This document shows positions 1 through 64,000 of a stretch of 64,000 nt of DNA, in pieces. The notes beneath the pieces were generated by a model. It saw only the letters and a list, made by a program, of their open reading frames with translations. It did no database searches and was not told where the DNA came from. The position numbers were made by a program, and so were the translations under genes. The stretch is from Minisyncoccota bacterium (GTDB lineage: Bacteria; Patescibacteriota; Minisyncoccia; Phycocordibacterales; Phycocordibacteraceae), in the NCBI GenBank assembly GCA_035531495.1, contig DATKSU010000005.1, forward strand, positions 41,984 through 105,983, given 5' to 3'. The stretch's first letter is position 1. The number at the start of each line of letters is the position of its first letter.

Positions 1-926
1 CACTCCGAAGGGCGACCAAAACGTGTCCTCATTGAAGAGCTGCCCCTCGACGAGAGCCCGCGCCTCTCCTGGCGTATAGAGGTCAGCGAACAGGGGCGCG
101 AAGTGCGCCCAGGTCGCGACCGTGAGCGGCTCGTACTCGGTGATGGCGACGTGCGACCAGTAGATGCCGTCCTTGTAGAGGCGCTCGCGCATCGCGGCGC
201 TGACGAGCTCGATGTTGAGCTTGCAGAAATGCTCGCCGTCTTCCTTCCCGAGCAGGGATGCGATGTGCTCCAAAATGCGCAGGTTCTCGACGAGGATGGC
301 GTTGAACGGCACGTCCTTCACCCAGAAATGCCGCTTCATGCACAGTTCCGCGTCGAAGTCGCAGGTGCGGTTCGCGTCGACGAGCTCGAGGCGCCGCGCG
401 AGGTGGTCGTGGAGCGAGATGTCGGCGGGCACGTGGAGGACGGCGTCGAAGCGCGGCGAGTTGTCCTCGCCGGATTCATCCGGATTGATGATGCCGACCA
501 AGTGGTGGTCGTGCGGGTCGCGTTTGTCGATGAGGTACTCGTAGTACTTCGCGAGCGCCGGATAGAGCTCGGCGAGGAAGGCGTCGTCATGCGTCTCCTT
601 GTAGATCTCCCACACGGCGTACGCGAGCATTGGCGGCTGCGTGAGCGCGCTCGTGCCGTTCGTGCCCCAGTCGTAGCGGTGCAGGTTGCCCGGCACCCAG
701 TAGATGATGTGCGGGATCATGCCGTCCGGGAACTGCCGCGAGACGAGCGCGCGCAATTCCGCCATCGCCGCTTCGGGCTCGGACTTCGCGAGCACGATGG
801 CATGGAAACAGGAATCCCAGAGCCACTGGTAGGGATAGGCGTCGGGCGACGGGACCGTGTACATGTGCCCGTCGGTCGTGCGGCGATTCGCGGCGAGGAG
901 CTCAAACGCCTGGTCGCGGATGGACA
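1..926 (-). CDS. (alpha/alpha)6-barrel glycoside hydrolase (GH63/GH37/glucosyl- or mannosylglycerate hydrolase-like), 5' part; runs off window start
   Basis: Minus-strand translation from ATG at 926-924 gives MSIRDQAFELLAANRRTTDGHMYTVPSPDAYPYQWLWDSCFHAIVLAKSEP...PDESGEDNSPRFD..., open to position 1 with no stop. The YxWLWDS motif is typical of six-hairpin glycosidases. It is absent from the ORF track because it has no in-window stop. The + ORF 103..981 is its antisense shadow. Confidence 0.6.
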
Positions 927-1028
927 TATAGGCACTATACCCCGCCCCCGCAGCGCCTCCCGGCGTCGCGGGATGGATTAGGCGCTTAAGCAAGCGCGGC
1001 CGGTCATGTTTCTACAACCAGTGGTAAC

Positions 1029-1250
1029 ATGGCACTACGTCTGCTCTCTATGCTTACCTCCTTCTTTCTCATCATCGGCGGCACGTTCGGCTTCCTCGCC
1101 GCGTGCATCGCGTTCCTCATCACCTTTCAGGAATACCGGAAGCACAAGTTCGAGGGCTGGCGGCTCTGGCGCGAGGCGCTCACTGTCGCCACGTTCACTT
1201 TCGTATTCTTCTTCGGGTTATCGCTGCTCATCGGCTACATGCTGAAATAA
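1029..1250 (+). CDS. small two-TM membrane protein, hypothetical
   Basis: 73-aa ORF with two hydrophobic helices (LLSMLTSFFLIIGGTFGFLAACIAFLI; TVATFTFVFFFGLSLLIGYML). Coding-like composition. Confidence 0.4.
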   Translation: MALRLLSMLTSFFLIIGGTFGFLAACIAFLITFQEYRKHKFEGWRLWREALTVATFTFVFFFGLSLLIGYMLK

Positions 1251-1353
1251 CGGCCTCGTTCAGAACAAATACCTATCAGCTACGAAGGCAAAAGAAAAAG
1301 CCACCAAGAAGACCGCAACTGATTGCGGTTATCCATATGCTATTATCCGCTAT

Positions 1354-1719
1354 ATGCAAAACTCTATGGAAAGAAATGCTATGTTCCTAGAGGGAACCCT
1401 TGAAGATGCCGAAAAGATTTTAGCAACCGAGGCCTCGGCAAATGAACACATTGCGCACCTTAAAACACTCCTTGTCTCTGTAGACACTCCTGAAGGACGA
1501 CTTGCTATTGCCGACTACGGCGTTAGTCAGATAAGTGAGAATGAGAACGAAAAACTCGCTTCGTATTTCTTTGTTGTGTCGAGTTTGAAAACACTCTCTC
1601 GGGAGGCGCGTGATTTCTTTACAGATACGATGCTGTACTGCGAGGACGATATAGGCCCACTCAAAAGTGCAGGTGCTGTCCGAAATATGTACGAAAAAGA
1701 AATACGCCCTGTCTTGTGA
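1354..1719 (+). CDS. hypothetical acidic protein (low-GC island)
   Basis: 121-aa ORF in an AT-richer segment. No recognisable domain. Confidence 0.35.
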   Translation: MQNSMERNAMFLEGTLEDAEKILATEASANEHIAHLKTLLVSVDTPEGRLAIADYGVSQISENENEKLASYFFVVSSLKTLSREARDFFTDTMLYCEDDIGPLKSAGAVRNMYEKEIRPVL

Positions 1720-1755
1720 CACAGGGCGCGTGCCTATGAAGGCATGTGAGGCGTT

Positions 1756-1956
1756 TTACCGCTTCGACTTGTTGGGGACAGCGTTGGCACTCTTGGTGTG
1801 CCCGCTGGAGTCTTTATGCACGGCGATGTGCTGGTGGTCAGCTTTGCCGCTGCCAGTATCGCGAAGGTAGTGGGTGGTCGTACCACCACCAGACCGCGAA
1901 CTCGTTTTCTCGCTTACAGAACCGCCACTGTCTTTGAACCAATCAGACCAACCCAT
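1756..1956 (-). CDS. small Gly/Ser/Thr/His-rich hydrophilic protein, hypothetical
   Basis: 66-aa ORF MGWSDWFKDSGGSVSEKTSSRSGGGTTTHYLRDTGSGKADHQH... It overlaps the equally doubtful + ORF 1798..2118. Only one of the two, if either, is real. Confidence 0.2.
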   Translation of the reverse strand: MGWSDWFKDSGGSVSEKTSSRSGGGTTTHYLRDTGSGKADHQHIAVHKDSSGHTKSANAVPNKSKR

Positions 1957-2293
1957 GATACATCTCCTCTAGCTAGGGGGAACGGAAACAAAGGAACTCC
2001 TCCAACTGTATTTGGAATTGAAACAACTATAGCACGAAGAAATGTGTTCAGCAAGTCAGTCGGTCAGTCTACCCAGCCCCGCTCTTCAGGATATAAACCC
2101 TTTGACAGGGTACTCTGAAAAGATGCTGAGAAACATTTTGAAGTCTTCTGCTGTAAATGACTTACTTTAGCGGATACAATTCCGAGTTCTATTATCCCAT
2201 AGCCCGCGTCATGTGAGCTTGTATTTCCTTATTTATCTTCGATGCGCGCTCTCGTGGACGCTGCTGGAGCCGGGATTCTGAGTTTCGTGCGGT

Positions 2294-2923
2294 TTAACTC
2301 TTCGGCTTCCTAACTAAGATCTCGGCCTTGATATTAAACATGGGGGTCCCGTCGGGGTGAGTGGCTTTGGCCCAGCCATCCCCTTCGTTGTAGGAAAGCA
2401 CTTCCCAGTCAGAATACAGTTCCTTTATTTCTCCCAAGGCGGGGTAAAAATGCACTCGATCCGTTTTCGAGAAATCCCCTTCTACAGTAAACGCGGCGAT
2501 GGCATTCAAACCTCCTTCTCTCGTGTGTTCCTTGATATTCCGAATAAACGCTTCAGCCTCTTGCCTTGTCAGGTGATGGAGCATGAAAGTCGAAACGACG
2601 AAATCGTACTCCTTTGTAAGACCCTCCCTTGCGTCGCCGACTTCCGCTTTGAAGTTCGAGAGTGATTCCTTCTCGGCGAAGCGATTCATCGCCTCTACCC
2701 CTACGCGGGAAATGTCTATCGCGCTGACCTGAAAACCGCGTTGCGCTAGAGCCAGCGCATTCCTTCCCTGCCCCGCGCCAAATTCGATAACCTTGGCGTC
2801 TTTAGGTATGAGTGTCGCGCCTTCAAGGACAAAGGCCTCTGGCCTGCCTCCGCCAAAGACCTTGTCGCTTTCGGAATACCGTTGGTCATACTTTTCGGAC
2901 AGACCGCTTCTTGGCTTTTCCAT
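2294..2923 (-). CDS. class I SAM-dependent methyltransferase, TehB-like
   Basis: VIEFGAGQGRNALALAQRGFQVSAIDIS matches SAM-binding motif I with the TehB-type architecture. 209 aa. About 50% GC, lower than the core. Confidence 0.75.
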   Translation of the reverse strand: MEKPRSGLSEKYDQRYSESDKVFGGGRPEAFVLEGATLIPKDAKVIEFGAGQGRNALALAQRGFQVSAIDISRVGVEAMNRFAEKESLSNFKAEVGDAREGLTKEYDFVVSTFMLHHLTRQEAEAFIRNIKEHTREGGLNAIAAFTVEGDFSKTDRVHFYPALGEIKELYSDWEVLSYNEGDGWAKATHPDGTPMFNIKAEILVRKPKS

Positions 2924-2970
2924 ATTAAGAAAGTATATGAAATTTTATATTCAATCACAGAAGACACTCA

Positions 2971-3597
2971 CTAGAGCCGGGAAGCTAAAATCTTCTCAAT
3001 GAGCAATTGTTTTGATTCCTCGCTCCCGAATTCATGATCGGCGCCCACTTCGCTTGCGTCGATATGGAGCTTCGGCATCGCGAGCGCGGTAAGCACCTCA
3101 GCGCTTTTGTGTTCTCTCATATATGCAGTCGTACTCGGACTAAAGGGGTTCTGGAACTTGTTCTTCTTCTCATCTTCGTTCAATGAATCTATGTACTTAA
3201 GCGCTGCTTCAGAGTTATCGTTGTCTATCGTAATCAACGCATAGCGCGTCGTCGACAAAGTACTTCTGCGGCTGCCGAGATAATACGCGACGATAACTGC
3301 TGAGAAGCTGTGCGCGACGAAGATGATTTGCGCAGGCTTCCGTTTTTGACTCGCTACCTCGATAGCTTCATCGAGGTCGGAAAAGTAATCTTCCATGGAC
3401 ATCGCATTCATGTCAGGAAGTGAGTCGTCATGGTAAAGCGGATCGTTCGCGAACTGTATGGAAATCGTGGAGCCGTGTTTTTTCAGAGCATCAAACAGGT
3501 ATTGAACGAGCGGCTCGTCCTTGCCGCCTGAGATGCCCGATATGATGACATAAAGCGTGTCGGTTGCATCATTGCGAGCCGTATTGAACTGGGCCAT
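2971..3597 (-). CDS. alpha/beta-hydrolase fold protein (putative esterase)
   Basis: Nucleophile-elbow-like IIFVAHSFSAVI (GxSxG-type) in a 208-aa protein. Low-GC context. Confidence 0.55.
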   Translation of the reverse strand: MAQFNTARNDATDTLYVIISGISGGKDEPLVQYLFDALKKHGSTISIQFANDPLYHDDSLPDMNAMSMEDYFSDLDEAIEVASQKRKPAQIIFVAHSFSAVIVAYYLGSRRSTLSTTRYALITIDNDNSEAALKYIDSLNEDEKKNKFQNPFSPSTTAYMREHKSAEVLTALAMPKLHIDASEVGADHEFGSEESKQLLIEKILASRL

Positions 3598-3654
3598 GAT
3601 GGAATGAAATATAAAGGGACGCTCCAGTGTCCCTTTACTTTACCACGGACAGTG

Positions 3655-3924
3655 CTACAGGTCGAACTCGCCGGCTTTCACGCCCCTGATGAAAGCGTCC
3701 CATTCGGCACGGGTGTAGGTTAGGGTGGTCTTCTTGGGGTCTTTGGTGTCGCGCACCATGACGGAATCGCCTTCCATCTTTACGGCAACGCAGAAGCGAT
3801 TCGCTGGATTCCAAACCGACCACGACGATTTTCGGAATCCGTCTCCATCGACGGAACCGGGTACAGCAGGAGTACTGGGAGACCGATGCAGCAAAACCGC
3901 AATGGTATTCATCGCTGATTTCAT
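3655..3924 (-). CDS. DUF397 domain protein
   Basis: GFRKSSWSVWNPANRFCVAVKMEGDSVMVRDTKDPKKTTLTYTRAEWDAFIRGVKAGEFDL matches the DUF397 pattern (WRKSSYS...CVEVA...VRDSKDP...F...W.AF...K.GEFD) known from actinomycetes. Confidence 0.7.
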   Translation of the reverse strand: MKSAMNTIAVLLHRSPSTPAVPGSVDGDGFRKSSWSVWNPANRFCVAVKMEGDSVMVRDTKDPKKTTLTYTRAEWDAFIRGVKAGEFDL

Positions 3925-4106
3925 AGCTCAACTCCTCTTTGGCCAAAGAGTGGAAAGAGCACCATTGCCCAATCCGGAATTATCGTACCAACTTTCTCCC
4001 CGGAGTCAACTTATCGGTAGCGCCGTTCCAGCTGCGTCTCGTTCCGCTTCCGTTTGAACCACAAAGACCGCTTAGCTGGGTGGTCTTTCTGAGATTCTGG
4101 AAACTG

Positions 4107-4180
4107 CGCGAGAGACGGGACTTGAACCCGCAACCTCCGCCGTGACAGGGCGGCGCTCTAACCAATTGAGCTACTCCCGC
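4107..4180 (-). tRNA. tRNA-Asp (GTC)
   Basis: Reverse complement GCGGGAGTAGCTCAATTGGTTAGAGCGCCGCCCTGTCACGGCGGAGGTTGCGGGTTCAAGTCCCGTCTCTCGC folds as a cloverleaf with anticodon loop CTGTCAC. 7-bp acceptor, G73, no encoded CCA. Confidence 0.9.
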
Positions 4181-4365
4181 AAAGTGAGGCAAACGGCGCG
4201 GAGCGCCGGACTGCGAAAGGTTGCGGAACTGCGCTTGTAGGGATTCCGGAACCTCGAGCAGGACGGGTGCCGCAGGCACCGTTTCGCCGAACGCGCGCGG
4301 AGTATCGTAATCGATACTCCGCGGCATTCTGGCGTATCCTACCAAACCCGCCCGAAAATGTCCTG

Positions 4366-4439
4366 TGCCGGGGGACGGAATTGAACCGTCGACCTTGGGT
4401 TTATGAATCCCATGCTCTAACCAACTGAGCTACCCCGGC
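4366..4439 (-). tRNA. tRNA-Met (CAT), elongator type (or Ile2/lysidine)
   Basis: Reverse complement GCCGGGGTAGCTCAGTTGGTTAGAGCATGGGATTCATAAACCCAAGGTCGACGGTTCAATTCCGTCCCCCGGCA. G1-C72 is paired and the anticodon loop is TTCATAA. Confidence 0.85.
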
Positions 4440-4695
4440 AGTGGAAATAATGTAGCAATGATGCGAGAACTTGACAAATATATCGCGAAAGCTACTCTGA
4501 TGACATGCATCGGGATCACAGCTATTGCGCAATGAAGACGAGCGGGGTCATCGGCCTCGGCCATTCGACTTGCGCATAGCCGCGATTTTTCTTCCCGATA
4601 TCATCCCCTCCGTCCCGTAAAGAAAGACCTCGGCTCTGCGGAAGCCGAGGTCTTCTCGCTTTCGGGCAGGGCATGCACTTTGACAGGAGTTCACC

Positions 4696-5298
4696 ATGAC
4701 CAAGGATGACGGACGCGTCGTGTTTCTCGAGGGACGTCGCGCGTATCTGCGACCGCCACAGGAATCGGACATTCCCTTGTTACTGCGCTGGTTCAATGAT
4801 CCGGGCGTGCGGAAGTTCCTCGGGCGGCTCTATCCGATGACCGAGGCGCAGGAGAAGAAGTTCATCATGAGGACGTTCGACGAAGCGCGGAACAATCTCG
4901 TCTTCATCATTGTCCTCAAGGGCGCGTCTCCGGAACGCGATCGACCCATCGGCACGATGGGCCTCCATCAGATCGAGTGGCACAACGGCGTCGCGACGAC
5001 GGGGGCGGCAATCGGCGAGAAGAGTTGCTGGGAGAAAGGTTACGGGACGGAAGCGAAAATGCTCATGCTCGAATACGCCTTCAATGCCCTGAACCTTCGC
5101 AAGATATACTCCCGCGTCCTCGCCACGAACCACCGCAGCAACGCCTACAGCAAGAAGTGCGGCTACACGCACGTCGCGACGCTGCCGGAGCGCCACTTTC
5201 GCGACGGCCGCTATGTCGACGAGCACATCCTCGAGGTGCGCGCCGAGACGTGGCGCGCGCTGTGGGAACGTTCGAGAAAGAAGTTCTTGCCGAAATGA
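4696..5298 (+). CDS. GNAT family N-acetyltransferase (RimJ/RimL-like)
   Basis: 200 aa with a typical GNAT core (LHQIEWHNGVATTGAAIGEKSCWEKGYGTEAKMLMLEYAF) and C-terminal RDGRYVDEHIL. Confidence 0.8.
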   Translation: MTKDDGRVVFLEGRRAYLRPPQESDIPLLLRWFNDPGVRKFLGRLYPMTEAQEKKFIMRTFDEARNNLVFIIVLKGASPERDRPIGTMGLHQIEWHNGVATTGAAIGEKSCWEKGYGTEAKMLMLEYAFNALNLRKIYSRVLATNHRSNAYSKKCGYTHVATLPERHFRDGRYVDEHILEVRAETWRALWERSRKKFLPK

Positions 5299-5303
5299 TT
5301 CGG

Positions 5304-5326
5304 CGCGCCGCCCCTCCGGGGCGGCG
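5304..5326. terminator. GC hairpin between convergent GNAT and histidine-kinase genes (putative bidirectional terminator)
   Basis: gcgccgcccc-tcc-ggggcggcg followed by atttctt. It sits in the 34-nt gap between the ends of two convergent genes. Confidence 0.45.
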
Positions 5327-5331
5327 ATTTC

Positions 5332-6930
5332 TTACGCCGGCAATTCAACGATGAAGGTCGAGCCCCTGCCCTGCCCTGCCGATTCGGCGCGGATGGTGCC
5401 GCCGTGCGCGGCGACGATGTTCTTCGCGATGTAGAGACCGTAGCCGGTGGAGTATACGTTCACCTTCTGCGATTCCTTGCCGTGGCCGCCCTCGGTGAAG
5501 AGCCGGGCTTTGTCTTCGTCCGTGATGCCGACGCCGGTATCCTTCACCGCGAATACGAGCTTGCCGTTCTCCTTCTTGAGCGAGACGGCGATTGAGCCCG
5601 ACGGGGTGTAATTGATAGCGTTCTCGATGAGATTGCGCAGCACGTGGCTGCCGAGCTCGGCGCGGTCACCCGTCATCTGGTACGACTGCGAGTCGTCGGC
5701 CGCAAATGAGAGCGCGAGACCTTTCGCCTCCGCTCCGGGTCGTTCCTTCTCCGCTATCTCCGCAGCAAGCGCCTTCAAGTCGAACGGCTCCTTCTTGTAC
5801 GTCATCGTACCCTTCTTCTGGTTCGACGCCTTGAGGATATCCGCGACCGAGTCCACGCCATCGCGCGACTGCGCGAGCGCGCGCTCGACGAGCGGCCGCA
5901 GCTCCTGCGACAGCGCGCCGAAATCCCCGTCGAGGAGCGCAGCGAACGTCCCCATATCTTTCGTGAGGAACCCTTTCACCTCGTGGCCGATGAAGTGCAG
6001 AAGTCCTTCCTGCCGCTCATTCGTCTGTTCGAGCTCCTCACTCAACTTCTCAAGATTCAGCATGTCCATGACGATCTTGACGCTCCCGATGAGCACGATG
6101 ATGAACGCAGTTATGTTGATGGCGACGGCGCTCAGGCTCACGGAATAAATGATGTTAACGAAACTGAAAACGGTCACCATAAAACCGAGCAGTCCGGCAG
6201 TCGCAACCTTCAGGTTGAAATTGAATAATCGGTGCCGATAGATGGCGTATGAGATGAGTGCGATGAACGGGAGCAAGAAGAGCGCGGCGAGAGGTATGAA
6301 GCTGAGTTGGTTGAGGAATACGGGAAGGAAAACGTTAAAAAGAAGTATGAGAATTGCGGTGAGTGCCATTCCGGCAGCAATCGAATACTCCTGTTTGCGT
6401 TCTTGAACCTCTGTGCTTCCCCAAGCCTTCCGAATAATTGAGGTGACACCGGCGATAAGAAGACCGAAAGCAACTATAGAGAAAATGATAATACCTGGCC
6501 CCCGTTCAGGATTCGTGACGTATCCAGGAGGAGCAAGCGCGGTAATGCCCGAAAATACGAAAGGGGTCAGAACCAGTATCATGGTCATTCCCACGATAGG
6601 AATGAGGCCGAATTTATACCAGCGCGGGAAAGTCACCTTATCCTTCGGAAAGACGTATGCGAGCTGGAAGAAGAGGAGGGCGTGAAGCGTGGAGAGAAAA
6701 AGATGGAATCGGAGCGCCCAGAGGGTCGCGTCGATAGTCGTGAACTTGTACTCGAGGTAATTCGAAACGCCCCAGATGGCGGTAAGAATGGAGAAATAGA
6801 AGAACGTCCGACTGGTTATACTCCTCGGATTCGTGAGATAGATGAGGAACCCGAGCAAGATGATGCCGGCGATAGCGACGCCGACCGAAAGCAGGTCGAA
6901 ATTAATATCGACGAGCGCGGTGATTCCCAT
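5332..6930 (-). CDS. sensor histidine kinase with polytopic N-terminal membrane domain
   Basis: About 8 TM helices, then an H-box (FIGHEVKGFLTKDMG) and HATPase_c motifs (NLIENAINYT; VKDTGVGI; GGHGKESQKVNVYSTGYGLYIAKNIVAAHGGTI). No adjacent response regulator. Confidence 0.9.
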   Translation of the reverse strand: MGITALVDINFDLLSVGVAIAGIILLGFLIYLTNPRSITSRTFFYFSILTAIWGVSNYLEYKFTTIDATLWALRFHLFLSTLHALLFFQLAYVFPKDKVTFPRWYKFGLIPIVGMTMILVLTPFVFSGITALAPPGYVTNPERGPGIIIFSIVAFGLLIAGVTSIIRKAWGSTEVQERKQEYSIAAGMALTAILILLFNVFLPVFLNQLSFIPLAALFLLPFIALISYAIYRHRLFNFNLKVATAGLLGFMVTVFSFVNIIYSVSLSAVAINITAFIIVLIGSVKIVMDMLNLEKLSEELEQTNERQEGLLHFIGHEVKGFLTKDMGTFAALLDGDFGALSQELRPLVERALAQSRDGVDSVADILKASNQKKGTMTYKKEPFDLKALAAEIAEKERPGAEAKGLALSFAADDSQSYQMTGDRAELGSHVLRNLIENAINYTPSGSIAVSLKKENGKLVFAVKDTGVGITDEDKARLFTEGGHGKESQKVNVYSTGYGLYIAKNIVAAHGGTIRAESAGQGRGSTFIVELPA

Positions 6931-6942
6931 GTCGTAAGGATA

Positions 6943-8007
6943 TCAGACGATTGACACTGCTTCTTCGAGCGGGAAGCGTAGCGCGTGTGCAGTAGGAGGA
7001 TCAGCGCGGCCGATGCGGAACATGAAAGCGATGTGCTTCCCGTCCGCGTTGAAAATCTGTGACGCTTTCCCGTATGCAGTCATGACGAGCCGCTGCTCCG
7101 CTGTCGTGAACATATCGCTCTCTCCTGCCGCTATCTTAAGCTTGAAGAACAAGACGCCGGTGAGCGGCTGAAAGCTGAGGCCGAGCGACGTCGCGGCGAG
7201 CCAGGTCCGCTCTACTGCGCGTCCGACTTTCACGAAGTCGATTGGTTCCGTGCCATCGATGATGAACGCCCCCATGGCGGCAGCGGAAGCATTCGTAGCC
7301 CCGTTCTGCTTCGCTACGATGCGATTGAAGCCGAGCTTGGCAAGGATGCGCATGACGGACCAGTTATTGAACATCTTGAACATCTTTTCCGCCGGCGGAG
7401 GCAGTTCGAGCGTCTTGATGTAAAAGCCTATCTTCTTCGCATCGTCTTCCTCCTTGGTCCAGGTCACGTGACTGAAAAAGAAATCATGAAGAGCGCGATT
7501 CGCGAGCATCACTTCCTCATTCGTCGAGCCGACGCGCCCGAGGACCGCGATGGCTTCCTTATCCTTTACGAGCTTGAGTGATCCTGGACGGCTTCCCACG
7601 GCGGCACTATGGAGCGTGTCCTCTTCGGCCTGCGTCAACGGCTCGGTGGCGTAGGGCTTGCGGTTCGAGATGCGTTCATAAATGAAATCCGCGAGCACGT
7701 CTCTCGGCGCGGAAGCGTCTTTGCGCAACGTGACCGTCGCGACATGCCACGCGTCGCCTTTGTCCGGAAAATACGAGACATTGGCCGCATATCCCTCTTT
7801 CGAAGAGGCAATAACGAGGTTCTCGAGCGCCGCGCCGCAGGCGAGATACGACGCGCGCTGGCCCCAGCCGTAGTAGGACTGATCGCGCTCCGGGCGTACG
7901 TGAATCTCGACCGTCAGACCGGAGACGACGAAGCGCCACGGCTGGCAATTCTCTCCGGAAGGCGCTTGGTTCGCTGCAGCAAGGATACGTTCCAGCGCGG
8001 TATCCAT
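6943..8007 (-). CDS. tandem-domain nitroreductase-family protein (Acg-like / SagB-type dehydrogenase-like)
   Basis: SGENCQPWRF nitroreductase signature near the N-terminus. The second half of the 354-aa protein is also nitroreductase-like. Confidence 0.7.
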   Translation of the reverse strand: MDTALERILAAANQAPSGENCQPWRFVVSGLTVEIHVRPERDQSYYGWGQRASYLACGAALENLVIASSKEGYAANVSYFPDKGDAWHVATVTLRKDASAPRDVLADFIYERISNRKPYATEPLTQAEEDTLHSAAVGSRPGSLKLVKDKEAIAVLGRVGSTNEEVMLANRALHDFFFSHVTWTKEEDDAKKIGFYIKTLELPPPAEKMFKMFNNWSVMRILAKLGFNRIVAKQNGATNASAAAMGAFIIDGTEPIDFVKVGRAVERTWLAATSLGLSFQPLTGVLFFKLKIAAGESDMFTTAEQRLVMTAYGKASQIFNADGKHIAFMFRIGRADPPTAHALRFPLEEAVSIV

Positions 8008-8012
8008 AGATC

Positions 8013-9200
8013 TTACAATCCGAAGGATCGCGCGAACGCTTCGGCGGCGGCGCGGCGGCGTGATTGTGATTCTTTTGAGTCGTAGCTGGACTCGAGCTTT
8101 TCGTCGAGAGAAATCAGTGCCCGATCATTGATGAGCGGCTGGCCGGCGAGTATCTTGCGGACGCAGTATGCGACCGCCGCGCCGTTCACCATAGCCGCGA
8201 TGCCGAGTTGCGGCCATGAGACGAGGGTCTTGCCCATCTCTTTTAGGGATTCCTGCATACGGATGGTGACGGTATCGGCGCCCACCCACTTCGTAATCAT
8301 CTTCCCGATGCCGAACTTGTCGAGCCCTTTGAGCGTCTCGTAGGAGACGTCACCCATGCGCCCGTGGAAGAATTCAGGGTGCGGCTTCATGTCATGGCGT
8401 TCGATCTCAATCAGAGCGTTATCGCCGTTATCGGCACCCATGACGATGGGGATGCGTCTCTTCCGCGCCTGTTCGCGGATGAGATACTTGAGCGCGAGAT
8501 TATCGATTTCGTCTACCACTATGTCGAGACCGTCGAAGAATTTCTCGATGTTCCCTTCCGTCAGTCCGTCAGGGAAGAGCTCGAGTTCGGTATAGGGATT
8601 TATCTCGTAGATGGTTCTCGCCGCCATCTCGACCTTCAGCATCCCGAGCCGGTCAGCACCGGCAAGGATGCGGTTCGTATTCGAAAGCGCGAGCCGATCC
8701 ATGTCGGCCAGCTTCATCTTCTTCCCTCCGCCGGACAATGCGATTGCAAACGCGACCGATGAGCCGACAGACAAGCCCGCGATGCCGATGGCGGCGTTAT
8801 AGAACTTCTCCTGCTCCTCTTCCGTGACGAGGTTCCGGTTGCGCGCCGTGCGCACGATGCGGTACTCGTCTTCCGGAAGGATGTGCGCGGCCAGATAGCG
8901 CCAGGGGAGGTATGCCCACCTGCCGTGCTCATGGAGCGGCTTCTCGTCTTGGAGCGATTTATAGTACGCCTGGAACTCTTTCTCAAAATCGGGCGTGTAG
9001 ACCTTCGAGGGATTCTTTATGCCGAAAAGCTCGCGCTGCTCTTCTTCGTAGTCGTCCGATATCTGCTTGATAGCGCCTTCTTTCACGAGCGACTCAAGGC
9101 GGGTGGTATCCTTCTCGCGTGAGAGGTCGAGAATAGTGGGCTTGGATTCGACGGGTTCGCTCGCGAGCTTGTCCAGAACGTTTCCAAGATTTTTCGACAT
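8013..9200 (-). CDS. ThiF/MoeB/E1-like adenylyltransferase-family protein with ~130-aa N-terminal extension
   Basis: Rossmann nucleotide-binding loop IGIAGLSVGSSVAFAIALSGGG, then E1-like core (RIPIVMGADNGDNALIE). 395 aa. Confidence 0.7.
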   Translation of the reverse strand: MSKNLGNVLDKLASEPVESKPTILDLSREKDTTRLESLVKEGAIKQISDDYEEEQRELFGIKNPSKVYTPDFEKEFQAYYKSLQDEKPLHEHGRWAYLPWRYLAAHILPEDEYRIVRTARNRNLVTEEEQEKFYNAAIGIAGLSVGSSVAFAIALSGGGKKMKLADMDRLALSNTNRILAGADRLGMLKVEMAARTIYEINPYTELELFPDGLTEGNIEKFFDGLDIVVDEIDNLALKYLIREQARKRRIPIVMGADNGDNALIEIERHDMKPHPEFFHGRMGDVSYETLKGLDKFGIGKMITKWVGADTVTIRMQESLKEMGKTLVSWPQLGIAAMVNGAAVAYCVRKILAGQPLINDRALISLDEKLESSYDSKESQSRRRAAAEAFARSFGL

Positions 9201-9220
9201 ATGAGATGGTTAAAGGCGTA

Positions 9221-10783
9221 TCAATGGCCGTTTATGACCCACTTCTGCTTGATGCCCGGCGGAAAGTATTTCGGATGCTCGTGCGGCCAAAAGACGAGGC
9301 GAGGGATGACCTTCTGGCGTATCGAACCATAGAGATAACGATACTCGTCACTCGAACTTGAAAGGCTTTTTATGATGCTTTCCGTCAGCGCATCTTTGAT
9401 GGATTCGCTATCCTTTACGCCCGCGGCGAGCTCGACGTTGATTTCGAGGTATTCGTTATGCTTCGCGTCGTGCTCAGTCGTCATCGTGAAGCGTCCGGTG
9501 ATGGATTTCTCGATCGCGGGATTCTGCAAGCCGATCTTCACGTGCTCCGGGAAGATGATGGCGCCGTAGAGCTTCGTCGAGAGGTCGGAGCGTTCGTAGA
9601 GATAGACGAACGGCAGCTGTGTGACGGTATCATCGATTCCGGCACGCTTCGCCTCCGCGGCGAGATTGATGCCGACGTCTGTGCACATCTTCACGACGTC
9701 ATCATACGTGAGCACGCCGCCCTGATCGCCGATGTCGTACCGGATGAACGGGAGCGGCGTACCGCCGGTCGCATGAATCTGGCCCTCCTTCCCCGCGTCG
9801 AAGGCGACGAAGTCCGGAATGAACTGCGCCAGGGTCGGCAAGCGGCGCGCCTCGCTGAAAAGCTTCCGGTAGAGCGCGTCATGCCTCAGGGCGAGCCGGC
9901 GCAAGAGTATCGAGAGCGGCGTCTCGGTGGCCATCGAGCCGAGCTCGGCGCTGCCGTAGATGTTCATGATGCTGCGGTAGGGATCCTTCATCCCGGTCTT
10001 CTTCATGAGGTACTCGCGGAAATGCTCGGAGAACGCCTCCGCGGCGCAGACGATGCGCATGTCCCACTGCGCCCATTCGATGCCGTGCTCGGGACCTTCG
10101 TCGATGAGATCCTTCATGAACGGCGGGTAGCCGCAGAGAATGAGTTGTTCGTACGACGGCGCCACGCGCGTGAGCGCCTCGAATATCTCTTTCTTGTTCA
10201 CGCCGGGCGTGATGATGGTGAGCGGCCAGCCGTTCTCCGAGATGCGGCGGAACGCTTCATATGTCAGTGTGCCCCCGATCCACACGCCCATGCCGAAGCC
10301 GATGACGACGAGCGTCGATTTCTTCGGGTCGAGGCCGCTGCGCTCGACGAACAGCCGGTGGTACACCATCGACGCTTCATGCGTATCATCCATGCGCGGG
10401 ATGTAGAACGGCTGTCCGGTCGAGCCGGACGTCGCGGTGAGGACGAGCGGCTTCTCGGCGAGCGCGTGCGCGACGCAGAGCGTATCCCACGGGTGCACGC
10501 GCAGGTAATTCGCCTTCGTTATGGGCGGGATGCGCTCTACGTCCTTGCTGCCGCGGATGGAGCCGGCATCGAAACCGAGCCGTTCGAGGAAGCTGCGGTA
10601 TGCCGGGACGTTCTTAAGCGCATACTTGAAACGGTTCAGGATGGCCGCGCTCGTCGCGCGCGACCAGTCCGCGCTTTCGTTCGTGCGAAGCTTCGTGATG
10701 AAGGCCGGGGAAACCGAAAAAATACGAGGCCGTGCTGGGGTCTTTTTGGTACGCACATAAGCCGATTGCCGGCTCTGTCGCAT
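9221..10783 (-). CDS. PaaK-like (phenylacetate-CoA ligase / F390-synthetase family) adenylate-forming enzyme
   Basis: P-loop-like TSGSTGQPFYIP, IGFGMGVW, YGSAELG. Start moved to ATG 10783-10781 (MRQSRQSAYV...). The 222 Arg-rich residues upstream in the track ORF look like wrong-frame extension. Confidence 0.75.
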   Translation of the reverse strand: MRQSRQSAYVRTKKTPARPRIFSVSPAFITKLRTNESADWSRATSAAILNRFKYALKNVPAYRSFLERLGFDAGSIRGSKDVERIPPITKANYLRVHPWDTLCVAHALAEKPLVLTATSGSTGQPFYIPRMDDTHEASMVYHRLFVERSGLDPKKSTLVVIGFGMGVWIGGTLTYEAFRRISENGWPLTIITPGVNKKEIFEALTRVAPSYEQLILCGYPPFMKDLIDEGPEHGIEWAQWDMRIVCAAEAFSEHFREYLMKKTGMKDPYRSIMNIYGSAELGSMATETPLSILLRRLALRHDALYRKLFSEARRLPTLAQFIPDFVAFDAGKEGQIHATGGTPLPFIRYDIGDQGGVLTYDDVVKMCTDVGINLAAEAKRAGIDDTVTQLPFVYLYERSDLSTKLYGAIIFPEHVKIGLQNPAIEKSITGRFTMTTEHDAKHNEYLEINVELAAGVKDSESIKDALTESIIKSLSSSSDEYRYLYGSIRQKVIPRLVFWPHEHPKYFPPGIKQKWVINGH

Positions 10784-10845
10784 GGATGCGCGCACGTTAC
10801 CACATAAATTGGCGTGTGTAAACGCCTGTGGGGATAGCGCTCTGA

Positions 10846-12354
10846 CTACGCCAGTCCCGGGAAGTAGTCGGTCTTGATGGAAAGGCGCGGGACGCCGAGC
10901 GTGTGGAGCGCGCGTTTCATGGCGTCCACCATGCCCGGCGGGCCGGAGAGGTAGAAGAGGCGGTTGCGATAATCGGGAATCTCGCGCTTGATGAACGCCG
11001 CGTCGATTGCGCCTGCGTGCGCGCCCGGCATGAGGGTCGTGCTGTCTGTTATGGCGTAGACGGTCCGCAAGCCGCGGGTCGCCGCGCTCGCGAAGACGTC
11101 CTGGTAGGCGACCTCTTCGGCCGTGCGGCTCGAGTAGAGGAGGACGGCATCGCGCGACTCCCCCGCCGCGACCAGGTGCCGCGCCATACTCGCGAAGGGC
11201 GTGACGCCCACCCCGCCCGCGATAAAGGCGAGCTTGTGATTCTTGTCGACCGGCATGGTGAAATCGCCCGAGAGCGATGCGGCCGTGACGACGCCGTCTT
11301 GCGGGATGGCCGCAAGCGCGCGCTTGAAGGCGCTCGGTTTCTCGTAGAAGCGGACGCCGAGCCGGATCTGGCCGTCCTCCGGCGCCGAGGCGATAGTGAA
11401 GTAGCGGCGGTTGCCGCGGCTGTCGAACGGCACATCGCGCAGCGTCCACTCGAGGTATTGCCCCGGACGGAAGGTGAACGGGCGATCGGGCCGGAAGACG
11501 AACTCGTAGATGCCGCGCGCGAGCTTATGGCGCTCCGTGAGCGTGAGCATGTAGCGGCCTTTCGGGCTCACGACGTACGAGAAGAGATTCCCGGCAAGGA
11601 GTGCCGTCTCCGGCGTGAAGTAGAAGGAGCCGACGTGCGCGGCCGGCACGAAGAGCACGCCGACGAGCGCGCCATAGATGATGCGCAGCGTGCGCGACGG
11701 CGGCATCGTGAGGGGTTCGGTGAGCATGACAAAGCCGAGGAAGAAGAACGCCGAGTGGAGGATGGTCTCGTTCAGGCCGGTCACGGGGCTGAGCGACGTG
11801 AACGCGGTGGCGAGGAGCGCGGCGACGCCGAACGCGATGACGAGGTCGTAGCGCCGGAGCTTGTGGACGATGGCGAGCCCGCCGATGACGACGAACGGCA
11901 GCAAAGGCAGGTTCCCCGACACCCACCACGTCGCGTTCACCGCGAAGACGAAGGCCGAGAACGCGACCGCGAACGCCGCCGGGTTGAAGACGTGCTTGTT
12001 CCCGAGCGAGAAGATGTACTTCGACGCGGTGCCGGCGGCGGCGATGAGCGCGTAGAGGATGGTTGCGCCGATGCTGCCGGCCGAGATGGGCGGCAGGATG
12101 AGGACGAGGATGAGCCCCGTGATGAGCGAGGATTCCGCGTTCGTCACCGCGTCGAAGATGTTCGCGAAAATGAGGTTCGTCGCCCACGAGCCCGCGACGA
12201 GCACGATGAGCGTATAGAGGAGCGGGACGGGCGCGTACGGCAGGATGCCGAATACGCCGAAGGCGAGCGCGACGACATAGAGAACGACGAGGTAGTAGAG
12301 CACGAGCCGATACATCGTCGTGCGGTCGATGAGGCGCTTCAGAGCGGTGATCAT
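10846..12354 (-). CDS. membrane-anchored FAD/NAD(P)-binding oxidoreductase (FNR-like C-terminal module on a ~250-aa polytopic N-terminal domain)
   Basis: C-terminal RYFTIASAP (RxYS FAD motif) and GGVGVTPF (NAD(P) motif). N-terminal half has 6-8 hydrophobic helices. Confidence 0.7.
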   Translation of the reverse strand: MITALKRLIDRTTMYRLVLYYLVVLYVVALAFGVFGILPYAPVPLLYTLIVLVAGSWATNLIFANIFDAVTNAESSLITGLILVLILPPISAGSIGATILYALIAAAGTASKYIFSLGNKHVFNPAAFAVAFSAFVFAVNATWWVSGNLPLLPFVVIGGLAIVHKLRRYDLVIAFGVAALLATAFTSLSPVTGLNETILHSAFFFLGFVMLTEPLTMPPSRTLRIIYGALVGVLFVPAAHVGSFYFTPETALLAGNLFSYVVSPKGRYMLTLTERHKLARGIYEFVFRPDRPFTFRPGQYLEWTLRDVPFDSRGNRRYFTIASAPEDGQIRLGVRFYEKPSAFKRALAAIPQDGVVTAASLSGDFTMPVDKNHKLAFIAGGVGVTPFASMARHLVAAGESRDAVLLYSSRTAEEVAYQDVFASAATRGLRTVYAITDSTTLMPGAHAGAIDAAFIKREIPDYRNRLFYLSGPPGMVDAMKRALHTLGVPRLSIKTDYFPGLA

Positions 12355-13094
12355 GGCGTGGTGTAGGTTACGAAACCGCTCGTGAATATCGCCGTACCGG
12401 TATCCGTGATGGCGTACCCCTCGAGCCCCGGCGTGCGCTCGATGAAAGCGATGCCGTCCTTCCCCATCGCGAATGCCGCGGTGGCGTAACGGTCGGCTTC
12501 GAGCACGTCGGGGCCGATGACGGTCAGGCTCACGATATCACGCAGCTCGCGCGACGGATCGTGCGGGTCGTAGATATGCGCTCCGCGCAGATAGGAGCCG
12601 GAGGTCGCAATGCCGGCGCCCTTCGGATAGACGACCTTCACGATCTCGTCAGTCGCGAACGGATTGCGGATGCCGACCTTCCAGGGCTCGCCGTTCGCAT
12701 TCTGTCCGCTCATGGCGATGTCACCGCCGGCGTTCACAAAGAAATGCTGTTGGCCGTTCTCCCGGATGCGCGCGGCCGCGTTCTTGACCGCCCAGCCCTT
12801 CACGATGCCGGACGGGTCGAGTGACCCGTCCGGCCGGCGGATGTCGAAGTAGCCGCCCGTCTCCGCCTTCGTCCGCTCGGCGATGGCGAAGACCTCGCGC
12901 ATCTCGCGGCTCGCGGTCTCGGGCGCGAACTCGCCGCGATTGATGCGTGATATCTCGCTCGTGTCCTTGTACGTACTGAAACGCTCGTCCACCGCTTGGA
13001 GGTACGCGAAGGCGTCCTCAACGGCCGGCTTCGTCCCCTCGCCCACGATCTCAATCTCGACGGGCATGCCCATCACGGGGCGAATCTCGCGCAT
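12351..13094 (-). CDS. apbE: FAD:protein FMN transferase (ApbE family)
   Basis: ApbE-like motifs (TSEISRINR; SGIVKGWAV; GGDIAMSG; IATSGSY). 4-nt overlap with the upstream gene. Confidence 0.85.
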   Translation of the reverse strand: MREIRPVMGMPVEIEIVGEGTKPAVEDAFAYLQAVDERFSTYKDTSEISRINRGEFAPETASREMREVFAIAERTKAETGGYFDIRRPDGSLDPSGIVKGWAVKNAAARIRENGQQHFFVNAGGDIAMSGQNANGEPWKVGIRNPFATDEIVKVVYPKGAGIATSGSYLRGAHIYDPHDPSRELRDIVSLTVIGPDVLEADRYATAAFAMGKDGIAFIERTPGLEGYAITDTGTAIFTSGFVTYTTP

Positions 13095-13097
13095 GGA

Positions 13098-13628
13098 CTA
13101 GCTCTGCGCTTGCTGCAGCGCGGCGGCGAGCGACTGTCGGAACGCGATGCTCGTGTCGGTCGCGCCGGAGATGAGGTCGACGTTCGCGCTCTGCACGGAG
13201 AGCGCCTCCTGCGAGAGCATCGGCATCGCCTGCTGGTTGATATAGACGGAGGTCGAGTGGGTGTTCGGGTACTGGAGGAAGGAGACGTTCGCGAGGGCGC
13301 CGTTCTTGATGGTCGCCTGCACCTCGACCGGGCCGTAGTAGGCGTCCGCGACGGCGCCGGTGTAGGTGCCGTCCTTGTAGCCGCTCTTCGCCGGCGGCGG
13401 CGTCGCAGGCGTAGCGGCCGGATTTGCGGCCGGCGGCGGGTTGCCGGAGTTCGCCGACGACGGCTGCACGGGTGCCGGTGGCGTCGCAGCAGGCGCACCG
13501 CCCCCGGCTGGCGCCGTCACGTTATTTGAAATCTGGATGCCGGACGGCGCCGATGCCCCCGCCGAGCGGGAAAAAACATACAGGGCCGAAGCCCCGACAA
13601 GTACGAGCGCTAGCAACGTCTTTTTCAT
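13098..13628 (-). CDS. secreted FMN-binding domain protein (NqrC/RnfG-like flavinylation target)
   Basis: Signal/anchor MKKTLLALVLVGASALYVF, Pro/Ala-rich linker, and the canonical flavinylation motif ISGATDTS near the C-terminus. Confidence 0.8.
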   Translation of the reverse strand: MKKTLLALVLVGASALYVFSRSAGASAPSGIQISNNVTAPAGGGAPAATPPAPVQPSSANSGNPPPAANPAATPATPPPAKSGYKDGTYTGAVADAYYGPVEVQATIKNGALANVSFLQYPNTHSTSVYINQQAMPMLSQEALSVQSANVDLISGATDTSIAFRQSLAAALQQAQS

Positions 13629-13718
13629 ATACCCATATTACTCTTCATCCGGCCGTTTCGTTTCATCCGATGCCCTACAATAGACGGAGGTACTTCTTAC
13701 CCGCTTACCGAACCCGCA

Positions 13719-14273
13719 ATGGCCTACTACGTCGTCGAAGAATCCCCGTTCTCGCATTTCTTCGTTGCCAGCACGAAAAGCGCCCCGTTCTGGTTCCTCG
13801 TGCGCCTCTACGTCGGCTGGGAGTGGCTCTCTGCCGGCTGGGAGAAGTTCCAGAATCCGGCGTGGTTCGGCTCAAGCGCCGGCGCGGCATTGAACGGCTT
13901 CGTCCAAGGCGCGCTCGGCAAGACGGGCGGCGCGCACCCGGACGTGCAGAGCTGGTACGCGGCCTTCCTCCAGAGCACAGTCCTCCCCCACCTCGTCGTC
14001 TGGTCGAACGCAGTCGCCATCGGCGAGTTCCTCGTCGGCCTTGGGCTCATTTTCGGTGTCTTGACCGGCATCGCCGCGTTCTTCGGCCTTTTCATGAACT
14101 TGAATTATCTCCTCGCCGGAACCGTGAGTCTGAACCCTATCCTCTTCACGCTCTCGGTCGGCCTCGTCCTCGCGTGGCGCGTCGCGGGCTACTATGGCGG
14201 CGACCGCTACGTGCTGCCGCTCCTGCATCGCTCGCTCCGCCCGCGCGGCTTGCCGCGGCTGAAAAAGCTCTAG
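13719..14273 (+). CDS. DoxX family membrane protein
   Basis: 184-aa polytopic protein with a DoxX-like helix pattern (FWFLVRLYVGWEWLSAGWEKF...). Confidence 0.65.
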   Translation: MAYYVVEESPFSHFFVASTKSAPFWFLVRLYVGWEWLSAGWEKFQNPAWFGSSAGAALNGFVQGALGKTGGAHPDVQSWYAAFLQSTVLPHLVVWSNAVAIGEFLVGLGLIFGVLTGIAAFFGLFMNLNYLLAGTVSLNPILFTLSVGLVLAWRVAGYYGGDRYVLPLLHRSLRPRGLPRLKKL

Positions 14274-14318
14274 CCGCGCCCCGGGCGCGGCTAGGCCGGC
14301 TCGCATGCTTGAAGCGCG

Positions 14319-14579
14319 CTAGCCGAGGTCTTTCTTCTTCTCTTCGAACTCCGCTTTGCCAATCTCGCCCTTCGCGTAGCGCTCCTTTAGGATGTCGAGC
14401 GCCGCCTCGCCGTGCCCGTGCCGGCAGCGCCACATGGACTTCCCGCGCGCGAAGCGCACGAGCGCCACGATGGCGGCGATGAAGACGATGACCCAGAAGA
14501 TGGAGAACAGGATGCCCATGATGCCGAATCCTTCGTATCCGCCCATCATCGGATGCCCGTAATAGCCGTATCCCCACAT
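14319..14579 (-). CDS. SHOCT domain membrane protein
   Basis: N-terminal TM helix plus C-terminal ALDILKERYAKGEIGKAEFEEKKKDL, a typical SHOCT motif. Confidence 0.8.
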   Translation of the reverse strand: MWGYGYYGHPMMGGYEGFGIMGILFSIFWVIVFIAAIVALVRFARGKSMWRCRHGHGEAALDILKERYAKGEIGKAEFEEKKKDLG

Positions 14580-14634
14580 AGTCGTGATTCGTTAGGCTGA
14601 TAACCGTACCTGATACTACTACTCCCGAACACCC

Positions 14635-15078
14635 ATGGGAAATGCGCTCGGGATTGGCGCGCACGGCCGCGCCGCGTATGATAGCCGCATGCAATCGTCC
14701 CTCGGCATCACGAAGAAGGTCCCCTACCCGTTCGCGGAAGCGATAGAGAAGGCGAAAACCGCGCTCGCAGAGGAAGGGTTCGGCGTCCTTACGGAAATCG
14801 ACGTCGCGGCGACGCTTAAGTCGAAGCTCGGCGTCGCGCGCGAGCCGTATGTCATCCTCGGTGCCTGCAACCCCGCGCTCGCGAACGAGGCCCTCCAGGC
14901 GGAAAATGAGGTCGGTCTCCTTCTCCCATGCAACGTCGTCGTGTACGAGAACGGCGGGGTCGTGTATGTCTCGGCCGTGAAGCCGAGCGCAATGCTCGGC
15001 GTCATCGAGAACGCGGCGCTCGCCTCGGTCGCACGCCGCGCCGAAGAGAAGCTCGCGTGCGCCGTCGAGAAGCTCTGA
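14635..15078 (+). CDS. DUF302 domain protein
   Basis: GFGVLTEIDVAATLKSKLGVAREPYVILGACNP matches the DUF302 core. True start may be the internal ATG at 14689 (MQSSLGI...). Confidence 0.8.
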   Translation: MGNALGIGAHGRAAYDSRMQSSLGITKKVPYPFAEAIEKAKTALAEEGFGVLTEIDVAATLKSKLGVAREPYVILGACNPALANEALQAENEVGLLLPCNVVVYENGGVVYVSAVKPSAMLGVIENAALASVARRAEEKLACAVEKL

Positions 15079-15084
15079 GCGGCG

Positions 15085-15714
15085 CTAGTCCGGCGTGACC
15101 GGCTCGAGACCTTCCTCTTCGAGCGCCTTCTTCACGCCAGCGCGCGCCTCCATCCGCTTCATAAGGGCGGCGATGTTCGGATAGTCTGCGAGCGCGATGC
15201 CGGCGCGCGGCGACCAGCGCATGATGGTATAGCAGTACGCGTCCGCGATGCTGAAGTCGCGGCCGAGAAGGTAGTCCTTCCCCGCGAGCGACGCGTCCAC
15301 GTACGCGTAGCGCTTCTTCAGCCGGTCGATCGCGGCCGTCTTCTGGCCTTCCAGCAGATTCGGATTGAAGAGCGGTCCGAACCCCTTGTGCAGTTCCGTG
15401 CTGACGAACGTGATCCAGGAGAGCATCTCGTAATACGCTTTTGCGCCGCGCTCGGGCATGAGCTTCTTCCCGGGAGCCTGGTCCGCGAGGTATTGGATAA
15501 TCGCCGGACCCTCGATGAGCACGTCGCCGTCGTCGAGCCGGCAGGCGGGCACATAGCCGCCGCGCGGGTTCACCTCATAAAAATCCTCACCGTCCTCGGT
15601 CGTCCGGCCCTCGGCCGAGAAAGTGACTTTCGATAATTCGACGGGGAGTCCGCCTTCGCAGGCGACGATGTGCGGCGAGAGCGAGCACGCGCCAGGAGAG
15701 TAATAAAGTTTCAT
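15085..15714 (-). CDS. glutathione S-transferase
   Basis: MKLYYSPGACSLSPHIV N-terminal thioredoxin-like GST fold and an alpha-helical C-terminal domain. 209 aa. Confidence 0.85.
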   Translation of the reverse strand: MKLYYSPGACSLSPHIVACEGGLPVELSKVTFSAEGRTTEDGEDFYEVNPRGGYVPACRLDDGDVLIEGPAIIQYLADQAPGKKLMPERGAKAYYEMLSWITFVSTELHKGFGPLFNPNLLEGQKTAAIDRLKKRYAYVDASLAGKDYLLGRDFSIADAYCYTIMRWSPRAGIALADYPNIAALMKRMEARAGVKKALEEEGLEPVTPD

Positions 15715-15753
15715 AGCGTCAGGTTATGTGAACTGGTAACGTAGTACATAGTA

Positions 15754-16500
15754 GTGACCCGCACGAGCGGCCCGCCTGTGGATAACAGCCCTAACGATTC
15801 ACCCCCTATGAAAATCAAGGATTCCGTCATCATCATCACCGGCGCCTCAGGCGGCATCGGCCTTGCTGCGGCGCGCGAGCTCGCGAAACGCGGCGCGCGA
15901 GTCGTGCTCGCGGCGCGCTCGAGAGACAAGATCGCGGCGCTCGAGAAGGAACTCCCGGGTTCCCTCGCAATCCCGACGGACATGCGCACGCCCGAGGAGG
16001 TCCGCCGCCTCATCGACGAGACGAAGCGGAAATTCTGCCGCATCGACGTCCTCATCAACAACGCCGGCCAGGGGCTGCGCGCCAGCGTCGGCGATATCGA
16101 CATGAACGAGTACCGCAGCATCATGGAGTTGAACGTCTTCGCCGCGCTCGAGGCGATGCAAGCCGTCATCCCGGTCATGCGGGAACAGGGCGGCGGCATG
16201 ATACTTAATATCAGCTCGCTCGTCTCGAAGTACTACTTCCCCTCCCTCGCCGCCTATGCCTCGACCAAGTACGCGCTGAACGCGCTCACGCTCACCGCGC
16301 GCGAGGAGCTCGCGCGCGAGCACATCGTCGTCAGCGCCTTCCACCCGAAGATGACGGCGACCGAGTTCGGCGCGAACGCGCTCGGCACGCCGTACTCCTC
16401 CGCCGCCGGCCGTCCCGGGATGAACGCCGACGCGGCCGAAGAGGTCGCGGCGAAGATCGCCGGCCAGATCGAATCCGAGGAAGCCGAGGTGCAGATGTAA
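15754..16500 (+). CDS. SDR family oxidoreductase
   Basis: TGASGGIG glycine motif, NNAG, and catalytic YxxxK (YASTKYALN). Start may be the internal ATG (MKIKDSV) near 15808. Confidence 0.85.
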   Translation: MTRTSGPPVDNSPNDSPPMKIKDSVIIITGASGGIGLAAARELAKRGARVVLAARSRDKIAALEKELPGSLAIPTDMRTPEEVRRLIDETKRKFCRIDVLINNAGQGLRASVGDIDMNEYRSIMELNVFAALEAMQAVIPVMREQGGGMILNISSLVSKYYFPSLAAYASTKYALNALTLTAREELAREHIVVSAFHPKMTATEFGANALGTPYSSAAGRPGMNADAAEEVAAKIAGQIESEEAEVQM

Positions 16501-16572
16501 TCCCGCCGGCGCGCGTAGTACGGAATGTGCTATAGTCCGCCCGGAATCGATATCACCCTTGGAGAAAACCGC

Positions 16573-17355
16573 ATGCAACCCTATCCGAAGTACGAGTCGA
16601 AAACGAAGATAACCGTGCCCGCTCTCGTCCTCGGCGGGACGGGCGGCCTCGGTCGCGAGATCGTGAGGGCCCTCGTCGCGAGCGGCGTGCGCAAGCTCGC
16701 CTTCACGTACGGACGTAACGAGGCCATGGCGAAGAAACTCGCGGCGGAACTCCGCCGGAAGAGGATCCGCGTGTACTGCGCCCATGCTGACCCGCTCGAT
16801 GAGAAAGGATTCAAACGGTTCCTCGAAGAGGCGGCGGCCGCGATCGGCGGAGAATTCGGCGTCGCGGTAAATACTGTCGGCACGTCGCCGGTCGGCCCGC
16901 TCCGTACCCAAACCATCGCGAAGTGGCGGGAGGTCTATGACGTGAATGTCATCGGTTGCTTCGCTATGGCTCGTGCCATCGCGGAAAGGATGCGGAAGAA
17001 GTCCACCAAGGGCTCCATCGTCCTCATCACCTCGAATGCGGGCACGATCGCTCACTCTGGAACGGGAAATTCCGCTCACTATGATTCTTCCAAAGCCGCG
17101 CAGGCGCAGGTGATGAGAATTTTGGCAGAATATTACGCGCCGGATATCCGCATCAATAGCATCGCGCCAGGATGGATCGAGACGGAGATGAACGCGAATC
17201 TCCCTAAAGCGGACCGGCAGCGGGAAATACGGAAGACCTGGACGAAGCGGTTCGGCGAGCCGGAAGAGATTGCGAGCTGGGTCGCCTTCCTCTTGAGCCC
17301 GGCTGCATCATTCGCGTACGGGCAGAATTTCCACGTCGACGGCGGATACCGCTAG
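16573..17355 (+). CDS. SDR family oxidoreductase (FabG-like)
   Basis: GGTGGLG, NTVG and YDSSKAA (YxxxK). Start set at MQPYPKY; the track ORF begins 48 nt earlier. Confidence 0.85.
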
Positions 17356-17408
17356 CTGCTCTCCGGGTTCTTCCACAGGCCGCGCTTCGCGCGGCTTATT
17401 TTTTCGGC

Positions 17409-18407
17409 CTAGCAGGCAATGTTCTGGTCGACGGCGGTCGAGTTCGCTTCATACTGGACGATCCAGACGGGGCTGCCATTTGTGAAGCCCGCCGCGGTCA
17501 GGCACGAATTGATGGCGCTGACTTGGGTCATGATGCCGACCGGGAACCAGTTCGGGATGGGGACGGCAGAGCCGCCGATTGCTTGCGTCGGCGTGAAGCT
17601 CGCGCCCGCGATATTCCGCCACATGGACGGGACCGAGTAGAGGCCGACACGAATGCCCTGCGCGTTCAGGTAGTCGATTGCGCCCTGGATGGTCGCGTCG
17701 TTCACGGCGACGTTGTCCGACCAGCTGTTCGCTTCCTCGATGTCGAGCCACCAGAAGGGCGATGAGACGCTGTTCTTCGTCGCGTAAGCGAACGCATCCG
17801 CCGCCGCGTTGAAGCCGTAGTTATACGCGGCGCAGACCGTCGGCTCGGGATACGCGCCCGCCGACGACGTCGCAGCGAAAAAGAGCACGCCGCACGTCTT
17901 CGGCGAGGAGAGGTGCGCGTCCGTCGCCGTGCTTCCGTACGGCGCGTTCAGGTTCATGTAAAGAGTCGGCCGCACGCTCGCGGCGAGGCGAGCCCATGAG
18001 AATTCCGACGCGAGGCGCGCGCTCTCGACGTAGGCCTTGCCACCTGTCACGCCGACCACCGCGAAGCCGAAGGGCATAACCGGGTAATCGCGCGTGTTGA
18101 ACGAGAGGTCGTAACCCACACTCGACGACGGATAGAGGCTGCCGATGACCGGCACATGCGGGACGGGCGGCGTGGATGTCGCGGCGACCGGGTCGGGGGC
18201 GCCCGCCGCCGCGACGGCGGCGGGCGCGGCGGCAGAGGTGAGGATGCGCTCCACCTGGTCCACGATGGCCTGCGCGACGTTGAACGCCTCGAGGAGGCCG
18301 ACGATGGCGCTCGTCTGCGCAGTCGTCAAGGTCGACGCCGCGGCTGCGGCCGGCAGGAAGCCGACGAAAGAGAGCACGAAGATGAATGCAAGGATTTTGC
18401 GGGTCAT
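17409..18407 (-). CDS. secreted protein, glycoside-hydrolase-like (GH25/DUF1906-like) domain suspected
   Basis: Signal peptide MTRKILAFIFVLSFVGFLPAAAAA, Ala/Pro linker, then GYDLSFNTRDYP...WWLDIEEANSW...GIRVGLYS. The family call is tentative. Confidence 0.45.
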   Translation of the reverse strand: MTRKILAFIFVLSFVGFLPAAAAASTLTTAQTSAIVGLLEAFNVAQAIVDQVERILTSAAAPAAVAAAGAPDPVAATSTPPVPHVPVIGSLYPSSSVGYDLSFNTRDYPVMPFGFAVVGVTGGKAYVESARLASEFSWARLAASVRPTLYMNLNAPYGSTATDAHLSSPKTCGVLFFAATSSAGAYPEPTVCAAYNYGFNAAADAFAYATKNSVSSPFWWLDIEEANSWSDNVAVNDATIQGAIDYLNAQGIRVGLYSVPSMWRNIAGASFTPTQAIGGSAVPIPNWFPVGIMTQVSAINSCLTAAGFTNGSPVWIVQYEANSTAVDQNIAC

Positions 18408-18431
18408 ACCCAGGCGCCTAGTATAGCGCTC

Positions 18432-19007
18432 CTACCGGAGACGTACGAGAGACGCGGACCTTGCACGCCCTCGCGCGCCCGGATACGTGAGCACGCCGCA
18501 GCGGACCTTGAGGAACGGCGTGAGTCGGTGCTTAGGGGCACTGGCCGGGGTCATGATGTCGAGTACGCTCCACTTCCGTTTCGCGAGCGCATCGGCGATG
18601 AGCGAGCGATGACAGCGCCACGGCACGGCTTCGGCGCACATGACAGCCGTCGGCCGTTTCCGCGCGATGCGCTCGAGCTCTTCGAGCCCTCCGGAAAATC
18701 CGGGTGTCGCCATGTAATCAGCGTAGCCGCGGAACGAGAGATTCCGCCAGCCGAGATTCTTCGAGTCCTTCTTCGCGTGGCGGAAACCGCCGAGCGCTTC
18801 GATGCGCGCGTACCCTACCCCGCGCTTCTCGAGGGCGCGCCGGAGGTTCTCAGCGTTGAATTGGGGATTGTGCCGCGACTTCGGCACCGTGCGCACGTCG
18901 GCGACCTGCCGGATGCCGTGCGCATCGAGCAGCGCGAGGAAATCGGCGAGCGGCCGGTTGGAGTGCCCGATGGTGTACACGCGGAGTGCATTCGCGCTTT
19001 TCGGCAT
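18432..19007 (-). CDS. DUF488 domain protein
   Basis: VYTIGHSNRPLADFLALLDAHGIRQVADVRTVPKSRHNPQFN matches the DUF488 N-terminal signature. Confidence 0.8.
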   Translation of the reverse strand: MPKSANALRVYTIGHSNRPLADFLALLDAHGIRQVADVRTVPKSRHNPQFNAENLRRALEKRGVGYARIEALGGFRHAKKDSKNLGWRNLSFRGYADYMATPGFSGGLEELERIARKRPTAVMCAEAVPWRCHRSLIADALAKRKWSVLDIMTPASAPKHRLTPFLKVRCGVLTYPGARGRARSASLVRLR

Positions 19008-19063
19008 CAGGAGTCAGTATATACTTATATCTATCGCTATCACGCGCGACCGCAACGGGCAGT

Positions 19064-19372
19064 ATGTACAACCCGCATAGCCTGCATGAATGCGAACTCG
19101 AGAAGGCGCGCCGCCCGCGTACGCTCATCGACGCGCTCATGACAGGTATCGGCGGAATCGCTTCCGTCTCAAGCGTGCCGCAGGTCATCAAGATCTGGCA
19201 GACGCATACCGTGGTGGGCATCTCGCTCACGACGGAACTTATCGCGCTCATTGCCGTCGTCTGCTGGTTCTTCTATGGCCTCTACATCCGCAACAAGCCG
19301 CTATGGATCACGAGCGGACTCTCAACTATCGTGCTCGGCATCGTCGTATTGCAAATATTGTCTTACCGATAG
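19064..19372 (+). CDS. SemiSWEET / PQ-loop family sugar transporter
   Basis: 102 aa with three TM helices and a PQ motif (SSVPQVIKIWQT). Start moved to the internal ATG at 19064. Confidence 0.75.
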   Translation: MYNPHSLHECELEKARRPRTLIDALMTGIGGIASVSSVPQVIKIWQTHTVVGISLTTELIALIAVVCWFFYGLYIRNKPLWITSGLSTIVLGIVVLQILSYR

Positions 19373-19567
19373 ATTACAGCTCTCGCATACGAAATATTCC
19401 ACGAATGTTTCGCGATCTTCGTTGAATCCTTCGAAGGAAGGACTGCGCTGGATATGGATGTACACACATTAAGCGTGCGGGGCCTGGCTCAAGACCGGGC
19501 TTCGTTTGCTTGTTGCGGGAACGGGATTTGCGCTCTCACTCGTCCGTCGCGTAATTCCTCATTCTGA

Positions 19568-21571
19568 TTACGTACTACCCAAATCAAGCCGTCGCAGGCT
19601 CATAGCGTTAACGACCACAATAACCGTTGAAGCGCTCATGAGAAGCGCGCCGATCTCGGGGCGGAGAAAGAAACCCCACGCTGCGAAGATGCCGGCGGCC
19701 GCAGGTATCGCGATAATGTTGTAGCCGAGCGCCCACCAGAGATTCTGGAGCATTTTGCGATACACCGCACGGGCGAGGATGATGAGCCGCACGATGTCGC
19801 CCGGGTTGCTGCGTGTGAGCACGACGTCACCCGCCTCGACTGCCACATCGGTGCCAGAACCAATGGCGATTCCGGCGTCCGCCTGGGTGAGTGCAGGCGC
19901 GTCATTGACCCCGTCGCCGACCATAAGAACGACATCTCCCTTCTTTTGAAGTTCCTTGATACGGGTGTACTTATCCTTCGGCAACACCTGGGCGAAGTAC
20001 GTATCAATATTGAGTTCACGCGCGACCGCAGCGGCAACCTGCTCGTAATCTCCCGTGAGCATCGCTACCTTGAGCCCGAGATCATGGAGCTTACGCACAG
20101 TCTCCTTTGATTCCGGCCTCACTTCGTCCGCAAGCGCGATAAGCCCGAGAACCCGCTTTGTATCCGCCACGAATATTGTGGTCTTGCCGTCTCGCGAGAA
20201 CCGCTCGAACATCGGCACACTCTCGTCAAGCATGACATGCTCCTCCTCCATGAGCGTTTTGTTACCGACTGCGTAGCGCATGCCGTCGATAACTGCACGA
20301 ATACCCTTGCCCGCAATGTTCTTGAAATCACCGACCGGCGCGAGCGATATCCCATTCTTTCCGGCGTAGGCGACGACGGATCCTCCGATAACGTGCGAGG
20401 AATGTCGTTCGAGTGATGCGGCGATCCGCAGCACTTCATCCTTCGAAACATCGCCGAATGATTCGACGCCGACGACACCGAAAGTCCCTTTAGTGAGCGT
20501 TCCCGTCTTGTCGAAAACAACGTAATTTGTCTTCCGTATCGTCTCGATCTTCGAGAAATTCTTGATGAAAACGCCGTTCTTCACTGAGAGCGACGTCGCG
20601 ATGGTCGTCACGGTCGGAATGGCGAGTCCGAGCGCGTGCGGGCACGCGATGACCAAGACCGTGATGGCGAGCGTGATCGCGAAGGCGAACGAGGAACCGA
20701 TGACAAGCGACCAGACGAGAAGCGTGAGTATGGCGACCCCGAGCGCAGTGAACGTGAGCACGGCTGAAGCAGTGTCGGCGATGCGCGCCTGGCGCGGCTT
20801 GGTCATTTGCGCCGAAGCGATGAGCGACTGGATCTGCCCGATGGTCGAGTGTTCGCCCACGCGCGAGAGCTTAACGGTGAGCGACCCGTCGAGCGCGATG
20901 GAACCGGCGATGACGTTCGCTCCTTCCGCTTTCTCAACGGGCTTTGACTCGCCAGAGACGAGCGATTCGTCCACGTTCGAGCGTCCACCGATGACAGCGC
21001 CATCTGCGGGAACTTTCTCCCCGGGCTTCACGAGTACCGTGTCGCCCTCCGCGAGCTCGGCGATGTCGACTTCGGTCTCGGCTCCGTTCACGAGCTTATG
21101 CGCCTGCTTTGGCAAGAGCTTGGCGACCTCCGCGAGCGCGTCGCCAGCCGCGGCGCCCGAACGCGCCTCGAGATAGTGACCGAGGAGGAGCACCCAGACC
21201 AAGGTGGAGATTTCGAGGTAGAACTGGACGCCGAGCGAGGGGACGAAGGTCGCTACGACCGAGAACGCGTATCCCGTGCCGACGGCGAGCGAGACGAGCG
21301 TCATCATGCCGAACGCTCGCGCCTTTATCTCGTGCCACGCGTGCTGGAAGAACACGAGCGCGAAGCCGAAGATAACGGTCGCGAGACCGAGCTGAATCCA
21401 TGGCCCTAATGAAAGCGCCGGGATGTGCAGGAACGCCGCAACGGGCGGGTTCGTGAGCGCGAGCGGGATGATGAGGATGGTGACAATCCAGAACCGGCGT
21501 AGGTAGCTTGCGGCCGAGCCGTGTCCCATGCCGTGACCGTCGTGCATATGCTGATGCTCGTGCTCAGTCAT
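19568..21571 (-). CDS. copB: copper-translocating P1B-type ATPase (CopB-like: His-rich N-terminus, CPH motif)
   Basis: MTEHEHQHMHDGHGMGHGS N-terminus, VIACPHALGLAIP (CPH), DKTGTLT, GDGVNDAP. 667 aa. Confidence 0.9.
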   Translation of the reverse strand: MTEHEHQHMHDGHGMGHGSAASYLRRFWIVTILIIPLALTNPPVAAFLHIPALSLGPWIQLGLATVIFGFALVFFQHAWHEIKARAFGMMTLVSLAVGTGYAFSVVATFVPSLGVQFYLEISTLVWVLLLGHYLEARSGAAAGDALAEVAKLLPKQAHKLVNGAETEVDIAELAEGDTVLVKPGEKVPADGAVIGGRSNVDESLVSGESKPVEKAEGANVIAGSIALDGSLTVKLSRVGEHSTIGQIQSLIASAQMTKPRQARIADTASAVLTFTALGVAILTLLVWSLVIGSSFAFAITLAITVLVIACPHALGLAIPTVTTIATSLSVKNGVFIKNFSKIETIRKTNYVVFDKTGTLTKGTFGVVGVESFGDVSKDEVLRIAASLERHSSHVIGGSVVAYAGKNGISLAPVGDFKNIAGKGIRAVIDGMRYAVGNKTLMEEEHVMLDESVPMFERFSRDGKTTIFVADTKRVLGLIALADEVRPESKETVRKLHDLGLKVAMLTGDYEQVAAAVARELNIDTYFAQVLPKDKYTRIKELQKKGDVVLMVGDGVNDAPALTQADAGIAIGSGTDVAVEAGDVVLTRSNPGDIVRLIILARAVYRKMLQNLWWALGYNIIAIPAAAGIFAAWGFFLRPEIGALLMSASTVIVVVNAMSLRRLDLGST

Positions 21572-21971
21572 AGCTCAGTTCGATGGTATCGCCGTCGTGC
21601 ATGACGTAGCTCCCATACGCGGTGCTTGTCGCCCCGTTCACGATCATCTGCATATTCGAGCCGAATGAAGACATATCCTTGCCCCAGACCTTGAAGAATT
21701 GCGCGAGTGTAAGATCACTCGCGTGCACGACGCCCGGGAACTCCATGTGGATGGTGCCGGTGTCGTCGTGCGTATGTATCGGCATTTCTGCCGCGCCAAG
21801 GCCGATGCCAGCCGGTATCGTCACGTTCTGACCTTTCACCGTGATGAAGAGGTGCGAATGCCAGTGGAGGCCGTGGGTAGCGACTATGGTCGGATCGGAT
21901 GCTTGAGAGACAACCGTCCAGCCGAGAAGGCCGACGATTACAACTCCGATGGCGACATATGCGTATTTCAT
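21564..21971 (-). CDS. secreted His-rich putative copper-binding protein
   Basis: Signal-anchored 135-aa protein with HGLHWHSH and HTHDDTGTIHMEF clusters. It overlaps the copB start by 8 nt and follows csoR. Confidence 0.45.
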   Translation of the reverse strand: MKYAYVAIGVVIVGLLGWTVVSQASDPTIVATHGLHWHSHLFITVKGQNVTIPAGIGLGAAEMPIHTHDDTGTIHMEFPGVVHASDLTLAQFFKVWGKDMSSFGSNMQMIVNGATSTAYGSYVMHDGDTIELSYD

Positions 21972-21975
21972 AGCG

Positions 21976-22245
21976 CTATTTCTTCTTTGACACTTTGTAT
22001 GCCGACAGGATCTCGCGGATGGCTTTCGTTTGGGAGCCGCTTTTCATCTGTTCGACCACACATGTCGAAAGGTGGTTCTCAAGCATCGCATCTTCCACCG
22101 CAGAAAGCGCGGAGCGCACAGCCGAGGTTTGCGTGATGACGTCGATGCAGTAGGCATCATTCTCGACCAGTTTTTGGAGTCCGCGCACCTGGCCCTCTAT
22201 GGTCTTCAATCTGCGCACTACCGTGCGCTTTACGGTTTGTTTCAT
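21976..22245 (-). CDS. csoR: CsoR/RcnR family metal-sensing transcriptional repressor
   Basis: 89 aa with the Cys-His-Cys metal ligand pattern (AYCIDV...H...STCVV). Confidence 0.85.
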   Translation of the reverse strand: MKQTVKRTVVRRLKTIEGQVRGLQKLVENDAYCIDVITQTSAVRSALSAVEDAMLENHLSTCVVEQMKSGSQTKAIREILSAYKVSKKK

Positions 22246-22254
22246 GGGCCTAGA

Positions 22255-22271
22255 ATACCCCTAGGGGGTAT
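22255..22271. promoter_or_regulatory. near-perfect GC-rich palindrome ATACCCC-TA-GGGGGTAT, putative CsoR operator
   Basis: Lies 10 nt upstream of the csoR start and resembles known CsoR operators (TACCC-N-GGGTA type). Confidence 0.55.
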
Positions 22272-22469
22272 TCGGGTCAATGGACATTATTAACACAATC
22301 CTTTTCGCATGAAAACAACGCTTCTCGGCCTCGCCATGTCACTGCGCGAACACGCGATACTTCTTGAAATAACGATATTCGTGCCAAGCGGGCCGGGAGC
22401 GGGATGACGGGAAGACCGAGGCAGACCGGCGCCGGCCGAGATTATCCACGCCTCACGAAGCAGTCTCGC

Positions 22470-23048
22470 TTACGACAGCAGCGCGGCGAGCGAGCGGGCA
22501 CTCCGTCCCGGCACGTACAACGCCCGGGCGATGGCGGGCGCGTCGACCGCGGCATAGTGTTTTTGCTCCCCGATCTGTTCGAAACCGAGCAATCGGTAAA
22601 AACGGTCGTGCTTCGGGTTGATGGCGATGCAGAGGTAATCGATTCCGCATTCATGCGCATGCGCGAGGACGGCAGAGAAGAGGGGCGAGGCGACAAAGGG
22701 CGATGCACGCTTGCCAGTCGCGTCGGCATAGCGATCATGATCGACCGCGAATTGCACCACTTCCGCAAGCTGCTTCCCTCCCGCGCGAACGGATGCGAGC
22801 TCGCGCGCGTAGAGCGTGCTCATCGGCAGCCCCTCCTCGCTGTCTCTCACGACCGAAAGCGTGCCATACAGGACGGCACCCGCGAAAAGGCCGAACGTGG
22901 TCGCGTGCGGGCCGTCGAGGTACCGCGTGATTGCATCGGTTCCGACGGCATACCCTTGGGCTGCGTACGCCTTAGCGACCACGGCTCGCACTATCAGGCG
23001 TTCTGATTCGTCACGTATGGCGCGCACTGCGTTCGTACCGCTGGTCAT
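22470..23048 (-). CDS. GNAT-fold N-acyl amino acid synthase-like acyltransferase (OlsB/FeeM-like)
   Basis: 192 aa, C-terminal DYLCIAINPKHDRFYRLLGFEQIGE. Overlaps the ACP gene by 4 nt. The family call is tentative. Confidence 0.45.
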   Translation of the reverse strand: MTSGTNAVRAIRDESERLIVRAVVAKAYAAQGYAVGTDAITRYLDGPHATTFGLFAGAVLYGTLSVVRDSEEGLPMSTLYARELASVRAGGKQLAEVVQFAVDHDRYADATGKRASPFVASPLFSAVLAHAHECGIDYLCIAINPKHDRFYRLLGFEQIGEQKHYAAVDAPAIARALYVPGRSARSLAALLS

Positions 23049-23302
23049 GCGTGCGCGCCCGCATCGGTCGGGCTCGTGCCGGACCGCTCCACGTACGCGA
23101 TGACGTCCCCGACAGTCTCGATATGCGCGATATCATCGTATCGCACGTGACGGTCGAACGCCGACTCGAGGCGGATGAGCAGTTCAAATAATGCGATGGA
23201 ATCCGCGGCCATGTCAGCGAGCTTGCCGTCATCGCGGATGGTTTCCGCCGGCACGCCGAGCGTATCACTCATGATGGCAATGACTCTTTCACGCGGCTGC
23301 AT
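23045..23302 (-). CDS. acyl carrier protein (dedicated)
   Basis: Phosphopantetheine-attachment motif LADMAADSIALFELL in an 85-aa acidic protein. Confidence 0.75.
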   Translation of the reverse strand: MQPRERVIAIMSDTLGVPAETIRDDGKLADMAADSIALFELLIRLESAFDRHVRYDDIAHIETVGDVIAYVERSGTSPTDAGAHA

Positions 23303-23921
23303 AGCGGGTCAGGTCGGTCGGTACCCATGATACGGAATTCTGGCGCAGTACGACGGCCACAGCGACCACGTCCTCGCGGACGCGCCACGTGCGGATAGAC
23401 GCCTCGCAACGAACTCCCTTGATGGCGATCCATCCGTCATCCGATGCCAACGCGTCTGCAGTGTCGATATGCCGCGGATGCGTGCGCAAGCCGACGCCGA
23501 GCGCTTTCAGGACGGCCTCCTTGATCGACCAGCAACGGGTATAGGCCGCCGGACGTCGTTCGCATAGCTCCTGCGCGATGAGCGCGCGTTCGGCAGGCGT
23601 GAGGAATGCATTCAGGACGAGCGGCGTGAACTCGCGCACGCGTTCGATATCGGCACCGAGGCGTACGCCGAGGCGCGTTTCGGCGATACCGAGCGCGAAT
23701 GGGAACGCATGGGAAATAGAGATGGCGATTGGGGCGGCCCTGCCAGGAACGTACGCGGATGGTTTGCCGAGCATGTCTTTCGCGATCACGATATCGCGTG
23801 TCGGGACCATCCCCAGAGACGGCTTCAGCGCTTCGCGTACCGCCGCCCGCGCTGCTGCTTCCCCCGCCTCATGCAAGGCCTGCGGACTGCCACCTGTGCA
23901 GCGTGTGAGCGCGGTCGTCAT
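23289..23921 (-). CDS. 4'-phosphopantetheinyl transferase (Sfp/AcpS superfamily)
   Basis: WSIKEAVLKALGVG matches the conserved PPTase motif (W[SC]xKEAxxKAxG). Confidence 0.85.
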   Translation of the reverse strand: MTTALTRCTGGSPQALHEAGEAAARAAVREALKPSLGMVPTRDIVIAKDMLGKPSAYVPGRAAPIAISISHAFPFALGIAETRLGVRLGADIERVREFTPLVLNAFLTPAERALIAQELCERRPAAYTRCWSIKEAVLKALGVGLRTHPRHIDTADALASDDGWIAIKGVRCEASIRTWRVREDVVAVAVVLRQNSVSWVPTDLTRYAAA

Positions 23922-24562
23922 ACCGTACCTGCCGTGAAGAACTGCCGCATCTTATCGAATTTCGTATCGCTGTCCCCGCGGATGACCTCGCTGCAATGCA
24001 GGCGGGCGTCTGTCACGGTTTCCGGCTTCAGGAACGACTGCGTGTCGAATCCCGACAGGCGGACGAAAATGGTCGGGTAATCACGCGCGAATAGCATCTG
24101 TGCGCCCTTCTTGAACTCGTCTACCGCCATCTCGCCGTTGACGATCCTCCCCTCAGGGAACAGCAAGACCGTGCGGTGACGGTCGAGGAGATCCCGCGTG
24201 TAGAGCAGCTTCTTCGCGCGTTCGATCGCCGTCGTGCCGATATCGTAAGCACCGAGCATCTTCAGCGCGCGCCCGAGCACGGGGCGGCGGGCATAGGCGG
24301 ACGACGTCGGATAGCGCATCGGTACGGTCGCGAACCAGTTCTGCTTACCGAGGTAATACGTGATGAGGAACGGGTCGAACAGGCTGCGGTGGTTGGCGAG
24401 CACCAAGGAGCCGCGCGGCACATGGAAACCTCTCGGGATATGCGCTTCCAAGCGGATGCGTCCGCTGAGCCACCAGTCGAACGGGCATGTCGCGATCTGG
24501 CTGACGAACAGCGCATTATCGAGAGCTGCGACGCCGAGCTGTCCTGCGAATCGGAATATCAT
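23918..24562 (-). CDS. PlsC-family lysophospholipid/lyso-aminolipid acyltransferase (OlsA-like)
   Basis: NHRSLFDP (HxxxxD) and FPEGR motifs. Confidence 0.8.
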   Translation of the reverse strand: MIFRFAGQLGVAALDNALFVSQIATCPFDWWLSGRIRLEAHIPRGFHVPRGSLVLANHRSLFDPFLITYYLGKQNWFATVPMRYPTSSAYARRPVLGRALKMLGAYDIGTTAIERAKKLLYTRDLLDRHRTVLLFPEGRIVNGEMAVDEFKKGAQMLFARDYPTIFVRLSGFDTQSFLKPETVTDARLHCSEVIRGDSDTKFDKMRQFFTAGTV

Positions 24563-25428
24563 ATGTGATGATCAAGGATGCGGGAAAAATACCAGCGCTT
24601 CGCCCGCTGGAAGAGGTGGCCGTTGTGCCGTTCGGTACGGCGCAGCTTCTGCACGTATGGGTCGAATTGCCGGCACACGGGAGCGCGCTCGTACGGAAGC
24701 CCGGTGAGTATCTTGTACACCTCCGTCGCGACGAGATTCGCGCACGCGAGCGTCGCGACTACGGATGACGGCGCTGTTTCCTTTTCGAAATCAATCGCGT
24801 CCGACTTGTAGTACGAGCGGTGAACGAGCGAGGGGGAGATGCCGATGGCGAAGCGCAGCAGCTGTTCGCGCCGCGTCAGGGAGTCATCGAGCGCGAAGTA
24901 GGAGTCGAAACTCATGCTGTTCGGAGCGAACGTGAGGAGAGAGGCGCCGAAACCGATGGGGGCGCAGGTCAGCACCGGGATGCCGCGTTCGCGCGCGGCA
25001 CGGAAGAGCAGTCGCCGCACCTCGATATTGAAGAAATCGATGCCGTCGAGCGCCACGTCCGCGCCTTCGAGGAAAGCGGCGACGGTCTCGCTCGAGATGG
25101 CAGGAAACACGCGAATCCGGACGTGCGGGTTGATATCGCGCACCATACGTTCGATGGTGCGCGATTTCTCTTCTCCGAGCGTCGCCATCGAGGCGCCGGC
25201 CTGGCGATTGAAATTCGCCATCTCGAACGCATCGGAATCGGCGATTGTGAAGGCGCCGACACCGAGTCGCGCGAGAGTCGTCGCATAAATGCCGCCTACC
25301 CCGCCGAGCCCGGCGATGGCGACGTGCGTCGTGCGCAAGACGTCCTGATGCGCGTCGGGAATGAGCCCCCGGTTACGCGCAAAAGCGTCGCGGTAAGAGA
25401 AATTCAGAGCGTCAGTCGCTTTCTCCAT
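24559..25428 (-). CDS. ThiF/MoeB/TcdA-family E1-like enzyme
   Basis: VAIAGLGGVGG dinucleotide loop, ...NFNRQ. 289 aa. Confidence 0.8.
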   Translation of the reverse strand: MEKATDALNFSYRDAFARNRGLIPDAHQDVLRTTHVAIAGLGGVGGIYATTLARLGVGAFTIADSDAFEMANFNRQAGASMATLGEEKSRTIERMVRDINPHVRIRVFPAISSETVAAFLEGADVALDGIDFFNIEVRRLLFRAARERGIPVLTCAPIGFGASLLTFAPNSMSFDSYFALDDSLTRREQLLRFAIGISPSLVHRSYYKSDAIDFEKETAPSSVVATLACANLVATEVYKILTGLPYERAPVCRQFDPYVQKLRRTERHNGHLFQRAKRWYFSRILDHHI

Positions 25429-25595
25429 GCGATAGCATAAGTATACCGTACGGCCACTCCGGGGCGGTCAAACGCTTGAGAGATCCTTGACGACGCCTGT
25501 CAATAGCGGTGATATACTTCCCCCATCATGCGGCTCGCCGATGTGCGGAATGTGCAGGACTTCATGCGGATGGCCGACGACTGCTACGTGCCTGA

Positions 25596-26354
25596 ATGAA
25601 CGCTATTTCCATCGCATTCGCTGTCTGTGTCGGTATCGTACTCGGCGCGGTCTTGTTCGAGACCTTGCGCATCACGTGGTACCTCTGCATCTCCCGGCTG
25701 ATGACCCTCTCTACGATGCGGTTCGAGCGTCTGGATGCGCCCGGAACTGAGCGGATATTGTTCGTCGGCGACAGCACCGGCTACGGCACGGGGACGAGCC
25801 ATGAGCGGTATTCGCTCGTCGGCCGACTAGGCGCGGATTTCCCAAGCGCGTATATCGAGAACTGCAGCAAGACCGGAAGAAAATTGAAAGGTGCGGAACG
25901 CCTGCTGCGCCGGAAAGCAGACGATCCGGCGCAGCGGGCGTTCGATCTGGCGATCATCATGGTCGGAGGGATGAACGTGCTTTATGGCACGCGGCTGTCC
26001 GCGGTGCGCAAGATGGTCGACCGCATGCTCGCGCATGCGAAACGGTGCAGCCGTACTGTCGTCCTCGTGAGTTCAAACGATCCTGGCGCCGCGCCGCTCT
26101 TCCGCCCCCCGCTGTCAGGCATATACCGGCGCCGCGCCGGAGCGTTCGCATCGGTCTATGCCGAGGCGGCGCATGATGCTGGCGTAATCCATGTGTCGCT
26201 CTTCCGAGAACATCCCGACGAGCTCGTCGAGAAGCATCTTTTCTCGGCTGACAAGACGCACCCTAACGATGCAGGGTATGCGGTCTGGTACAATCGGATA
26301 AAAGAAGCGATTCCCGATATTCATGCAGGCCACGATGGAACTGGTATCGAGTAG
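25596..26354 (+). CDS. membrane-anchored SGNH/GDSL hydrolase
   Basis: N-terminal TM helix, ILFVGDSTGYGTG block I, and C-terminal DKTHPNDAGY (DxxH). Confidence 0.75.
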   Translation: MNAISIAFAVCVGIVLGAVLFETLRITWYLCISRLMTLSTMRFERLDAPGTERILFVGDSTGYGTGTSHERYSLVGRLGADFPSAYIENCSKTGRKLKGAERLLRRKADDPAQRAFDLAIIMVGGMNVLYGTRLSAVRKMVDRMLAHAKRCSRTVVLVSSNDPGAAPLFRPPLSGIYRRRAGAFASVYAEAAHDAGVIHVSLFREHPDELVEKHLFSADKTHPNDAGYAVWYNRIKEAIPDIHAGHDGTGIE

Positions 26355-27243
26355 CGCAGTCCAGGCAGGGGAATTCATGACGCGCCTCTGGTCGCTCATC
26401 GCGGCCAACACCGCGACCAATATCGCGACTATCGTGATGGCCTTCCGCGCTGGCGGGACGGCAACGTATGGTGCGCTGGTTCCGCTCGCCATATTGTTCG
26501 GACAGCTCATCCTTATCGCCATCACGCTTAAGGTGCTGCAGATGATATGGTTCCTGTCGCACGAGATCCATTTCCGACGGCCGAAGGCCTATAGCGCGAT
26601 TCGCGCCGGAGGGAAGCGGATTCTCATTGTCGGCGACAGCACGGCGTACGGGACCGGTGCGGATCGCCCCGAAGACACGATTGCTGGGCGCCTCGGGTAC
26701 GATTTCCCGCACACGACCATCATCAACATGGCGGTTAACGGGTCGACCGTGCGCGATGCGGTAAACCAGTTGCGAAAGGCCGGCCCAGGGCCGTTTGACC
26801 TTATCATCATCTGCACAGGCGGCAATGACATCTTGCGCTTCATCCGTGTCGCATCGATAGCACGGGATCTCGTTCGTCTGGCAGACGAAGCCGTCAAACG
26901 AAGCAACCATCACGCCTTTATGCTGTTCTATGCCAACCTCGGCGGCGCGCCGATATTCCCCGGTCCCATCCGCACCCTCATGAGGCGGCGGACCCAGCGG
27001 GTGTATAGCGTATTTGAAAGCGTTTCCAGGCAGTTTGATGTCCCGCTCGTCGAGCTGTACACGCACGAACACGTCAACAAATTCGCAACAAACCCGTTCA
27101 TGGAAGATCCCGGGCGGTATTTCGCGAAAGATCGCATGCATCCGAACAGCGAGGGGTACCGGCTCTGGTACAACCGGATGTGGGCCGAAATGGTTGCGCG
27201 CAATATCGTCTTCCGCGAATCAGACCCAGCGCCTATCCGTTAG
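26323..27243 (+). CDS. membrane-anchored SGNH/GDSL hydrolase (paralog of the preceding gene)
   Basis: ILIVGDSTAYGTG, GGNDI, DRMHPNSEGY. The start may be the internal ATG near 26377. Confidence 0.75.
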   Translation: MQATMELVSSSAVQAGEFMTRLWSLIAANTATNIATIVMAFRAGGTATYGALVPLAILFGQLILIAITLKVLQMIWFLSHEIHFRRPKAYSAIRAGGKRILIVGDSTAYGTGADRPEDTIAGRLGYDFPHTTIINMAVNGSTVRDAVNQLRKAGPGPFDLIIICTGGNDILRFIRVASIARDLVRLADEAVKRSNHHAFMLFYANLGGAPIFPGPIRTLMRRRTQRVYSVFESVSRQFDVPLVELYTHEHVNKFATNPFMEDPGRYFAKDRMHPNSEGYRLWYNRMWAEMVARNIVFRESDPAPIR

Positions 27244-27398
27244 CACACGTCTCCGGAGGCGCCCCAGACACCTGGCTTGTGTTGGCTGGCCGCATGCGAT
27301 CGTCGGCATCACAAAGAAAGTCCCCCCGTTCGCTGAAACCCTCGTCCTCGCCACCCCCGAGACAGAAACGGGCGAGTGATTCTCAAACTGTGCAGTTA

Positions 27399-28070
27399 AT
27401 GCGCTACCATAGGCGTATGGGCGCACGCAACTCACGCCTCACTCTGCTCCTACAGCTCGCGGGCACGCTCGTGATACTACTGTGTGTACCTGGTACGCTT
27501 TTGCAGACGCTGCTCCTCTTTATCCTGTGGGCTGGCACCTTCTACCCGCTCTCCCGTGCAGACGCGGTACTCTTTCTTACCGCATGCCTCTTTTACACGG
27601 TAGCTGACATCGCCGTGGTCCAACGAGGAGTGTTCCGTTTCAGCCATGCGGACTTCTTCGGCTTGCCGTATTACGAACCGTTTATGTGGGGCTTCTATTT
27701 CCTTCACGCGAAGAGGATGCTCGGTGGCGCTCTCCCTCGCCGGCTGTTGCCCGGCATCGTGCTTACCGTGACTGTGGCGGCTACCGCGACTCTCGTCTCA
27801 GACACCTTCGTTTCTGCCGTACTCATCGGCATCGAACTCGGCGTTGCGCTTTTCCTATTCCATACGAAAACCGATTTCCGCTACATTCTGTATCTCGCAG
27901 CCCTCGGCGTCATCGTAGAGGCGCTCGGCACAGCCACCGGGCAATGGTCGTACGGTGTCCCGTATTACGTCCTGTGGTGGGTAGTCACGTGGTCGGCATC
28001 TGGCCTCATCCTCTACCGGACCGGCCTGCCGCTTGCAGCGGCCATCGCCACTCGTTTCCGCACTACTTGA
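27399..28070 (+). CDS. polytopic membrane protein, hypothetical
   Basis: About 6 hydrophobic helices. Start moved to MRYHRRMG; the upstream part of the track ORF is Arg/Ser/Pro-rich and non-coding-like. Confidence 0.5.
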   Translation: MRYHRRMGARNSRLTLLLQLAGTLVILLCVPGTLLQTLLLFILWAGTFYPLSRADAVLFLTACLFYTVADIAVVQRGVFRFSHADFFGLPYYEPFMWGFYFLHAKRMLGGALPRRLLPGIVLTVTVAATATLVSDTFVSAVLIGIELGVALFLFHTKTDFRYILYLAALGVIVEALGTATGQWSYGVPYYVLWWVVTWSASGLILYRTGLPLAAAIATRFRTT

Positions 28071-29694
28071 CTGCTTTGCCGTAGCGGCCGGGATTGAGGA
28101 TGCGGTTCGGATCGACGGCGTCTTTTATCTTTTCGGTAAGTTCAAAACATGGGCCCTCAGCATGGTCGTAGAGTTCGCGTATGGTATCTATATCAAGCCG
28201 GTCGGGGAATGTTCCGAGTTCCCTGGCGAATTGCAGCATGCGCTTAAACGCGCGGCGAGCTCGCTCGCATTCTTCGGCATCATCGCGATTGAATACGATA
28301 GGGATGTTCGATGCGAATGCCCGCTGCGAAATGGCGGTCAGCGTTATGAGTGGCTCAAGCTGCTCGGAGAGGAAGATGTCCGTGACGCCGCGCACGAACT
28401 CGCGCACGAGCGTTGCATCCACGGGGAGCACGGGGGTGTACCAGATGAGGCCGCTGCCGTCGCGGTCAGGATGTAGATGATGGGCGGGCATGGGATGCGG
28501 ATTCTTCAGGTAGGCGAGCGGCAGCGCCACCTCGCTCGGTATCCCTTCGAGCACGTCGAGCGCGTCCTGCATGCCTTCGAACGACTTCTTGAATCCGAAG
28601 TTCGGCATGAAGCGTAACACCTTCCCTACGAGCGCGGCGCGCGGCCTATTCATGAAGACCGAATGCAGCGCATACTTGAATTCACGATGAATCGAGCGTT
28701 TGACGCCGCGCTCGAGATCGCGCGGGCAGTAGATGCCAATCAGCACGACCCAGTCGGAGACGTGTCGGCGTTTCGAGAGTTCGAGCAAGTGCTTTTCTGG
28801 TATGACACCCTTGATGAGCCATTCATTCTTCGATTCAACCATCGAGAGCACTCGCCGCATATTCATGAGGTTCAGCCCGCCGATGAGTGAGCCGAGTCGC
28901 TCTTTCGTTTTTGCGATAGAACGCACCGCGTCTTCCATGTGCTGTTCATCGATGAATGCTACGAATTGGCTTATCCGTTCGGATTTCCGCACGAGCGCAA
29001 TCGTCGCCCGCGTGACAACGCCGATATTCCCCTGGGCGAACAGCCCGTCGAGATACGGGCCGACTTTCCATTTATAGACGGGGTCTGCTTTCACTCCCCC
29101 GAACGCGTGGAAAGCGGAACGGTACAATTCTCCGTTCGGGAGTACCGCCTCGAGACTCATCACTGCGCCGAAATGGTCGATGTCTGGCGTCACGCCGTAT
29201 CCTCGCTCAAGTGCATTCCCGATGATGCTGCAGGAGGGGCCGCCACCGGTCGTCGGCACCATGAATGGAAGGCTGTGCTCTTCGAAATAATCGAACAGAT
29301 CTTGCTGAGTGACGCCGGGCTCGAGAGTCACATACGCCAGCGCTTCATTGCACTCGATAACCCTTTTCATCCCCGACAGGTCGAGAATGACGCAGTTATC
29401 CGCCACAGGGAGCGAACTGCCGAACCCCCAATCATGTCCGGTCGAGAACGCGTGGAGTGGGATGCGATGCGTATTGGCGATGGCGACAATCTTCTGGACG
29501 TCCTCGGCGTTCTTCGGCCGTAGCGCTCCGGCGATGGAGCGTTTCGTACCGAGCGTATTAGCGTGGTACGCGGCAGTCGCTTCCTCCGCACTGAGTACTT
29601 CAAGCCCTGAGATCCCGCGCCATCCGACAAAGGCCTCTTCAAGCGGCATGGAGTAATTGTACCAAGCGCAAGCTGGCCCGAGCAGCTTGTACAC
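28063..29694 (-). CDS. FAD-linked oxidase (PCMH-type FAD-binding domain; VAO/D-lactate DH/alkyl-DHAP synthase superfamily)
   Basis: FAD_binding_4-like N-terminal domain (IPLHAFSTGHDWGFGSS...VILDLSGM..GVTQQDL), 543 aa. Confidence 0.8.
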   Translation of the reverse strand: MYKLLGPACAWYNYSMPLEEAFVGWRGISGLEVLSAEEATAAYHANTLGTKRSIAGALRPKNAEDVQKIVAIANTHRIPLHAFSTGHDWGFGSSLPVADNCVILDLSGMKRVIECNEALAYVTLEPGVTQQDLFDYFEEHSLPFMVPTTGGGPSCSIIGNALERGYGVTPDIDHFGAVMSLEAVLPNGELYRSAFHAFGGVKADPVYKWKVGPYLDGLFAQGNIGVVTRATIALVRKSERISQFVAFIDEQHMEDAVRSIAKTKERLGSLIGGLNLMNMRRVLSMVESKNEWLIKGVIPEKHLLELSKRRHVSDWVVLIGIYCPRDLERGVKRSIHREFKYALHSVFMNRPRAALVGKVLRFMPNFGFKKSFEGMQDALDVLEGIPSEVALPLAYLKNPHPMPAHHLHPDRDGSGLIWYTPVLPVDATLVREFVRGVTDIFLSEQLEPLITLTAISQRAFASNIPIVFNRDDAEECERARRAFKRMLQFARELGTFPDRLDIDTIRELYDHAEGPCFELTEKIKDAVDPNRILNPGRYGKAVK

Positions 29695-29745
29695 ACGGTT
29701 TTCAGGGAACTGTCAATCTATTACCATTCACAATTGACCATCGCT

Positions 29746-30387
29746 TCAGGGTTCCCGCCGGACGCCGTAACGGAGGATGACGAGGGTAGCGAGAGCGACT
29801 GCAAACGCTACGGCAGCGACGCGATACCAGAGAGGAAGGGCCCCCGTGTACGCGAAATAGAATCCGAACGGCGCGACGCCGATGGCGGTCGCGACGACGT
29901 AGGAACGCCACGGCATCGCGCTGAACAGCCCGAGCGCGTAGCTTAAGATGTCAACCGAGACGAGTATGCGCATGAGGACGACCATCCAGAAAAGATTCCG
30001 TTTCGGGATGCGGCTCTCGATTGCGCGAATGCGCTCAAGACCGATGAGCCGCGCGACGACCGGCTCGCCGAAACGGCGCGCTATAAGGAATGCGATTGCC
30101 GCGCCGAGCGTCCATCCGGCGATGCTCATGAGCGCCGTCGGCAGTGGTCCCCACGCGACCGCGCCGATGGGAATCAAGAGGGCGATGTCGAGCGGTATGA
30201 TGAATATGACAAAGACAGCCGTGAGGAGGATGTATGCAGCAACGCCGAGTATCCCGCCCTGCGTGACAAGGGTCGCGAGCGCCGCGTGATACCGCTCGGC
30301 CAGCACGGAAACCGCGATGAACGTGATCGCGAGCAAGAGAAGCGCGGCGATCTCCCCATGGAGCGTTCCTTTGGGAGGAATCTTCAT
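29746..30387 (-). CDS. DedA/TVP38 family membrane protein
   Basis: 213-aa polytopic protein with a DedA-like core (GPLPTALMSIAGWTLGAAIAFLIARRFG). Confidence 0.75.
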   Translation of the reverse strand: MKIPPKGTLHGEIAALLLLAITFIAVSVLAERYHAALATLVTQGGILGVAAYILLTAVFVIFIIPLDIALLIPIGAVAWGPLPTALMSIAGWTLGAAIAFLIARRFGEPVVARLIGLERIRAIESRIPKRNLFWMVVLMRILVSVDILSYALGLFSAMPWRSYVVATAIGVAPFGFYFAYTGALPLWYRVAAVAFAVALATLVILRYGVRREP

Positions 30388-30458
30388 GCGAATGAGTATA
30401 GCTTGAGCCTGATACCGCGAAAGGCGCCCTTTCGGGCGCCTTTCGCTACCGTGATGCC

Positions 30459-30520
30459 GAGCGGTACTGTACCGACTTTGACGAGGAACGGTACTGGTTC
30501 CCCCGAGCGGTACTGTACTG
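30459..30520. promoter_or_regulatory. three spaced copies of palindromic GGTAC-N-GTACC motif (gaRcGGTACTGTACc) upstream of dedA
   Basis: Copies at 30459-30473, 30487-30502 (degenerate) and 30505-30520, following a perfect hairpin aaaggcgccc-tttc-gggcgccttt at 30412-30440. Confidence 0.4.
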
Positions 30521-30696
30521 ATCCCAATGGGGGCCGGAAGCAGTTCCTGGCTTCACAACCGTGTTGCCCATGTCGGTCGTGCACCCCACCATATAAGGTA
30601 TCTAAGGGTCTTCCCAGCTCCCTTCTCTCTCCTTGGAATAGGCGCACCGGACTCATACGATCTTGAGATAGATTGGGCGTACTTTGGTGCTTTCGA

Positions 30697-30726
30697 GGTG
30701 CTTTAGGAGCGTGTCGGTCTTGAACC
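30697..30726. repeat. direct repeat copy A (gCTTTAGGAGCGTGTCGGTCTTGAAC), left boundary of AT-rich islet
   Basis: 26/27 identical to copy B at 32154-32183. Confidence 0.6.
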
Positions 30727-30753
30727 AAAATGAGACAAATGAGACACACCCCC

Positions 30754-31341
30754 TTAGAAAAAGCTCTCGGCCAAAACGTTGGAATCGAACTGAAGTGAAA
30801 GATCGCCTCGCGTCTTGCGGCCAGTCCAGTACTCACCCTCTAGGCGGCGATTCGGTCGCTTGATAATTTTTAGGATCGCCGCACCATCATGAATAGCACT
30901 CCTATCCCAAAGGGACGCCTTCGGACGATTCGTGTAGTTATAGGTCAGATACAGATCCTCGCCGTTAGCCGTTGCGTTTATGCTGGTGGTGGTACTGTAG
31001 CTAGTCGACTCTTTCGTCATGAGAGTGATATTTATGTCCGAGAAACTCTGACGAATCACCAGAATGACAGGGACCGGTGCGATCGATTGGCCAGTTTTCG
31101 GGTCGATCCAATCGCTCTTCAATTCGCCACGCCACGTTCCACGCAAGTCTGGAACCTTAATCGGCACACTGTTCCCTACTTGAGTATCGGAGGATGTGGT
31201 CGCGGTCACTGAGGTTGGCGACGATGTTGCAACAGCACTCGACGAATTCGACGATCCTGCGGACGCTACGAGTATGACCACCAGAAAGAATCCGCCAGCG
31301 ATCCAAAATATCTTACGTGAACTCCCGATCTTCGTTGTCAT
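30754..31341 (-). CDS. hypothetical N-terminally anchored protein with Ser/Thr-rich linker and beta-rich C-terminal domain
   Basis: MTTKIGSSRKIFWIAGGFFLVVILVASAG then S/T linker and a ~130-aa domain (RGTWRGEL...YWTGRKTRGDLSLQF). AT-rich codon usage unlike the core. Confidence 0.5.
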   Translation of the reverse strand: MTTKIGSSRKIFWIAGGFFLVVILVASAGSSNSSSAVATSSPTSVTATTSSDTQVGNSVPIKVPDLRGTWRGELKSDWIDPKTGQSIAPVPVILVIRQSFSDINITLMTKESTSYSTTTSINATANGEDLYLTYNYTNRPKASLWDRSAIHDGAAILKIIKRPNRRLEGEYWTGRKTRGDLSLQFDSNVLAESFF

Positions 31342-31632
31342 ACCGCGTCAGGGTTAGGGGTAAATCCTGATGGGCGGGTAGCACAAAACCCGCTACCAGG
31401 AAGGCCTTGCGGCCTCTATAGGAGTTTCCCCCTATAACGTAAGCCACGCCCTGATAACGGGTTTTCTGTGGCTTACGATTGTCGACCATGCCCGGGGACG
31501 AATCCCGCAGGTTTAGGCCATTTCTATTCGTGTGTCGAACTTGTACATAATAGCTCGTTTTCAGCTATCCTTGTAGACCCTAGCTTAGATCTAAGGTTTT
31601 GCGAAATAGGTTACCAACAGCAAGACTTTGCC

Positions 31633-31782
31633 CTATTCAGGCATCTCTTTCGGTTCGTCCTCAACATCTCTTTGTATTTCTTCAAATTCATTCTCGATCT
31701 CTGAGAGCCGCTTCTTACATGCCCATTCTGAAGTTAGAGTTTCAAATTTCTCGAGATATTCTATTTTCTGCTTTTTATCCAT
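31633..31782 (-). CDS. 49-aa charged coiled-coil-like small protein, hypothetical
   Basis: MDKKQKIEYLEKFETLTSEWACKKRLSEIENEFEEIQRDVEDEPKEMPE. Not in the ORF track (short). Confidence 0.3.
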   Translation of the reverse strand: MDKKQKIEYLEKFETLTSEWACKKRLSEIENEFEEIQRDVEDEPKEMPE

Positions 31783-31791
31783 AGTTATAGT

Positions 31792-31989
31792 CTAGCGAAA
31801 ATTATCACGCGGCCCGGATGGTCGGTGAAATATGTGAGCGTTATAATCCCGATCTAGTTTTAAATTTCCACATTCAGGACATGGGGTCTCTGAGATAAGA
31901 GTTCCTTTAGGAACTTCAATTTCATTCCGGAAGGAGCAATTCTCGCAGAGCACATATATCTTGTAGCTGGAGCCATTCTCATTATCCAT
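31792..31989 (-). CDS. zinc-ribbon small protein
   Basis: Two CxxC pairs (CENC...CPEC) in 65 aa. Confidence 0.45.
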   Translation of the reverse strand: MDNENGSSYKIYVLCENCSFRNEIEVPKGTLISETPCPECGNLKLDRDYNAHIFHRPSGPRDNFR

Positions 31990-32153
31990 ACAACCATTAT
32001 CTCACTTATGACGTATAAGTGAAGCTGCTCTCTAAGTAATTCAATGTTAACCAATTTTACTGTAATTGCGACACGAACCATCCTCAAACGTGGGAATTGA
32101 ACTGAAAATATGGTGCATATGCTAGAAACGCAAAAACCACTTTCGTGGTTTTA

Positions 32154-32183
32154 TGCGCTTTAGGACCGTGTCGGTCTTGAACT
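32154..32183. repeat. direct repeat copy B (gCTTTAGGACCGTGTCGGTCTTGAAC), right boundary of islet, 55 nt from tRNA 3' end
   Basis: See copy A. Confidence 0.6.
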
Positions 32184-32237
32184 GAATTTCGGCATTTTTG
32201 ATGCCGGGCGGTCTGATTAACAGGCCGCACTACCGTG

Positions 32238-32308
32238 TTGCGGGGGCGGGAATCGAACCCGCGTCTGGAGGTTATGAGCCTCCCGAGGTACCTCTCCTCT
32301 ACCCCGCT
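32238..32308 (-). tRNA. tRNA-Met (CAT), initiator-like
   Basis: Reverse complement AGCGGGGTAGAGGAGAGGTACCTCGGGAGGCTCATAACCTCCAGACGCGGGTTCGATTCCCGCCCCCGCAA. Anticodon loop is CTCATAA. It has a 1:72 mismatch (A.A) and an A11:U24 pair, which point to an initiator, but the G29 of the initiator GGG triplet is an A here. 4-nt variable loop. Confidence 0.75.
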
Positions 32309-32408
32309 ATATAATTTTCTAGCCCATCCGGAGCGCTTTCGCATTCGCTCTCCCGCGCGGTCGCCCGCTCGTATAGGACACTATACCGTTCCCGCGCGCG
32401 CGCGCAAG

Positions 32409-32963
32409 CTAGAGATAACTGAACTCGCGGAAGACGCTCTCGTAGCGCGCGATGGTGCGGCGCGCGAGCGTCTCCGATAAATCGAACGCTGAACCCTCGT
32501 GCGCGATTTGGTTGCGCACCTTATGCGCTTCCCACGCGTCCTGGAGCGTATCGAAATCGGACGGCTCCACCTGCCGCAGTTTCTCGCCGATGCCTTCGCC
32601 ACGGTACCCTTGCTCGCTCAGCATGTCGTCGAGCATGATGTCGGCCTCCGTGATGGCCTCGCGCCACGAACTCGGGCTGCCGGCCTCCATCAGGGATTCG
32701 ATATGCTCCCAGCGGCGGTTGGCGACGGCGGATTCGGGCGCCGCGACGAGCGTGCCGTAGAACTCGTCTTCGCGCTTCCTCAAGTCGAAGAGACGGAAGA
32801 GCGTATAGATGATGACGAAGAGCGCGATGACGGAGAGCGCATAGCCGACGCCGATGATCCAGAGCCACACCTTCGCGAGAAGCGCGCCGAACGTCGCGCC
32901 GCTCGCCGCGCTGTTGCCATGCACGAGGTTATTGAAGAAAGCGGAGAACGAGCCGCCGGTCAT
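32409..32963 (-). CDS. membrane-anchored hypothetical protein with HEPN-like Rx4H motif
   Basis: N-terminal TM helix, then a soluble alpha-rich domain ending ...AWEAHKVRNQIAHEG. Confidence 0.4.
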   Translation of the reverse strand: MTGGSFSAFFNNLVHGNSAASGATFGALLAKVWLWIIGVGYALSVIALFVIIYTLFRLFDLRKREDEFYGTLVAAPESAVANRRWEHIESLMEAGSPSSWREAITEADIMLDDMLSEQGYRGEGIGEKLRQVEPSDFDTLQDAWEAHKVRNQIAHEGSAFDLSETLARRTIARYESVFREFSYL

Positions 32964-32987
32964 TCCTTCCAGTATAAACGAAATGCG

Positions 32988-34424
32988 CTACGTGCCGGCG
33001 AGCTTCTCCACTTCCGTACCCGCAGCGAAGAGGACGGGCTCCGCGCCGTGCGGAGCCGTGAAATGCATGCCGACCGGCAGGTCCTTCCCGCCTTTGGCGA
33101 CCGTGCCCATCGGCACGGAGAGCGCTGGCATGCCGGTGAGGTTCGCCGTCACCGTGAAGATGTCTTCGAGATACATCGAGAGCGGGTCGCTCTTCTCGCC
33201 GAACTTGAAGGCCGGTGACGTCGTCGTCGGGAAGGCGATGACGTCGCAGCGCTCGAAGGCGCGGTCGTACTCCGCGCGCAGCACGGCACGCGATGCATCG
33301 GCCTTGCGATAGTACGCGTCGATGTAGCCGGAGGAGAGGACGAAGGTGCCGAGCAGGATGCGCCGGCGCGTCTCCGGGCCGAACCCCTCCGTGCGCGACT
33401 GCACATAATCGTCGAGGAGCGTCTTCCCGCGCGTGGCGTGCCCGTAGCGCATACCGTCGAGGCGCGCGAGATTCGTCGAAACCTCGGCGGGCATGATGAC
33501 GTAGTACGCGGCGAGCGCGTGCGAGCTCGCCGGCAGATCGATGCCGATGACTGTGTGCCCTGCCTTCTTAAGCGCGTCGAGCGTCGCGTCGAAAACGGCT
33601 TTGAGATCCGGGTCGACGCCGCTTGCGAGGAGCTTCATCGGGACGCCGATGCGCAGCTTCTTCGGCACCGGGCGCGCCGGGTAGAGGCCGTCCGGAATCG
33701 TCGTCGAGTCGAGCGGATCGACTCCGCGGATGGCGTCGAAGAGGATGCGTGCGTCCTCGACTGATTTCGCCAAGGGGCCTATCTGATCGAGCGAGGAGCC
33801 CATAGCGATGAGGCCCGAGCGCGAGACGGCGCCGTAGGTAGGCTTCAAACCGACGAGACCCGTGAGCGCCGCCGGCTGGCGGATGGAGCCGCCCGTGTCG
33901 CTTCCGAGCGCGGCGATAGCCATGTCAGCGGCGACTGCGGCGGCCGAGCCGCCTGAAGAGCCGCCCGGCACGCGCGACGGGTCGCGCGGATTCCTCGTCA
34001 CGCCGAAGGCCGAGTGCTCGGTCGAGGAACCCATCGCGAACTCGTCCATGTTCGTGCGACCGAGGAAGAGCGCGCCGGCATCTTTGAGCTTCTTTATGAC
34101 AGTCGAATCGTACGTCGCGCGGTAGTTCTCGAGCATCTTCGACGCGGCGCTCGCGAGCTTCTCGTCTATCAATATATTGTCTTTCACGGCGAGCGGGATG
34201 CCGCAGAGGAGCGGCGCCCGCTCCCCTTCCGTATCGATACGCTTTTGCGCCGCGCCGATCGCCGCGGCGTCGGCGTCGAAGAGCTCGAGGTAGGCGTTCA
34301 GCTCCTCGTTCTTCGCGCGCGCCGCGGCGGCGCAGGCGTCCCACAGCTCGCGCACAGTGCACTCCCTGGCGCGGAGCGCCTGCGCCGCTTCAGCGATGCT
34401 GAGTTCGTTCAGCGCCTTATTCAT
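32988..34424 (-). CDS. gatA: Asp-tRNA(Asn)/Glu-tRNA(Gln) amidotransferase subunit A
   Basis: Amidase signature GGSSGGSAAAVAADMAIAALGSDTGGSIRQPAA. 478 aa. Confidence 0.95.
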   Translation of the reverse strand: MNKALNELSIAEAAQALRARECTVRELWDACAAAARAKNEELNAYLELFDADAAAIGAAQKRIDTEGERAPLLCGIPLAVKDNILIDEKLASAASKMLENYRATYDSTVIKKLKDAGALFLGRTNMDEFAMGSSTEHSAFGVTRNPRDPSRVPGGSSGGSAAAVAADMAIAALGSDTGGSIRQPAALTGLVGLKPTYGAVSRSGLIAMGSSLDQIGPLAKSVEDARILFDAIRGVDPLDSTTIPDGLYPARPVPKKLRIGVPMKLLASGVDPDLKAVFDATLDALKKAGHTVIGIDLPASSHALAAYYVIMPAEVSTNLARLDGMRYGHATRGKTLLDDYVQSRTEGFGPETRRRILLGTFVLSSGYIDAYYRKADASRAVLRAEYDRAFERCDVIAFPTTTSPAFKFGEKSDPLSMYLEDIFTVTANLTGMPALSVPMGTVAKGGKDLPVGMHFTAPHGAEPVLFAAGTEVEKLAGT

Positions 34425-34707
34425 GCGTGATGATCTGCTTTACGGAAAGCGCATCGCCCTCGCGCGCCGGGAACTGCGCGGCGAGCTTCTCCGTATAGAG
34501 ACCCGGCGCATGCGGTTCGCCGTCCGCGCGCATCACGTTGCGCATCGCGGGCTTTACCGCGCCCGCCTCCGGCAGCTCGAGCTTCTCGAGCTGCCCCACG
34601 TACGCGAGGATGGCGTCGAATTCCTTCGTAAACGCCGCGAGATCCTCGTCGGCGATAGCGATGCGCGCGAGCGCCGCGAGCTTCTTCACCTCTTCGGTCG
34701 TAGCCAT
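34417..34707 (-). CDS. gatC: Asp-tRNA(Asn)/Glu-tRNA(Gln) amidotransferase subunit C
   Basis: 96-aa GatC-like protein overlapping the gatA start. Confidence 0.85.
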   Translation of the reverse strand: MATTEEVKKLAALARIAIADEDLAAFTKEFDAILAYVGQLEKLELPEAGAVKPAMRNVMRADGEPHAPGLYTEKLAAQFPAREGDALSVKQIITHE

Positions 34708-34719
34708 GGCCGCACTGTA

Positions 34720-36726
<2,007 letters not shown>

Positions 36727-36740
36727 CTATAGCAGGCCCT

Positions 36741-37253
36741 CTAATAATGGGCGTAGATACCGCGCGAGGAGAAACGCGCGCCGTTCGGGTTCGCGACCGT
36801 CGCGCAGGAGACGTTATACCCTTGAGAGAAGAGGTAGGTCGGGCCGGTCCCATTCTGCTTGTAGACCGTGACGTCCGCGCAGTGCTGGCCGGAATCGAGC
36901 GAGAGCCGCTCCGCGACGACCCATTGGGACGATGTGTACGAAACGATGCCTGTGGGAACGTCCGGCGGGTAGGAGGCGCTTCGACCGTCGCACGCCATGA
37001 GGGGTGCAGACGCCGGCTGAGGCCATGGGTACGCGAACGAATTCAGCTGCTGGTCGGCGTAGAGCACGCACTCGAGTCCTGCGTCGGCAGCGTAGAACGC
37101 GTCCTGCGACGCGAGGGCGGTCGACGAGAGGACGATCTGCTTGTAGCCGAGCGCGCCGAGTTCGAGGCCGAAGGCGAGCATCACGGACATGAAGATGACC
37201 GCGACGAGAAGCGCTATGCCGCGCTTATGCGGACGGCGGGGAGTCATTGCCAT
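36741..37253 (-). CDS. type IV pilus minor pilin/PilX-like protein
   Basis: N-terminal RGIALLVAVIFMSVMLAFGLEL hydrophobic segment. First gene after ligA in the pilin run. Confidence 0.5.
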   Translation of the reverse strand: MAMTPRRPHKRGIALLVAVIFMSVMLAFGLELGALGYKQIVLSSTALASQDAFYAADAGLECVLYADQQLNSFAYPWPQPASAPLMACDGRSASYPPDVPTGIVSYTSSQWVVAERLSLDSGQHCADVTVYKQNGTGPTYLFSQGYNVSCATVANPNGARFSSRGIYAHY

Positions 37254-37867
37254 GGCGTCAATTGGTCAGTGACAATCGCGCGCTCCGTCGTCCCGTGGAA
37301 ATCCCAGGTCACGGTCGCGACGACCCGCTCATCGTTCGGCGAGACGGCGTAGAACTGAACCGTACGCGTGTAGGGCGTCTCGACGCTGGTAACGCGCTGG
37401 GAGTAGATGGCGCCGGAATAGGAAGGCGCCGAGCCGCCGTCGAAGTAGAGCGGCGTACAGGTGCTGCCGACGGTGCATGCCTGCAGCGTGCCGAACCACC
37501 ATGATGGCAACCCAGGAGGGGTGAACCACGGGTCGGCCGTGCATGCCGAATTGACGCACTGCGAGACGGGGCTGGAGAGGAACGCGCTCCAGGCATTGGC
37601 CGAGACCGATGTCCCGCCGGCCTGATAGGCGCTCAAATAGGCATTGTCGCGTAGCGCGCGTACGTACTCGATTCCCTCTTGCGCGAGGTAGGTGGCGGTC
37701 AGCTGCTCGCGCGCGAGCTCGGTGGCGACGAGCGTGCGGTCCGCCGTGTACAAGGGGCCGGCGATGGCGAGCGCGAGTATCGCGATGGCGACGAGCGTCT
37801 CGACGAGCGTAAACGCTCGCCGCGCGTTCGCTTCGCCGGTCGCTCGCTTAGTGGTTGGCTCTCTCAT
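37244..37867 (-). CDS. type IV minor pilin (prepilin-type N-terminal domain)
   Basis: RAFTLVETLVAIAILALAIAG cleavage/methylation motif. Confidence 0.7.
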   Translation of the reverse strand: MREPTTKRATGEANARRAFTLVETLVAIAILALAIAGPLYTADRTLVATELAREQLTATYLAQEGIEYVRALRDNAYLSAYQAGGTSVSANAWSAFLSSPVSQCVNSACTADPWFTPPGLPSWWFGTLQACTVGSTCTPLYFDGGSAPSYSGAIYSQRVTSVETPYTRTVQFYAVSPNDERVVATVTWDFHGTTERAIVTDQLTPWQ

Positions 37868-37873
37868 AAAAAA

Positions 37874-38449
37874 TCAGATATCGGAACCGCGCATCGTCGC
37901 GCTGCTCTCGACCGTGAAATATTGGGTCTTCCCATGCCCGTACGAGATCTGGCCCGAAATGACGATGGTCACGCGCGCCTGCCCGTAATCGCCCTGCCGC
38001 ACTGTCTGCGCGTTATAGGAAGTGAACAGGAGCGACGTGATGTCCACGGACGAATCGGTAAGCGGCGTCGTGGCACCGGTTCTGGAATCGTACTGATCAA
38101 TCCCATTGGTCGTCGAATTCAAGAAATACTTGATGTAGTCCCCTGGCGGATCGGTCGCATCGGAAAACGAGAAATCGGTGCCCGAACAGGTGTTCGTCGT
38201 GCCGAGGCAGTAATCGAAACCCGTGCGAATCGTGCGCGTCATGTCTTCGAGCGCGAAGGAGAGGTTGTTGATGCCGGTCGTGACGGCGTGCGCTTCCCGG
38301 TCCGCGCCAATCATGATGAGGTAGGCGCCGGTCGCAATTGTCATGACGACCGCGAAAAGGCCGACGGCGACCATAAGCTCAATGAGCGTGAAGCCGGAAC
38401 GTACCGGGATGCGGTCATTGGCGAATGTCATGGCGCGGTTCATGGGCAT
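37874..38449 (-). CDS. type IV minor pilin
   Basis: SGFTLIELMVAVGLFAVVM prepilin motif. Confidence 0.75.
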   Translation of the reverse strand: MPMNRAMTFANDRIPVRSGFTLIELMVAVGLFAVVMTIATGAYLIMIGADREAHAVTTGINNLSFALEDMTRTIRTGFDYCLGTTNTCSGTDFSFSDATDPPGDYIKYFLNSTTNGIDQYDSRTGATTPLTDSSVDITSLLFTSYNAQTVRQGDYGQARVTIVISGQISYGHGKTQYFTVESSATMRGSDI

Positions 38450-39177
38450 GAGGCGGCATCGCCGTTAATCTCGCCGGTCGTCGAGACCGACACGTAGCGC
38501 GTCCCGCCCTGTGGCGAGAGGAGCGCGAGACACGCCGAGGTGTAGTACGCCGACCATGCGGGCTGCGAGAAAGTCGTACCGATGCTGATGTAGGGCGTAT
38601 CGTTCGGGCGCGAGAACACGACATCCATGCTTGTCAGGGTCGCCTGAAAGAGCGGGGTGTACCAGCCGTGTTCGCACACCCACGGGATGAGCTGCGACAC
38701 GTGTACGCAGAAATTGCTTATCGTGATGCCGTTGTTGATCATGTAGGGGGACACCTCCTGGTCCGAACCGGCCGTATAGACGCAATCGCCCGGCTTTGCA
38801 TTCGGCGCGTTCGCGCCCAAGGCGAACGGGCCGTAGCAGCTGTTCGTGTCTGGCGCCGGGGACGTATCGGCGAAGAAGATAAACGAGGAGTTCGACGAGG
38901 TATCGAAATGGAGGCCATAGCCGATGTTCGCGTTCGCGCCGAGGCCGCGCGTACCGAGGCCGTAGGTCTCGGCGGAGCGCATCGTGAGGCCGATGTCGTA
39001 CGCGGTATTCGCGAGCGTGAACGAATTGTTGAATGAGCGCTGGTTCGTGAGGACGATGGCTACCATGATGGCGATGATGGCGAGCACGACGAGCATCTCG
39101 ACGAGCGTGAATCCGCGCGCGCGGCCGCGACGTTTCGCTAGCGAGGCCACACCGCGGCGAAAGCGAAGAGGTTCCAT
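38440..39177 (-). CDS. type IV minor pilin
   Basis: RGFTLVEMLVVLAIIAIMVAI prepilin motif. 245 aa. Confidence 0.75.
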   Translation of the reverse strand: MEPLRFRRGVASLAKRRGRARGFTLVEMLVVLAIIAIMVAIVLTNQRSFNNSFTLANTAYDIGLTMRSAETYGLGTRGLGANANIGYGLHFDTSSNSSFIFFADTSPAPDTNSCYGPFALGANAPNAKPGDCVYTAGSDQEVSPYMINNGITISNFCVHVSQLIPWVCEHGWYTPLFQATLTSMDVVFSRPNDTPYISIGTTFSQPAWSAYYTSACLALLSPQGGTRYVSVSTTGEINGDAASCP

Positions 39178-39905
39178 TGTGTGAAGTACGCGAGGAGGAA
39201 GCCGGCGGCGAGGAAAGGCGCGAACGGTACCTCGCTGTTCATTCTAGAGCCCCGAGGCCTGCGCGCCAATAGCAGTATCCCGATGGCGGCGCCGATCCAG
39301 AACGAGAAAACGAAGCCGGTAAGCGCGACAGGTCCCGCGAGAAGCCCGAGGCCGAGCGTAAGCGGCGCATCGGCGAGACCCATCGCCCGCCCGCGGGAGA
39401 TGGCGTGGATGAGCGCGAGGGAGAGCGCAAGGAGCGATGCCGTGAGGAGGACGCTGAGGAACGCGTATCCTGACGGTGCGGCGAGGTATCCCGCGAGGGC
39501 GGCCGCGAGGACGAAGGCGGCGAGGACGGGCGGCGGCAGTATCTGGTGCGCGAAATCGTAGCGGACGAGCGCGAGGAGGAGTGCGAGCGAGACGAGCATG
39601 AGGGCAAGCGCGGGCGAAAGGCCGAGCTTCGCGTACGCGAGCGCGAAGAGCGCGCCGAGGACGAGCTCCGCGACCGGATCGGCGGCGGAGAGCCGGACGC
39701 CGCAGCAGCGGGAGCGGCCGCGAAGCGCGAGGTACGAGACGACGGGGATGAGCGCCGCAGGCGGGAGCGGCGCGCCGCACGCGTCGCAGCGGGAGCGGCC
39801 CGCGAGGAATCCCTCCCCCGTGTAGAGCCGCGCCGCGACGACGCCGATGAAGCTCGCGACGACGACGCCGAGGGCGAAGAGCGCGGCCGCGATGAGGAGC
39901 GTCAT
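39138..39905 (-). CDS. pilD: prepilin peptidase (A24 family)
   Basis: N-terminal Cys pairs (RCDACG; RCCG), polytopic, and a GLADAPLTLGLG active-site region. Confidence 0.9.
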   Translation of the reverse strand: MTLLIAAALFALGVVVASFIGVVAARLYTGEGFLAGRSRCDACGAPLPPAALIPVVSYLALRGRSRCCGVRLSAADPVAELVLGALFALAYAKLGLSPALALMLVSLALLLALVRYDFAHQILPPPVLAAFVLAAALAGYLAAPSGYAFLSVLLTASLLALSLALIHAISRGRAMGLADAPLTLGLGLLAGPVALTGFVFSFWIGAAIGILLLARRPRGSRMNSEVPFAPFLAAGFLLAYFTQWNLFAFAAVWPR

Positions 39906-39963
39906 GGGTGCATGATAGCAAGCTCCCGCCTGGGGCAGGAGCTGCTGCGCCCCGGGACGGGGG

Positions 39964-40407
39964 CTACGGGCACGCGGTTTCGGCGCTCGTCAGCGGGGAC
40001 GGCTCATACTTGCCGACGCTCTCACTGTCGATGCACCACGAGTTCGACGTCGCAGTGAGCTCGGCGGAGACGGCGTACGCCGTCCCGTTCGCGCTCACGT
40101 TGCAGACGATGGAGCCCGGGCCGTTCGCGGCGTCGGCGCTCGCAATCGCCGAATGGATGGTCGGGTCGCTGAACATGTTGTCGGCCGCCGCGCAGTTGCT
40201 TTCCGTCGAGGCGTTCGTCCCATAATGGTAGCCGTTGCCGTCGAAGTAGATTTCAGCTTGGCTGCGGATGGTCGAGAGGTTCGACTGGACCGCCGCATCG
40301 TTGCCCTTCTCTCGGGCCGTATTGAGGGACGCGAGCACGACCGCCGAGAGGATGCCGATGATGGCGATAACGACGAGGAGCTCGATGAGGGTAAAGCCTC
40401 TGCGCAT
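39964..40407 (-). CDS. pilA: type IVa major pilin paralog 1
   Basis: MRRG|FTLIELLVVIAIIGILSAVVLASLNTAREKGNDAAVQSNL with a C-terminal Cys pair. Start moved to the short leader (track ORF begins 162 nt upstream). Confidence 0.85.
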   Translation of the reverse strand: MRRGFTLIELLVVIAIIGILSAVVLASLNTAREKGNDAAVQSNLSTIRSQAEIYFDGNGYHYGTNASTESNCAAADNMFSDPTIHSAIASADAANGPGSIVCNVSANGTAYAVSAELTATSNSWCIDSESVGKYEPSPLTSAETACP

Positions 40408-40481
40408 GGTGCCGCCTATCATAGCAGATGAAACGAACACGCCCCGAGGACGGGGCGTGTTCGAGAACGATACAGAGCGTC

Positions 40482-40955
40482 TTAAGGGCACGTGGTGATA
40501 GCGGATGCCGGGAAGGTTCCATTGGTTCCGGACTCGAGTTTCGACGCGCCGGTCGAATCCGTGCACCACCAGGTATTAGCGGCTGCCGTCAGCGCGGCAG
40601 CGACGATGAACGACTGGCCGGCAGAGCCAGTGGCGCAGGCGATGTTGCCCTGGCCGTTATCAGCATAGGCTGACTTCATCGCTTGCAGGATGACCGGATC
40701 TGAGAACATGCTCGCCGCAGCCGTAGTGCAGGCCGCGCCGGTCGACCATGTCAAGGTGCCGAAGCTGTTGCTGTTGTCGCCGTAGTAGATTTCCGCCTGC
40801 GTGCGGACGGTGTTGAGGTCCGATTCGACCGCCGCATCGTTGCCCTTCTGGCGGGCCGTATTGAGGGACGCGAGCACGACCGCCGAGAGGATGCCGATGA
40901 TGGCGATAACGACGAGGAGCTCGATGAGGGTGAAGCCTCGGAAACGATTTTTCAT
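40482..40955 (-). CDS. pilA: type IVa major pilin paralog 2
   Basis: MKNRFRG|FTLIELLVVIAIIGILSAVVLASLNTARQKGNDAAVESDL. The first ~40 mature residues are identical to paralog 1, the C-terminal two thirds diverge. Confidence 0.85.
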   Translation of the reverse strand: MKNRFRGFTLIELLVVIAIIGILSAVVLASLNTARQKGNDAAVESDLNTVRTQAEIYYGDNSNSFGTLTWSTGAACTTAAASMFSDPVILQAMKSAYADNGQGNIACATGSAGQSFIVAAALTAAANTWWCTDSTGASKLESGTNGTFPASAITTCP

Positions 40956-41045
40956 GGTAAATATTGAAGCTCTGTGCATACGGTTAATATCAGAAGTATA
41001 CGGCACTGGCGGGGGTCGCGGGACGGGGTTGTGGATAACCCCGCC

Positions 41046-42251
41046 CTAGATGGCGCTCGCGAGGTTGTAGATAGGCATGAGGACGGCGGCAAGGAGGACA
41101 CCGACGCCGACGCCGAGCATGACGATCATGATGGGTTCGATGAGGCCGACGAGGGTGTCGACCGAGTTCGTCACCTCGCGGCTGTAGAACTTCGCGAGCG
41201 TGGTGAGGATCTTTCCGAGCTCGCCCGTCTCCTCGCCGACGCGCGTCATCGCGACCATGATGCCCGGCATCTCCGGATGCTTGCTCATCGCGCTCGCGAT
41301 GGACGAGCCGCCCTTCACGTCGAGCTCGATGTCTATGAGCGCGGCTGCGTAAGCGGCATTCCCCACCACCGACGCCGATATCTCGAGCGCTTCGATGACC
41401 GAGACGCCGGACATGAGCATCGTGGAGAAGTTGTCGGCGATGCGCGCGAGATAGAGCTTCTTGTAGAGATCGCCGACGTACGGCGTCGAGATCTTCAGCG
41501 TGTCGAGGATGAGCTTGCCGCGCTCGGTCTTGCGCATCTGCCAGAGGTAGAAGCCGAGCGCGATGAGGCCGATGAGGATGAAGATGCCATACTCGACGAG
41601 GAAGTTCGAGAACCCGATGATGATGCGCGTATAGAGCGGCACCTGGGTGCCGGAGTCGATGAGCACGGCGCTGATCTTCGGGATGACGAGGGTGAGCATG
41701 AGCCCCATGACGCCGAAGAAGACGGCGACGACGAAGATCGGATAGATGAGCGCGTTCTCGGCCTTGCTCATGACCTCATAGCTGCGGTCGAGGTAGTCGG
41801 CGAGGTAGACGAACGTCTCCGACAACTTGCCGGATTCCTCGCCCGCGCGGACCATGTTGACATAGAAGACGGAGAAGACTTCCGGGTGGCGCGCGAGCGC
41901 CTTGCTGATGGAGCTGCCGCCCTGGAGGTCGTCTCCCACCACCGAGAGCACGTCGGCGAGGCGCTTGTTCGTCACCTCGGCGGCGAGGAGGCGGAAGACG
42001 CGCAGCGCCGACACCTGCGCTTCGAAGAGGGTCGAGATCTGTCGCGAGAGGATGACGACGTCCTTGTTCGAGACGCGGTTGAGGAACGGGATATCCATTT
42101 GGAGGACGGATCGCTTCTCGCCCGACTCTATCTTCGAGATGATGAGGTTGCGCCGCTGGAGCGCGGAGACGGCGACTTCCTGCGACGGCGCCTCGATGGA
42201 GCCGTCCCGCTCGTGCCCGTCCTGGTCGATGGCGTGGTAGGTGAAGAGCAT
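41046..42251 (-). CDS. pilC: type IV pilus platform protein (GspF family)
   Basis: 401 aa with two GspF repeats and three TM segments. Confidence 0.95.
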   Translation of the reverse strand: MLFTYHAIDQDGHERDGSIEAPSQEVAVSALQRRNLIISKIESGEKRSVLQMDIPFLNRVSNKDVVILSRQISTLFEAQVSALRVFRLLAAEVTNKRLADVLSVVGDDLQGGSSISKALARHPEVFSVFYVNMVRAGEESGKLSETFVYLADYLDRSYEVMSKAENALIYPIFVVAVFFGVMGLMLTLVIPKISAVLIDSGTQVPLYTRIIIGFSNFLVEYGIFILIGLIALGFYLWQMRKTERGKLILDTLKISTPYVGDLYKKLYLARIADNFSTMLMSGVSVIEALEISASVVGNAAYAAALIDIELDVKGGSSIASAMSKHPEMPGIMVAMTRVGEETGELGKILTTLAKFYSREVTNSVDTLVGLIEPIMIVMLGVGVGVLLAAVLMPIYNLASAI

Positions 42252-42280
42252 GCTCGGTTATCGCACGGCGGCCGGCCGGG

Positions 42281-43342
42281 TCATAGGTAGCGCTCGAAGG
42301 TCTTCGGGTCCATCGCGTGCTCGTACGCGTGCTCGACCGTTACCTCCCCGCGCCGCACGAAGTCCGCGAGGAGGCGATCCATGCTGATCATGCCATCCTG
42401 GGAACCCGTCTGGATGACGGAGGCGATCTCGTGCGTCTGCTTCTCGCGGATGAGGTTCGCCACGGCGTTGTTATTGATGAGAAGCTCGTATGCGGGGATG
42501 AGCCCGCCCGAGATGCGCGGAATGAGCCGCTGGGAGAAGACGCCGGCGAGAGACCCCGAGAGCTGCACGCGCACCTGGTCCTGCTGCTCGGCCGGGAACA
42601 TGTCGATGATGCGGTCGATCGTCTGCGCCGCGTTATTCGTGTGGAGCGTGGAGAAGACGAGGTGGCCAGTCTCGGCGGCCGTCACGGCGGCCGAGATGGT
42701 CTCGTGGTCGCGCATCTCGCCGACCATGATGACGTCGACATCCTCGCGGAAAGCGCCCTGGAGCGCCGTATGGAAGTCCGGCGTATCGATATGCACTTCG
42801 CGCTGGTGGACGAGCGATTTCTTCGGCATGAACAGGTACTCGACCGGGTCTTCGATCGTGAGGATATGCTGCGCTTCGACCTCGTTGATGTGCTCGAGCA
42901 TCGAAGCGAGCGTCGTCGACTTCCCTTGCCCGACGGGACCGACGACGAGGAAGAATCCCTGCGCGCGCTGCGTGAACGTCTCGAGGATTGGCGGCAGGTT
43001 AAGCTCGGCAAGCGTCGCGATCTTGTTCGGGATAAGCCGGGAGGCCATCGCAATCGTGCCTTGCGTGCGATAGCCGTTGATACGGAACCGCGAGTCCTCA
43101 TGGTGCGCGTACGAGAGGTCGACGGCCTGGTCCTTCTCGAACGTCTCCCAGCGACCTTCCGGCACGATTGAACGCAACATCACTTCGGTGTCTGCGGCCG
43201 TGAACGCTTGGTATCGCGTGAGCGGCACGAGCTCGCCTGAGACGCGGATGACCGGCGACCCGCCCGCGAAGATATGCAAGTCGGAGCCGCCTTGGGCGAT
43301 GACGAGGTCGAAGAGCTCCTTGAGGCGCTTGTCGATCGTCAT
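42281..43342 (-). CDS. pilT: twitching-motility retraction ATPase
   Basis: Walker A GPVGQGKST; Asp/His boxes. Start moved to MTIDKRL; 94 Arg/Ser-rich residues upstream are removed. Confidence 0.9.
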   Translation of the reverse strand: MTIDKRLKELFDLVIAQGGSDLHIFAGGSPVIRVSGELVPLTRYQAFTAADTEVMLRSIVPEGRWETFEKDQAVDLSYAHHEDSRFRINGYRTQGTIAMASRLIPNKIATLAELNLPPILETFTQRAQGFFLVVGPVGQGKSTTLASMLEHINEVEAQHILTIEDPVEYLFMPKKSLVHQREVHIDTPDFHTALQGAFREDVDVIMVGEMRDHETISAAVTAAETGHLVFSTLHTNNAAQTIDRIIDMFPAEQQDQVRVQLSGSLAGVFSQRLIPRISGGLIPAYELLINNNAVANLIREKQTHEIASVIQTGSQDGMISMDRLLADFVRRGEVTVEHAYEHAMDPKTFERYL

Positions 43343-43343
43343 G

Positions 43344-43742
43344 TTAGCTCGACGCGGGCTTCCCGCCCTCGATGATGCGCACGACTTCAGCGAGGACTTC
43401 CGACGGGATGGCCGAGGCCTTGATGATGTATCCGTCGGCCTTGAGCTGCTTCGCCTTCTCGATGTCGGAATCCTGTCCTTGGTTCGAGAGGATGATGATC
43501 TTGCTGTCCGACGCGAGCTTCTCCTTGCGGATCGTCTGCAGCGCTTCGAAGCCGTCGATGCCCGGCATAATGAGGTCGAGCAGGATAGCGTCCGGGGCCG
43601 GCACCCCGCCTTTCCGGAGCGCATCGAGAAGCTTCTCTCCGCCGTCGAACACGTTCACCTCATGTCCCGCGCTCCTGAACTTGACCGCGTACAGGTCGAG
43701 CAGGAATCGGTCATCGTCGACGAGGTACACGCGATAGGCCAT
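43344..43742 (-). CDS. CheY-like single-domain response regulator (PilH-like)
   Basis: LVDDD...D(ILLDLIMP)...K. 132 aa, between pilB and pilT. Confidence 0.85.
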   Translation of the reverse strand: MAYRVYLVDDDRFLLDLYAVKFRSAGHEVNVFDGGEKLLDALRKGGVPAPDAILLDLIMPGIDGFEALQTIRKEKLASDSKIIILSNQGQDSDIEKAKQLKADGYIIKASAIPSEVLAEVVRIIEGGKPASS

Positions 43743-43756
43743 TGCTAGCCAGTATA

Positions 43757-45544
43757 CTATGCCGCGCCGTCAATATCTTCCGGCTCGGGGAAAAGCTCGC
43801 CGCCGAGCGTATTCACCTCTTCGAACGGGATGGCGCCGGCGAGCGCTTTCACTATCGCGTCTTCGCGCATCGTGCGCATGCCGCCCGCGCGGGCCGCGGC
43901 ATAGATGTTCTCCTCCGTCGGCTGCTTGAGTACGGCTTCCTCGAGCGGTTTGTTCATCTGCAGTATCTCGAAGACGCCTGTGCGGCCGCGCGTCCCGTCC
44001 GCGCACTCCGCCGTCGGCTTCGCATGATAAAAATTCTTGAACGGCGGGAGCTTCGCGCGGTATTTCTCCGGCAAATCCTCGAACTCCTGGTCGAGGAGCC
44101 CTTTGAGGCTCTCGGAAACGGGGAACGGCTCACCCGCGCCGTCGCACAGCTTCCGGACGAGACGCTGGCCGATGACGGCGACCAAGGTCGGCGCGATGAG
44201 GAACGGGTCGACGCGCATGTCGATGAGGCGCGGAATGGCGCCCGCGGCCGTGTTCGTGTGGATGGTCGAGAAGACGAGGTGGCCCGTAAGCGCGGCTTGC
44301 ACGGCGAGCGCTGCGGTCTCCTTGTCGCGAATCTCGCCGACCATGATGACGTCCGGATCCTGGCGCAGGATGCTGCGGAGTCCGTTCGCGAACGTGTAGC
44401 CGATTTCCGGCCGCACCTGGCTCTGCGAGACGCCGGGCACTTCGTATTCGACCGGATCCTCGAGCGAAACGACGTTCGACGTCTCGCGGTCGAGCTCGGA
44501 CATCATGGCGAAGAGGGACGTCGACTTGCCGGAACCCGTCGGCCCGGCGATGAGGATGATGCCGTACGGGACCTTCATGACCTCGCGGACGACCTTGAGC
44601 TGCGCCTCGTCGAACCCGACCGACTCGAGGGTTGCGGTGGCGGCCGACTGGTCGAGGATGCGCATCACGACCTTCTCGCCGTACTGCGTCGGGAAGGTGG
44701 AGACGCGGAAGTCGATGCGGCGCTTGTCGACCGTCGCCGAGAAGCGGCCGTCCTGCGGCTTGCGCTTCTCGTCGAGGCGCAGGCGCGCGAGGATCTTGAT
44801 GCGCGCGACGACCGCCTCGTGAACCTTGCTCGGCAGCTCGAGTGACGTGTGGAGGTCGCCATCGACGCGGAAGCGGACGCGTGTCTTCTTCGGCGTCGGC
44901 TCGACGTGGATGTCGGAAGAGTGCCCTTCGATGGCATACCGCAAGATGGTGGAGACGATCTTCGTCACCGGCGCATCCTCCTTGAGCGCTTCGGAATGGC
45001 CCGAAAGGTCGAGTGATTCGGCGCCCGTCGCGGCTTCATCGGCTGGCGCCGGGGTCCCGGAAACGTTCGCCGACGGCTTCGTCGTCGTCTCGTACTCTGA
45101 GAGCGCCTTGCCGACTTCGCCTGAGAGATTCTGGTACGCCTCGATGACGCGATCGAAATCCTGCTTCGTAATGAGGAAGACCTTATACGGGATGGATGAT
45201 TCTCCCGAGATGAATTGCAGCGCATCGAGCGCTTCGATGTTGTCGGGATCGACGATGCCGACCTCGAGAGCTCCGTCGGCCATGTCGAGGGGCACGATGC
45301 CGTAATGGCGTGCCGAATCGACCGGGATATAGCTGAACGTCTCTTCGTCGGCCGGCGAATCGCCGAGGATGCGCGTCGGCAGACCGTACTCCTTCCCCGC
45401 TTCCGCGAGCGCGTCGGGGAGCGAGATACCCTGTTCGGACAGCGCCTCCTCGAGCGGCCGCTTCTTCGCGAGCTCCGCTTCGACCGTCGCGCGGCCTTGC
45501 GCCGAGAGCATGCCCTTGTCGACGAGTAGTGCGAGGAGATTCAT
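43757..45544 (-). CDS. pilB: type IV pilus assembly ATPase (GspE family)
   Basis: Walker A GPTGSGKST plus a tetracysteine-region equivalent. 595 aa. Confidence 0.95.
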   Translation of the reverse strand: MNLLALLVDKGMLSAQGRATVEAELAKKRPLEEALSEQGISLPDALAEAGKEYGLPTRILGDSPADEETFSYIPVDSARHYGIVPLDMADGALEVGIVDPDNIEALDALQFISGESSIPYKVFLITKQDFDRVIEAYQNLSGEVGKALSEYETTTKPSANVSGTPAPADEAATGAESLDLSGHSEALKEDAPVTKIVSTILRYAIEGHSSDIHVEPTPKKTRVRFRVDGDLHTSLELPSKVHEAVVARIKILARLRLDEKRKPQDGRFSATVDKRRIDFRVSTFPTQYGEKVVMRILDQSAATATLESVGFDEAQLKVVREVMKVPYGIILIAGPTGSGKSTSLFAMMSELDRETSNVVSLEDPVEYEVPGVSQSQVRPEIGYTFANGLRSILRQDPDVIMVGEIRDKETAALAVQAALTGHLVFSTIHTNTAAGAIPRLIDMRVDPFLIAPTLVAVIGQRLVRKLCDGAGEPFPVSESLKGLLDQEFEDLPEKYRAKLPPFKNFYHAKPTAECADGTRGRTGVFEILQMNKPLEEAVLKQPTEENIYAAARAGGMRTMREDAIVKALAGAIPFEEVNTLGGELFPEPEDIDGAA

Positions 45545-45666
45545 TCGAACGGGGGCCGACCGCGTTCAAGCGGCCTGCACAGTGCGCGAATAATCGATGC
45601 CGATGCGGTCGTGCATACTGTCATTATCGTACCATGGCGAACGCCACGCCACGGCGGCTGTCGTGA

Positions 45667-45972
45667 TTATTTTCCGCCGACGCCGCTGATGGGCGCGAAC
45701 GGATCGGGTCGGCCGGAGACCTCCGGCGTCACTGGCGTCGCGATATCCACGAGCGCGGCGAACCGCGGATCGGTGAAGATGCTCGTGTTGAACGAAATCG
45801 ATTGGAGCTCGCTCGCGAGGGTCTGGAACTGCTGCTGCGCGACGGTCGAGGTCGCGTTACTCGAGCTCAGCGAGCCCTGGCTGCTATTGCCGCCGAAGAA
45901 ATACCAGTAGGTACCGCCAATGGCGGCGAACGTGACGAGGATCGTGGCGATGGTGTTGAAGTTCATTTTCAT
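45667..45972 (-). CDS. small membrane-anchored protein in PilP-like position, hypothetical
   Basis: 101 aa with an N-terminal TM helix, between pilO and pilB. Confidence 0.35.
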   Translation of the reverse strand: MKMNFNTIATILVTFAAIGGTYWYFFGGNSSQGSLSSSNATSTVAQQQFQTLASELQSISFNTSIFTDPRFAALVDIATPVTPEVSGRPDPFAPISGVGGK

Positions 45973-45990
45973 ACGTGCGTATCGTCGCTA

Positions 45991-46551
45991 TCACCGGAGC
46001 CAGTACAGGCGCAGGCTCATCTGGTAAATGTAAATCCCGGTATCGGAGCCCTTCACGGAAAGCTGTCGGACATCGAGGAGCCGTTCGCTCAACTCGACGC
46101 CGCGGAGGAACTTCTGAAACGCCGCGTACGATCCCGTCGCGGAGACGACCAGGTCGACTGACCCGATGCCGCCGGTACCACCCGTCGAGAGGCCTGCCGG
46201 CGCGCCCGCGGACGCGGAACTCGCCGCCGGCGCCGAGACGTTCACGTTCGAGAGCGTGAGGCCGGAGCGGGCGGCGAGCGCATCAAGGTCGAGGATGATG
46301 CTCACGTTATCGACTGAATCCGGCAGGAGCGTCGTGAGCCGCGCGATGTCCGCGGGGTTCATGGCGTCGCGTTCCGACACGAGCTGGCTCTCTTCGGTCG
46401 CGTAGGCCTGCGCCGCCGCGAGCGCTTGATCGTCGCTCGCGATCGCGTTCTTCGTGCCGGCGATGCTCCCGTTCCACGTCGGACCGACGTACCCCACGAA
46501 GAGGGCGATGGCGGCTATGACTGAGATCAGCGGATAGATGCGGCTCATCAT
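45991..46551 (-). CDS. pilO: PilO-like pilus assembly protein
   Basis: N-terminal anchor plus a periplasmic-type domain. Overlaps pilN by 4 nt. Confidence 0.6.
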   Translation of the reverse strand: MMSRIYPLISVIAAIALFVGYVGPTWNGSIAGTKNAIASDDQALAAAQAYATEESQLVSERDAMNPADIARLTTLLPDSVDNVSIILDLDALAARSGLTLSNVNVSAPAASSASAGAPAGLSTGGTGGIGSVDLVVSATGSYAAFQKFLRGVELSERLLDVRQLSVKGSDTGIYIYQMSLRLYWLR

Positions 46552-47180
46552 GGCAATGTCGTCGTCGCGGCCGGCGTCGCGGCCGGCGTCGCGGAAGACG
46601 GCGAGAAGGCGACAAGCTTCGGATCAAGCGCCGCCGCGAGCGCGAACGAGACGGAACCGTCTTGGGGATTGACCGCGATGTCCGAGAAGATGGCGTCTTT
46701 AATCCGCCCGTCCGCCGCGAGCGCCGACGATACCGCCGCGAGCGAATTGAAATCTTTCGCGATGCCGGCGCCCGTCACGCTGACGGCTCCCTTATCGTCA
46801 GTGGCGACGCTCAGCTCCGAGATGCGGACAGAGACGGGGAGCTGCGCGTCGAGATCGTCGAAGAAGCCGGAAAGCGCGATATGGTTCGCGAGCAGCTGTT
46901 CGCCTGCCTTGAGGCGGTCGCTCAACCGCAGGAAGCTCTCGACTTTCGCCGAGTCTATCGATGCCCGAGCGTTCGCGAGCTGGACATCCTTCCCGGCAAG
47001 CACGGAATCGAGTATGTGCCCATAGATGAATAAGCCGATTGCAATCGCGAGGACGACGCCGATAGCTCCGTACGCGACGAACCCGAGCGCGCTGCCCAAG
47101 TCGCTCGTATTGAACCGGCGCCGAGACGTCGAATCGGGTCTCGGGACGAATGAGGTCGGGATGTTGGGAATGAGTGCCAC
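46548..47180 (-). CDS. pilN: PilN-like pilus assembly protein
   Basis: Single TM (LGFVAYGAIGVVLAIAIGLFIY) with a coiled-coil periplasmic part. Follows pilM. Confidence 0.6.
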   Translation of the reverse strand: MALIPNIPTSFVPRPDSTSRRRFNTSDLGSALGFVAYGAIGVVLAIAIGLFIYGHILDSVLAGKDVQLANARASIDSAKVESFLRLSDRLKAGEQLLANHIALSGFFDDLDAQLPVSVRISELSVATDDKGAVSVTGAGIAKDFNSLAAVSSALAADGRIKDAIFSDIAVNPQDGSVSFALAAALDPKLVAFSPSSATPAATPAATTTLP

Positions 47181-47254
47181 TGGGCGTCAGTATACCGCGC
47201 AGGGAACGGCGCGCGGCGCGGCGTTCAGTCGCGTCTGGGGACAAACGCGCGCAT

Positions 47255-48325
47255 TCACGCTTCGTCGAGCTTGCGGAGCGCGATGCCGACCGCGACCGCG
47301 AACTCCGGGCCTATCTCTTTCAGGACCGGCCGCATGAATGCCGGCGCTTCGGTCTTCGCGAACGGATCCGCGACGCGCACGTCGATGGAGAATACTGTCT
47401 TCGCGTATGACTCGAGGTCCCGTGTCACGCCGCCACCGCCGGTGAGAATGATGGCGCTGATCGCCTTGTGGTGCGTCGTCTCGTACTGGATGAGGACGCG
47501 CCGCACTTCCGCGAGGATGCGCGAGAACGTGAGTTCCGGCGACTCGAGCCCCGAATCGTCGCGGAGCCCCGCCTCTTTCTTCAACTGTTCGGCGCGCGCG
47601 AACGGGATTTCCTGCGCAGCGGCGATCGCCCGCGTGATGTCCTGGCTGCCGACGCTGATAGCGTGCGAGAACGCGACGATACCGCTCTCGACGACGTAGG
47701 TCTTCGTCGACGCAGCGCCAACGTCGACGACCATGACGGGCTTCACGAGCTCGTCGACGACGGCGCGGATGGTGCTGAAGATCTCGATCTCGTAGAAGCT
47801 CGCGGCAAGCTTCGCGCCCGAGACGACCCGCTGCAGGAAACGCAGCTCGTCGTTATGCACAGCAACGAGCAGCACGTCGACCTTGTCGTGCACGGCGCCA
47901 TGCGCCGGATCGCGCGACGGCACGATGAACCAGTCGAGCTGCACCTCGCTCACGGGTACCGGGATGTATTTGCGCGCTTCAAGCTCGATGACCGTCTTCT
48001 GCTCGGCGACGTTCTTGCGATACGGCAGTTCAACGAGCGTGAGCAGGGAGCGCGCGAAAGGGATGGAGACGCCGCAGTTCTCCGTCGTCACCTTCGCCTC
48101 CCGGAGGAGGTCTCTCAAGGTCTCGATGACCTGCTCGGCGGAGAGGTTCGTCGCCTGGCCGACTTCGACGCCGCCGTACGGGCCGAGCGCGAGCTCGCCG
48201 TACGTCTCGAGCACCGCCTGGCTGTGCTCTTTGCGCAGCTGCACGACTTTCAAGGACGAAGAGCCGATATCGACGCCGAGGACGCTCTTCCCTTTGCTTC
48301 CGAAAAGACCGCCGAGGAACGACAT
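47255..48325 (-). CDS. pilM: type IV pilus assembly ATPase-like protein PilM (actin/FtsA fold)
   Basis: GVDIGSSSLKVV phosphate-1 motif. Start moved to MSFLGG; the track ORF adds 43 non-coding-like residues. Confidence 0.85.
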   Translation of the reverse strand: MSFLGGLFGSKGKSVLGVDIGSSSLKVVQLRKEHSQAVLETYGELALGPYGGVEVGQATNLSAEQVIETLRDLLREAKVTTENCGVSIPFARSLLTLVELPYRKNVAEQKTVIELEARKYIPVPVSEVQLDWFIVPSRDPAHGAVHDKVDVLLVAVHNDELRFLQRVVSGAKLAASFYEIEIFSTIRAVVDELVKPVMVVDVGAASTKTYVVESGIVAFSHAISVGSQDITRAIAAAQEIPFARAEQLKKEAGLRDDSGLESPELTFSRILAEVRRVLIQYETTHHKAISAIILTGGGGVTRDLESYAKTVFSIDVRVADPFAKTEAPAFMRPVLKEIGPEFAVAVGIALRKLDEA

Positions 48326-48341
48326 GTAGGATAATACTATC

Positions 48342-48947
48342 ATGCTGTACTGGCTCGATGCGCTCTTCCCTCCCCGTGCAGACGAGCGCGCGCTGCGCGG
48401 CGTCTCGGCAGCTGCGTTCGCCGCGCTCTCGGACGCCCGGCGCACGGACTGCACGCGCCCCGCGACGATCGCGCTCCTGCCCTTCTCCGATGCGCGCGTG
48501 CGCGCTGCCGTGCACGAGGCGAAATATCACGGAAGCGAGAAGGCGTTCGCGCTCCTCGCCGCGGCGCTCGCGCGTTTCCTGCGCGACGAAACGATGCCGG
48601 GGCCGCGCATCCTCGTCCCAGTGCCGCTCGGCACGTCGCGGCGGCGGGAGCGCGGCTACAATCAAGTCGAAGAAGTCGCGCGGCGGGTAGGGGCGGAGCT
48701 CGGCATCGCGGTCGATGCCGAGCTCCTCGCGCGCACGCGCGAGACCGCCTCGCAGACCGCGCTTGGCCGCCGCGAGCGCGAAGAGAACATGCGCGGCGCC
48801 TTCGGCGCCGCGCATCCCGCGTCCCCGTCGATGACGTATATCCTTCTCGACGACGTCCTCACGACGGGCGCGACCCTACAGGCGGCCATCGACGCGCTCG
48901 CGAATGCGGGCGTGGCGCGCATCCTCCCGGTCGCGCTCGCACATTAA
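48342..48947 (+). CDS. comF: ComF-family phosphoribosyltransferase-domain protein (no N-terminal zinc finger)
   Basis: ILLDDVLTTGATL PRPP-binding motif. 201 aa. Confidence 0.8.
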   Translation: MLYWLDALFPPRADERALRGVSAAAFAALSDARRTDCTRPATIALLPFSDARVRAAVHEAKYHGSEKAFALLAAALARFLRDETMPGPRILVPVPLGTSRRRERGYNQVEEVARRVGAELGIAVDAELLARTRETASQTALGRREREENMRGAFGAAHPASPSMTYILLDDVLTTGATLQAAIDALANAGVARILPVALAH

Positions 48948-48968
48948 ATTTGATAAGGTGCTCCCAAC

Positions 48969-49059
48969 GGAGAGGTGGCTGAGTGGCTGAAAGCGGCGGA
49001 TTGCTAATCCGCTATACGGGGTAATAGCCGTATCGAGGGTTCGAATCCCTCCCTCTCCG
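48969..49059 (+). tRNA. tRNA-Ser (GCT)
   Basis: GGAGAGGTGGCTGAGTGGCTGAAAGCGGCGGATTGCTAATCCGC...long variable arm...GAGGGTTCGAATCCCTCCCTCTCCG. Anticodon loop is TTGCTAA. Confidence 0.9.
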
Positions 49060-49096
49060 CAAAACAACGAGCGAGACGCGCAGCGTTCCGCGGCTA

Positions 49097-49124
49097 TGTT
49101 TTGCGAGATGAGGGAGGGATTCGA
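49097..49124. repeat. inverted copy of the tRNA-Ser 3' end (gttttgcgagatgagggagggattcgaa)
   Basis: Reverse complement of 49041-49066 with 2-3 mismatches, 37 nt downstream of the tRNA. Confidence 0.5.
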
Positions 49125-49276
49125 AGGCGAGCACTGGGGCCCCGCGAGCACGCGGGTATGCGCGAGCGTGGCTAGGCAGAGCAAGGCGCGACGGCGCCGC
49201 GCGGGCGCTTAGCCGATTCGCGCCTGCCGGTCTTCGGCACGACGCATATCTCCTTCGTGCGGTAGACTACACGCCG

Positions 49277-50038
49277 ATGACTCCGCCTGAGGAATCCTGG
49301 CGCGTAACGCACCGTACGCTCGCATCGATCGCGTTCGAAGGCGACGTCGCGCACATACGCGACATCCGCGACTTCCGTTATCCGTCGGGTATCGAGGACA
49401 AGCCCGAGGAGCGGTATCTCAACCGCGATATTCCGCTTGCGGAGATCGAGAGCGCATGGCTCTCCGTCATTCCCTTCCGCCCGCACTTCGCGCACCTCGT
49501 CACGAGCTTCGGCATGCGTGACGGCGCGCACCTCGCCATCTCCGTCGAGATACGCTACCGCGATGGCGAGCCGTATGCGCTCTGGAAGACGCTCTATCCG
49601 CACTACTGGCTCTCGTACGTCATCGCGACCGAGGACGATGTCTTCCGGCTCCGCACCGACGTGCGTGCAGGCGAATCGATCTACCTGTACCGACTCGCCT
49701 TTTCACCAGCGCAGGCGCAACACCTCTTCGCCGACATGCTCCTGCGCGCTGACCACGTGAACCAGCACTCGTTCGAGCGTTTCAACTCAGCAATGAATAG
49801 CTGCTCCTCGAACGTGCTCCGCCACCTCGCACGAGCGGCGGGACGTCCGCTGCCCGTGCATCAGTCGCATTTTTTCACCGAGCACCTTGACCACCACCTC
49901 GCACGGGAAGGGTTCCTTGCCGCTCCGGCACTGCTTACGGAGAAGGCGCGCGCCCGCCGACTCATAAACCCTCTCGCGCGGATGATTCCACCCGACGCCG
50001 CGGACTTCTCCGCGCGCATCCGTGCGCATATCGCCTAG
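49277..50038 (+). CDS. hypothetical protein, DUF4105-like
   Basis: HLAISVEIRYRDGEPYALWKTLYPHYWLSYVIATEDDVFRLRTDVRAGESIYLYRL resembles the DUF4105 core. Tentative. Confidence 0.4.
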   Translation: MTPPEESWRVTHRTLASIAFEGDVAHIRDIRDFRYPSGIEDKPEERYLNRDIPLAEIESAWLSVIPFRPHFAHLVTSFGMRDGAHLAISVEIRYRDGEPYALWKTLYPHYWLSYVIATEDDVFRLRTDVRAGESIYLYRLAFSPAQAQHLFADMLLRADHVNQHSFERFNSAMNSCSSNVLRHLARAAGRPLPVHQSHFFTEHLDHHLAREGFLAAPALLTEKARARRLINPLARMIPPDAADFSARIRAHIA

Positions 50039-50208
50039 AGCGCGCCCGTAGCCTTCGCGAGCTTGAAGCCGGCCCAGATGCCGCCGATGCCGCCGATGCC
50101 GCTCCAAATCACGTAAGAGAAGATGCCGCCGTTCCAGAAATACGGCAGGAAGCTGCCGATCGTGGAGCCGATAGCGAGCCCGCCCCAGATGAGTGTCTTG
50201 CTGCTCAT
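50035..50208 (-). CDS. 57-aa glycine-zipper small membrane protein, hypothetical
   Basis: MSSKTLIWGGLAIGSTIGSFLPYFWNGGIFSYVIWSGIGGIGGIWAGFKLAKATGAL. Not in the ORF track (short). Confidence 0.35.
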   Translation of the reverse strand: MSSKTLIWGGLAIGSTIGSFLPYFWNGGIFSYVIWSGIGGIGGIWAGFKLAKATGAL

Positions 50209-50281
50209 AGTCGCTCGTCAGTCAGATATCAGTTATCAGTCTACCATCGTCGAGCTTCAGGACGCGTGCGGCGTAGTGCGC

Positions 50282-50306
50282 AAAAACCGCGGCACGCCGC
50301 GGTTTT
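50282..50306. terminator. rho-independent terminator downstream of groEL (bidirectional hairpin)
   Basis: aaaaccgcgg-cacg-ccgcggtttt. The reverse strand reads ccgcgg..ccgcgg followed by TTTTT. Confidence 0.6.
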
Positions 50307-50330
50307 GCGCGCACGCTCAACCCCGGTGCC

Positions 50331-52284
<1,954 letters not shown>

Positions 52285-52417
52285 ATGTTCGCTGCTTACA
52301 GCTTATATATTATATAAAACGGATAAAGCGCCCTGCGGCGTGCAGTATACGGAACCGGCGGGCGTAGGGCAAGTTCTTGCACGGCACCGCGGGTCCGTGG
52401 TATGCTCGCCGACACAG

Positions 52418-52657
52418 ATGGAGGCACTCGTATCGGCACTGCCGTACGCGGAAATCATCCTCTCAATCCTCCTCATCGTCGGTATCGTGCTCCAGCAGCG
52501 CGGCGCGACGTTAGGCGGAGCCTTCGGAGGCGATAATTTCGCGTCGACATTCTACAAGCGCAGAGGCGCCGAGAAATTCCTATTCAACGCGACAATCGTC
52601 ATCGCCATTCTCCTCGTGCTCGCGGCGATAACGAACTTCCTTCTGTCAGGCGCATGA
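52418..52657 (+). CDS. secG: preprotein translocase subunit SecG
   Basis: 79 aa with a TM helix and LQQRGATLGGAFGG...KRRGAEKFL motifs. The track ORF starts upstream in an Arg-rich region. Confidence 0.7.
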   Translation: MEALVSALPYAEIILSILLIVGIVLQQRGATLGGAFGGDNFASTFYKRRGAEKFLFNATIVIAILLVLAAITNFLLSGA

Positions 52658-54387
52658 CGGATGGTGCGCAGGGCGGGTTTGCGCGTGCGTGGCAGCAGCT
52701 CACGCGCTCCCGCGCCGTCGCCTGGCTCGACCGCGTGACCGCGCACGTCCGCTCCCTCTCGGCGAGCGACCGAGTCATCTTCTACGTGCTCGCGCTCATC
52801 GTCGGCGTCGCGTCCGTCGCGAGCGCCTATGCGCTCGAGCAGTCGCTCCTCGTCGAAGTGCCGGCGTACGGCGGCACGCTCGTCGAAGGCGAGGTTGGCA
52901 GCCCCCGCTTCATCAACCCGCTCCTCGCCATCAGCGACGCCGACCGCGACCTCGCGACGCTTACGTACGCCGGGCTCATGGGGCTCGCGGGCAACGGCAC
53001 GCTCGTCCCGGTCCTCGCTGAGAGCTATACCGTTTCGCCGGACGGCAAGACGTATACGTTCACGCTGCGCTCCGACGCGAAGTTCTCGGACGGGACGCCG
53101 GTGACGGCGAACGACGTGGTCTTCACGGTGCAGAAAGCGCAGGATACCGCGCTCAAGAGCCCGGAGTACGCGAATTGGTCAGGCGTCACCGTCCAGGCCC
53201 TCGACACGCGTACCGTGCAGTTCACGCTTGCGAAGCCGTACGCACCCTTCCTCTGGCTCACGACGCTCGGCATCCTGCCCGCGCACCTCTGGCAGAGCAT
53301 CTCGGACGAGCAGTTCCCGTTCTCGAATCTCGAGACGAACCCCGTCGGCGCGGGGCCGTTCAAGATCGCGAGTGTATCGCGCGGCGCGTCCGGCCTCATC
53401 CAGAGCGTGTCGCTCGTCGCGAATCCCTCCTACGCGCTCGGCCGCCCGTACCTCGACGGCATCACGTTCGATTTCTACGCGCGCACGGAGGATCTCGCGC
53501 AAGCGCTCGCGAGCGGCGCCGTGGCGAGCGCGTACGACGTCCCGGCCGCGGGCGCGCGCACGGCGCCGTACTCCCGCATCTTCGGCGTCTTCTGGAATCC
53601 GAACGAGAGCCAGGTTTACGCCCATGAGGAAGTGCGCAAGGCGCTCTCAATCGCCATCGACCGCAGCGCCATCGTGCAGTCGGTGCTCGGCGGCTACGCG
53701 ACGCCCATCATGGGCCCCGTGCCGCCGGGCAGCGGCGTGAAGCAGGCGCCAATCCCCGCCGCGGGCGACCCGACCGCAGCGGCGGCTCAGGTGCTCGAAG
53801 CGGCCGGTTGGACGTACGACGGCTCGGCGCGCGAATGGAAGAATACGGTGGAGAAAGCGACGCTCTCGAGCGTCACCATCCGCACATCGAACGTCCCGGA
53901 GCTGCGCAGCGTCGCGAGCGCCGTGAAGAGGAACTGGGAGGCGCTCGGCATCTCGGTCGACATCGAGCTCTACGAGCCCGGCGACCTCTCGCAGAACGTC
54001 ATCCGCCCCAGGAAGTACGAGGCGCTGCTCTACGGCATGGTCATCGGCCGCGATCAGGACCTCTACGCCTTCTGGGATTCGCAGGAACGCAACGATCCGG
54101 GATTGAATATTGCGCTCTACGCGAACAAGACGGTAGACGGGCTCCTCGAGGACGCGCGCACGAACCCGGATCCGCAGGCGCGGGCGAAGGACCTGCAAGG
54201 GATCGAGGGCACGGTGGCGTCCGAGTATCCCGCGGCCTTCATCTACGCGCCGGACTTCATCTACGCCGTGCCGAGCTCCCTGCGAGGCGTCGCACTGCCG
54301 CAGATTGTGACGCCGTCCGACCGCTTCGCGAGCGTCACGAAGTGGTACATGGTGACCGACAAGGTCTGGCCGTTCTTCGCGCGATGA
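52654..54387 (+). CDS. ABC transporter substrate-binding protein, family 5 (peptide/nickel type), membrane-anchored
   Basis: 577 aa with an N-terminal anchor helix and an SBP_bac_5-like fold. No permease or ATPase genes are adjacent. Confidence 0.8.
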   Translation: MTDGAQGGFARAWQQLTRSRAVAWLDRVTAHVRSLSASDRVIFYVLALIVGVASVASAYALEQSLLVEVPAYGGTLVEGEVGSPRFINPLLAISDADRDLATLTYAGLMGLAGNGTLVPVLAESYTVSPDGKTYTFTLRSDAKFSDGTPVTANDVVFTVQKAQDTALKSPEYANWSGVTVQALDTRTVQFTLAKPYAPFLWLTTLGILPAHLWQSISDEQFPFSNLETNPVGAGPFKIASVSRGASGLIQSVSLVANPSYALGRPYLDGITFDFYARTEDLAQALASGAVASAYDVPAAGARTAPYSRIFGVFWNPNESQVYAHEEVRKALSIAIDRSAIVQSVLGGYATPIMGPVPPGSGVKQAPIPAAGDPTAAAAQVLEAAGWTYDGSAREWKNTVEKATLSSVTIRTSNVPELRSVASAVKRNWEALGISVDIELYEPGDLSQNVIRPRKYEALLYGMVIGRDQDLYAFWDSQERNDPGLNIALYANKTVDGLLEDARTNPDPQARAKDLQGIEGTVASEYPAAFIYAPDFIYAVPSSLRGVALPQIVTPSDRFASVTKWYMVTDKVWPFFAR

Positions 54388-54464
54388 CGGGAGCATTTTC
54401 GTACGGGTTTCATCAGTATCTTTCGTAAGCCCGAATACACAAAAATTAATTAACTGACATCAGT

Positions 54465-56381
54465 ATGAATCAAGCACCAGCACCAGCCCCCGCACCCGGA
54501 CGCTCGCATCCGCCTGAGCGGTCCCGGCCGTTCCCGCCGCGCGACGGGGAGAAGCGCTTCGCCCGCGGTCCGCGCGCGCAGCGCGGCGGACGCACCGGAC
54601 GCCCGGGCGGCGTCTCACGCCGCATCCAGCGCATGCTCCGCCGTCCGACGGCCATGCCGCGCTCGGCGCCGAAGGGCGCGGACTATTACCCGGAGCGCCC
54701 GGCGGCGAACGTCGTGCGCGTCATACCGCTCGGCGGCGCCGAAGAGGTCGGCCGCAACATGCTCGCGCTCGACGTGGGCGCGACCGGCGACATCCTCGTC
54801 TTCGACGCGGGCTTCCAGTTCGTCTCCGAAGACAGCGGCCCGGGCGTCGACTACCTCCTGCCGAACACGAAATACCTCGAGAAGAACCAGGCCCGCGTCG
54901 CAGGCGTCATCATCACGCACGGCCACCTCGACCACATCGGCGGCATCCCGTTCGTCCTTCCCCGCTTCGGCACGCCGACGATCTACACCCAGGAACTCAC
55001 GGGCATCATGATCAAGAAGCGTCAAGAGGAATACCCGGACGTCCCGAAGCCGGAGATTGTCACCGTCAAGGCCGGCGAGTCGATGACGATCGGCAAGACA
55101 CGAGTGCGGTTCTTCCCCGTCACGCATTCCATACCTGACTCGATGGGCGTGTCGATCGAGACGTCGCACGGCAACGTCGTCATTTCGGGCGACCTGAAGC
55201 TCGACCACGACGACGGCATCCCGTCCGAGCGCGAGGTCAAGACGTGGGGCGAGCTCGGCAAGGACAAGAACATCCTCTTCATCGCCGACTCGACGAACGC
55301 CGAGAAGGACGGCTTCTCCATCTCGGAGAAGCGCGTGAATCAGACCTTGGAGGACATCGTGAAGACGGTGTCGGGCCGCCTCATCATCGGCACGTTCGCG
55401 TCGCAATTCGAGCGCATGATCCGCATCATCCAGAGCGCGGAGAAGCTCGGAAAGAAGGTGGTAACCGAGGGCCGCTCAATCCGCAACAATCTTGAGATCG
55501 CCGAGAAGACTGGCCTCCTCAAGGTGGAGAAAGGCACGATCATCCCCGCGCAGGACATCGGCAGCTATCCGCCGGACAAGATTGTCATCCTTTCTACCGG
55601 CGCGCAGGGCGAGGAGTTCGCCGCACTGATGCGCATCGCGACCGGCCAGCACAAGAACATCACGCTCAACGAGCGCGACACCATCGTGCTATCGTCGTCG
55701 GTCATCCCGGGCAATGAGATCAACGTGCAACGGTTGAAAGACAACCTCTACCGCCATGGCGTGACGCTCATCCACTACCGCTCCTCCGACGTCCACTCGA
55801 CGGGCCACGGCAACACGGGCGAGCTCGTCTGGATGAACAAGCAAGTGAACGCGAAGTTCTTCATGCCGTACTACGGCTACCGCTCGATGACGACCTGCCA
55901 CGCCAAAGCGGTCGAGCAGGCAGGACGCCCGAAGGACACCGTCATCATTCCGGACAACGGCCTCGTCATCGATATCGAGGACGGCGAGCGCCTCTCCATC
56001 CACAAGCAGAAGGTCCCCTCCGCGCCGCTCGTCGTCGACGGCTTCACCATCGGCGACATGCAGGAGGTCGTCATCCGCGATCGCCAGTCGCTCGCCAAAG
56101 ACGGCATGTTCGTCATCATCGCGAGCATCAACATGAAGACCGGGAAGCTCCGGAAGTCGCCCGACATCATCAGTCGCGGCTTCATCTACCTGCGCGAGTC
56201 GCAGGACCTCCTGAACCAGGCGCGGCTCCTCATCAAAAAGACCATCGAGGATTCGACGCATGGCATGAACCCCATCGACCTTGATTACGTGAAGAACAAC
56301 CTGACCGACACCATGGCGGGCTTCCTCTTCACGCGCACGAACAAGGCGCCAATGGTCATCCCCGTCCTCATCAGCATGTAA
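54465..56381 (+). CDS. rnj: ribonuclease J (metallo-beta-lactamase/beta-CASP)
   Basis: ITHGHLDHIGG motif II and beta-CASP motifs. ~90-aa basic N-terminal extension. Confidence 0.9.
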   Translation: MNQAPAPAPAPGRSHPPERSRPFPPRDGEKRFARGPRAQRGGRTGRPGGVSRRIQRMLRRPTAMPRSAPKGADYYPERPAANVVRVIPLGGAEEVGRNMLALDVGATGDILVFDAGFQFVSEDSGPGVDYLLPNTKYLEKNQARVAGVIITHGHLDHIGGIPFVLPRFGTPTIYTQELTGIMIKKRQEEYPDVPKPEIVTVKAGESMTIGKTRVRFFPVTHSIPDSMGVSIETSHGNVVISGDLKLDHDDGIPSEREVKTWGELGKDKNILFIADSTNAEKDGFSISEKRVNQTLEDIVKTVSGRLIIGTFASQFERMIRIIQSAEKLGKKVVTEGRSIRNNLEIAEKTGLLKVEKGTIIPAQDIGSYPPDKIVILSTGAQGEEFAALMRIATGQHKNITLNERDTIVLSSSVIPGNEINVQRLKDNLYRHGVTLIHYRSSDVHSTGHGNTGELVWMNKQVNAKFFMPYYGYRSMTTCHAKAVEQAGRPKDTVIIPDNGLVIDIEDGERLSIHKQKVPSAPLVVDGFTIGDMQEVVIRDRQSLAKDGMFVIIASINMKTGKLRKSPDIISRGFIYLRESQDLLNQARLLIKKTIEDSTHGMNPIDLDYVKNNLTDTMAGFLFTRTNKAPMVIPVLISM

Positions 56382-56495
56382 ATCATCACGCCTAGTGCGG
56401 TTCGGAAGCATGCGTCGGCCTCCCCTAAGGGAGGCCGCGCTCGCTCTCGGACCGCCTCTGACGAGCCACGGTTTTCATATGCTACGCTCTCCGTA

Positions 56496-57650
56496 ATGCA
56501 TCCGCGCATCGTGCTCGCCGTCGGGAATTTCTTCTTCTCGCTCTTCGCAACGCTCACGATCTACATCCTCCTCCCTTACCTCTCGACCTTCATGCCGAGC
56601 GCGGCGACCGGCCTCGTCGTCGCGGGCGGCGCGCTCGTCGCGTGCATCGCGTTCCCGTTCCTCCCGCGCCTCGTCGCGCGCTACGGCGCGCAGCAGCTCG
56701 CCCTCGTCATCGCGCTCGCCGAGATGATCACGCTCTTCGCCCTCGCGGCCTCGCCCGGCGCCGTCGCGGCCGCCGTCCTCGTCGCGCTCACGGTCGCGCT
56801 CCAGCCCTTCCTCGCCTACGAGCTCGACCTCCTTCTCGAGGCGACCGTCGCCGAGGAAGGCACGACTGGGCGCGTGCGTACGCTCTTCCTCACCGCGTGG
56901 AACGTCGCGGCGCTCGCCGCGCCGCTCCTCATAGGCGCTCTGCTCGCTAATTCGGATGCGTACGGCCGCATCTTCCTCGCCGCTGCCGCCGCGCTCGTGC
57001 CGTTCACCGTGCTCTTCGCCGCGCGCCGGCTGCCGAAGGGCGAAGTGCCTAGGCTCTCGGCTATGGGCGATACACTCTTATGCATCGTCCAGGATCGCGA
57101 CCTCGCCGCGGTCAGCTTCGGGCATTTGCTCCTCTACCTCTTCTACGTATGGGCGCCCTTGTACGCGCCCGTCTTCCTGCACGACGTCATCGGCGTCTCT
57201 TGGGTCAACCTCGGCTGGATGTTCTCCATCATGCTCGTGCCCTTCGTGCTCATCGAGTATCCGGCCGGCTATATCGCCGACCGGTGGCTCGGCGACAAGG
57301 AGCTCATGTTCGCGGGGTACCTCCTCGCTGGCGTCGCGCTCGCATCCCTCGGCTTCCTCACACGCGGCACGCCGCTCGTCGCCATCCTCATCATCCTCGT
57401 CGTCTCGCGCGCCGGCGCGGCCTTCGTCGAAAGCATGACCGAGGGGCATTTCTTCCGGCGTGTCTCGGAGAAGGACATCAACACCGTGAGCGTCTTCCGT
57501 GGCATCTGGCCCCTCGCCGACCTCATCGCGCCCCTCGTCGGCAGCGTCATCCTCTTCGTCGGTAATTTTCATCTCCTCTTCTTCTTCACGGGCAGCTTCA
57601 TCGCGCTCGCGGGCATCGCCTCGACGCTCTTCATCAAGGACTTCCGTTAG
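56496..57650 (+). CDS. MFS transporter
   Basis: 12 predicted TM helices. 384 aa. Confidence 0.85.
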   Translation: MHPRIVLAVGNFFFSLFATLTIYILLPYLSTFMPSAATGLVVAGGALVACIAFPFLPRLVARYGAQQLALVIALAEMITLFALAASPGAVAAAVLVALTVALQPFLAYELDLLLEATVAEEGTTGRVRTLFLTAWNVAALAAPLLIGALLANSDAYGRIFLAAAAALVPFTVLFAARRLPKGEVPRLSAMGDTLLCIVQDRDLAAVSFGHLLLYLFYVWAPLYAPVFLHDVIGVSWVNLGWMFSIMLVPFVLIEYPAGYIADRWLGDKELMFAGYLLAGVALASLGFLTRGTPLVAILIILVVSRAGAAFVESMTEGHFFRRVSEKDINTVSVFRGIWPLADLIAPLVGSVILFVGNFHLLFFFTGSFIALAGIASTLFIKDFR

Positions 57651-58465
57651 CCGGCGAGCGCGGCGCGCCCGCGTGAGCGCGCGACGAGTCCCTCGGCGGC
57701 GAGCGCGGCGAGCGCGATGCGCAACTGCGGGCGACGCGCGGGACCGAGGAGACCCGTGAGATGCCGAGCAGAGGCACTTCCCTGCGCGAGTGCGCGCAGG
57801 ATAGCGCCGCGCGCCTCGCGCAGGGAACCTTTGAATGCTGGCTGCTTCGCATAGTGACGGCTCTTCGCGTTATGCGAGACGCCGAAACGCTTCAGGCGCG
57901 CGCCGTAATCCATGAGCGCGCTGTACCACGCGCGCGCCCTCCTCTTCGACAGGCATATCGCGAGCACCGCTTCTATCTCTGCATCAGAGACTGTGCGGCG
58001 CCTCGGAAAGAAATGATGGATGACGGCCGTGCGGATATTCGTCTCGAGGACGATGCCGTCTTCGTTGTAGGCGAAGGCGGCAACGGCCCGCGCCGTGTAG
58101 GGACCGACGCCCGGCAGCCGCTCGAGCGCCGCCGCATCCCGCGGCATGCCGTGCGTCGCGATCTCCTTCGCGGCAGCGTGGAGCTGCTTCGCCCGGCGGT
58201 TATAGCCGAGCCCTTGCCACGCGCGGAGCGCGTCAGCGAGCTGGACGCGCGCGAGCGCGCCCGCCGTCGGAAACCGCTTCACGAAACGCGTGTAAAACGG
58301 GATGACGCGCTCCACCTGCGTCTGCTGGAGCATCACTTCCGAGACGAGGATGCGCCACGGGTCGCGCGTCCTTCGCCACAGCAAGTCGTGCCGGCCGTGC
58401 GTGCGATATGCGGTCCAAACCGCGCGCCGGAACGCGGAGACGGCCTTAGAGTTCGTAGATGACAT
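57647..58465 (-). CDS. HhH-GPD base-excision DNA glycosylase (MutY/EndoIII-like, no Fe-S Cys cluster seen)
   Basis: VSEVMLQQTQVERV and LPGVGPYTARAV (HhH-GPD). Start moved to MSSTNSK. Confidence 0.7.
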   Translation of the reverse strand: MSSTNSKAVSAFRRAVWTAYRTHGRHDLLWRRTRDPWRILVSEVMLQQTQVERVIPFYTRFVKRFPTAGALARVQLADALRAWQGLGYNRRAKQLHAAAKEIATHGMPRDAAALERLPGVGPYTARAVAAFAYNEDGIVLETNIRTAVIHHFFPRRRTVSDAEIEAVLAICLSKRRARAWYSALMDYGARLKRFGVSHNAKSRHYAKQPAFKGSLREARGAILRALAQGSASARHLTGLLGPARRPQLRIALAALAAEGLVARSRGRAALAG

Positions 58466-59168
58466 CCTTGCGCTCGATGACGACCTTCCAGCCGCGTCGC
58501 TTCGCGTGCTGGTAGAGTTTCGCGTTCGGATTGAAGGCGATTGACGTCGTCGCCATCTCGAGCATCGGGATGTCGCTCTCCGTGTCCCCGACGATGACGG
58601 AATCATCGAGCGTGAGGTTCTCTTTGCGCACGGCACGCTGGAGGATGGCCGCCTTGTTGAAGATGATGTCCTCGTCCTCGATCTCGCCCGTGAAATTGCC
58701 GGACGGCCCGCTCGCGTAGAAGACGCCGTAAACCTTATCGAAGCCGTGCTCGTAGCCGAAGCCGTCGACGATGAACTTCGGCGAATGCGAGATGGCGAGC
58801 AAATAGTACCCCTTCGCCTTGAGGTCCTGCGCGAGGTCGCGTGTGTAGCGGTAAACGCGGTCGCAGCGCTCCTCGATGACTTCGCCCGCGGCGTTCGCGA
58901 CCGCCTCGAAGGAGACGCCCTTCAATTGGCCCTCGAAGGCCGTGACGACGCTCTTGATGTAAGCGGCGTAATCGCCTTTGCGATCGAGCCACTTCAAGCG
59001 GTCCGCCTCGTACACGTCCCGCGCGGGTGGTGGGAAGACGTCCTTCTCGATGAGGCGCTCGACGAGCTCGATGAGGAGCGATGAGCGGAAGATGGTGCCG
59101 TCGATGTCGAAGACGGCGACGCGGCGTTTCTCCATAGCCCTATCGTACCTTACTTCGCTTTGGGCCAC
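58446..59168 (-). CDS. HAD-superfamily hydrolase
   Basis: VAVFDIDGTIF motif I. 240 aa. Confidence 0.8.
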   Translation of the reverse strand: MAQSEVRYDRAMEKRRVAVFDIDGTIFRSSLLIELVERLIEKDVFPPPARDVYEADRLKWLDRKGDYAAYIKSVVTAFEGQLKGVSFEAVANAAGEVIEERCDRVYRYTRDLAQDLKAKGYYLLAISHSPKFIVDGFGYEHGFDKVYGVFYASGPSGNFTGEIEDEDIIFNKAAILQRAVRKENLTLDDSVIVGDTESDIPMLEMATTSIAFNPNAKLYQHAKRRGWKVVIERKDVIYEL

Positions 59169-59818
59169 CGCGTTGCGGCTTTCGGCCAGAGCTTCGTCAG
59201 GGGATGCGCTGCGCAGTCGTGCGGCCGGGCCGGGCAGACGTACCGGCCGTAGAGGACGAGGCCGTTATTCACGTATTTCCAGTCCCGCTTCGGGATGAGC
59301 GCCTCGAGGTCCTTCGATATCTTCGTCAGGTCGTCGTTATCCGTGAGGTCGAAGCGCTTGGCGAACCGCTTCACGTGCGTATCGGTCGCGATGCCCTCCC
59401 ATATGTCGAAGAGCTCGCCGAGGATGACGTGCGCCGTCTTGTAGCCCACGCCCGGCAGAGCGACGAGCGCGGCTTCCGTGCGCGGCACGCGCCCGCCGCG
59501 CTGCGCGACGATGGCCGCGGCCGCGCCGATGACGGCTTTCGCTTTGTTGCGGAAGAACGGGATGGAGGAAATCTCCTTCACGAACGCCGCCGGTCTGGCG
59601 CGCGCGAAATCCGCGGGCGTCCTGTACTTCTTGAACAAGATCGCGGTCAGCTTGTTGATCGCCTTGTCGGTGCACTGCGCCGAGAGGATGACGGCAACGA
59701 CGAACTGGAACGGCGTACGGTACGCGAGCTCGCTCTTCGGGCGCGGATACGTCTTCTTCAGGTACGCGACGATGCGCGTTGCGCGCCGCTTCCGTTCCTG
59801 GAATCTCGCGCTCGTCAT
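59150..59818 (-). CDS. nth: endonuclease III family DNA glycosylase/lyase
   Basis: VILSAQCTDKAINK, LPGVGYKTAHVIL. Start moved to MTSARFQ. ATGA overlap with bcp. Confidence 0.85.
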   Translation of the reverse strand: MTSARFQERKRRATRIVAYLKKTYPRPKSELAYRTPFQFVVAVILSAQCTDKAINKLTAILFKKYRTPADFARARPAAFVKEISSIPFFRNKAKAVIGAAAAIVAQRGGRVPRTEAALVALPGVGYKTAHVILGELFDIWEGIATDTHVKRFAKRFDLTDNDDLTKISKDLEALIPKRDWKYVNNGLVLYGRYVCPARPHDCAAHPLTKLWPKAATRWPKAK

Positions 59819-60297
59819 CGCGCGAGCGCCCGGAGATCGGCGACGACCTCCGCGGCGTGCTTCTCGGGCTTCACGCGCTCGTAGACCTTCAGGATCGTCC
59901 CGTCGGCGCCGATGAGGAACGACGTGCGGCTCGTGCCCATGTAGGCGCGGCCCATGAACTTCCGCTCGCCGAAGACGCCGTAGCGGCCGACGACCTCCTT
60001 GTGCTCGTCGGCCAAGAGCGTGAACGGAAGCGCGTACGTCGCCGCGAACTTCTTGTGGCTCGCGACCGAATCGGTCGAGACGCCGAGCACGACGGCGCCA
60101 ATCGTCGAGAAGCTCGCGAACTGGTCGCGCAGCGCGCACGCCTCGACGGTGCAGCCGGGCGTGTCATCTTTCGGATAGAAATAGAGGAGGACGGGCTTCC
60201 CGCGGTACTCCGACAGCGCGTGCGCCGTCCCATCCTGGTCGGGAAGCGTGAAATCAGGCGCCGCGGAACCGAGCTTCGGCATCTCCATCGGCCCCAC
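59815..60297 (-). CDS. bcp: peroxiredoxin Bcp (thiol peroxidase)
   Basis: FYPKDDTPGCT peroxidatic Cys motif. 160 aa. Confidence 0.9.
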   Translation of the reverse strand: MGPMEMPKLGSAAPDFTLPDQDGTAHALSEYRGKPVLLYFYPKDDTPGCTVEACALRDQFASFSTIGAVVLGVSTDSVASHKKFAATYALPFTLLADEHKEVVGRYGVFGERKFMGRAYMGTSRTSFLIGADGTILKVYERVKPEKHAAEVVADLRALAR

Positions 60298-61448
60298 TAT
60301 AGCACCGAGGGATGGTCGTCGCGCGGGAAGACGGCATGGAAGAAGAGCAGGAGGAGCGTGCCGGCGGCGAACGACGTGAAGAGGGAGACGATGAGCGAGC
60401 CGAGAAGCGGGAGGAGCGCGATAAGCGAGAGCGCGAACATGCCGAGCACGCCGTCGCGCCAGAGGACGTTCTCGCGCTTCTCGAAGCGGCGGACGAAAAT
60501 GCTGCCGACGAGGATGCCCGCATAGACGACGGCGAGGAGCGCGAGGAGCGCGTAAAGGATGATGAGGAGGAACGCGAGGCCGATGCCGACGAAGGTCAGG
60601 AGGAGCATGATGAAGAGCACCGGCGTGACGACGAGCGCCGAGAAGCCGAGCAGCGTCGTGAGCAGGAGGCCGCGCAGCCGCTGTGCGTACGCGCGTTCGG
60701 CGACCGCCTCCGCGAGCTTCGGGAAGAGGCCGGCGAGCAGGCCGGCGAGGATGAGCGCGCCGAGGATGCGCACAAGGAGGAAGATGGCGATGCTGAGAAA
60801 CGCGAGCACGCGCGAGGTATTCGCGCTCGGCAAGTAGGATGCGTTCGCGTAGTGCACGCCGCCCGTGACGACGACGGAGGTCGGAATGTCGGCCGGTTCC
60901 GGCGCCTCATAAGACAGCCGCCCCTGGATGGTCGTGCTCGCGGCGAGCCTGACGCTGCCGCTCGAGACGATTGTCACGTTGCCGGCGAAATCACCGGCGA
61001 GCGAGATATCGTTGCCGTAGATGGTGACGGGGCCCGCGGCGCCGTCGGCCATGACGACATTCGCCGCGACGATGAGGACGTTACCGCCCGCGCGGCCGGC
61101 ATCCTGCACCGAAAAACCGAAGGCGATGAGGTCGCCGCCGATGGGCTTCTCGACGCTGATCGAGCCGCCGGCTGCGCGGAAGTCGCCCGCGACGGGCGCG
61201 CGCGAACTCACCGTCCCGCCGAAGAGGAGCTCGTCGCCTGCGACCGATCCCGCGGCGATGATGGAACCGCCGGCGGCCGAGAGGTCGCCCGCGACGGGCG
61301 AGGTCAGCACGACCGACGGGCCGGCGACATAGGCGTTCCCGCGCGACGAGCTCGCCGTGAGGAGCGATGGCGCAGCCGGCGCGGCAGCGGCGAATGCGCT
61401 CGCCGGGAGGAAGAGGACGAACGTCGCGGCGAAGAGCGTGCGGTACAT
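60297..61448 (-). CDS. secreted beta-helix repeat (bactofilin/polymer-forming-like AGD/AGG repeats) protein with C-terminal polytopic membrane domain
   Basis: Signal peptide, at least 8 repeats of ~AGDxxAAGGSI, then 4-5 TM helices. Start moved to MYRTLFAATF. Confidence 0.55.
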   Translation of the reverse strand: MYRTLFAATFVLFLPASAFAAAAPAAPSLLTASSSRGNAYVAGPSVVLTSPVAGDLSAAGGSIIAAGSVAGDELLFGGTVSSRAPVAGDFRAAGGSISVEKPIGGDLIAFGFSVQDAGRAGGNVLIVAANVVMADGAAGPVTIYGNDISLAGDFAGNVTIVSSGSVRLAASTTIQGRLSYEAPEPADIPTSVVVTGGVHYANASYLPSANTSRVLAFLSIAIFLLVRILGALILAGLLAGLFPKLAEAVAERAYAQRLRGLLLTTLLGFSALVVTPVLFIMLLLTFVGIGLAFLLIILYALLALLAVVYAGILVGSIFVRRFEKRENVLWRDGVLGMFALSLIALLPLLGSLIVSLFTSFAAGTLLLLFFHAVFPRDDHPSVL

Positions 61449-61459
61449 GCGTCTGTCGG

Positions 61460-61930
61460 CTATGCCGCGGGCGGCATCGAGAGCGATGGCGGCAGCGCCT
61501 CGGGCGCAGGCCGGCGCAGCGGCTCTATGAATCCCGCGAGGACGAAGATGATGAGCGCGATGAGGGCCGAGGCGAGGCAATAGATGCAGTACGCCTGTAT
61601 CGCGAATACCTCTATGAGCGTGAAGTACAGCGAAACGACGAGACCGAGGATGGCTACCCCTTGGAGCGTGCGCCGCAGCCGCCGGTCGTAGACGAAGAGC
61701 TCGAGGGCGGCGAGCGCGAAGATGATGCTGTAGAAGAGGACGCCGTAGTCGGCGAGCGGGATGCCGAAGAGGCGCGAGTAGGGACTCGCCGCGACCGTAT
61801 TGCAGCCCGAGAGGTATTGGATATTGCACAGAAGGGGCGTGCCGGCCGTCTCATTCTGGGCGAGATAGGCCGAATCGGCGAGGCCGCAGAACGCGAGCAC
61901 GAGGATGAGGACGACGCTCGCCCGTTTCAT
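61460..61930 (-). CDS. vitamin K epoxide reductase (VKOR) family protein
   Basis: Loop Cys pair (CNIQYLSGC) and CxxC active site (CIYC) in a 4-TM scaffold. Start at MKRASVV. Confidence 0.75.
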   Translation of the reverse strand: MKRASVVLILVLAFCGLADSAYLAQNETAGTPLLCNIQYLSGCNTVAASPYSRLFGIPLADYGVLFYSIIFALAALELFVYDRRLRRTLQGVAILGLVVSLYFTLIEVFAIQAYCIYCLASALIALIIFVLAGFIEPLRRPAPEALPPSLSMPPAA

Positions 61931-62345
61931 ATATAGCCCCACAATACGCGGGCGGCGGCCAACGCGCAAATGCCCGCGATGGGCGCTACCGGTGCGGCCG
62001 ATGGCGGGTTTTCTTTCGGTAGGAGCTCATTACGGGGACCGCGGAGACGCCGCCTCGCGTCTTGCCGTTCGTTCGCGCGAACCGGCTTATCGATCATCGT
62101 CGTCCCATGCGGATCACCCAGGCGCTCGGTTCCGGCCTCTTTCTCGTCATCGTCGCGCATCTCATGCCTTCCGTGTTCGCGCAGCTTGCCCGCACCGCCG
62201 TCGTTTTCCTGCAGAGTTCGCAGGCAGCGCTCGCGGCAGCCGGAATGCTCGCCGCGCATGCCGGGACCCTTACACCCCCGCTAAACTAAATACGAAAGCC
62301 GCCTGCGGGCGGCTTTGTCGTATCGAGATGCGGGAACGACGAGCG

Positions 62346-62786
62346 CTACATCGCGCGCGGCTGTTCCGGGGGCATCTGCGCGGACCCTGACGGAGGAGAC
62401 ATTCCGCCGCCTGCGGGGGCCGCGCCATCCTTGCCGTACATGCCAGCGATGAAGATGACGACGCCCGCGACGAGGTTGAGCCAGTTGGACGCGCCGTTCG
62501 CGTACGCGATGCCAAGCAGCATCCCGCCGGCCGAGGGGACGCTGAAGAGGCCGATGAGACCGATGAGGAAGGTTATGACGCCGACGATCTTGAGCCAGAC
62601 GCGGGAGCTCTCGCTCGCCCAGAATGCGACGATGAGCAGTATCGCGCCGAGGATGATGTAGATGCTGTCGAGCATCGCATCGGCCGCGAAAAGTGCGTTC
62701 GCGCCGATGAGCGGGTTTGAGGTGAATCCGAGGAGGCCGAGGAGCACCAGGATGATGCCGAAGATGATAGCTAGTGTTTTTGTCAT
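62346..62786 (-). CDS. DUF4383-like membrane protein
   Basis: 146 aa, 4 TM, ILVLLGLLGF-type helices. Confidence 0.6.
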   Translation of the reverse strand: MTKTLAIIFGIILVLLGLLGFTSNPLIGANALFAADAMLDSIYIILGAILLIVAFWASESSRVWLKIVGVITFLIGLIGLFSVPSAGGMLLGIAYANGASNWLNLVAGVVIFIAGMYGKDGAAPAGGGMSPPSGSAQMPPEQPRAM

Positions 62787-62922
62787 TAATGGCCGTTAGG
62801 GCTGCTAAGGCGGCCCGCTTTGGCGGAGAGGCGCCATCCTTATGATACTTCGGCCGCGCGGGGGCGCGGAAAAACGCGGGGGAACCTCTGTGCATAACGC
62901 GGGCGGCAGGCTCCGAGACGCG

Positions 62923-62956
62923 AAACGGCCCCGTCAGGAGACGGGGCCGTTCTTTC
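62923..62956. terminator. perfect hairpin downstream of sigma/anti-sigma operon
   Basis: aacggccccgtc-agga-gacggggccgtt followed by CTTT. The T-tract is weak on both strands. Confidence 0.45.
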
Positions 62957-63017
62957 AGGAACCCTGCAGCCCGCCGGCGAGCTACGGCGGCCAGCTCGCA
63001 ATGGCTGCCGTAAGGCA

Positions 63018-63890
63018 TCATATGCCGTTCTCGTCGAGAGTGCGGAGCTCTTGGTAAGGGCGGATGCCCCTACATAGTTCACTACGCGTCGTCGTCGCGA
63101 TTCTTTCACTCGTCGTCGAGAAGAACGCGAGCGGCACCGGTAAGGGGCCGTTCTCGACGAGGCCATAGGTCTGCCAGGGAAAGACGAAACAGGCATGGAA
63201 GACAGCAGCGGTCGTCGTCGCCGGCACGCCGACGACGCGCACTTCGCCGCCGCGCGCGACGATGGTGAGGTCCGGGCCGCGCAGGTCGCTGCCGTCGACC
63301 TCCCACGTGCGTCCGTCGAAGTCCTGCAGCATGAAGGACGCGACGCCGGGGGTCACCGAGAGGACACGGCCGCCGAGGAGCCCCTTCTCCGGCGCGACCC
63401 ACCAGGAGCGCTCTTCGACGAGGATGGGGCGGTAGAACGGCAGATGGCCGCCGAGCGCCTCTTCGATCTCGCCGCCGAAGCCGGTCGCATAGAACGCGGT
63501 GCCGAGCGTGACCGACGTGAGCACCGCGCCGAGAGCGATGAGGAGGAGCGGATAGCGGTAGCCGTGATTCGTACGGCGCACGTTCACGTAGCCGATGAGG
63601 ATGAAGAGGATGAGTGCGCAAGCCCACAGGAAGGGCGCCGTATCGAGGACGAAGGAGAGGAAGCTCTCGTGCGTCACGACTGAGAGCCGCCAGCCGGCAT
63701 TCTCGACCTGGAAGAGCGCCGCTGAGAACGCGATGGCGCCGAGGATGACCGCGATGGCGCCGAGCGTCCAGAAGAAATAGTTCTTGAAGACGAATTCCCA
63801 GCGCGGGCGGGGCACCAGGCGTTCGCCCTTGATGCGTTCAAGGATGCGTTTCGCGAACGGGTCGGGGGTATGCGGGTGGTCGGGAGTCAT
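63018..63890 (-). CDS. membrane protein, putative anti-sigma factor (translationally coupled to ECF sigma)
   Basis: ATGA overlap with the upstream sigma gene. Has a cytoplasmic N-terminus, 4-5 TM helices and a C-terminal extracytoplasmic domain. Confidence 0.5.
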   Translation of the reverse strand: MTPDHPHTPDPFAKRILERIKGERLVPRPRWEFVFKNYFFWTLGAIAVILGAIAFSAALFQVENAGWRLSVVTHESFLSFVLDTAPFLWACALILFILIGYVNVRRTNHGYRYPLLLIALGAVLTSVTLGTAFYATGFGGEIEEALGGHLPFYRPILVEERSWWVAPEKGLLGGRVLSVTPGVASFMLQDFDGRTWEVDGSDLRGPDLTIVARGGEVRVVGVPATTTAAVFHACFVFPWQTYGLVENGPLPVPLAFFSTTSERIATTTRSELCRGIRPYQELRTLDENGI

Positions 63891-64000
63891 GATGAAAAGG
63901 GTTTCGGGAACGCGTCGCGCAGCGCACGCTTGGCCCGGTGCAGGAGGGTCGAGACCGTCCCGACCGGCACTTCGAGGATATCAGACATCTCGGCATAGGA
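63887..64000 (-). CDS. ECF sigma-70 factor, C-terminal region 4 (partial; continues beyond window end)
   Basis: ...SYAEMSDILEVPVGTVSTLLHRAKRALRDAFPKPFSS* is a region-4 HTH. Confidence 0.75.
   Translation of the reverse strand, partial: SYAEMSDILEVPVGTVSTLLHRAKRALRDAFPKPFSS

Follow-up and report, generated by a model that had tools for sequence, protein, structure and literature searches.

Whether a low-GC patch of DNA that adjoins a tRNA gene was inherited together with the surrounding core or was acquired horizontally, and by which route, is the question raised by a locus in the window studied here, a stretch of 64,000 nucleotides from a Kaiserbacteria-like Patescibacterium (CPR). The CPR/Patescibacteria have small genomes, and little has been documented about how new genes reach them; when the literature was searched by text for genomic islands in Patescibacteria, no study devoted to the subject turned up. 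The first-pass annotation of the window had read the patch as a horizontally acquired island. In the following, its composition, its genes, the corresponding site in related genomes and the anatomy of its edges are examined, and the possible origins are weighed.

Base composition of the patch

The GC content over positions 1260-3950 amounts to 0.494. Among all sliding windows of 2691 nt the minimum was found at 1251-3941 (0.495 versus a mean of 0.619 with an SD of 0.040, i.e. about 3 SD). Tetranucleotide use was studied in windows of 3 kb, of which 1001-4000 is the one farthest off (z 4.3, correlation of 0.45 with the whole window). The deviation extends to the third codon positions, where the GC content (GC3) is 0.43 in the gene for the acidic 121-aa protein (acid121), 0.59 in the methyltransferase gene, 0.60 in the hydrolase gene and 0.64 in both orf66 and the DUF397 gene; core genes have values of 0.70-0.90. 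The host-atypical base composition and oligonucleotide use by which genomic islands are recognized are thus both present in 1251-3941. The drop in GC over 1260-3950 that had been annotated is confirmed by these results, whereas the core GC of more than 65% given along with it is wrong, as the background is 0.62. Accessory genes are low in GC as a rule, which need not mirror the GC of a donor; the hydrolase gene is low-GC in all hosts looked at. Further low-GC patches occur in the window, for instance at about 30.4-32.3 kb, where another tRNA-Met is adjoined.

Genes and other features of the region

The features of the region are collected in Table 1. The gene identities of the first-pass annotation held, since the TehB and DUF397 domains and the alpha/beta-hydrolase fold of the 208-aa protein were all recovered, as were its two minus-strand tRNA genes, Asp (GTC) and Met (CAT). 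Over positions 1-10000 and a separate scan of 1220-1350, Rfam returned these two tRNAs only. A hairpin-rich spacer of about 190 nt, which had been described next to the tRNAs, was not recovered: the 181-nt spacer at 3925-4105 is no more stably folded than its shuffled versions (z +0.33), and it is the spacer between tRNA-Met and tRNA-Asp (4181-4364) that is strongly structured (z -5.95). The 66-aa gene (orf66), for which independent assemblies also have a gene call, and the tRNA fragment at 1270-1289, both on the minus strand, were absent from that annotation. Promoter-like sites are no more numerous in the region than in shuffles of it.

Table 1. Features in and around the low-GC patch (positions in the window)
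Feature	Position	Strand	Basis or remark
GH63/MGH1-like glycoside hydrolase gene, 5' part, leaves the window	1-927	-	PF22422 at 2e-50
TM73, 73-aa membrane ORF with two hydrophobic stretches	1029-1250	+	66-aa gene call in JGI and Logan contigs
Putative truncated tRNA gene and upstream flank	1270-1329	-	Local alignment to L102 tRNA-Phe locus
acid121, acidic 121-aa protein	1354-1719	+	Small uncharacterised helical family
Terminator-like hairpin common to convergent acid121 and orf66	1704-1729		9-bp stem, then T-rich tail
orf66, 66-aa Gly/Ser-rich hydrophilic ORF	1756-1956	-	AGGAG ribosome-binding site 7 nt upstream
AT-rich non-coding junction between modules	1957-2293		GC 0.46
TehB-like class I SAM-dependent methyltransferase, 209 aa	2294-2923	-	PF03848 at 3.4e-29
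Minimal alpha/beta hydrolase (predicted), 208 aa	2971-3597	-	AlphaFold, Foldseek and invariant motifs
DUF397 (BldB-like) small protein	3655-3924	-	PF04149 at 1.6e-13
Promoter-like site upstream of DUF397, TTGACT-16-TACGAT, extended TG	3982-4009	-	Consensus scan only
Conserved tRNA-Asp trailer with terminator-like hairpin 4063-4088 (in fold)	4050-4105	-	Right edge of variable interval
tRNA-Asp (GTC), 3' end towards islet	4106-4180	-	ARAGORN; Rfam 71.8 bits
tRNA-Met (CAT), upstream partner of tRNA-Asp in conserved pair	4365-4439	-	ARAGORN and Rfam

The site in related genomes

The order tRNA-Met, tRNA-Asp, interval and GH63-like hydrolase (GH) was found at 22 related loci, with an interval of about 0-7.2 kb. 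In the window the genome-variable interval extends from about 980 to 4050. On the GH side DNA homology to the sisters ends at about 940-979, and the GH gene, orthologues of which are 49-84% identical at about 160 loci, is the interval's conserved anchor on the left. On the other side, the trailer is 78-88% identical to the sequence directly downstream of tRNA-Asp in locus L060 and to a segment of L055. The interval includes TM73, which has a core-like composition (GC3 0.81); family searches gave no match for this ORF, and with tblastn no match was obtained in any sister locus. That an ORF is core-like yet missing from the sisters implies that the interval is not uniformly foreign.

Near-empty junctions of tRNA-Asp and GH were observed in L102 (about 190 bp, 84% GH identity) and L106 (about 82 bp, 79%), and both have retained an intact tRNA trailer and GH promoter. 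Other close relatives carry alternative cargo, i.e. an AAA_33 kinase (L011), a PG-binding protein (L015) and a copper-resistance set (L012). Singletons account for 77 of the 91 interval ORFs, and none of the window's ORFs is shared with other intervals. Near the GH orthologue no islet genes were present in any of the approximately 160 fetched related loci, the nearest relatives in this comparison having 84% GH identity. Across the sister genomes, then, the segment shows no conservation of synteny. Farther away in the clade the interval genes include housekeeping genes (GlmS, RNR), so that rearrangement, and not cassette gain, accounts for part of the size variation among these distant relatives.

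Modules of the cargo and their relatives

The islet is a mosaic of at least three modules that occur elsewhere in other contexts: DUF397 with the minimal alpha/beta hydrolase, the TehB-like methyltransferase, and the convergent orf66 and acid121. Elsewhere these modules again sit in low-GC patches, twice directly after tRNA-Met. The non-coding junction at 1957-2293 showed no homology in any fetched locus, except for one borderline match of 40 nt.

DUF397 is the first gene of its module, the DNA homology of which covers 2984-3868 (72-75% identical), and it adjoins a hydrolase homologue in L095, L097, L098 and L099 (77-86% and 66-73% amino acid identity). The assembly of the closest GH relative, DAICZA01, has the pair on a different contig, beside a radical-SAM gene. 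An alpha/beta hydrolase fold is predicted for the 208-aa protein from an AlphaFold model (pLDDT 90) that Foldseek matched with a probability of 1.0 to feruloyl/cinnamoyl esterases and lipases (TM 0.6-0.7, E ~1e-6); Pfam matches were sub-threshold only. H96-S97-F98-S99 (HSFS) and D187-H188 (ADHEF), with Ser97 as the nucleophile and His188, are invariant in 15 homologues. Judged from the protein families, the hydrolase likely acts in ester hydrolysis, and DUF397 is likely to be a BldB-like small regulator or a toxin-like partner of the hydrolase.

The methyltransferase matches PF03848 with 102 bits over 156 residues, which represent a class I methyltransferase core, and going by this family it likely methylates either a toxic anion or some small molecule. 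It is not a TehB equivalog in NCBIfam, where it scored 112, 102 and 98 bits versus cut-offs of 303, 219.5 and 218. Its relatives (54-66% identical) stand alone in unrelated contexts in low-GC (0.36-0.47) CPR genomes, and in these other loci they were never found together with the hydrolase or DUF397; one homologue in L090 lies near a serine recombinase and tRNA-Lys. Relatives of orf66 that are at least 90% identical are present on other contigs. In L201, beside a ribosomal-protein operon, an orf66 homologue is convergent with an acid121 homologue (47% amino acid identity), and the hairpin at 1704-1729 is situated inside a stretch of 413 nt that shares 75% identity with L201. The two genes form a conserved convergent pair; the acid121 family has the motif LASYFFxLSxLK...RDFxxDxMVYCE. 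A defence system was considered and rejected, as the one PADLOC match, to mad2, is of a generic methyltransferase kind.

Fragments at the borders

The left edge of the low-GC block appears to be marked by a truncated tRNA, which comprises the 5' 20 nt (1270-1289) and about 32-40 nt of upstream flank including a hairpin (1312-1329). This flank, as it would precede an intact tRNA-Phe, reads GGTGGCTTTTTCTTTT. Alignment to the tRNA-Phe locus of L102 (10649-10720 and 45 nt upstream) gave a score of 52 versus 15.2 +/- 2.3 for shuffles, none of 1000 being as high; this concerns one comparator locus, and the 12-nt 5' end of the fragment is generic to many tRNAs. In the whole window the fragment is the best match of the L102 tRNA-Phe probe. 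ARAGORN and Rfam make no call on it, which a mere fragment would lead one to expect. In L102 the tRNA-Phe locus is itself part of a low-GC insertion of 2.2 kb, on either side of which lies a tRNA-Thr gene; the two tRNA-Thr genes are adjacent in the present genome. A donor context, i.e. an intact tRNA-Phe beside an acid121-like gene, was not found. In L011, inserted cassettes are flanked by orphan copies of the HisK 3' end, one of which is nearer to the window's allele than to the gene of L011 itself. Fragments of anchor genes therefore stay at cassette borders in this lineage.

Origin of the islet

The reading of the patch as horizontally acquired is supported by its deviating composition and its non-conserved synteny. 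It is an ordinary small integrase-less genomic islet in a hot spot and not a classic self-mobile island. We consider it probable that the stretch from about 1251 to 4050 is lineage-specific, horizontally acquired accessory DNA, and that the hot spot would be the site bounded by the tRNA-Asp trailer on one side and the GH63-like hydrolase promoter on the other in Kaiserbacteria-like Patescibacteria. The islet would not have been inherited with the surrounding core, and at least three independent low-GC modules would have been acquired horizontally from an accessory gene pool common to Parcubacteria. The most likely route, which taken alone is put forward tentatively and with somewhat less than even confidence, is integrase-free recombination. 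Incoming DNA would recombine on conserved neighbouring anchors such as tRNA genes, and the other end would be an illegitimate or decayed join. Such anchored recombination would explain both the orphan truncated tRNA and the foreign flank at the left edge. A phage origin or prophage remnant was rejected on three results. IMG/VR contained no relatives of the hydrolase, the methyltransferase or acid121 and likewise none of the L102 cassette ORF, the PHROG matches of the islet are confined to families of unknown function or generic methyltransferases, and the 19 viral tRNAs in which the 5' 12-mer recurs differ in their anticodons and are unrelated in their flanks.

Alternatively, the islet could be a decayed island of the integrase type that entered site-specifically at the 3' end of tRNA-Asp and later lost its integrase and att repeats, so that the cargo was left. 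The 3' end of tRNA-Asp (4106) indeed faces the islet across the 56-nt conserved trailer alone and the composition is foreign, but this trailer has remained intact between tRNA and cargo. A tRNA gene fragment is present at the far edge; unlike an attR duplicate, however, it corresponds to the 5' end and upstream flank of a different tRNA. The L090 homologue of the methyltransferase near a serine recombinase and tRNA-Lys would agree with such an island, and the duplicated target 3' ends in L011 would fit site-specific insertion too. Nevertheless, genes for an integrase, a recombinase or a transposase were absent from the islet and from about 10 kb to its left and right, according to Pfam scans of the islet ORFs and Pfam annotation of the neighbours. 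In the sister intervals none of these was present among the best-supported 25 of the 50 Pfam families matched (67 ORFs), nor among 10 large ORFs close to the tRNAs. When tRNA-Asp and tRNA-Met were aligned locally to 941-4095, the top scores were no higher than for dinucleotide shuffles; near 1260-1350, a place singled out by the first-pass annotation, an att repeat matching the end of tRNA-Asp on its 3' side is likewise absent, and the annotation's remark that neither integrase nor repeats were recognized agrees with these scans and shuffle-controlled alignments. A decayed island is therefore regarded as unlikely.

Differential loss would imply that the block was ancestral to the clade and disappeared by deletion from the relatives sampled, and that relaxed selection or weak GC-biased conversion in poorly expressed genes accounts for its low GC. 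This is quite improbable, since every close relative bears different cargo and no subset of the present islet, and since the two near-empty junctions have an intact tRNA trailer and GH promoter. Besides, the three modules are found at unrelated loci in other genomes, the DUF397-hydrolase pair of DAICZA01 beside its radical-SAM gene included, and the orphan tRNA fragment marks a junction. In favour of loss are the nearest relatives compared, which only reach 84% GH identity, the homologues of hydrolase and DUF397, which diverge much like core genes (66-86% versus 60-84%), and the core-like GC3 of TM73. It is barely credible that foreign low-GC DNA was joined at repeated tRNA sequences during assembly or binning. 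Both junctions are crossed in independent assemblies with proteins that are 100% identical, i.e. in Ga0307372_10003275 (JGI), which covers HisK to CTP synthase and the whole islet, in SRR8554501_251401 (Logan), which covers tRNA-Asp to ROK, and in a 108,871-bp NCBI contig, while Ga0307373_10004111 covers the tRNA side; an assembly chimera was rejected on the basis of these contigs. Logan contigs of three runs do end inside tRNA-Met or tRNA-Asp (L003, L007-L009) and one JGI sample ends inside the acid121 gene, but where related strains live in one community, de Bruijn graphs can be expected to break at tRNAs.

Beyond horizontal acquisition at this one hot spot, tRNA-flanked landing pads without integrase might be the main route of gene gain in Kaiserbacteria-like CPR, and DUF397 with the minimal hydrolase might be a new mobile module; this extension is doubtful. 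The landing pads would be tRNA-Asp/GH, tRNA-Thr/tRNA-Thr and HisK/tRNA-Met, where low-GC cassettes taken up from a phylum-wide pool would enter by anchoring on homology. Some of the cassettes would bring tRNA genes, and orphan fragments of anchor genes would remain at their borders. On this view DUF397 and the minimal hydrolase would make up a new module of two genes which has spread beyond Actinobacteria. Alone the locus is an ordinary islet, the value of which is that of a single data point on the gain of accessory functions in such genomes. It is nevertheless a clean and checkable case of a conserved slot flanked by tRNA genes that is empty in some members of a clade and filled in different ways in others, the cargo coming from what appears to be a shared low-GC accessory pool and mobility genes being absent, and it points to a DUF397-hydrolase module outside the usual phylum.

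Comparison with known systems

Genomic islets and hot spots associated with tRNA genes are the small end of the spectrum of genomic islands. The present islet resembles them in its atypical composition, its place next to the 3' end of a tRNA gene, its absence from the orthologous site, the alternative cargo at that site and its mosaic of accessory genes. It differs from the usual ones in being about 3 kb in size without an integrase, att direct repeats, mobility or phage genes, in having a reduced-genome CPR bacterium as its host, and in its far edge, which is a 5' fragment of a different tRNA and not a 3' duplicate of the target tRNA. The methyltransferase shares with the tellurite-resistance methyltransferase TehB the Pfam TehB domain over 156 residues and the class I core; unlike TehB, it scores about 1/3-1/2 of the NCBIfam equivalog cut-offs, and its nearest relatives are uncharacterised CPR proteins.

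For the XRE-DUF397 (WhiJ/BldB-like) pairs of Actinobacteria a role as type II toxin-antitoxin-like or regulatory pairs has been proposed (PMC2701414, PMC10364602, PMC10294661), and the pair was described as specific for Actinobacteria (PMC2701414). As in these pairs, a DUF397 protein of about 80 aa is encoded at the head of a conserved module of two genes. Its partner here, however, is a 208-aa predicted alpha/beta hydrolase instead of an Xre-HTH protein, and the host is a Patescibacterium. Beside DUF397 no Xre-family HTH partner was found, the gene being preceded by the 181-nt spacer and tRNA-Asp and followed by the hydrolase (as also in L095, L097 and L099).

Homology-facilitated illegitimate recombination, or Campbell-type integration of transforming DNA, is described in naturally transformable bacteria. 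The likeness to it is read from the anatomy of the junctions alone, DNA uptake and the recombination event itself being presumed here. It consists of one conserved anchor by the insert without site-specific machinery, and of orphan anchor fragments at the borders, namely the tRNA fragment in the present islet and the HisK 3' ends in L011.

Composition and gene content of the islet

In the first-pass annotation, positions 1260-3950 had been set apart as a low-GC segment against a core above 65% GC. The segment was confirmed (GC 0.494), whereas the background proved to be 0.62. GC in 2691-nt sliding windows averaged 0.619 (SD 0.040) and was lowest of all at 1251-3941, and in tetranucleotide use 1001-4000 was the most deviant 3-kb window (z 4.3; correlation with the whole window 0.45). 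An amino-acid effect was ruled out as the cause, because the shift is also visible at third codon positions, for which core genes range from 0.70 to 0.90. The block is compositionally foreign. Since the 73-aa membrane ORF that opens the variable interval, and is missing from the sister loci, has a core-like composition, the foreign block begins at about 1251, near the 1260 proposed earlier.

Features of the islet, its flanks and other sites in the window
Feature	Positions	Strand	GC3	Remarks
GH63/MGH1-like glycoside hydrolase (GH) gene	1-927	minus		left anchor
TATAGT box	934-939	minus		
73-aa membrane ORF	1029-1250		0.81	
tRNA fragment	1270-1289	minus		first 20 nt of a tRNA gene
Upstream flank of fragment	1290-1321			hairpin included
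Acidic 121-aa gene			0.43	
66-aa gene (orf66)	1756-1956	minus	0.64	strong AGGAG site; called in independent assemblies
Methyltransferase gene			0.59	TehB-like domain (Pfam), 3.4e-29
208-aa hydrolase gene			0.60	
DUF397 gene			0.64	DUF397 domain (Pfam), 1.6e-13
DUF397-hydrolase DNA block	2984-3868			contiguous
181-nt spacer	3925-4105			
tRNA-Asp	4106-4180			confirmed
tRNA-Met/tRNA-Asp spacer	4181-4364	minus		
Palindrome in this spacer	4296-4323			perfect, 12 bp
tRNA-Met	4365-4439			confirmed
Histidine kinase-tRNA-Met interval	4696-5298		0.81	GNAT acetyltransferase
Second low-GC patch	30384-32340		0.41-0.58	GC 0.39-0.54
195-aa ORF	30754-31341	minus		PF18153, 3.6e-22
Another tRNA-Met	32237-32308			

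The TehB-like methyltransferase, the hydrolase, the DUF397 protein and both tRNAs of the earlier gene list were confirmed; orf66 had been overlooked. The 208-aa protein gave sub-threshold Pfam matches only. Its predicted structure is an alpha/beta hydrolase (pLDDT 90) that resembles feruloyl esterases and lipases (TM 0.6-0.7), and all homologues aligned share the HSFS (Ser97) and His188 motifs without variation. This points to an esterase-like function at family level only. The methyltransferase, far under equivalog cut-offs, would likewise be TehB-like only at the level of the family. Among 1.84 billion representatives the acidic 121-aa protein had 24 relatives; together they make up a small helical family that is uncharacterised, and a fold search with its model (pLDDT 91) returned no informative match.

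The 181-nt spacer, previously thought to be hairpin-rich, was no more structured than shuffles (z +0.33). The spacer between the two tRNAs has an MFE of -90.3 versus -66.4 kcal/mol for shuffles (z -5.95), contains a palindrome and has no match in Rfam. Its first 35 nt or so (ACATTTT...TTTGATAGGAT-like) are present after tRNA-Met in the sister loci L102 and L106, and its length among relatives varies from 56 to 284 nt. The second low-GC patch adjoins another tRNA-Met; the 195-aa ORF there carries a Cap15 cyclic-dinucleotide receptor domain, which is of the CBASS-effector type.

The slot in related genomes

A comparison with sister genomes had been suggested in the first-pass annotation. In about 160 related loci, fetched around orthologues of the GH gene, not one of the six islet ORFs had a relative within reach of GH. 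The order tRNA-Met, tRNA-Asp, interval, GH was seen in 22 loci (GH identity 55-84%) with intervals of about 0 to 7.2 kb. The slot is empty or filled with other genes in relatives.

Interval next to the GH gene in the closest relatives
Locus	GH identity	Interval	Content
L102	84%	about 190 bp	near-empty: tRNA trailer hairpin, then conserved TATAGT
L106	79%	about 82 bp	near-empty: trailer hairpin and TATAGT as in L102
L011 / L104	84%	1.2 kb	AAA_33 kinase-like gene
L015	73-75%	0.75 kb	PG-binding protein
L012	80-84%	6.4 kb	CsoR, copper P-type ATPase, DsbD-like protein, PhoH/PIN
L014	75-76%	none	GH gene abutted by tRNA-Met

When 91 ORFs from 21 intervals were compared, 77 had no relative outside their own interval, and no ORF from the window was shared. 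Differential loss in the relatives, by which the islet would be ancestral, is an unlikely explanation. DNA homology with the sisters stops at ~940-979 on the GH side and at 4105 or 4093 on the tRNA side, and 4050-4104 matches sequence directly downstream of tRNA-Asp in the related locus L060, plus a segment of L055. From these limits the variable interval extends from about 980 to 4050.

The conserved TATAGT box (L102 5996-6001; L106 about 1546) lies only 6-7 nt upstream of the GH ATG in the window and several sisters. This position suggests a GH transcript that is leaderless or has a very short leader. In L014 no tRNA-Asp was seen; upstream of its tRNA-Met, at 4477-4760, the tRNA 5' end with ~50 nt of upstream sequence is repeated two to three times, tandem-like and beside a masked N run.

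The nearest relatives of the GH protein come from MAGs of Candidatus Kaiserbacteria, Paceibacteria and Patescibacteria, and the source contig is listed at NCBI as Candidatus Paceibacterota. Some short-read assemblies break inside the tRNAs, as would be expected from related strains sharing one community. An assembly artefact is nevertheless unlikely, and a chimera was rejected, because both junctions are crossed in independent assemblies with identical proteins: JGI contig Ga0307372_10003275 spans everything between the histidine kinase and CTP synthase, with the tRNAs and the complete islet, and Logan SRR8554501_251401 covers tRNA-Asp to the ROK gene.

Modules and border scars

The islet is built from modules occurring elsewhere, and by sequence it reads as a mosaic of them. 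At least four other high-GC Parcubacteria/Minisyncoccota contigs also carry the DUF397 and hydrolase genes side by side (77-86% and 66-73% identity at the protein level, respectively; the DNA block 72-75% identical), in unrelated contexts. Assembly DAICZA01, from which the closest relative of GH comes, has the pair on a separate contig beside a radical-SAM gene. The hydrolase has a low GC3 in every host (0.52-0.55 versus about 0.7-0.8) and always sits within a multi-gene low-GC patch, which begins directly after a tRNA-Met in L095 and L101. Relatives of the methyltransferase (54-66% identity) occur singly and in contexts unrelated to this one; their hosts are CPR genomes with a GC of 0.36-0.47, one named Colwellbacteria, to which their composition is native. 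The orf66 and 121-aa genes form a conserved convergent pair: in the related locus L201 an orf66 homologue (at least 90% identity) faces a 47%-identical 121-aa homologue beside the ribosomal-protein operon (DNA identity 75% over 413 nt).

At the left edge, both the tRNA fragment and its flank share homology with the tRNA-Phe locus in L102 (local score 52 against 15.2 +/- 2.3 for shuffles, 0/1000 reaching 52), and the homology breaks off in the D-arm. The fragment was the best match of the L102 tRNA-Phe probe anywhere in the 64 kb; the Phe assignment has this single comparator, and the 12-nt 5' end by itself is generic. L102 carries the intact tRNA-Phe, together with tRNA-Arg(TCT) and an HNH-like ORF, in a 2.2-kb low-GC (0.38-0.47) insertion; the two tRNA-Thr genes that this insertion separates have only 119 nt between them in the genome of the window. 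This tRNA-Thr(GGT)/tRNA-Thr(CGT) site (L102 9642-11888; L129 3586-3852 in the window's genome) is a second hot spot; the insertion also carries two unknown ORFs, and in L011 the two tRNAs are separated by 6 kb.

A related pattern is present in L011, where 5850-8470 contains three direct copies of the histidine-kinase 3' end, i.e. the real end and two orphan fragments of its last 90-140 nt (about 130 and 90 nt). The orphans flank cassettes (NYN-domain gene, alpha/beta hydrolases) inserted between the histidine kinase and tRNA-Met. Identity to the window's allele is 85% for the middle copy, and one orphan is nearer to that allele than to L011's own gene. The histidine kinase-tRNA-Met interval of the window is also variable: in place of the window's GNAT gene, L015 has a GNAT of 33% identity, while the genes of L011 and L104 are unrelated.

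Origin of the islet

Foreign composition, a variable slot and modules found elsewhere uphold the earlier interpretation as tRNA-adjacent, horizontally acquired DNA. The best inference is gain by anchored recombination: conserved sequences nearby (tRNA genes and the 3' ends of genes) would have anchored the recombination of incoming DNA, and orphan anchor fragments would have stayed behind at the borders. The main rival is a decayed integrase-type element. No integrase had been recognised in the first-pass annotation; Pfam scans and neighbour annotation likewise revealed none, and no transposase or recombinase, within the islet or close to it, nor were any seen in the sister intervals examined. 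An att repeat of tRNA-Asp or tRNA-Met was not found, including the proposed match to the tRNA-Asp 3' end, and no phage connection was detected. The segment is a small accessory islet that lacks an integrase and occupies a conserved tRNA-flanked hot spot in a CPR lineage. A gain of cassettes without an integrase, and the module of DUF397 with the hydrolase, are leads worth a note, short of claims. DUF397 proteins are BldB-like partners of Xre regulators, in pairs described as Actinobacteria-specific (PMC2701414, PMC10364602, PMC10294661), whereas here the partner of DUF397 is a hydrolase and the host a Patescibacterium.

Follow-up and report, generated by a model that had tools for sequence, protein, structure and literature searches.

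TrzS, described in 2025, forms oxazolones by cyclising and desaturating N-acyl amino acids (Kleetz et al., J Biol Chem, PMC12856293), N-acyl-Trp being turned into tryptazolones in a reaction that needs ATP and O2 (PMC12856293); TyzB/TyzC (PMC10404671) and OxzB are related systems. In the stretch of 64,000 nucleotides of Patescibacteria (CPR) DNA analysed here, referred to as the 64-kb window, we have found an operon to which we assign a probability of roughly 0.5 of being a new, ligase-dependent variant of these oxazolone (azlactone) systems (OxzAB, TyzABC, TrzAS), coupled to a membrane sensor. Its features are the following.

10783 to 9221, minus strand: PaaK-fold adenylating ligase gene, 520 aa
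9200 to 8013, minus strand: E1/ThiF-like gene (E1), 395 aa
8007 to 6943, minus strand: nitroreductase-family gene (NTR), 354 aa
6930 to 5332, minus strand: HisKA_7TM histidine kinase gene, 532 aa, the last gene of the operon
5306 to 5326, no strand assigned: GC-rich hairpin of 9 G-C pairs, a terminator-like site

The FMN_bind, ApbE and RnfD-like reductase genes directly precede the ligase, E1 and NTR genes, all of them co-oriented, with gaps of 62, 20 and 5 nt on going from the flavinylation genes to the ligase, the E1 and the NTR, and the kinase starts 12 nt past the NTR stop. The hairpin is located between the convergent stops of the kinase (5332) and a GNAT gene (5298), and is likely the operon terminator. 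A first-pass annotation of this DNA had described three co-oriented genes immediately downstream of a flavinylation module; the ORFs were found there, on the minus strand, together with both motifs that it quoted (ATSGSTGQPFY in the ligase and APSGENCQPWRF in the nitroreductase), and Pfam/NCBIfam profile matches uphold its family calls for the ligase, the E1 and the nitroreductase. It had overlooked the fourth co-transcribed gene, that of the 7TM histidine kinase, which is a member of the conserved unit. Ligase, E1 and NTR are genuine genes, not chance ORFs. The NCBI model of the ligase (P0001) comprises 511 aa, as compared to 520 aa in the ORF, so that its start is placed 9 codons later. A search for ligase homologues rendered 914 proteins at E<=1e-5, the best 120 of which show 50-80% identity; among wider representatives identity is 29-46%.

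Relatives of the ligase were found at 296 loci in GTDB species genomes, and the neighbourhoods of the best 80, all of them from Patescibacteria, were analysed. The E1 gene immediately adjoins the ligase in 71 of the 72 evaluable loci. The trio is very probably a functional unit, as the first-pass annotation had taken it, and not three housekeeping genes. The NTR is located at <=6 kb from the ligase in 53 of 65 evaluable loci and the 7TM kinase, present in most gene-order classes, in 45 of 54, while all four genes appear together in 30 of 40. The same gene set is kept in at least six gene orders, with changing flanking genes. The four-gene operon ligase-E1-NTR-7TM histidine kinase is widespread in the Patescibacteria (CPR), its genes are inherited and rearranged together, and they very probably make up one functional unit. 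On the other hand, the link to the adjoining flavinylation module that had also been put forward is not borne out, since among the 80 related loci 6 have ApbE, 4 have FMN_bind and 3 have the RnfD-like reductase. A close relative (L019) carries ligase, E1 and kinase, the NTR not having been found in 21 kb, and at two sampled E1/NTR loci (L092 and L093) neither ligase nor kinase lies in the surrounding 6 kb; both observations weigh against the proposed variant. The contig that encodes P0420, a protein of the ligase family, equals that of L092 in length and may be the same one.

Natural fusions have been detected of ligase and E1 in both orders (ligase~ThiF, P0199, and ThiF~ligase, P0256) and of E1 and NTR (ThiF~NTR, P0133 and P0136, in Patescibacteria or Patescibacteria-type contexts), as well as fusions to enzymes of amino acid deamination, namely ELFV dehydrogenase~ligase (P0207), ELFV dehydrogenase~ligase~ThiF (P0318, in two independent assemblies) and ThiF~aromatic lyase (P0171). 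In 33 of 75 loci the same-strand gene directly 5' of the ligase encodes a LeuDH/TrpDH-like dehydrogenase or a HisC-like or class IV aminotransferase, and in other loci the upstream slot holds an FlxA-like tyrosine ammonia-lyase (583 bits). These amino-acid-deaminating enzymes of the relatives had escaped the first-pass annotation; a tblastn search with one representative per type found none in the 64-kb window.

The E1 matches Pfam ThiF (1.3e-23), carries a conserved N-terminal extension of about 115 aa, and alone scores 326 bits against NF005901, the 'Rv1355c family'. The NTR matches model positions 375-719 of NF005901 (196 bits, 1.3e-57), and the two proteins joined in silico reach 528.2 bits in one collinear stretch (model 9-719 of 722), the curated cut-off being 476 bits. 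The NTR scores 227 bits (2.7e-67) against the ThiF-fused family NF011424, and it spans the Acg-family model NF047509 (FDO-B) from end to end (positions 2-317 of 319), so that it is a single-chain Acg/FDO-type protein; membership in the Acg subfamily itself was discarded, its 161.5 bits being under the cut-off of 199 and the scores for NF011424 and NF005901 being higher. The sole match of the NTR in a PDB sequence search was Acg (2YMV, 2e-10), which is also the closest structure reported for TrzS (Kleetz et al., PMC12856293). Conserved positions include A15, P16, S17, N20, Q22, P23, W24, E62, N63, R112, N115, R116, R331 and R344 in 63 NTR sequences, and D166-x-D168...S173-N-x-N-R177, K189 and D230-E-I-D233 in 72 E1 sequences. 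The E1 motifs align with those of TcdA, with the adenylation site, including the ThiF/MoeB DxxD, intact, and an E1 Asp is a candidate counterpart of TrzS D217. The Gly loop of the E1, GLSVG, is common to Rv1355c-type fused proteins but not to those of the OxzB type, and the ATP-binding motifs are kept. Judged from the sequences, the ATP-binding and FMN-type residues of E1 and NTR are intact; within the Rv1355c/TrzS family the E1 corresponds to the N-terminal half, the cyclase, and the NTR to the C-terminal half, the desaturase, and we have little doubt that the two represent a split TrzS-type enzyme. As in oxazolone synthetase systems, the flavin-dependent oxidase gene adjoins the ThiF gene (5 nt past the E1 stop). 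The statement of the first-pass annotation that it could not place the genes in a described pathway can be replaced by a predicted split oxazolone synthetase of the TrzS/OxzB type (PMC12856293, PMC10404671, bioRxiv 10.1101/2020.06.11.147165). An assignment of the E1 as a MoeB/ThiF sulfur-carrier-activating enzyme (the old 'MoeY' annotation) was rejected at 49-74 bits versus cut-offs of 152-449, and no small beta-grasp ORF for a MoaD/ThiS-type partner recurs in the operon or the 80 loci.

The ligase appears to constitute a distinct PaaK-fold adenylate-forming family, restricted to Patescibacteria among the best 80 of the 296 loci. Its nearest named families are aryl/acyl-CoA ligases. It cannot be taken as a phenylacetate-CoA ligase PaaK, since it scores 37.1 and 41.8 bits against the models TIGR02155 and NF041878, far under their cut-offs of 646 and 700, and shares with PaaK the fold and the adenylation motifs alone; the match to FlxY is also weak (25-28 bits versus a cut-off of 520). 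The closest folds include ClxA and 6SIW, which we take to be the PaaK-like ligase from the NatL2 study. Both ClxA and NatL2 belong to the PaaK type and form ester or amide bonds without CoA (PMC7204872, PMC12519233).

The histidine kinase has an N-terminal 7TM region, matches Pfam HisKA_7TM (6.6e-13) and HATPase_c (4.3e-23), and shows the H-box HFIGHEVKGFL as read from its translation. No response regulator or receiver gene is encoded in the operon; the sole receiver gene of the 64-kb window is located among pilus genes (43347-43769, minus strand), and receiver genes are found at <=6 kb from the ligase in 17 of the 80 loci. At three loci without ligase, outside the operon type (L086, L090 and L091), ThiF~NTR fusions adjoin a different 7TM kinase, 7TMR-DISM.

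In the pathway that we propose, the deaminating enzyme encoded just upstream in relatives would turn an amino acid with a hydrophobic or aromatic side chain into a carboxylic acid, namely a 2-oxo acid or aryl-acrylate. The PaaK-fold ligase would adenylate this acid and join it to an amino acid through the latter's amino group, rendering an N-acyl amino acid, a direct role that we propose tentatively and in which it would replace the acyl-CoA-dependent FeeM/OxzA-type acyltransferase, absent from the ligase loci. The E1-like enzyme would adenylate the carboxylate of the N-acyl amino acid, attack by the amide oxygen giving a 5(4H)-oxazolone ring, and the flavin-dependent oxidase would add the C-alpha=C-beta double bond to yield a conjugated, electrophilic 4-alkylidene oxazolone. 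The 7TM kinase would be either a sensor of the product, which we find rather doubtful, or a controller of the synthesis, with an output probably via single-domain receiver proteins. The activation and oxidation of a small-molecule acid foreseen in the first-pass annotation is probably right; that the product is an oxazolone-type compound is, on sequence grounds, about an even matter. In the canonical control cluster L088 a FeeM acyltransferase gene is located directly 5' of the ThiF~NTR gene, and the PaaK-fold ligase occupies this usual acyltransferase position; no FeeM-like N-acyltransferase (OxzA/TyzA/TrzA) occurs in the operon or among the neighbour families that recur at the 80 ligase loci. 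The deaminating enzymes yield chemically different acids, and their role could instead be the supply or recycling of amino acids. Against the oxazolone reading stand also the tblastn search of the 64-kb window, which brought up no such enzyme, the lack of a response regulator gene in the operon, and the use of O2 by known FDOs, as many Patescibacteria are presumed to live anaerobically.

It can also be the case, although we deem it unlikely, that these enzymes lead to another product, either a different heterocycle or an activated acyl species, with ligase and E1 each activating a carboxylate. Examples would be a dehydro-dipeptide, a six-membered oxazinone or morpholinedione derived from an N-(2-oxoacyl) amino acid, or a reactive acyl donor that would acylate an amine of a protein, a lipid or the cell wall. 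The missing acyltransferase, which defines the known oxazolone clusters, argues in this direction and against an oxazolone, 2-oxo acid intermediates are suggested by the dehydrogenase~ligase~E1 fusion, and oxazolones are readily attacked by water and alcohols (PMC12856293); in addition, an alpha/beta-hydrolase gene found between E1 and kinase in some loci (L046, L053, L094 and L095) could serve to open or transfer an activated ring. Nevertheless, E1 and NTR together pass the curated cut-off of a family shown to form oxazolones, and the cyclase and oxidase residues are conserved. The identity of 50-80% among the best 120 of the 914 ligase homologues, which falls to 29-46% among wider representatives, is unusual for secondary metabolism and more typical of a core cellular function, which weighs against an oxazolone and would be expected if the operon served amino acid catabolism or salvage, with a 2-oxo acid made by the aminotransferase or dehydrogenase, the PaaK-like enzyme producing an acyl- or aryl-CoA for energy or salvage, E1 and NTR contributing accessory redox or cofactor functions, and the kinase sensing amino acid supply. 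The aryl/acyl-CoA ligases as nearest named families and the deaminating enzymes directly 5' of the ligase in relatives are consistent with such a role; we consider it improbable, however, since the genes conserved with the operon include no 2-oxo-acid oxidoreductase, decarboxylase, thiolase or ATP-yielding enzyme, the ligase stays at 37-42 bits versus PaaK cut-offs of 646-700, and fusions of an ATP-consuming E1 to the ligase, or of an FDO to the E1, would have no place in catabolism.

We regard as very improbable a RiPP-like or protein-modifying system akin to those of TOMM, microcin C or pantocin, in which the E1 would adenylate the C-terminus of a peptide or protein, the nitroreductase would oxidise it and the precursor would be encoded elsewhere. 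The absence of YcaO and of a precursor peptide noted in the first-pass annotation was confirmed: none of the 29 large ORFs of the 64-kb window that were run against Pfam/NCBIfam matches YcaO, the operon gaps of 5-20 nt leave too little space for a precursor ORF, and no small-ORF family recurs beside the cluster in the 80 loci. The TOMM/azoline frame adopted there has to be abandoned, since the SagB-type (TIGR03605) and ocin-ThiF-like models are absent from the NCBIfam matches at E<=0.01 and the E1 fits instead, with its 326 bits, the Rv1355c family, the one ThiF family with known small-molecule substrates. Unrelated housekeeping genes held by inherited synteny, in genomes that are syntenic and in which DnaK/DnaJ/GrpE and tRNA synthetase genes recur nearby, or an anti-phage E1-type defence system, for which the E1 gives weak PADLOC E1-E2 matches (<=45 bits), are hardly credible, as the set survives at least six gene orders and several fusions while its flanks change, the PADLOC matches reflect a generic Rossmann core, compared to 326 bits for the Rv1355c family, and ligase and NTR have no PADLOC match.

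With regard to known systems, in flexirubin biosynthesis (FlxA/FlxY) 4-coumarate is made and then activated, and in two loci (L082 and L089) an FlxA-like tyrosine ammonia-lyase is likewise encoded directly 5' of the ligase; the lyase-type Patescibacteria loci differ, however, in having no downstream polyketide or polyene genes, and in other Patescibacteria loci dehydrogenases or aminotransferases replace the lyase. The ligase is 15-20% identical to NatL2/ClxA of benzoxazole biosynthesis (PMC7204872, PMC12519233) and EhpF, and about 80 residues longer than these. OxzA/OxzB of Pseudoalteromonas rubra (de Rond et al. 2021) and TyzA/TyzB/TyzC of M. tuberculosis (Grigg et al. 2023, PMC10404671) also combine a ThiF-like ATP-dependent cyclase with a nitroreductase-superfamily oxidase, TyzB and TyzC being encoded by separate adjacent genes as E1 and NTR are here; in contrast, the OxzB-type E1 has a canonical GLGGVGG loop, lacks the Rv1355c-type N-terminal region and is partnered by an acyl-CoA-dependent acyltransferase, as with the FeeM-domain gene directly upstream in L088. 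The closest likeness is to TrzA/TrzS (Rv1356c/Rv1355c; Mycobacterium, Rhodococcus; PMC12856293): E1 and NTR are collinear with TrzS (model 9-719 of 722), and have in common with it the N-terminal extension, the GLSVG Gly loop, the ATP-binding Asp motif and the Acg-like FDO. By contrast, two separate genes encode the enzyme in most Patescibacteria (CPR) loci, instead of a TrzA/FeeM-type N-acyltransferase there is a PaaK-fold ligase, joined in relatives by a deaminating enzyme, and the host is a reduced-genome Patescibacterium and not an actinomycete. Finally, whereas the 7TM histidine kinase belongs to the Patescibacteria operon itself, the TrzS locus of M. tuberculosis likewise adjoins signalling genes, there of c-di-GMP turnover.

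The ligase, E1-like and nitroreductase genes had been recognised as a trio of co-oriented genes in the first-pass annotation, and this part of it holds, but a fourth gene of the same operon, which encodes a histidine kinase, had been overlooked. The operon is laid out as follows:

10783..9221, minus strand, PaaK-fold adenylating ligase, 520 aa
9200..8013, minus strand, E1/ThiF-like protein, 395 aa
8007..6943, minus strand, nitroreductase-family protein, 354 aa
6930..5332, minus strand, histidine kinase, 532 aa, with a HisKA_7TM membrane region and HATPase_c
5306-5326, strong hairpin 3' of the kinase gene, ahead of a convergent GNAT gene

The genes are separated by 20 nt (ligase/E1), 5 nt (E1/nitroreductase) and 12 nt (nitroreductase/kinase), and an FMN_bind-ApbE-RnfD-like/FAD-reductase module ends 62 nt upstream of the ligase gene. 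The window belongs to a Candidatus Paceibacterota (Patescibacteria/CPR) MAG. The NCBI ligase model (P0001) is 100% identical to the window ligase over 98% of the query, the start being ambiguous between 10783 and the NCBI start 9 codons downstream. The ligase ORF stays open in frame for 222 codons further upstream, where it crosses the reductase gene's 3' end, giving a GTG ORF of 742 aa (9221-11449, -), and many long antisense ORFs in GC-rich stretches, such as 9458-10807 (+) and 10903-12366 (+), are composition artefacts. GC3 amounts to 0.72-0.74 in the kinase, nitroreductase and E1 genes, 0.81 in the ligase gene and 0.85-0.90 in the housekeeping genes of the window, while the genes for a TehB-like methyltransferase and a 208-aa protein of no assigned family (2294-3597, -) show a GC of 0.49-0.52 and a GC3 of about 0.59-0.60. 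This anomaly (2294-3597 and 5332-9200) points to exchange of the operon among Patescibacteria lineages, or to a codon regime that differs. The convergent gene (4696-5298, +) encodes a RimJ/RimL-type GNAT acetyltransferase, with homologues beside the nitroreductase gene in locus L007 and after the kinase gene in L016; being found at only 3 of 81 loci, it is too rare to belong to the core, perhaps serving at some loci as a tailoring or resistance enzyme.

A scan with the ligase alignment, carried out on one genome per GTDB species, rendered 296 loci, the best 80 of which are all from Patescibacteria, in many named lineages. The E1 gene lies directly beside the ligase gene in 71 of 72 evaluable loci, and within 6 kb of the ligase gene are found the nitroreductase (53 of 65 evaluable loci) and the 7TM kinase (45 of 54). 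All four genes occur within 6 kb at 30 of the 40 loci having 6 kb on both sides, absences of set members being mostly at contig ends. Flanking genes differ between loci, and so does the order within the set (LIG, ligase; NTR, nitroreductase; HK, kinase; AADH, ELFV dehydrogenase; ABH, alpha/beta-hydrolase; ~, fusion): LIG-E1-NTR-HK, NTR-AADH-LIG-E1-ABH-HK, NTR-E1-AADH-LIG-HK, E1-NTR-LIG-HK, LIG-NTR-E1..HK and E1~lyase-LIG-NTR-HK. Natural fusions were found as well among database proteins: ligase~ThiF (P0199), ThiF~ligase (P0256), ELFV dehydrogenase~ligase (P0207), ThiF~lyase (P0171), ThiF~NTR (P0133, P0136) and ELFV dehydrogenase~ligase~ThiF (P0318), the last in two independent assemblies and flanked by nitroreductase, alpha/beta-hydrolase and 7TM kinase genes. 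Since the set persists with changing flanks, in several orders and in fusions, the trio is indeed a unit. In a close relative, a Kaiserbacteria chromosome (L019; OY969413.1, 993 kb) whose ligase is 77% identical, the order is aminotransferase-ligase-E1-kinase, and no nitroreductase gene is present in the 21-kb locus. At two of the E1/NTR loci sampled, an aminotransferase gene is nearby, and ligase and kinase genes are missing within 6 kb; a ligase-family protein may be encoded on the same contig as one of them.

The proposed partnership with the flavinylation module, on the other hand, does not survive this comparison. The module consists of three genes (10846-13628, -), encoding a 176-aa FMN_bind protein with a Pro/Ala-rich linker, a short ApbE (247 aa), whose ORF overlaps the reductase ORF by 4 nt, and a 502-aa protein in which an RnfD/NqrB-like membrane domain is fused to an FAD/NAD(P)-binding reductase. 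The FMN_bind protein is probably extracytoplasmic, since it bears an N-terminal signal-like hydrophobic segment. Among the best 80 of the 296 loci, ApbE is found near the ligase in 6, FMN_bind in 4 and the RnfD-like reductase in 3, in the closest relatives only, so that the module is a lineage-specific neighbour and not a partner. Loci with the module near the ligase are L001, L005, L014, L019, L062 and L073.

The E1 matches the NCBIfam model NF005901, "Rv1355c family protein", at 3.6e-97 over model positions 9-357, N-terminal extension included, and the nitroreductase matches it at 1.3e-57 over positions 375-719. When joined in silico, the two give one collinear match of 528.2 bits, above the curated cut-off of 476, and therefore represent a split Rv1355c-type protein, the family of the oxazolone synthetase TrzS. 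The nucleotide-binding motifs of the E1 (DxDxLxLSNxNR, Lys189 and D230-E-I-D233) are kept in 72 sequences. The Gly loop of the E1, GLSVG, is an unusual one that it shares with fused proteins of the Rv1355c type, a Sorangium "Rv1355c family protein" among them, and unlike the GLGGVGG of OxzB-type proteins. Among solved structures, TcdA, likewise a cyclodehydrating enzyme, is closest to the E1 in sequence, and the top structural match of the E1 is AclA (9EGB). The nitroreductase conserves FMN-type residues and covers the whole Acg-family model with a score below the Acg cut-off; Acg is its only solved relative, as it is for TrzS according to Kleetz et al. (PMC12856293). Rv1355c (TrzS), for long annotated as MoeY, works together with the N-acyltransferase TrzA: from tryptophan and short acyl-CoAs the two make N-acyl tryptazolones, with ATP-dependent cyclisation in TrzS followed by O2-dependent C-alpha-C-beta desaturation (PMC12856293). 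Replacement of Asp217 in the ThiF motif (D217A) abolishes cyclisation and all products, and the variants R540A and Q651A of the flavin-dependent oxidase (FDO) part are impaired in FMN loading and turnover (PMC12856293).

The ligase belongs to a family without a Pfam model, has no Pfam match and matches the NCBIfam models for PaaK, F390 synthetase and FlxY weakly (28-42 bits, with cut-offs of 460-700). A profile of 23 homologues found PaaK structures at E 2e-7, and superposition of the AlphaFold model (pLDDT 87) on solved structures gave as best matches BT_0428 PaaK (26.5), ClxA (23.8), 2-hydroxyisobutyryl-CoA ligase (23.2), 6SIW (23.1), which we take to be the PaaK-like ligase of the NatL2 study, and EhpF (18.5). 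The adenylation motifs TSGSTG, YG, GD and R..D and the C-terminal Lys512 are invariant in 61 homologues. In the PaaK-type enzymes NatL2 and ClxA the acyl-adenylate is passed straight to an amine or a hydroxyl group, with no CoA involved (PMC7204872, PMC12519233), which is a precedent, not proof, for CoA-independent coupling by the Patescibacteria ligase. The ligase family may constitute a new CoA-independent amide-forming biocatalyst. It comprises 476 representatives at 50% identity (E<=1e-30), and the members inspected that have a named source, including relatives of a distant member, are all from Patescibacteria or allied candidate phyla.

In 33 of 75 loci the gene that immediately precedes the ligase gene, in the same orientation, encodes one of three amino-acid enzymes: an ELFV dehydrogenase resembling Leu/Trp dehydrogenases (LeuDH, 1e-86, and TrpDH, 1e-79, as best PDB matches), a HisC-like class I/II aminotransferase or a class IV aminotransferase. 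Other Patescibacteria-type loci carry there an aromatic ammonia-lyase (best match tyrosine ammonia-lyase FlxA, 583 bits), so that four non-homologous enzymes that remove amino groups share one position. By tblastn, with a single representative per type, no deaminating enzyme, receiver or f18 gene turned up elsewhere in the 64-kb window. This f18 is a conserved accessory family of 303-318 aa with the invariant motif LGAGGME..RQ, located between nitroreductase and kinase genes in L016, L020, L028, L029, L040 and L061 and present also in L003, L005 and L017; a 305-aa member has no match in Pfam, NCBIfam or PDB. In NTR-AADH-LIG-E1 loci an alpha/beta-hydrolase gene lies between E1 and kinase (L046:13464-14339, L053:4425-5327, L094:7248-8153, L095:9732-10607), a candidate for a ring-opening or acyl-transfer step.

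Canonical oxazolone clusters contain an acyl-CoA-dependent N-acyltransferase of the FeeM/OxzA type, which in the control locus L088 is encoded directly upstream of the ThiF~NTR gene; no such gene is among the recurrent neighbours of the best 80 of the 296 ligase loci, and the ligase is the obvious substitute. In the proposed mechanism, an amino acid would be deaminated to a carboxylic acid, which the ligase would adenylate and join to an amino acid; judging from family membership, the E1 would then adenylate the N-acyl amino acid, with closure of the oxazolone ring, and the FDO would desaturate the ring compound, while the 7TM kinase may sense the product or control the pathway. Known FDOs require O2, a caveat for this oxazolone reading. 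That the same enzymes make another heterocycle or acyl-transfer product is unlikely. The deaminating enzymes yield different acids and could rather serve to supply the amino acid or to recycle it. The ligase is 50-80% identical in the 120 best of 914 homologues, which looks more like core function than secondary metabolism; across the wider family, identity to the window protein drops to 29-46%. Amino-acid catabolism through an acyl-CoA is improbable. Modification of a RiPP or of a protein C-terminus is highly improbable, and the TOMM/RiPP frame, suggested initially by the pairing of an E1 with a nitroreductase, was abandoned, there being no YcaO match among the 29 large ORFs of the window that were compared with Pfam/NCBIfam, no precursor peptide and no SagB-type match. 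Chance synteny or a defence system is extremely improbable. An anti-phage E1 system was rejected, the PADLOC E1-E2 matches being only generic (<=45 bits).

Within the window, no histidine kinase of this 7TM family other than the operon kinase was detected. A single ORF with a receiver domain emerged from an HMM search (43347-43769, -); it lies between genes for PilB-like (43757-45544) and PilT-like (42281-43624) ATPases in a type IV pilus cluster, and a link from the kinase to the pilus is possible. At three loci without ligase, not of this operon type (L086:5131-12019, L090 and L091), a 772-aa ThiF~NTR gene follows that of a 269-aa protein with no family match and directly precedes a 7TMR-DISM histidine kinase gene, then REC~HATPase and REC genes; here, independently, an oxazolone-synthetase-like gene is paired for a second time with a 7TM sensor. 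The genes upstream at ligase-less ThiF~NTR loci (573 aa in L085, 269 aa in L086, 139 aa in L084) have no family match and no similarity to ligase or FeeM. The genetic association of ThiF/FDO genes with two unrelated 7TM sensor kinases points to signalling, which bears on the function of oxazolones, an open question in that field. Type IV pilus machinery is used by Patescibacteria episymbionts to engage hosts. One might envisage, as a rather unlikely extension, a small-molecule signalling circuit in which ligase, E1 and oxidase would build an electrophilic conjugated azlactone from amino-acid-derived acids, this compound would act on the 7TM kinase like an autoinducer, as a ligand, or even be borne by it covalently as a chromophore or acyl group, and the output would pass through single-domain receivers, e.g. 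to the type IV pilus. If so, the pairing of ThiF~NTR with 7TMR-DISM elsewhere would make oxazolones a general bacterial signal class with cognate membrane receptors.

Genomes of Patescibacteria are very small, hardly any biosynthetic capacity has been recognised in them, and cultured members are very few. That hundreds of such species conserve a four- to five-gene pathway so costly in ATP makes it probable that the pathway does something central to how they live. The tie to newly characterised oxazolone synthetases provides a concrete chemical hypothesis, testable by heterologous expression without culturing Patescibacteria.

Our literature search found no paper tying oxazolones or this gene set to Patescibacteria. 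The M. tuberculosis trzAS locus adjoins c-di-GMP genes (PMC12856293), and the logic of TrzA/TrzS is shared by TyzA/TyzB/TyzC of M. tuberculosis (PMC10404671) and by OxzA/OxzB of Pseudoalteromonas. A 2025 review names oxazolone synthesis as the one case of ThiF-like chemistry so far known to act on a small molecule (PMC12596934). The family of the catalytic core is already known; the novelty lies in the host group and the kinase partner, in the supply enzyme and in architectures that are split or fused.

Follow-up and report, generated by a model that had tools for sequence, protein, structure and literature searches.

A three-gene module of the NQR/RNF-like class, with a leaderless ApbE, in a Candidatus Paceibacterota genome

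The closest described relatives of the locus analysed here belong to the NQR/RNF-like system, which goes back to Meheust et al., 2021 (eLife, PMC8238504), who defined it, and to Huang et al., 2024 (PMC10979944), who modelled it; what we say of both papers refers to their accessible text. By the definition of Meheust et al., a single protein joins an N-terminal NqrB/RnfD domain (PF03116) to a C-terminal NqrF-like NAD-binding domain (PF00175) and is encoded in a flavinylation-associated cluster. The class was first reported in 127 genomes, with the candidate phyla radiation (CPR) as one of the two groups carrying it (PMC8238504). Huang et al. describe the flavinylation threonine of NqrB/RnfD as not conserved in the RnfD-like subunit, and in their AF-multimer model the FMN_bind subunit docks extracytosolically on that subunit so that its FMN lies close to a site for a non-covalently bound flavin (PMC10979944). 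The proposal for this class is that electrons cross the membrane to reach a covalent flavin that faces outward (PMC8238504; PMC10979944).

Our window is a 64,000-nucleotide stretch of a contig from a Candidatus Paceibacterota MAG. It contains a seven-gene run on the minus strand, the first three genes of which form the module; these and the adjoining features are as follows.

13098-13628, minus strand: FMN_bind gene, an ORF of 176 aa
12351-13094, minus strand: ApbE gene, an ORF of 247 aa whose stop overlaps the start of the fusion gene (ATGA)
10846-12354, minus strand: membrane-FNR fusion gene, an ORF of 502 aa
11560..12354, minus strand: RnfD/NqrB-like membrane domain, residues 1-265 of the 502-aa protein
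10846..11559, minus strand: FNR-type FAD/NAD(P)H module, residues 266-502 of the 502-aa protein
13629..13718, no strand: divergent intergenic region of 90 nt between the FMN_bind and DoxX genes, where the promoter of the run is presumed to lie
13719-14273, plus strand: DoxX gene (ORF coordinates), divergent from the FMN_bind gene

The seven products (176, 247, 502, 520, 395, 354 and 532 aa) are the same in the public gene calls for the identical contig, and the intergenic gaps, in order 3, -4, 62, 20, 5 and 12 nt, agree with the range of -4 to 63 nt given in the original prediction. That prediction read the first three genes as an FMN_bind substrate, an ApbE transferase and a membrane-fused FNR-type module, a reading that Pfam and structure comparisons support. 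FMN_bind (PF04205, 29.5 bits against a cutoff of 22), ApbE (PF02424, 154.4 against 25.6) and NAD_binding_1 (PF00175, 45.8 against 22) all scored over their cutoffs; FAD_binding_6 fell under its own (17.4 against 21.1), and the FNR fold of the FAD-binding region was confirmed by structure with Foldseek. Each of the motifs quoted in that prediction is found in the protein named: ISGATDTS at residues 153-160 of the FMN_bind protein, and the FAD motif RYFTIASAP and the NAD(P) motif GGVGVTPF at residues 316-324 and 380-387 of the fusion. By target-length-normalised TM score (TMt), the FNR module resembles the reductase domain of flavohaemoglobin (0.82-0.83) and the FAD domain of NqrF (0.67-0.69); GcoB and Fre were matched too, all with E<=1e-13, and sequence searches match the same families. 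Against NCBIfam, all three proteins drew only generic matches below cutoff, none of which assigned a specific family.

The membrane half of the fusion is an RnfD/NqrB homologue. It scores 29.2 bits against PF03116 (NQR2_RnfD_RnfE; cutoff 27.7) and is predicted to form 10 TM helices with both termini inside. When this domain was modelled apart (AF2, pLDDT 87), the top 15 Foldseek matches in the PDB were all RnfD or NqrB chains (TMq 0.57-0.73); the full-length model gave FNR-domain matches only. A profile search matched RnfD of A. vinelandii (8ahx_D) at E=0.0015, and hhalign aligned the domain with E. coli RsxD at E=3e-6. RnfD residues 141-220 have no counterpart: the outward TM5-TM6 loop of about 80 residues, which carries the FMN threonine in RnfD (DGISQAT187PLD in E. 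coli RsxD), is deleted, and the pattern [ST]G[AS][ST] occurs in the membrane domain of none of 74 homologues. Lysine and arginine number 11 in the inside loops and 0 in the outside loops, a positive-inside census that places both termini, and therefore the FNR module, inside, and the site of the deleted FMN loop outside. Among the homologues no cysteine of the domain is invariant and only one histidine, H121, is, so there is no apparent Fe-S or haem relay. The original prediction had set the electron-input component apart from the Nqr/Rnf types, a distinction that falls away because the membrane domain is an RnfD/NqrB homologue, the FNR half is NqrF-like and the architecture is that of the NQR/RNF-like class as published (PMC8238504; PMC10979944; accessible text). 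Both the RnfD/NqrB nature of this domain and the missing leader of the ApbE had escaped notice in that prediction.

With PF03116 and PF00175 in one protein, and the FMN_bind and ApbE genes directly upstream on the same strand at gaps of 3 and -4 nt, the module is the same as the NQR/RNF-like class in domain fusion, in its two subunits and in CPR lineage, and nothing essential differs. Since the definition of that class dates from 2021 and its modelling from 2024, the window adds a clean, complete three-gene instance of it and no new kind of system. What we can add concerns details. The threonine loss described by Huang et al. takes the form here of the deletion of a whole loop, which the accessible text of the papers does not discuss, and the family is larger than the first 127 genomes, with relatives of the fusion in at least 579 GTDB species genomes.

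Canonical Rnf and Na+-NQR resemble the module in part. Rnf (8ahx, 7zc6, 9eri) is like it in its RnfD fold (TMq up to 0.73); FNPA and T(D/E)PxT motifs occur in both, and so do an FMN_bind subunit with an RnfG-type anchor and an SGAT site and, on the inner face, a cytoplasmic module that binds NAD(H). However, the window module has neither RnfA/E/B nor Fe-S clusters, its RnfD FMN loop is deleted, a fused FNR domain takes the place of RnfC in binding NAD(H), and electrons are predicted to run in one direction, with no sign of ion pumping. Na+-NQR (7xk3, 8a1t) shares the NqrB fold (TMq about 0.6), an NqrF FAD/NADH domain similar to the FNR half, and NqrC, to which the FMN_bind partner is analogous, whereas NqrA/D/E, the 2Fe-2S domain of NqrF, the NqrB T236 FMN site and an evident quinone site are all missing here and the membrane protein is about 150 residues shorter than NqrB. 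The partner subunits RnfA/E (NqrD/E) and RnfB/C (NqrA/F) are absent from the window, as is the membrane protein's own covalent-FMN threonine; searching the 64-kb window by tblastn with E. coli RsxA/B/C/E/G gave no match better than E=0.099, no Rnf/Nqr family was found among the genes within +/-10 kb, and the possibility raised in the original prediction, that the reductase is a known Nqr/Rnf subunit of a complete complex elsewhere, finds no such subunits within the window. The NOX/FRE type (SpNOX 8qt6, DUOX) likewise has a cytoplasmic FNR domain C-terminal to a polytopic outward electron carrier, and its FNR halves superpose on the window FNR module, but its membrane part is a 6-TM di-haem ferric-reductase domain, in contrast to the haem-free, flavin-reliant 10-TM RnfD fold seen here.

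The FMN_bind protein begins with MKK and a hydrophobic anchor of ~17 residues, after which a linker rich in Pro and Ala spans about residues 30-85 and the FMN-binding domain, which is compact, takes up residues 88-174. The flavinylation motif VDLISGATDTS, at residues 151-161 and ~20 residues from the C-terminus, conforms to the ApbE-substrate motif Dxx[S/T]GA[S/T], a match that is invariant across homologues, and makes Thr157 the predicted FMN site. The nearest solved structure is SaFMN3-D2 (8p2a, E=2.8e-12), to which the domain is 40-odd % alignable; flavinylation of SaFMN3-D2 by ApbE was shown experimentally in E. coli, its Em is -184 mV and its reduced form reacts with O2 (PMC10339131). About 65 homologues keep the anchor and an [VI]SGA[TS]xTS motif, and carry 3-5 positive charges before the helix and a net charge of roughly zero after it. 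The predicted topology is N-in/C-out, and not the cytoplasmic location that would have spoken against the original prediction. A regex scan of the seven proteins of the run found a flavinylation-type motif in the FMN_bind protein alone, and since the flavinylated-threonine loop of RnfD is absent from the fusion, no other product of the run than the FMN_bind protein is a predicted substrate for flavinylation. A second site in the fusion or the four downstream proteins was sought and rejected, the sole other regex match, TSGSTG of the PaaK-like ligase, being an adenylation motif (P-loop).

The ApbE has the fold and motifs of its family but not the lipoprotein or Sec localisation typical of it. 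Aligned to the S. enterica and E. coli ApbE structures, it keeps the TSG, HxxDP and EAD..AT (ADxxAT) motifs; its residues 8-86 align with S. enterica ApbE 22-104 and residues 87-235 with 156-313, and a stretch of ~50 residues is missing that corresponds to 105-155 of the Salmonella enzyme. The 247-aa protein begins 7 residues ahead of the first core strand (MREIRPVMGMPVEIEI), and an in-frame stop 2 codons 5' of its start closes the ORF; as upstream extension is impossible, the protein has no signal peptide. The start, M[KR][EQ]TR[IL][IL]MGMP, is conserved in all loci, the best 120 homologues measure 237-272 aa, and in none of the loci examined did we find a signal peptide, lipobox, TM segment or hydrophobic N-terminus. 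We considered whether a mis-called start might hide a signal peptide, and rejected this given the upstream stops, the start conserved in all loci and the hydrophilic N-terminal extensions of the longer homologues examined. There is no second ApbE, and there are no paralogues of the module, elsewhere in the window. Nor does a read-through product seem to be made: the FMN_bind and ApbE ORFs are in frame in the window, with TAG-TCC between them, and a fused ORF was found in no related locus; of 46 adjacent pairs, 13 share a frame, a proportion at chance level.

There is, then, a topological conflict between a truncated, leaderless ApbE in every locus and a substrate predicted to face outward. In Klebsiella pneumoniae, localisation sets the specificity of cytoplasmic versus periplasmic ApbEs (Bertsova 2014, as cited in PMC12052999). 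Such a rule sits uneasily with a leaderless ApbE and a substrate predicted to be exported. ApbE2 of K. pneumoniae also has no signal peptide, but it serves a soluble cytoplasmic fumarate reductase (PMC12052999), whereas the only motif-bearing partner here is predicted to be exported. We tentatively suggest that the outward flavoprotein might be loaded with FMN inside by its dedicated truncated cytoplasmic ApbE and then inserted or exported, or else that the leaderless ApbE might reach the outer face by an unknown route, and would sooner treat this as a possibility than as an expectation. If true, genome-reduced CPR bacteria would be able to build an extracellular flavin wire without FAD export, contradicting the ApbE localisation rule established in Klebsiella and Salmonella. 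In the original prediction the module was one of extracytosolic flavinylation; an outward-facing substrate is indeed predicted, yet the flavinylation itself is not straightforwardly extracytosolic, because the ApbE is leaderless in every locus examined. The searchable text of PMC8238504 and PMC10979944 passes without comment over the truncated, leaderless ApbE of ~247 aa that we note family-wide, and a literature search for ApbE in Patescibacteria gave nothing past these two Light-lab papers.

The gene arrangement is conserved. In 69 of 80 related loci, spanning Paceibacterota, Mesorhizobium, Acidobacteriaceae and Thermoleophilia, the FMN_bind gene lies directly upstream of the fusion gene, far beyond chance, with ApbE between the two in 46 of the 69.

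We believe, with a probability of roughly 70%, that two of the three genes specify the subunits of an Nqr/Rnf-like complex that moves electrons across the membrane, and that the third, ApbE, specifies the flavin transferase dedicated to it. Homology and the published models are our basis for the way in which electrons run, the cofactor they pass through, the compound that accepts them, and the place and time of ApbE action. NAD(P)H would be oxidised on the FAD of the cytoplasmic FNR module, and electrons would cross via the 10-helix RnfD/NqrB-like domain, probably through a non-covalent flavin, although any cofactor bridging the membrane is hypothetical. They would then reach the FMN that ApbE is predicted to attach by a phosphoester bond to Thr157 of the anchored FMN_bind subunit, which would sit on the outer face where RnfD normally has its own flavinylated loop. 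The outward flavin may reduce an extracellular acceptor, for which O2, Fe(III), quinones and host-surface compounds are candidates, and for a Paceibacterota cell that ferments and has no respiratory chain, the module could be a means of disposing of reducing equivalents. The Pfam, fold, topology and synteny evidence is best read as electrons passing through the membrane to a covalent flavin that faces outward, as the original prediction had proposed in naming flavin-based transmembrane or extracellular transfer.

Were the FMN_bind domain instead cytoplasmic or at the inner face, a cytoplasmic ApbE could flavinylate it there and the complex would be a membrane-bound NAD(P)H:flavin/quinone oxidoreductase and not an exporter of electrons. 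The leaderless ApbE in every locus is what such an arrangement would predict, cytoplasmic ApbEs serving cytoplasmic FMN_bind domains do exist, as with the fumarate reductase of Klebsiella (PMC12052999), and translation of the ApbE and fusion genes is coupled. We nevertheless consider it unlikely in view of the charge asymmetry about the single helix in about 65 homologues, the Pro/Ala/Thr/Ser-rich linker after it, which is typical of extracellular tethers, the outward position predicted for the RnfD FMN loop, and the extracytosolic docking in the published AF-multimer model (PMC10979944, accessible text). A complex that does face outward might still be an assimilatory ferric or flavin reductase giving Fe(II) for uptake, and not a general redox outlet. 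An outward flavin at ~-184 mV (PMC10339131) can, by general chemistry, reduce Fe(III) chelates, and the accessible text of PMC8238504 reports the ferrous-iron transporter VIT1 in 6 of the 127 NQR/RNF-like clusters. However, no iron transporter occurs among the 30 commonest neighbour families of the 80 loci or within +/-10 kb in the window, and we hold this role to be improbable.

The whole run might also be one pathway, with the module serving the PaaK-like ligase, ThiF and nitroreductase (Rv1355c-like) encoded downstream, for example through ApbE flavinylating a cytoplasmic enzyme. The gaps are tight throughout (-4 to 62 nt), and in three loci (L003, L009 and L010) the PaaK-like block comes immediately after ApbE, not after the fusion gene. 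Yet these three are the only ones of the 80 with clear homologues of the block (37-76% identity), the PaaK-like, ThiF, nitroreductase and kinase proteins all have no DxxSGAT-type motif, and a weak hairpin (10811-10826) lies within the 62-nt gap 3' of the fusion gene; a single pathway strikes us as very improbable. The seven-gene operon of the original prediction stands as regards spacing but does not extend to a conserved unit. A scan of 13629..13718, upstream of the run, for the sigma-70-like promoter consensus, which does not extend to the promoter types of these bacteria, found no match.

An electron-transfer complex of the kind we favour would be of some physiological interest. To our knowledge, CPR bacteria have no respiratory chains, and little is understood of how they get rid of reducing equivalents. 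An all-flavin wire of two proteins from NAD(P)H to the outside, widespread in Paceibacterota, would be a plausible outlet, and it is small enough to reconstitute. The window sharpens two points about the class, namely that the flavin loop of RnfD appears to be functionally replaced by a separate FMN_bind subunit and that the dedicated ApbE is leaderless though its substrate is predicted to be exported. Around the module, no conserved terminal reductase or acceptor-related gene adjoins it in the 80 loci. The recurrent neighbours that we characterised are ECF sigma factors, D-2-hydroxyacid dehydrogenase, MacB-type ABC transporters, DUF5666 proteins, enolase, histidine kinases and DoxX, the last of which recurs in 8 of the 80 loci.

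The three-gene module is real and well conserved. The three minus-strand ORFs of the original prediction are present and agree with public gene calls, and the motifs ISGATDTS, RYFTIASAP and GGVGVTPF were all found.

13098-13628, minus strand: FMN_bind protein, 176 aa
12351-13094, minus strand: ApbE, 247 aa
10846-12354, minus strand: fusion of a membrane domain to an FNR-type FAD/NAD(P) module, 502 aa

The 176-aa protein matches Pfam FMN_bind (29.5 bits, cutoff 22), the 247-aa protein ApbE (154.4 bits) and the 502-aa protein both NAD_binding_1 (45.8 bits) and NQR2_RnfD_RnfE (PF03116; 29.2 bits, cutoff 27.7). Among the expected domains, FAD_binding_6 alone stayed under its cutoff (17.4 bits against 21.1), although the FNR fold is clear from structure. 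An NCBI entry named 'hypothetical protein', from a MAG of Candidatus Paceibacterota, matches the fusion at 100% identity.

In an AlphaFold2 model of the fusion (pLDDT 85, pTM 0.76), ten membrane helices (residues 14-262) precede an FNR-type two-domain module (268-502), and a structure search with the full model returned reductases of the FNR family, among them the NqrF FAD domain, flavohaemoglobin and NOX dehydrogenase domains. When the membrane domain was modelled separately (pLDDT 87), its top 15 PDB matches were all RnfD or NqrB chains, among them 8ahx_D, 7xk3_B, 9eri_D and 7zc6_D (TM-scores 0.57-0.73, probability 1.0); next in rank came urea transporters, which share a fold with RnfD/NqrB. 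At the sequence level, a profile of 16 homologues matched A. vinelandii RnfD (E=0.0015) and hhalign matched the membrane domain to E. coli RsxD (E=3e-6). The input component had been thought distinct from the Nqr/Rnf types, which is wrong: its membrane domain is an RnfD/NqrB homologue and the arrangement is already published. Meheust et al. 2021 defined the 'NQR/RNF-like system' by a fusion of PF03116 to PF00175 that is encoded within a flavinylation gene cluster, and the window module belongs to this class, for which we found no experimental characterisation in the literature. Flavin-based transmembrane electron transfer was right in outline, but, given the match to this class, the architecture is not new. 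Huang et al. 2024 (PMC10979944), who modelled the Ktedonobacter complex with AlphaFold-multimer, counted two subunits only and saw no conservation of the flavinylation site of RnfD/NqrB; they suggest that the RnfD-like subunit has a site for a non-covalent flavin, which the covalent FMN of the partner can reach.

Alignments with the fusion membrane domain cover RnfD residues 75-140 and 221-330, and the RnfD loop of ~80 residues between these blocks is reduced to 11 residues (138-148) in the fusion. In E. coli RsxD this loop holds DGISQAT187PLD, of which T187 is reportedly the RnfD flavinylation site. The motif [ST]G[AS][ST] is absent from the membrane domain in 74 of 74 homologous fusion proteins. 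Loops between the model helices carry 11 lysines and arginines on the predicted inside and none outside, which places both termini, and hence the FNR module, in the cytoplasm; on this model the outer face is where the deleted flavin loop would have been. Across alignments of fusion homologues the membrane domain has no invariant cysteine and only one invariant histidine, H121, which makes an Fe-S or haem relay through it unlikely.

The FMN_bind protein begins with MKK and a hydrophobic helix of 16-17 residues, followed by a Pro/Ala-rich linker and an FMN-binding domain of ~88 residues, with VDLISGATDTS ~20 residues from the end. Its ~65 homologues share a low-complexity linker, the invariant motif [VI]SGA[TS]xTS and a charge pattern of 3-5 positive residues before the helix and a net charge of about zero after it, from which an N-in/C-out anchor is predicted, of the same type as in NqrC/RnfG. 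Among solved structures, domain 2 of SaFMN3 from Streptomyces azureus (8p2a) is the closest (E=2.8e-12). In E. coli, ApbE flavinylated SaFMN3, whose Em is -184 mV and which O2 reoxidises (PMC10339131).

We believe that a flavin chain from NAD(P)H to the outside, ending at an extracellular acceptor, is the most likely mechanism, with a probability of about 0.7. Electrons would flow outward from NAD(P)H to FAD in the cytoplasmic FNR module, then to a flavin bound in the RnfD-like domain as the putative bridging cofactor, on to covalent FMN at Thr157 of the outward FMN_bind subunit and finally to the presumed extracellular acceptor. Such a chain would give a non-respiring Paceibacterota cell a redox outlet.

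The conserved leaderless mini-ApbE is the single feature deserving follow-up. Residues 8-86 of the window ApbE align to Salmonella ApbE 22-104 and residues 87-235 to 156-313; relative to the Salmonella enzyme it is without ~50 internal residues, keeps the TSG, HxxDP and ADxxAT motifs and starts seven residues ahead of the first core strand. Since the ORF is closed by an upstream stop in all loci and starts with M[KR][EQ]TR[IL][IL]MGMP, the 120 best database homologues span 237-272 aa, and the longer homologues examined have hydrophilic N-terminal extensions, the ApbE of this family is a truncated enzyme without a leader, whereas export is predicted for its sole recognisable substrate. To our knowledge, characterised ApbEs with exported substrates are lipoproteins. 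A cytoplasmic FMN_bind domain would remove the mismatch with a leaderless ApbE, but both the charge distribution of the FMN_bind protein and its homology-based placement contradict it. Specificity of the cytoplasmic and periplasmic ApbEs of K. pneumoniae is reportedly set by localisation (review, PMC12052999). As ApbE can modify motifs down to seven residues at protein termini (PMC12052999), it is conceivable that the C-terminal region of the FMN_bind protein is flavinylated before or during membrane insertion. The searchable text of Meheust 2021 and Huang 2024 yielded no discussion of a leaderless ApbE with an exported substrate. The FMN_bind stop TAG and ApbE start ATG share a frame, with one TCC codon between them (13092-13100, minus strand), an arrangement resembling a split fusion; a read-through fusion of the two was rejected, the frame being the same in only 13 of 46 loci (chance level) and no ORF being fused.

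Relatives of the fusion occur in at least 579 loci in a scan of GTDB species genomes. The best 80 of these are mostly from Paceibacterota, Kaiserbacteria, Adlerbacteria or Parcubacteria, with Mesorhizobium, Hyphomicrobiales, Acidobacteriaceae and Thermoleophilia also among them (47-50% identity). The membrane domain, used as query in an exhaustive search, gave 264 clusters (50% identity) at E<=1e-30, most full-length members having 480-515 aa. Synteny holds in relatives: within the same best 80, the FMN_bind, ApbE and fusion genes are contiguous in 46 loci, FMN_bind and fusion are adjacent in 23, where ApbE has another position in the locus or is absent from it, and ApbE accompanies the fusion with FMN_bind undetected by tblastn in 3. 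Complete modules with a leaderless ApbE (L061, L073, L078, L074 and L075; 47-50% identity) in Mesorhizobium, a Hyphomicrobiales MAG, Acidobacteriaceae and Thermoleophilia suggest that the module has spread horizontally to lineages outside the candidate phyla radiation and Actinobacteria. In Mesorhizobium, a convergent histidine kinase gene lies directly downstream of the module.

The proposed seven-gene operon fared less well. Its products on identical contigs (176, 247, 502, 520, 395, 354 and 532 aa) agree with public gene calls, and its gaps of 3, -4, 62, 20, 5 and 12 nt are as tight as predicted; the seven genes may be co-transcribed in the window organism. The four downstream genes encode a PaaK-like ligase, ThiF, an Acg/Rv1355c-type nitroreductase and a 7TM histidine kinase. 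However, clear homologues of the first three occur in only three of the best 80 of at least 579 loci (L003, L009 and L010), where the block directly follows the leaderless ApbE rather than the fusion gene, and the nearest relatives of the window fusion (L001 and L005; 70% identity) are without downstream-block genes; this marks the run as a juxtaposition particular to the lineage rather than a conserved operon.

6943-10783, minus strand: PaaK-like/ThiF/nitroreductase block in the window
L010 1350-5038; L003 1-2079; L009 3-1484: the block in three Kaiserbacteria-like genomes

The PaaK-like adenylate-forming ligase of the window has no Pfam match. Of the 'Rv1355c family' model, ThiF matches the N-terminal half (326 bits) and the nitroreductase the C-terminal half (196 bits), so that the two form a split version of that fusion. 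A second ThiF-like region (24943-25455, minus strand) has 33% identity to the ThiF of the run over 175 residues.

Neighbours recurring in the best 80 of at least 579 loci are ECF sigma factors (18), MacB-type ABC ATPases (18), D-2-hydroxyacid dehydrogenase (15), DoxX (8) and DUF5666 proteins; neither a terminal reductase nor an iron transporter was found as a conserved neighbour of the module in these loci. The NAD-dependent D-2-hydroxyacid dehydrogenase gene (L028 6469-7476 and 14 other loci) is on the same strand; most of the 15 loci have it ~2 kb or less upstream of the fusion gene, and several directly upstream of the FMN_bind gene, which hints at a link of the module to NAD+ regeneration and fermentation. 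In the window, a DoxX/DoxD-family membrane protein gene (13719-14273, plus strand) is divergent from the FMN_bind gene, and its homologues (59-73% identity) adjoin the ApbE or fusion gene in 8 of the 80 related loci. The interval from DoxX to a GST-like gene (15085-15714) holds genes for a small SHOCT-domain membrane protein (86 aa, minus strand) and a DUF302 protein (147 aa, plus strand), both within 14319-15078, and a strong bidirectional hairpin is present at 14270-14294. Further along, a LOOT RNA (Rfam RF03000; 31401-31519, minus strand) matches the full-length model with 77.5 bits, where the gathering score is 46.4, within a low-GC stretch close to tRNA-Met (32237-32308).
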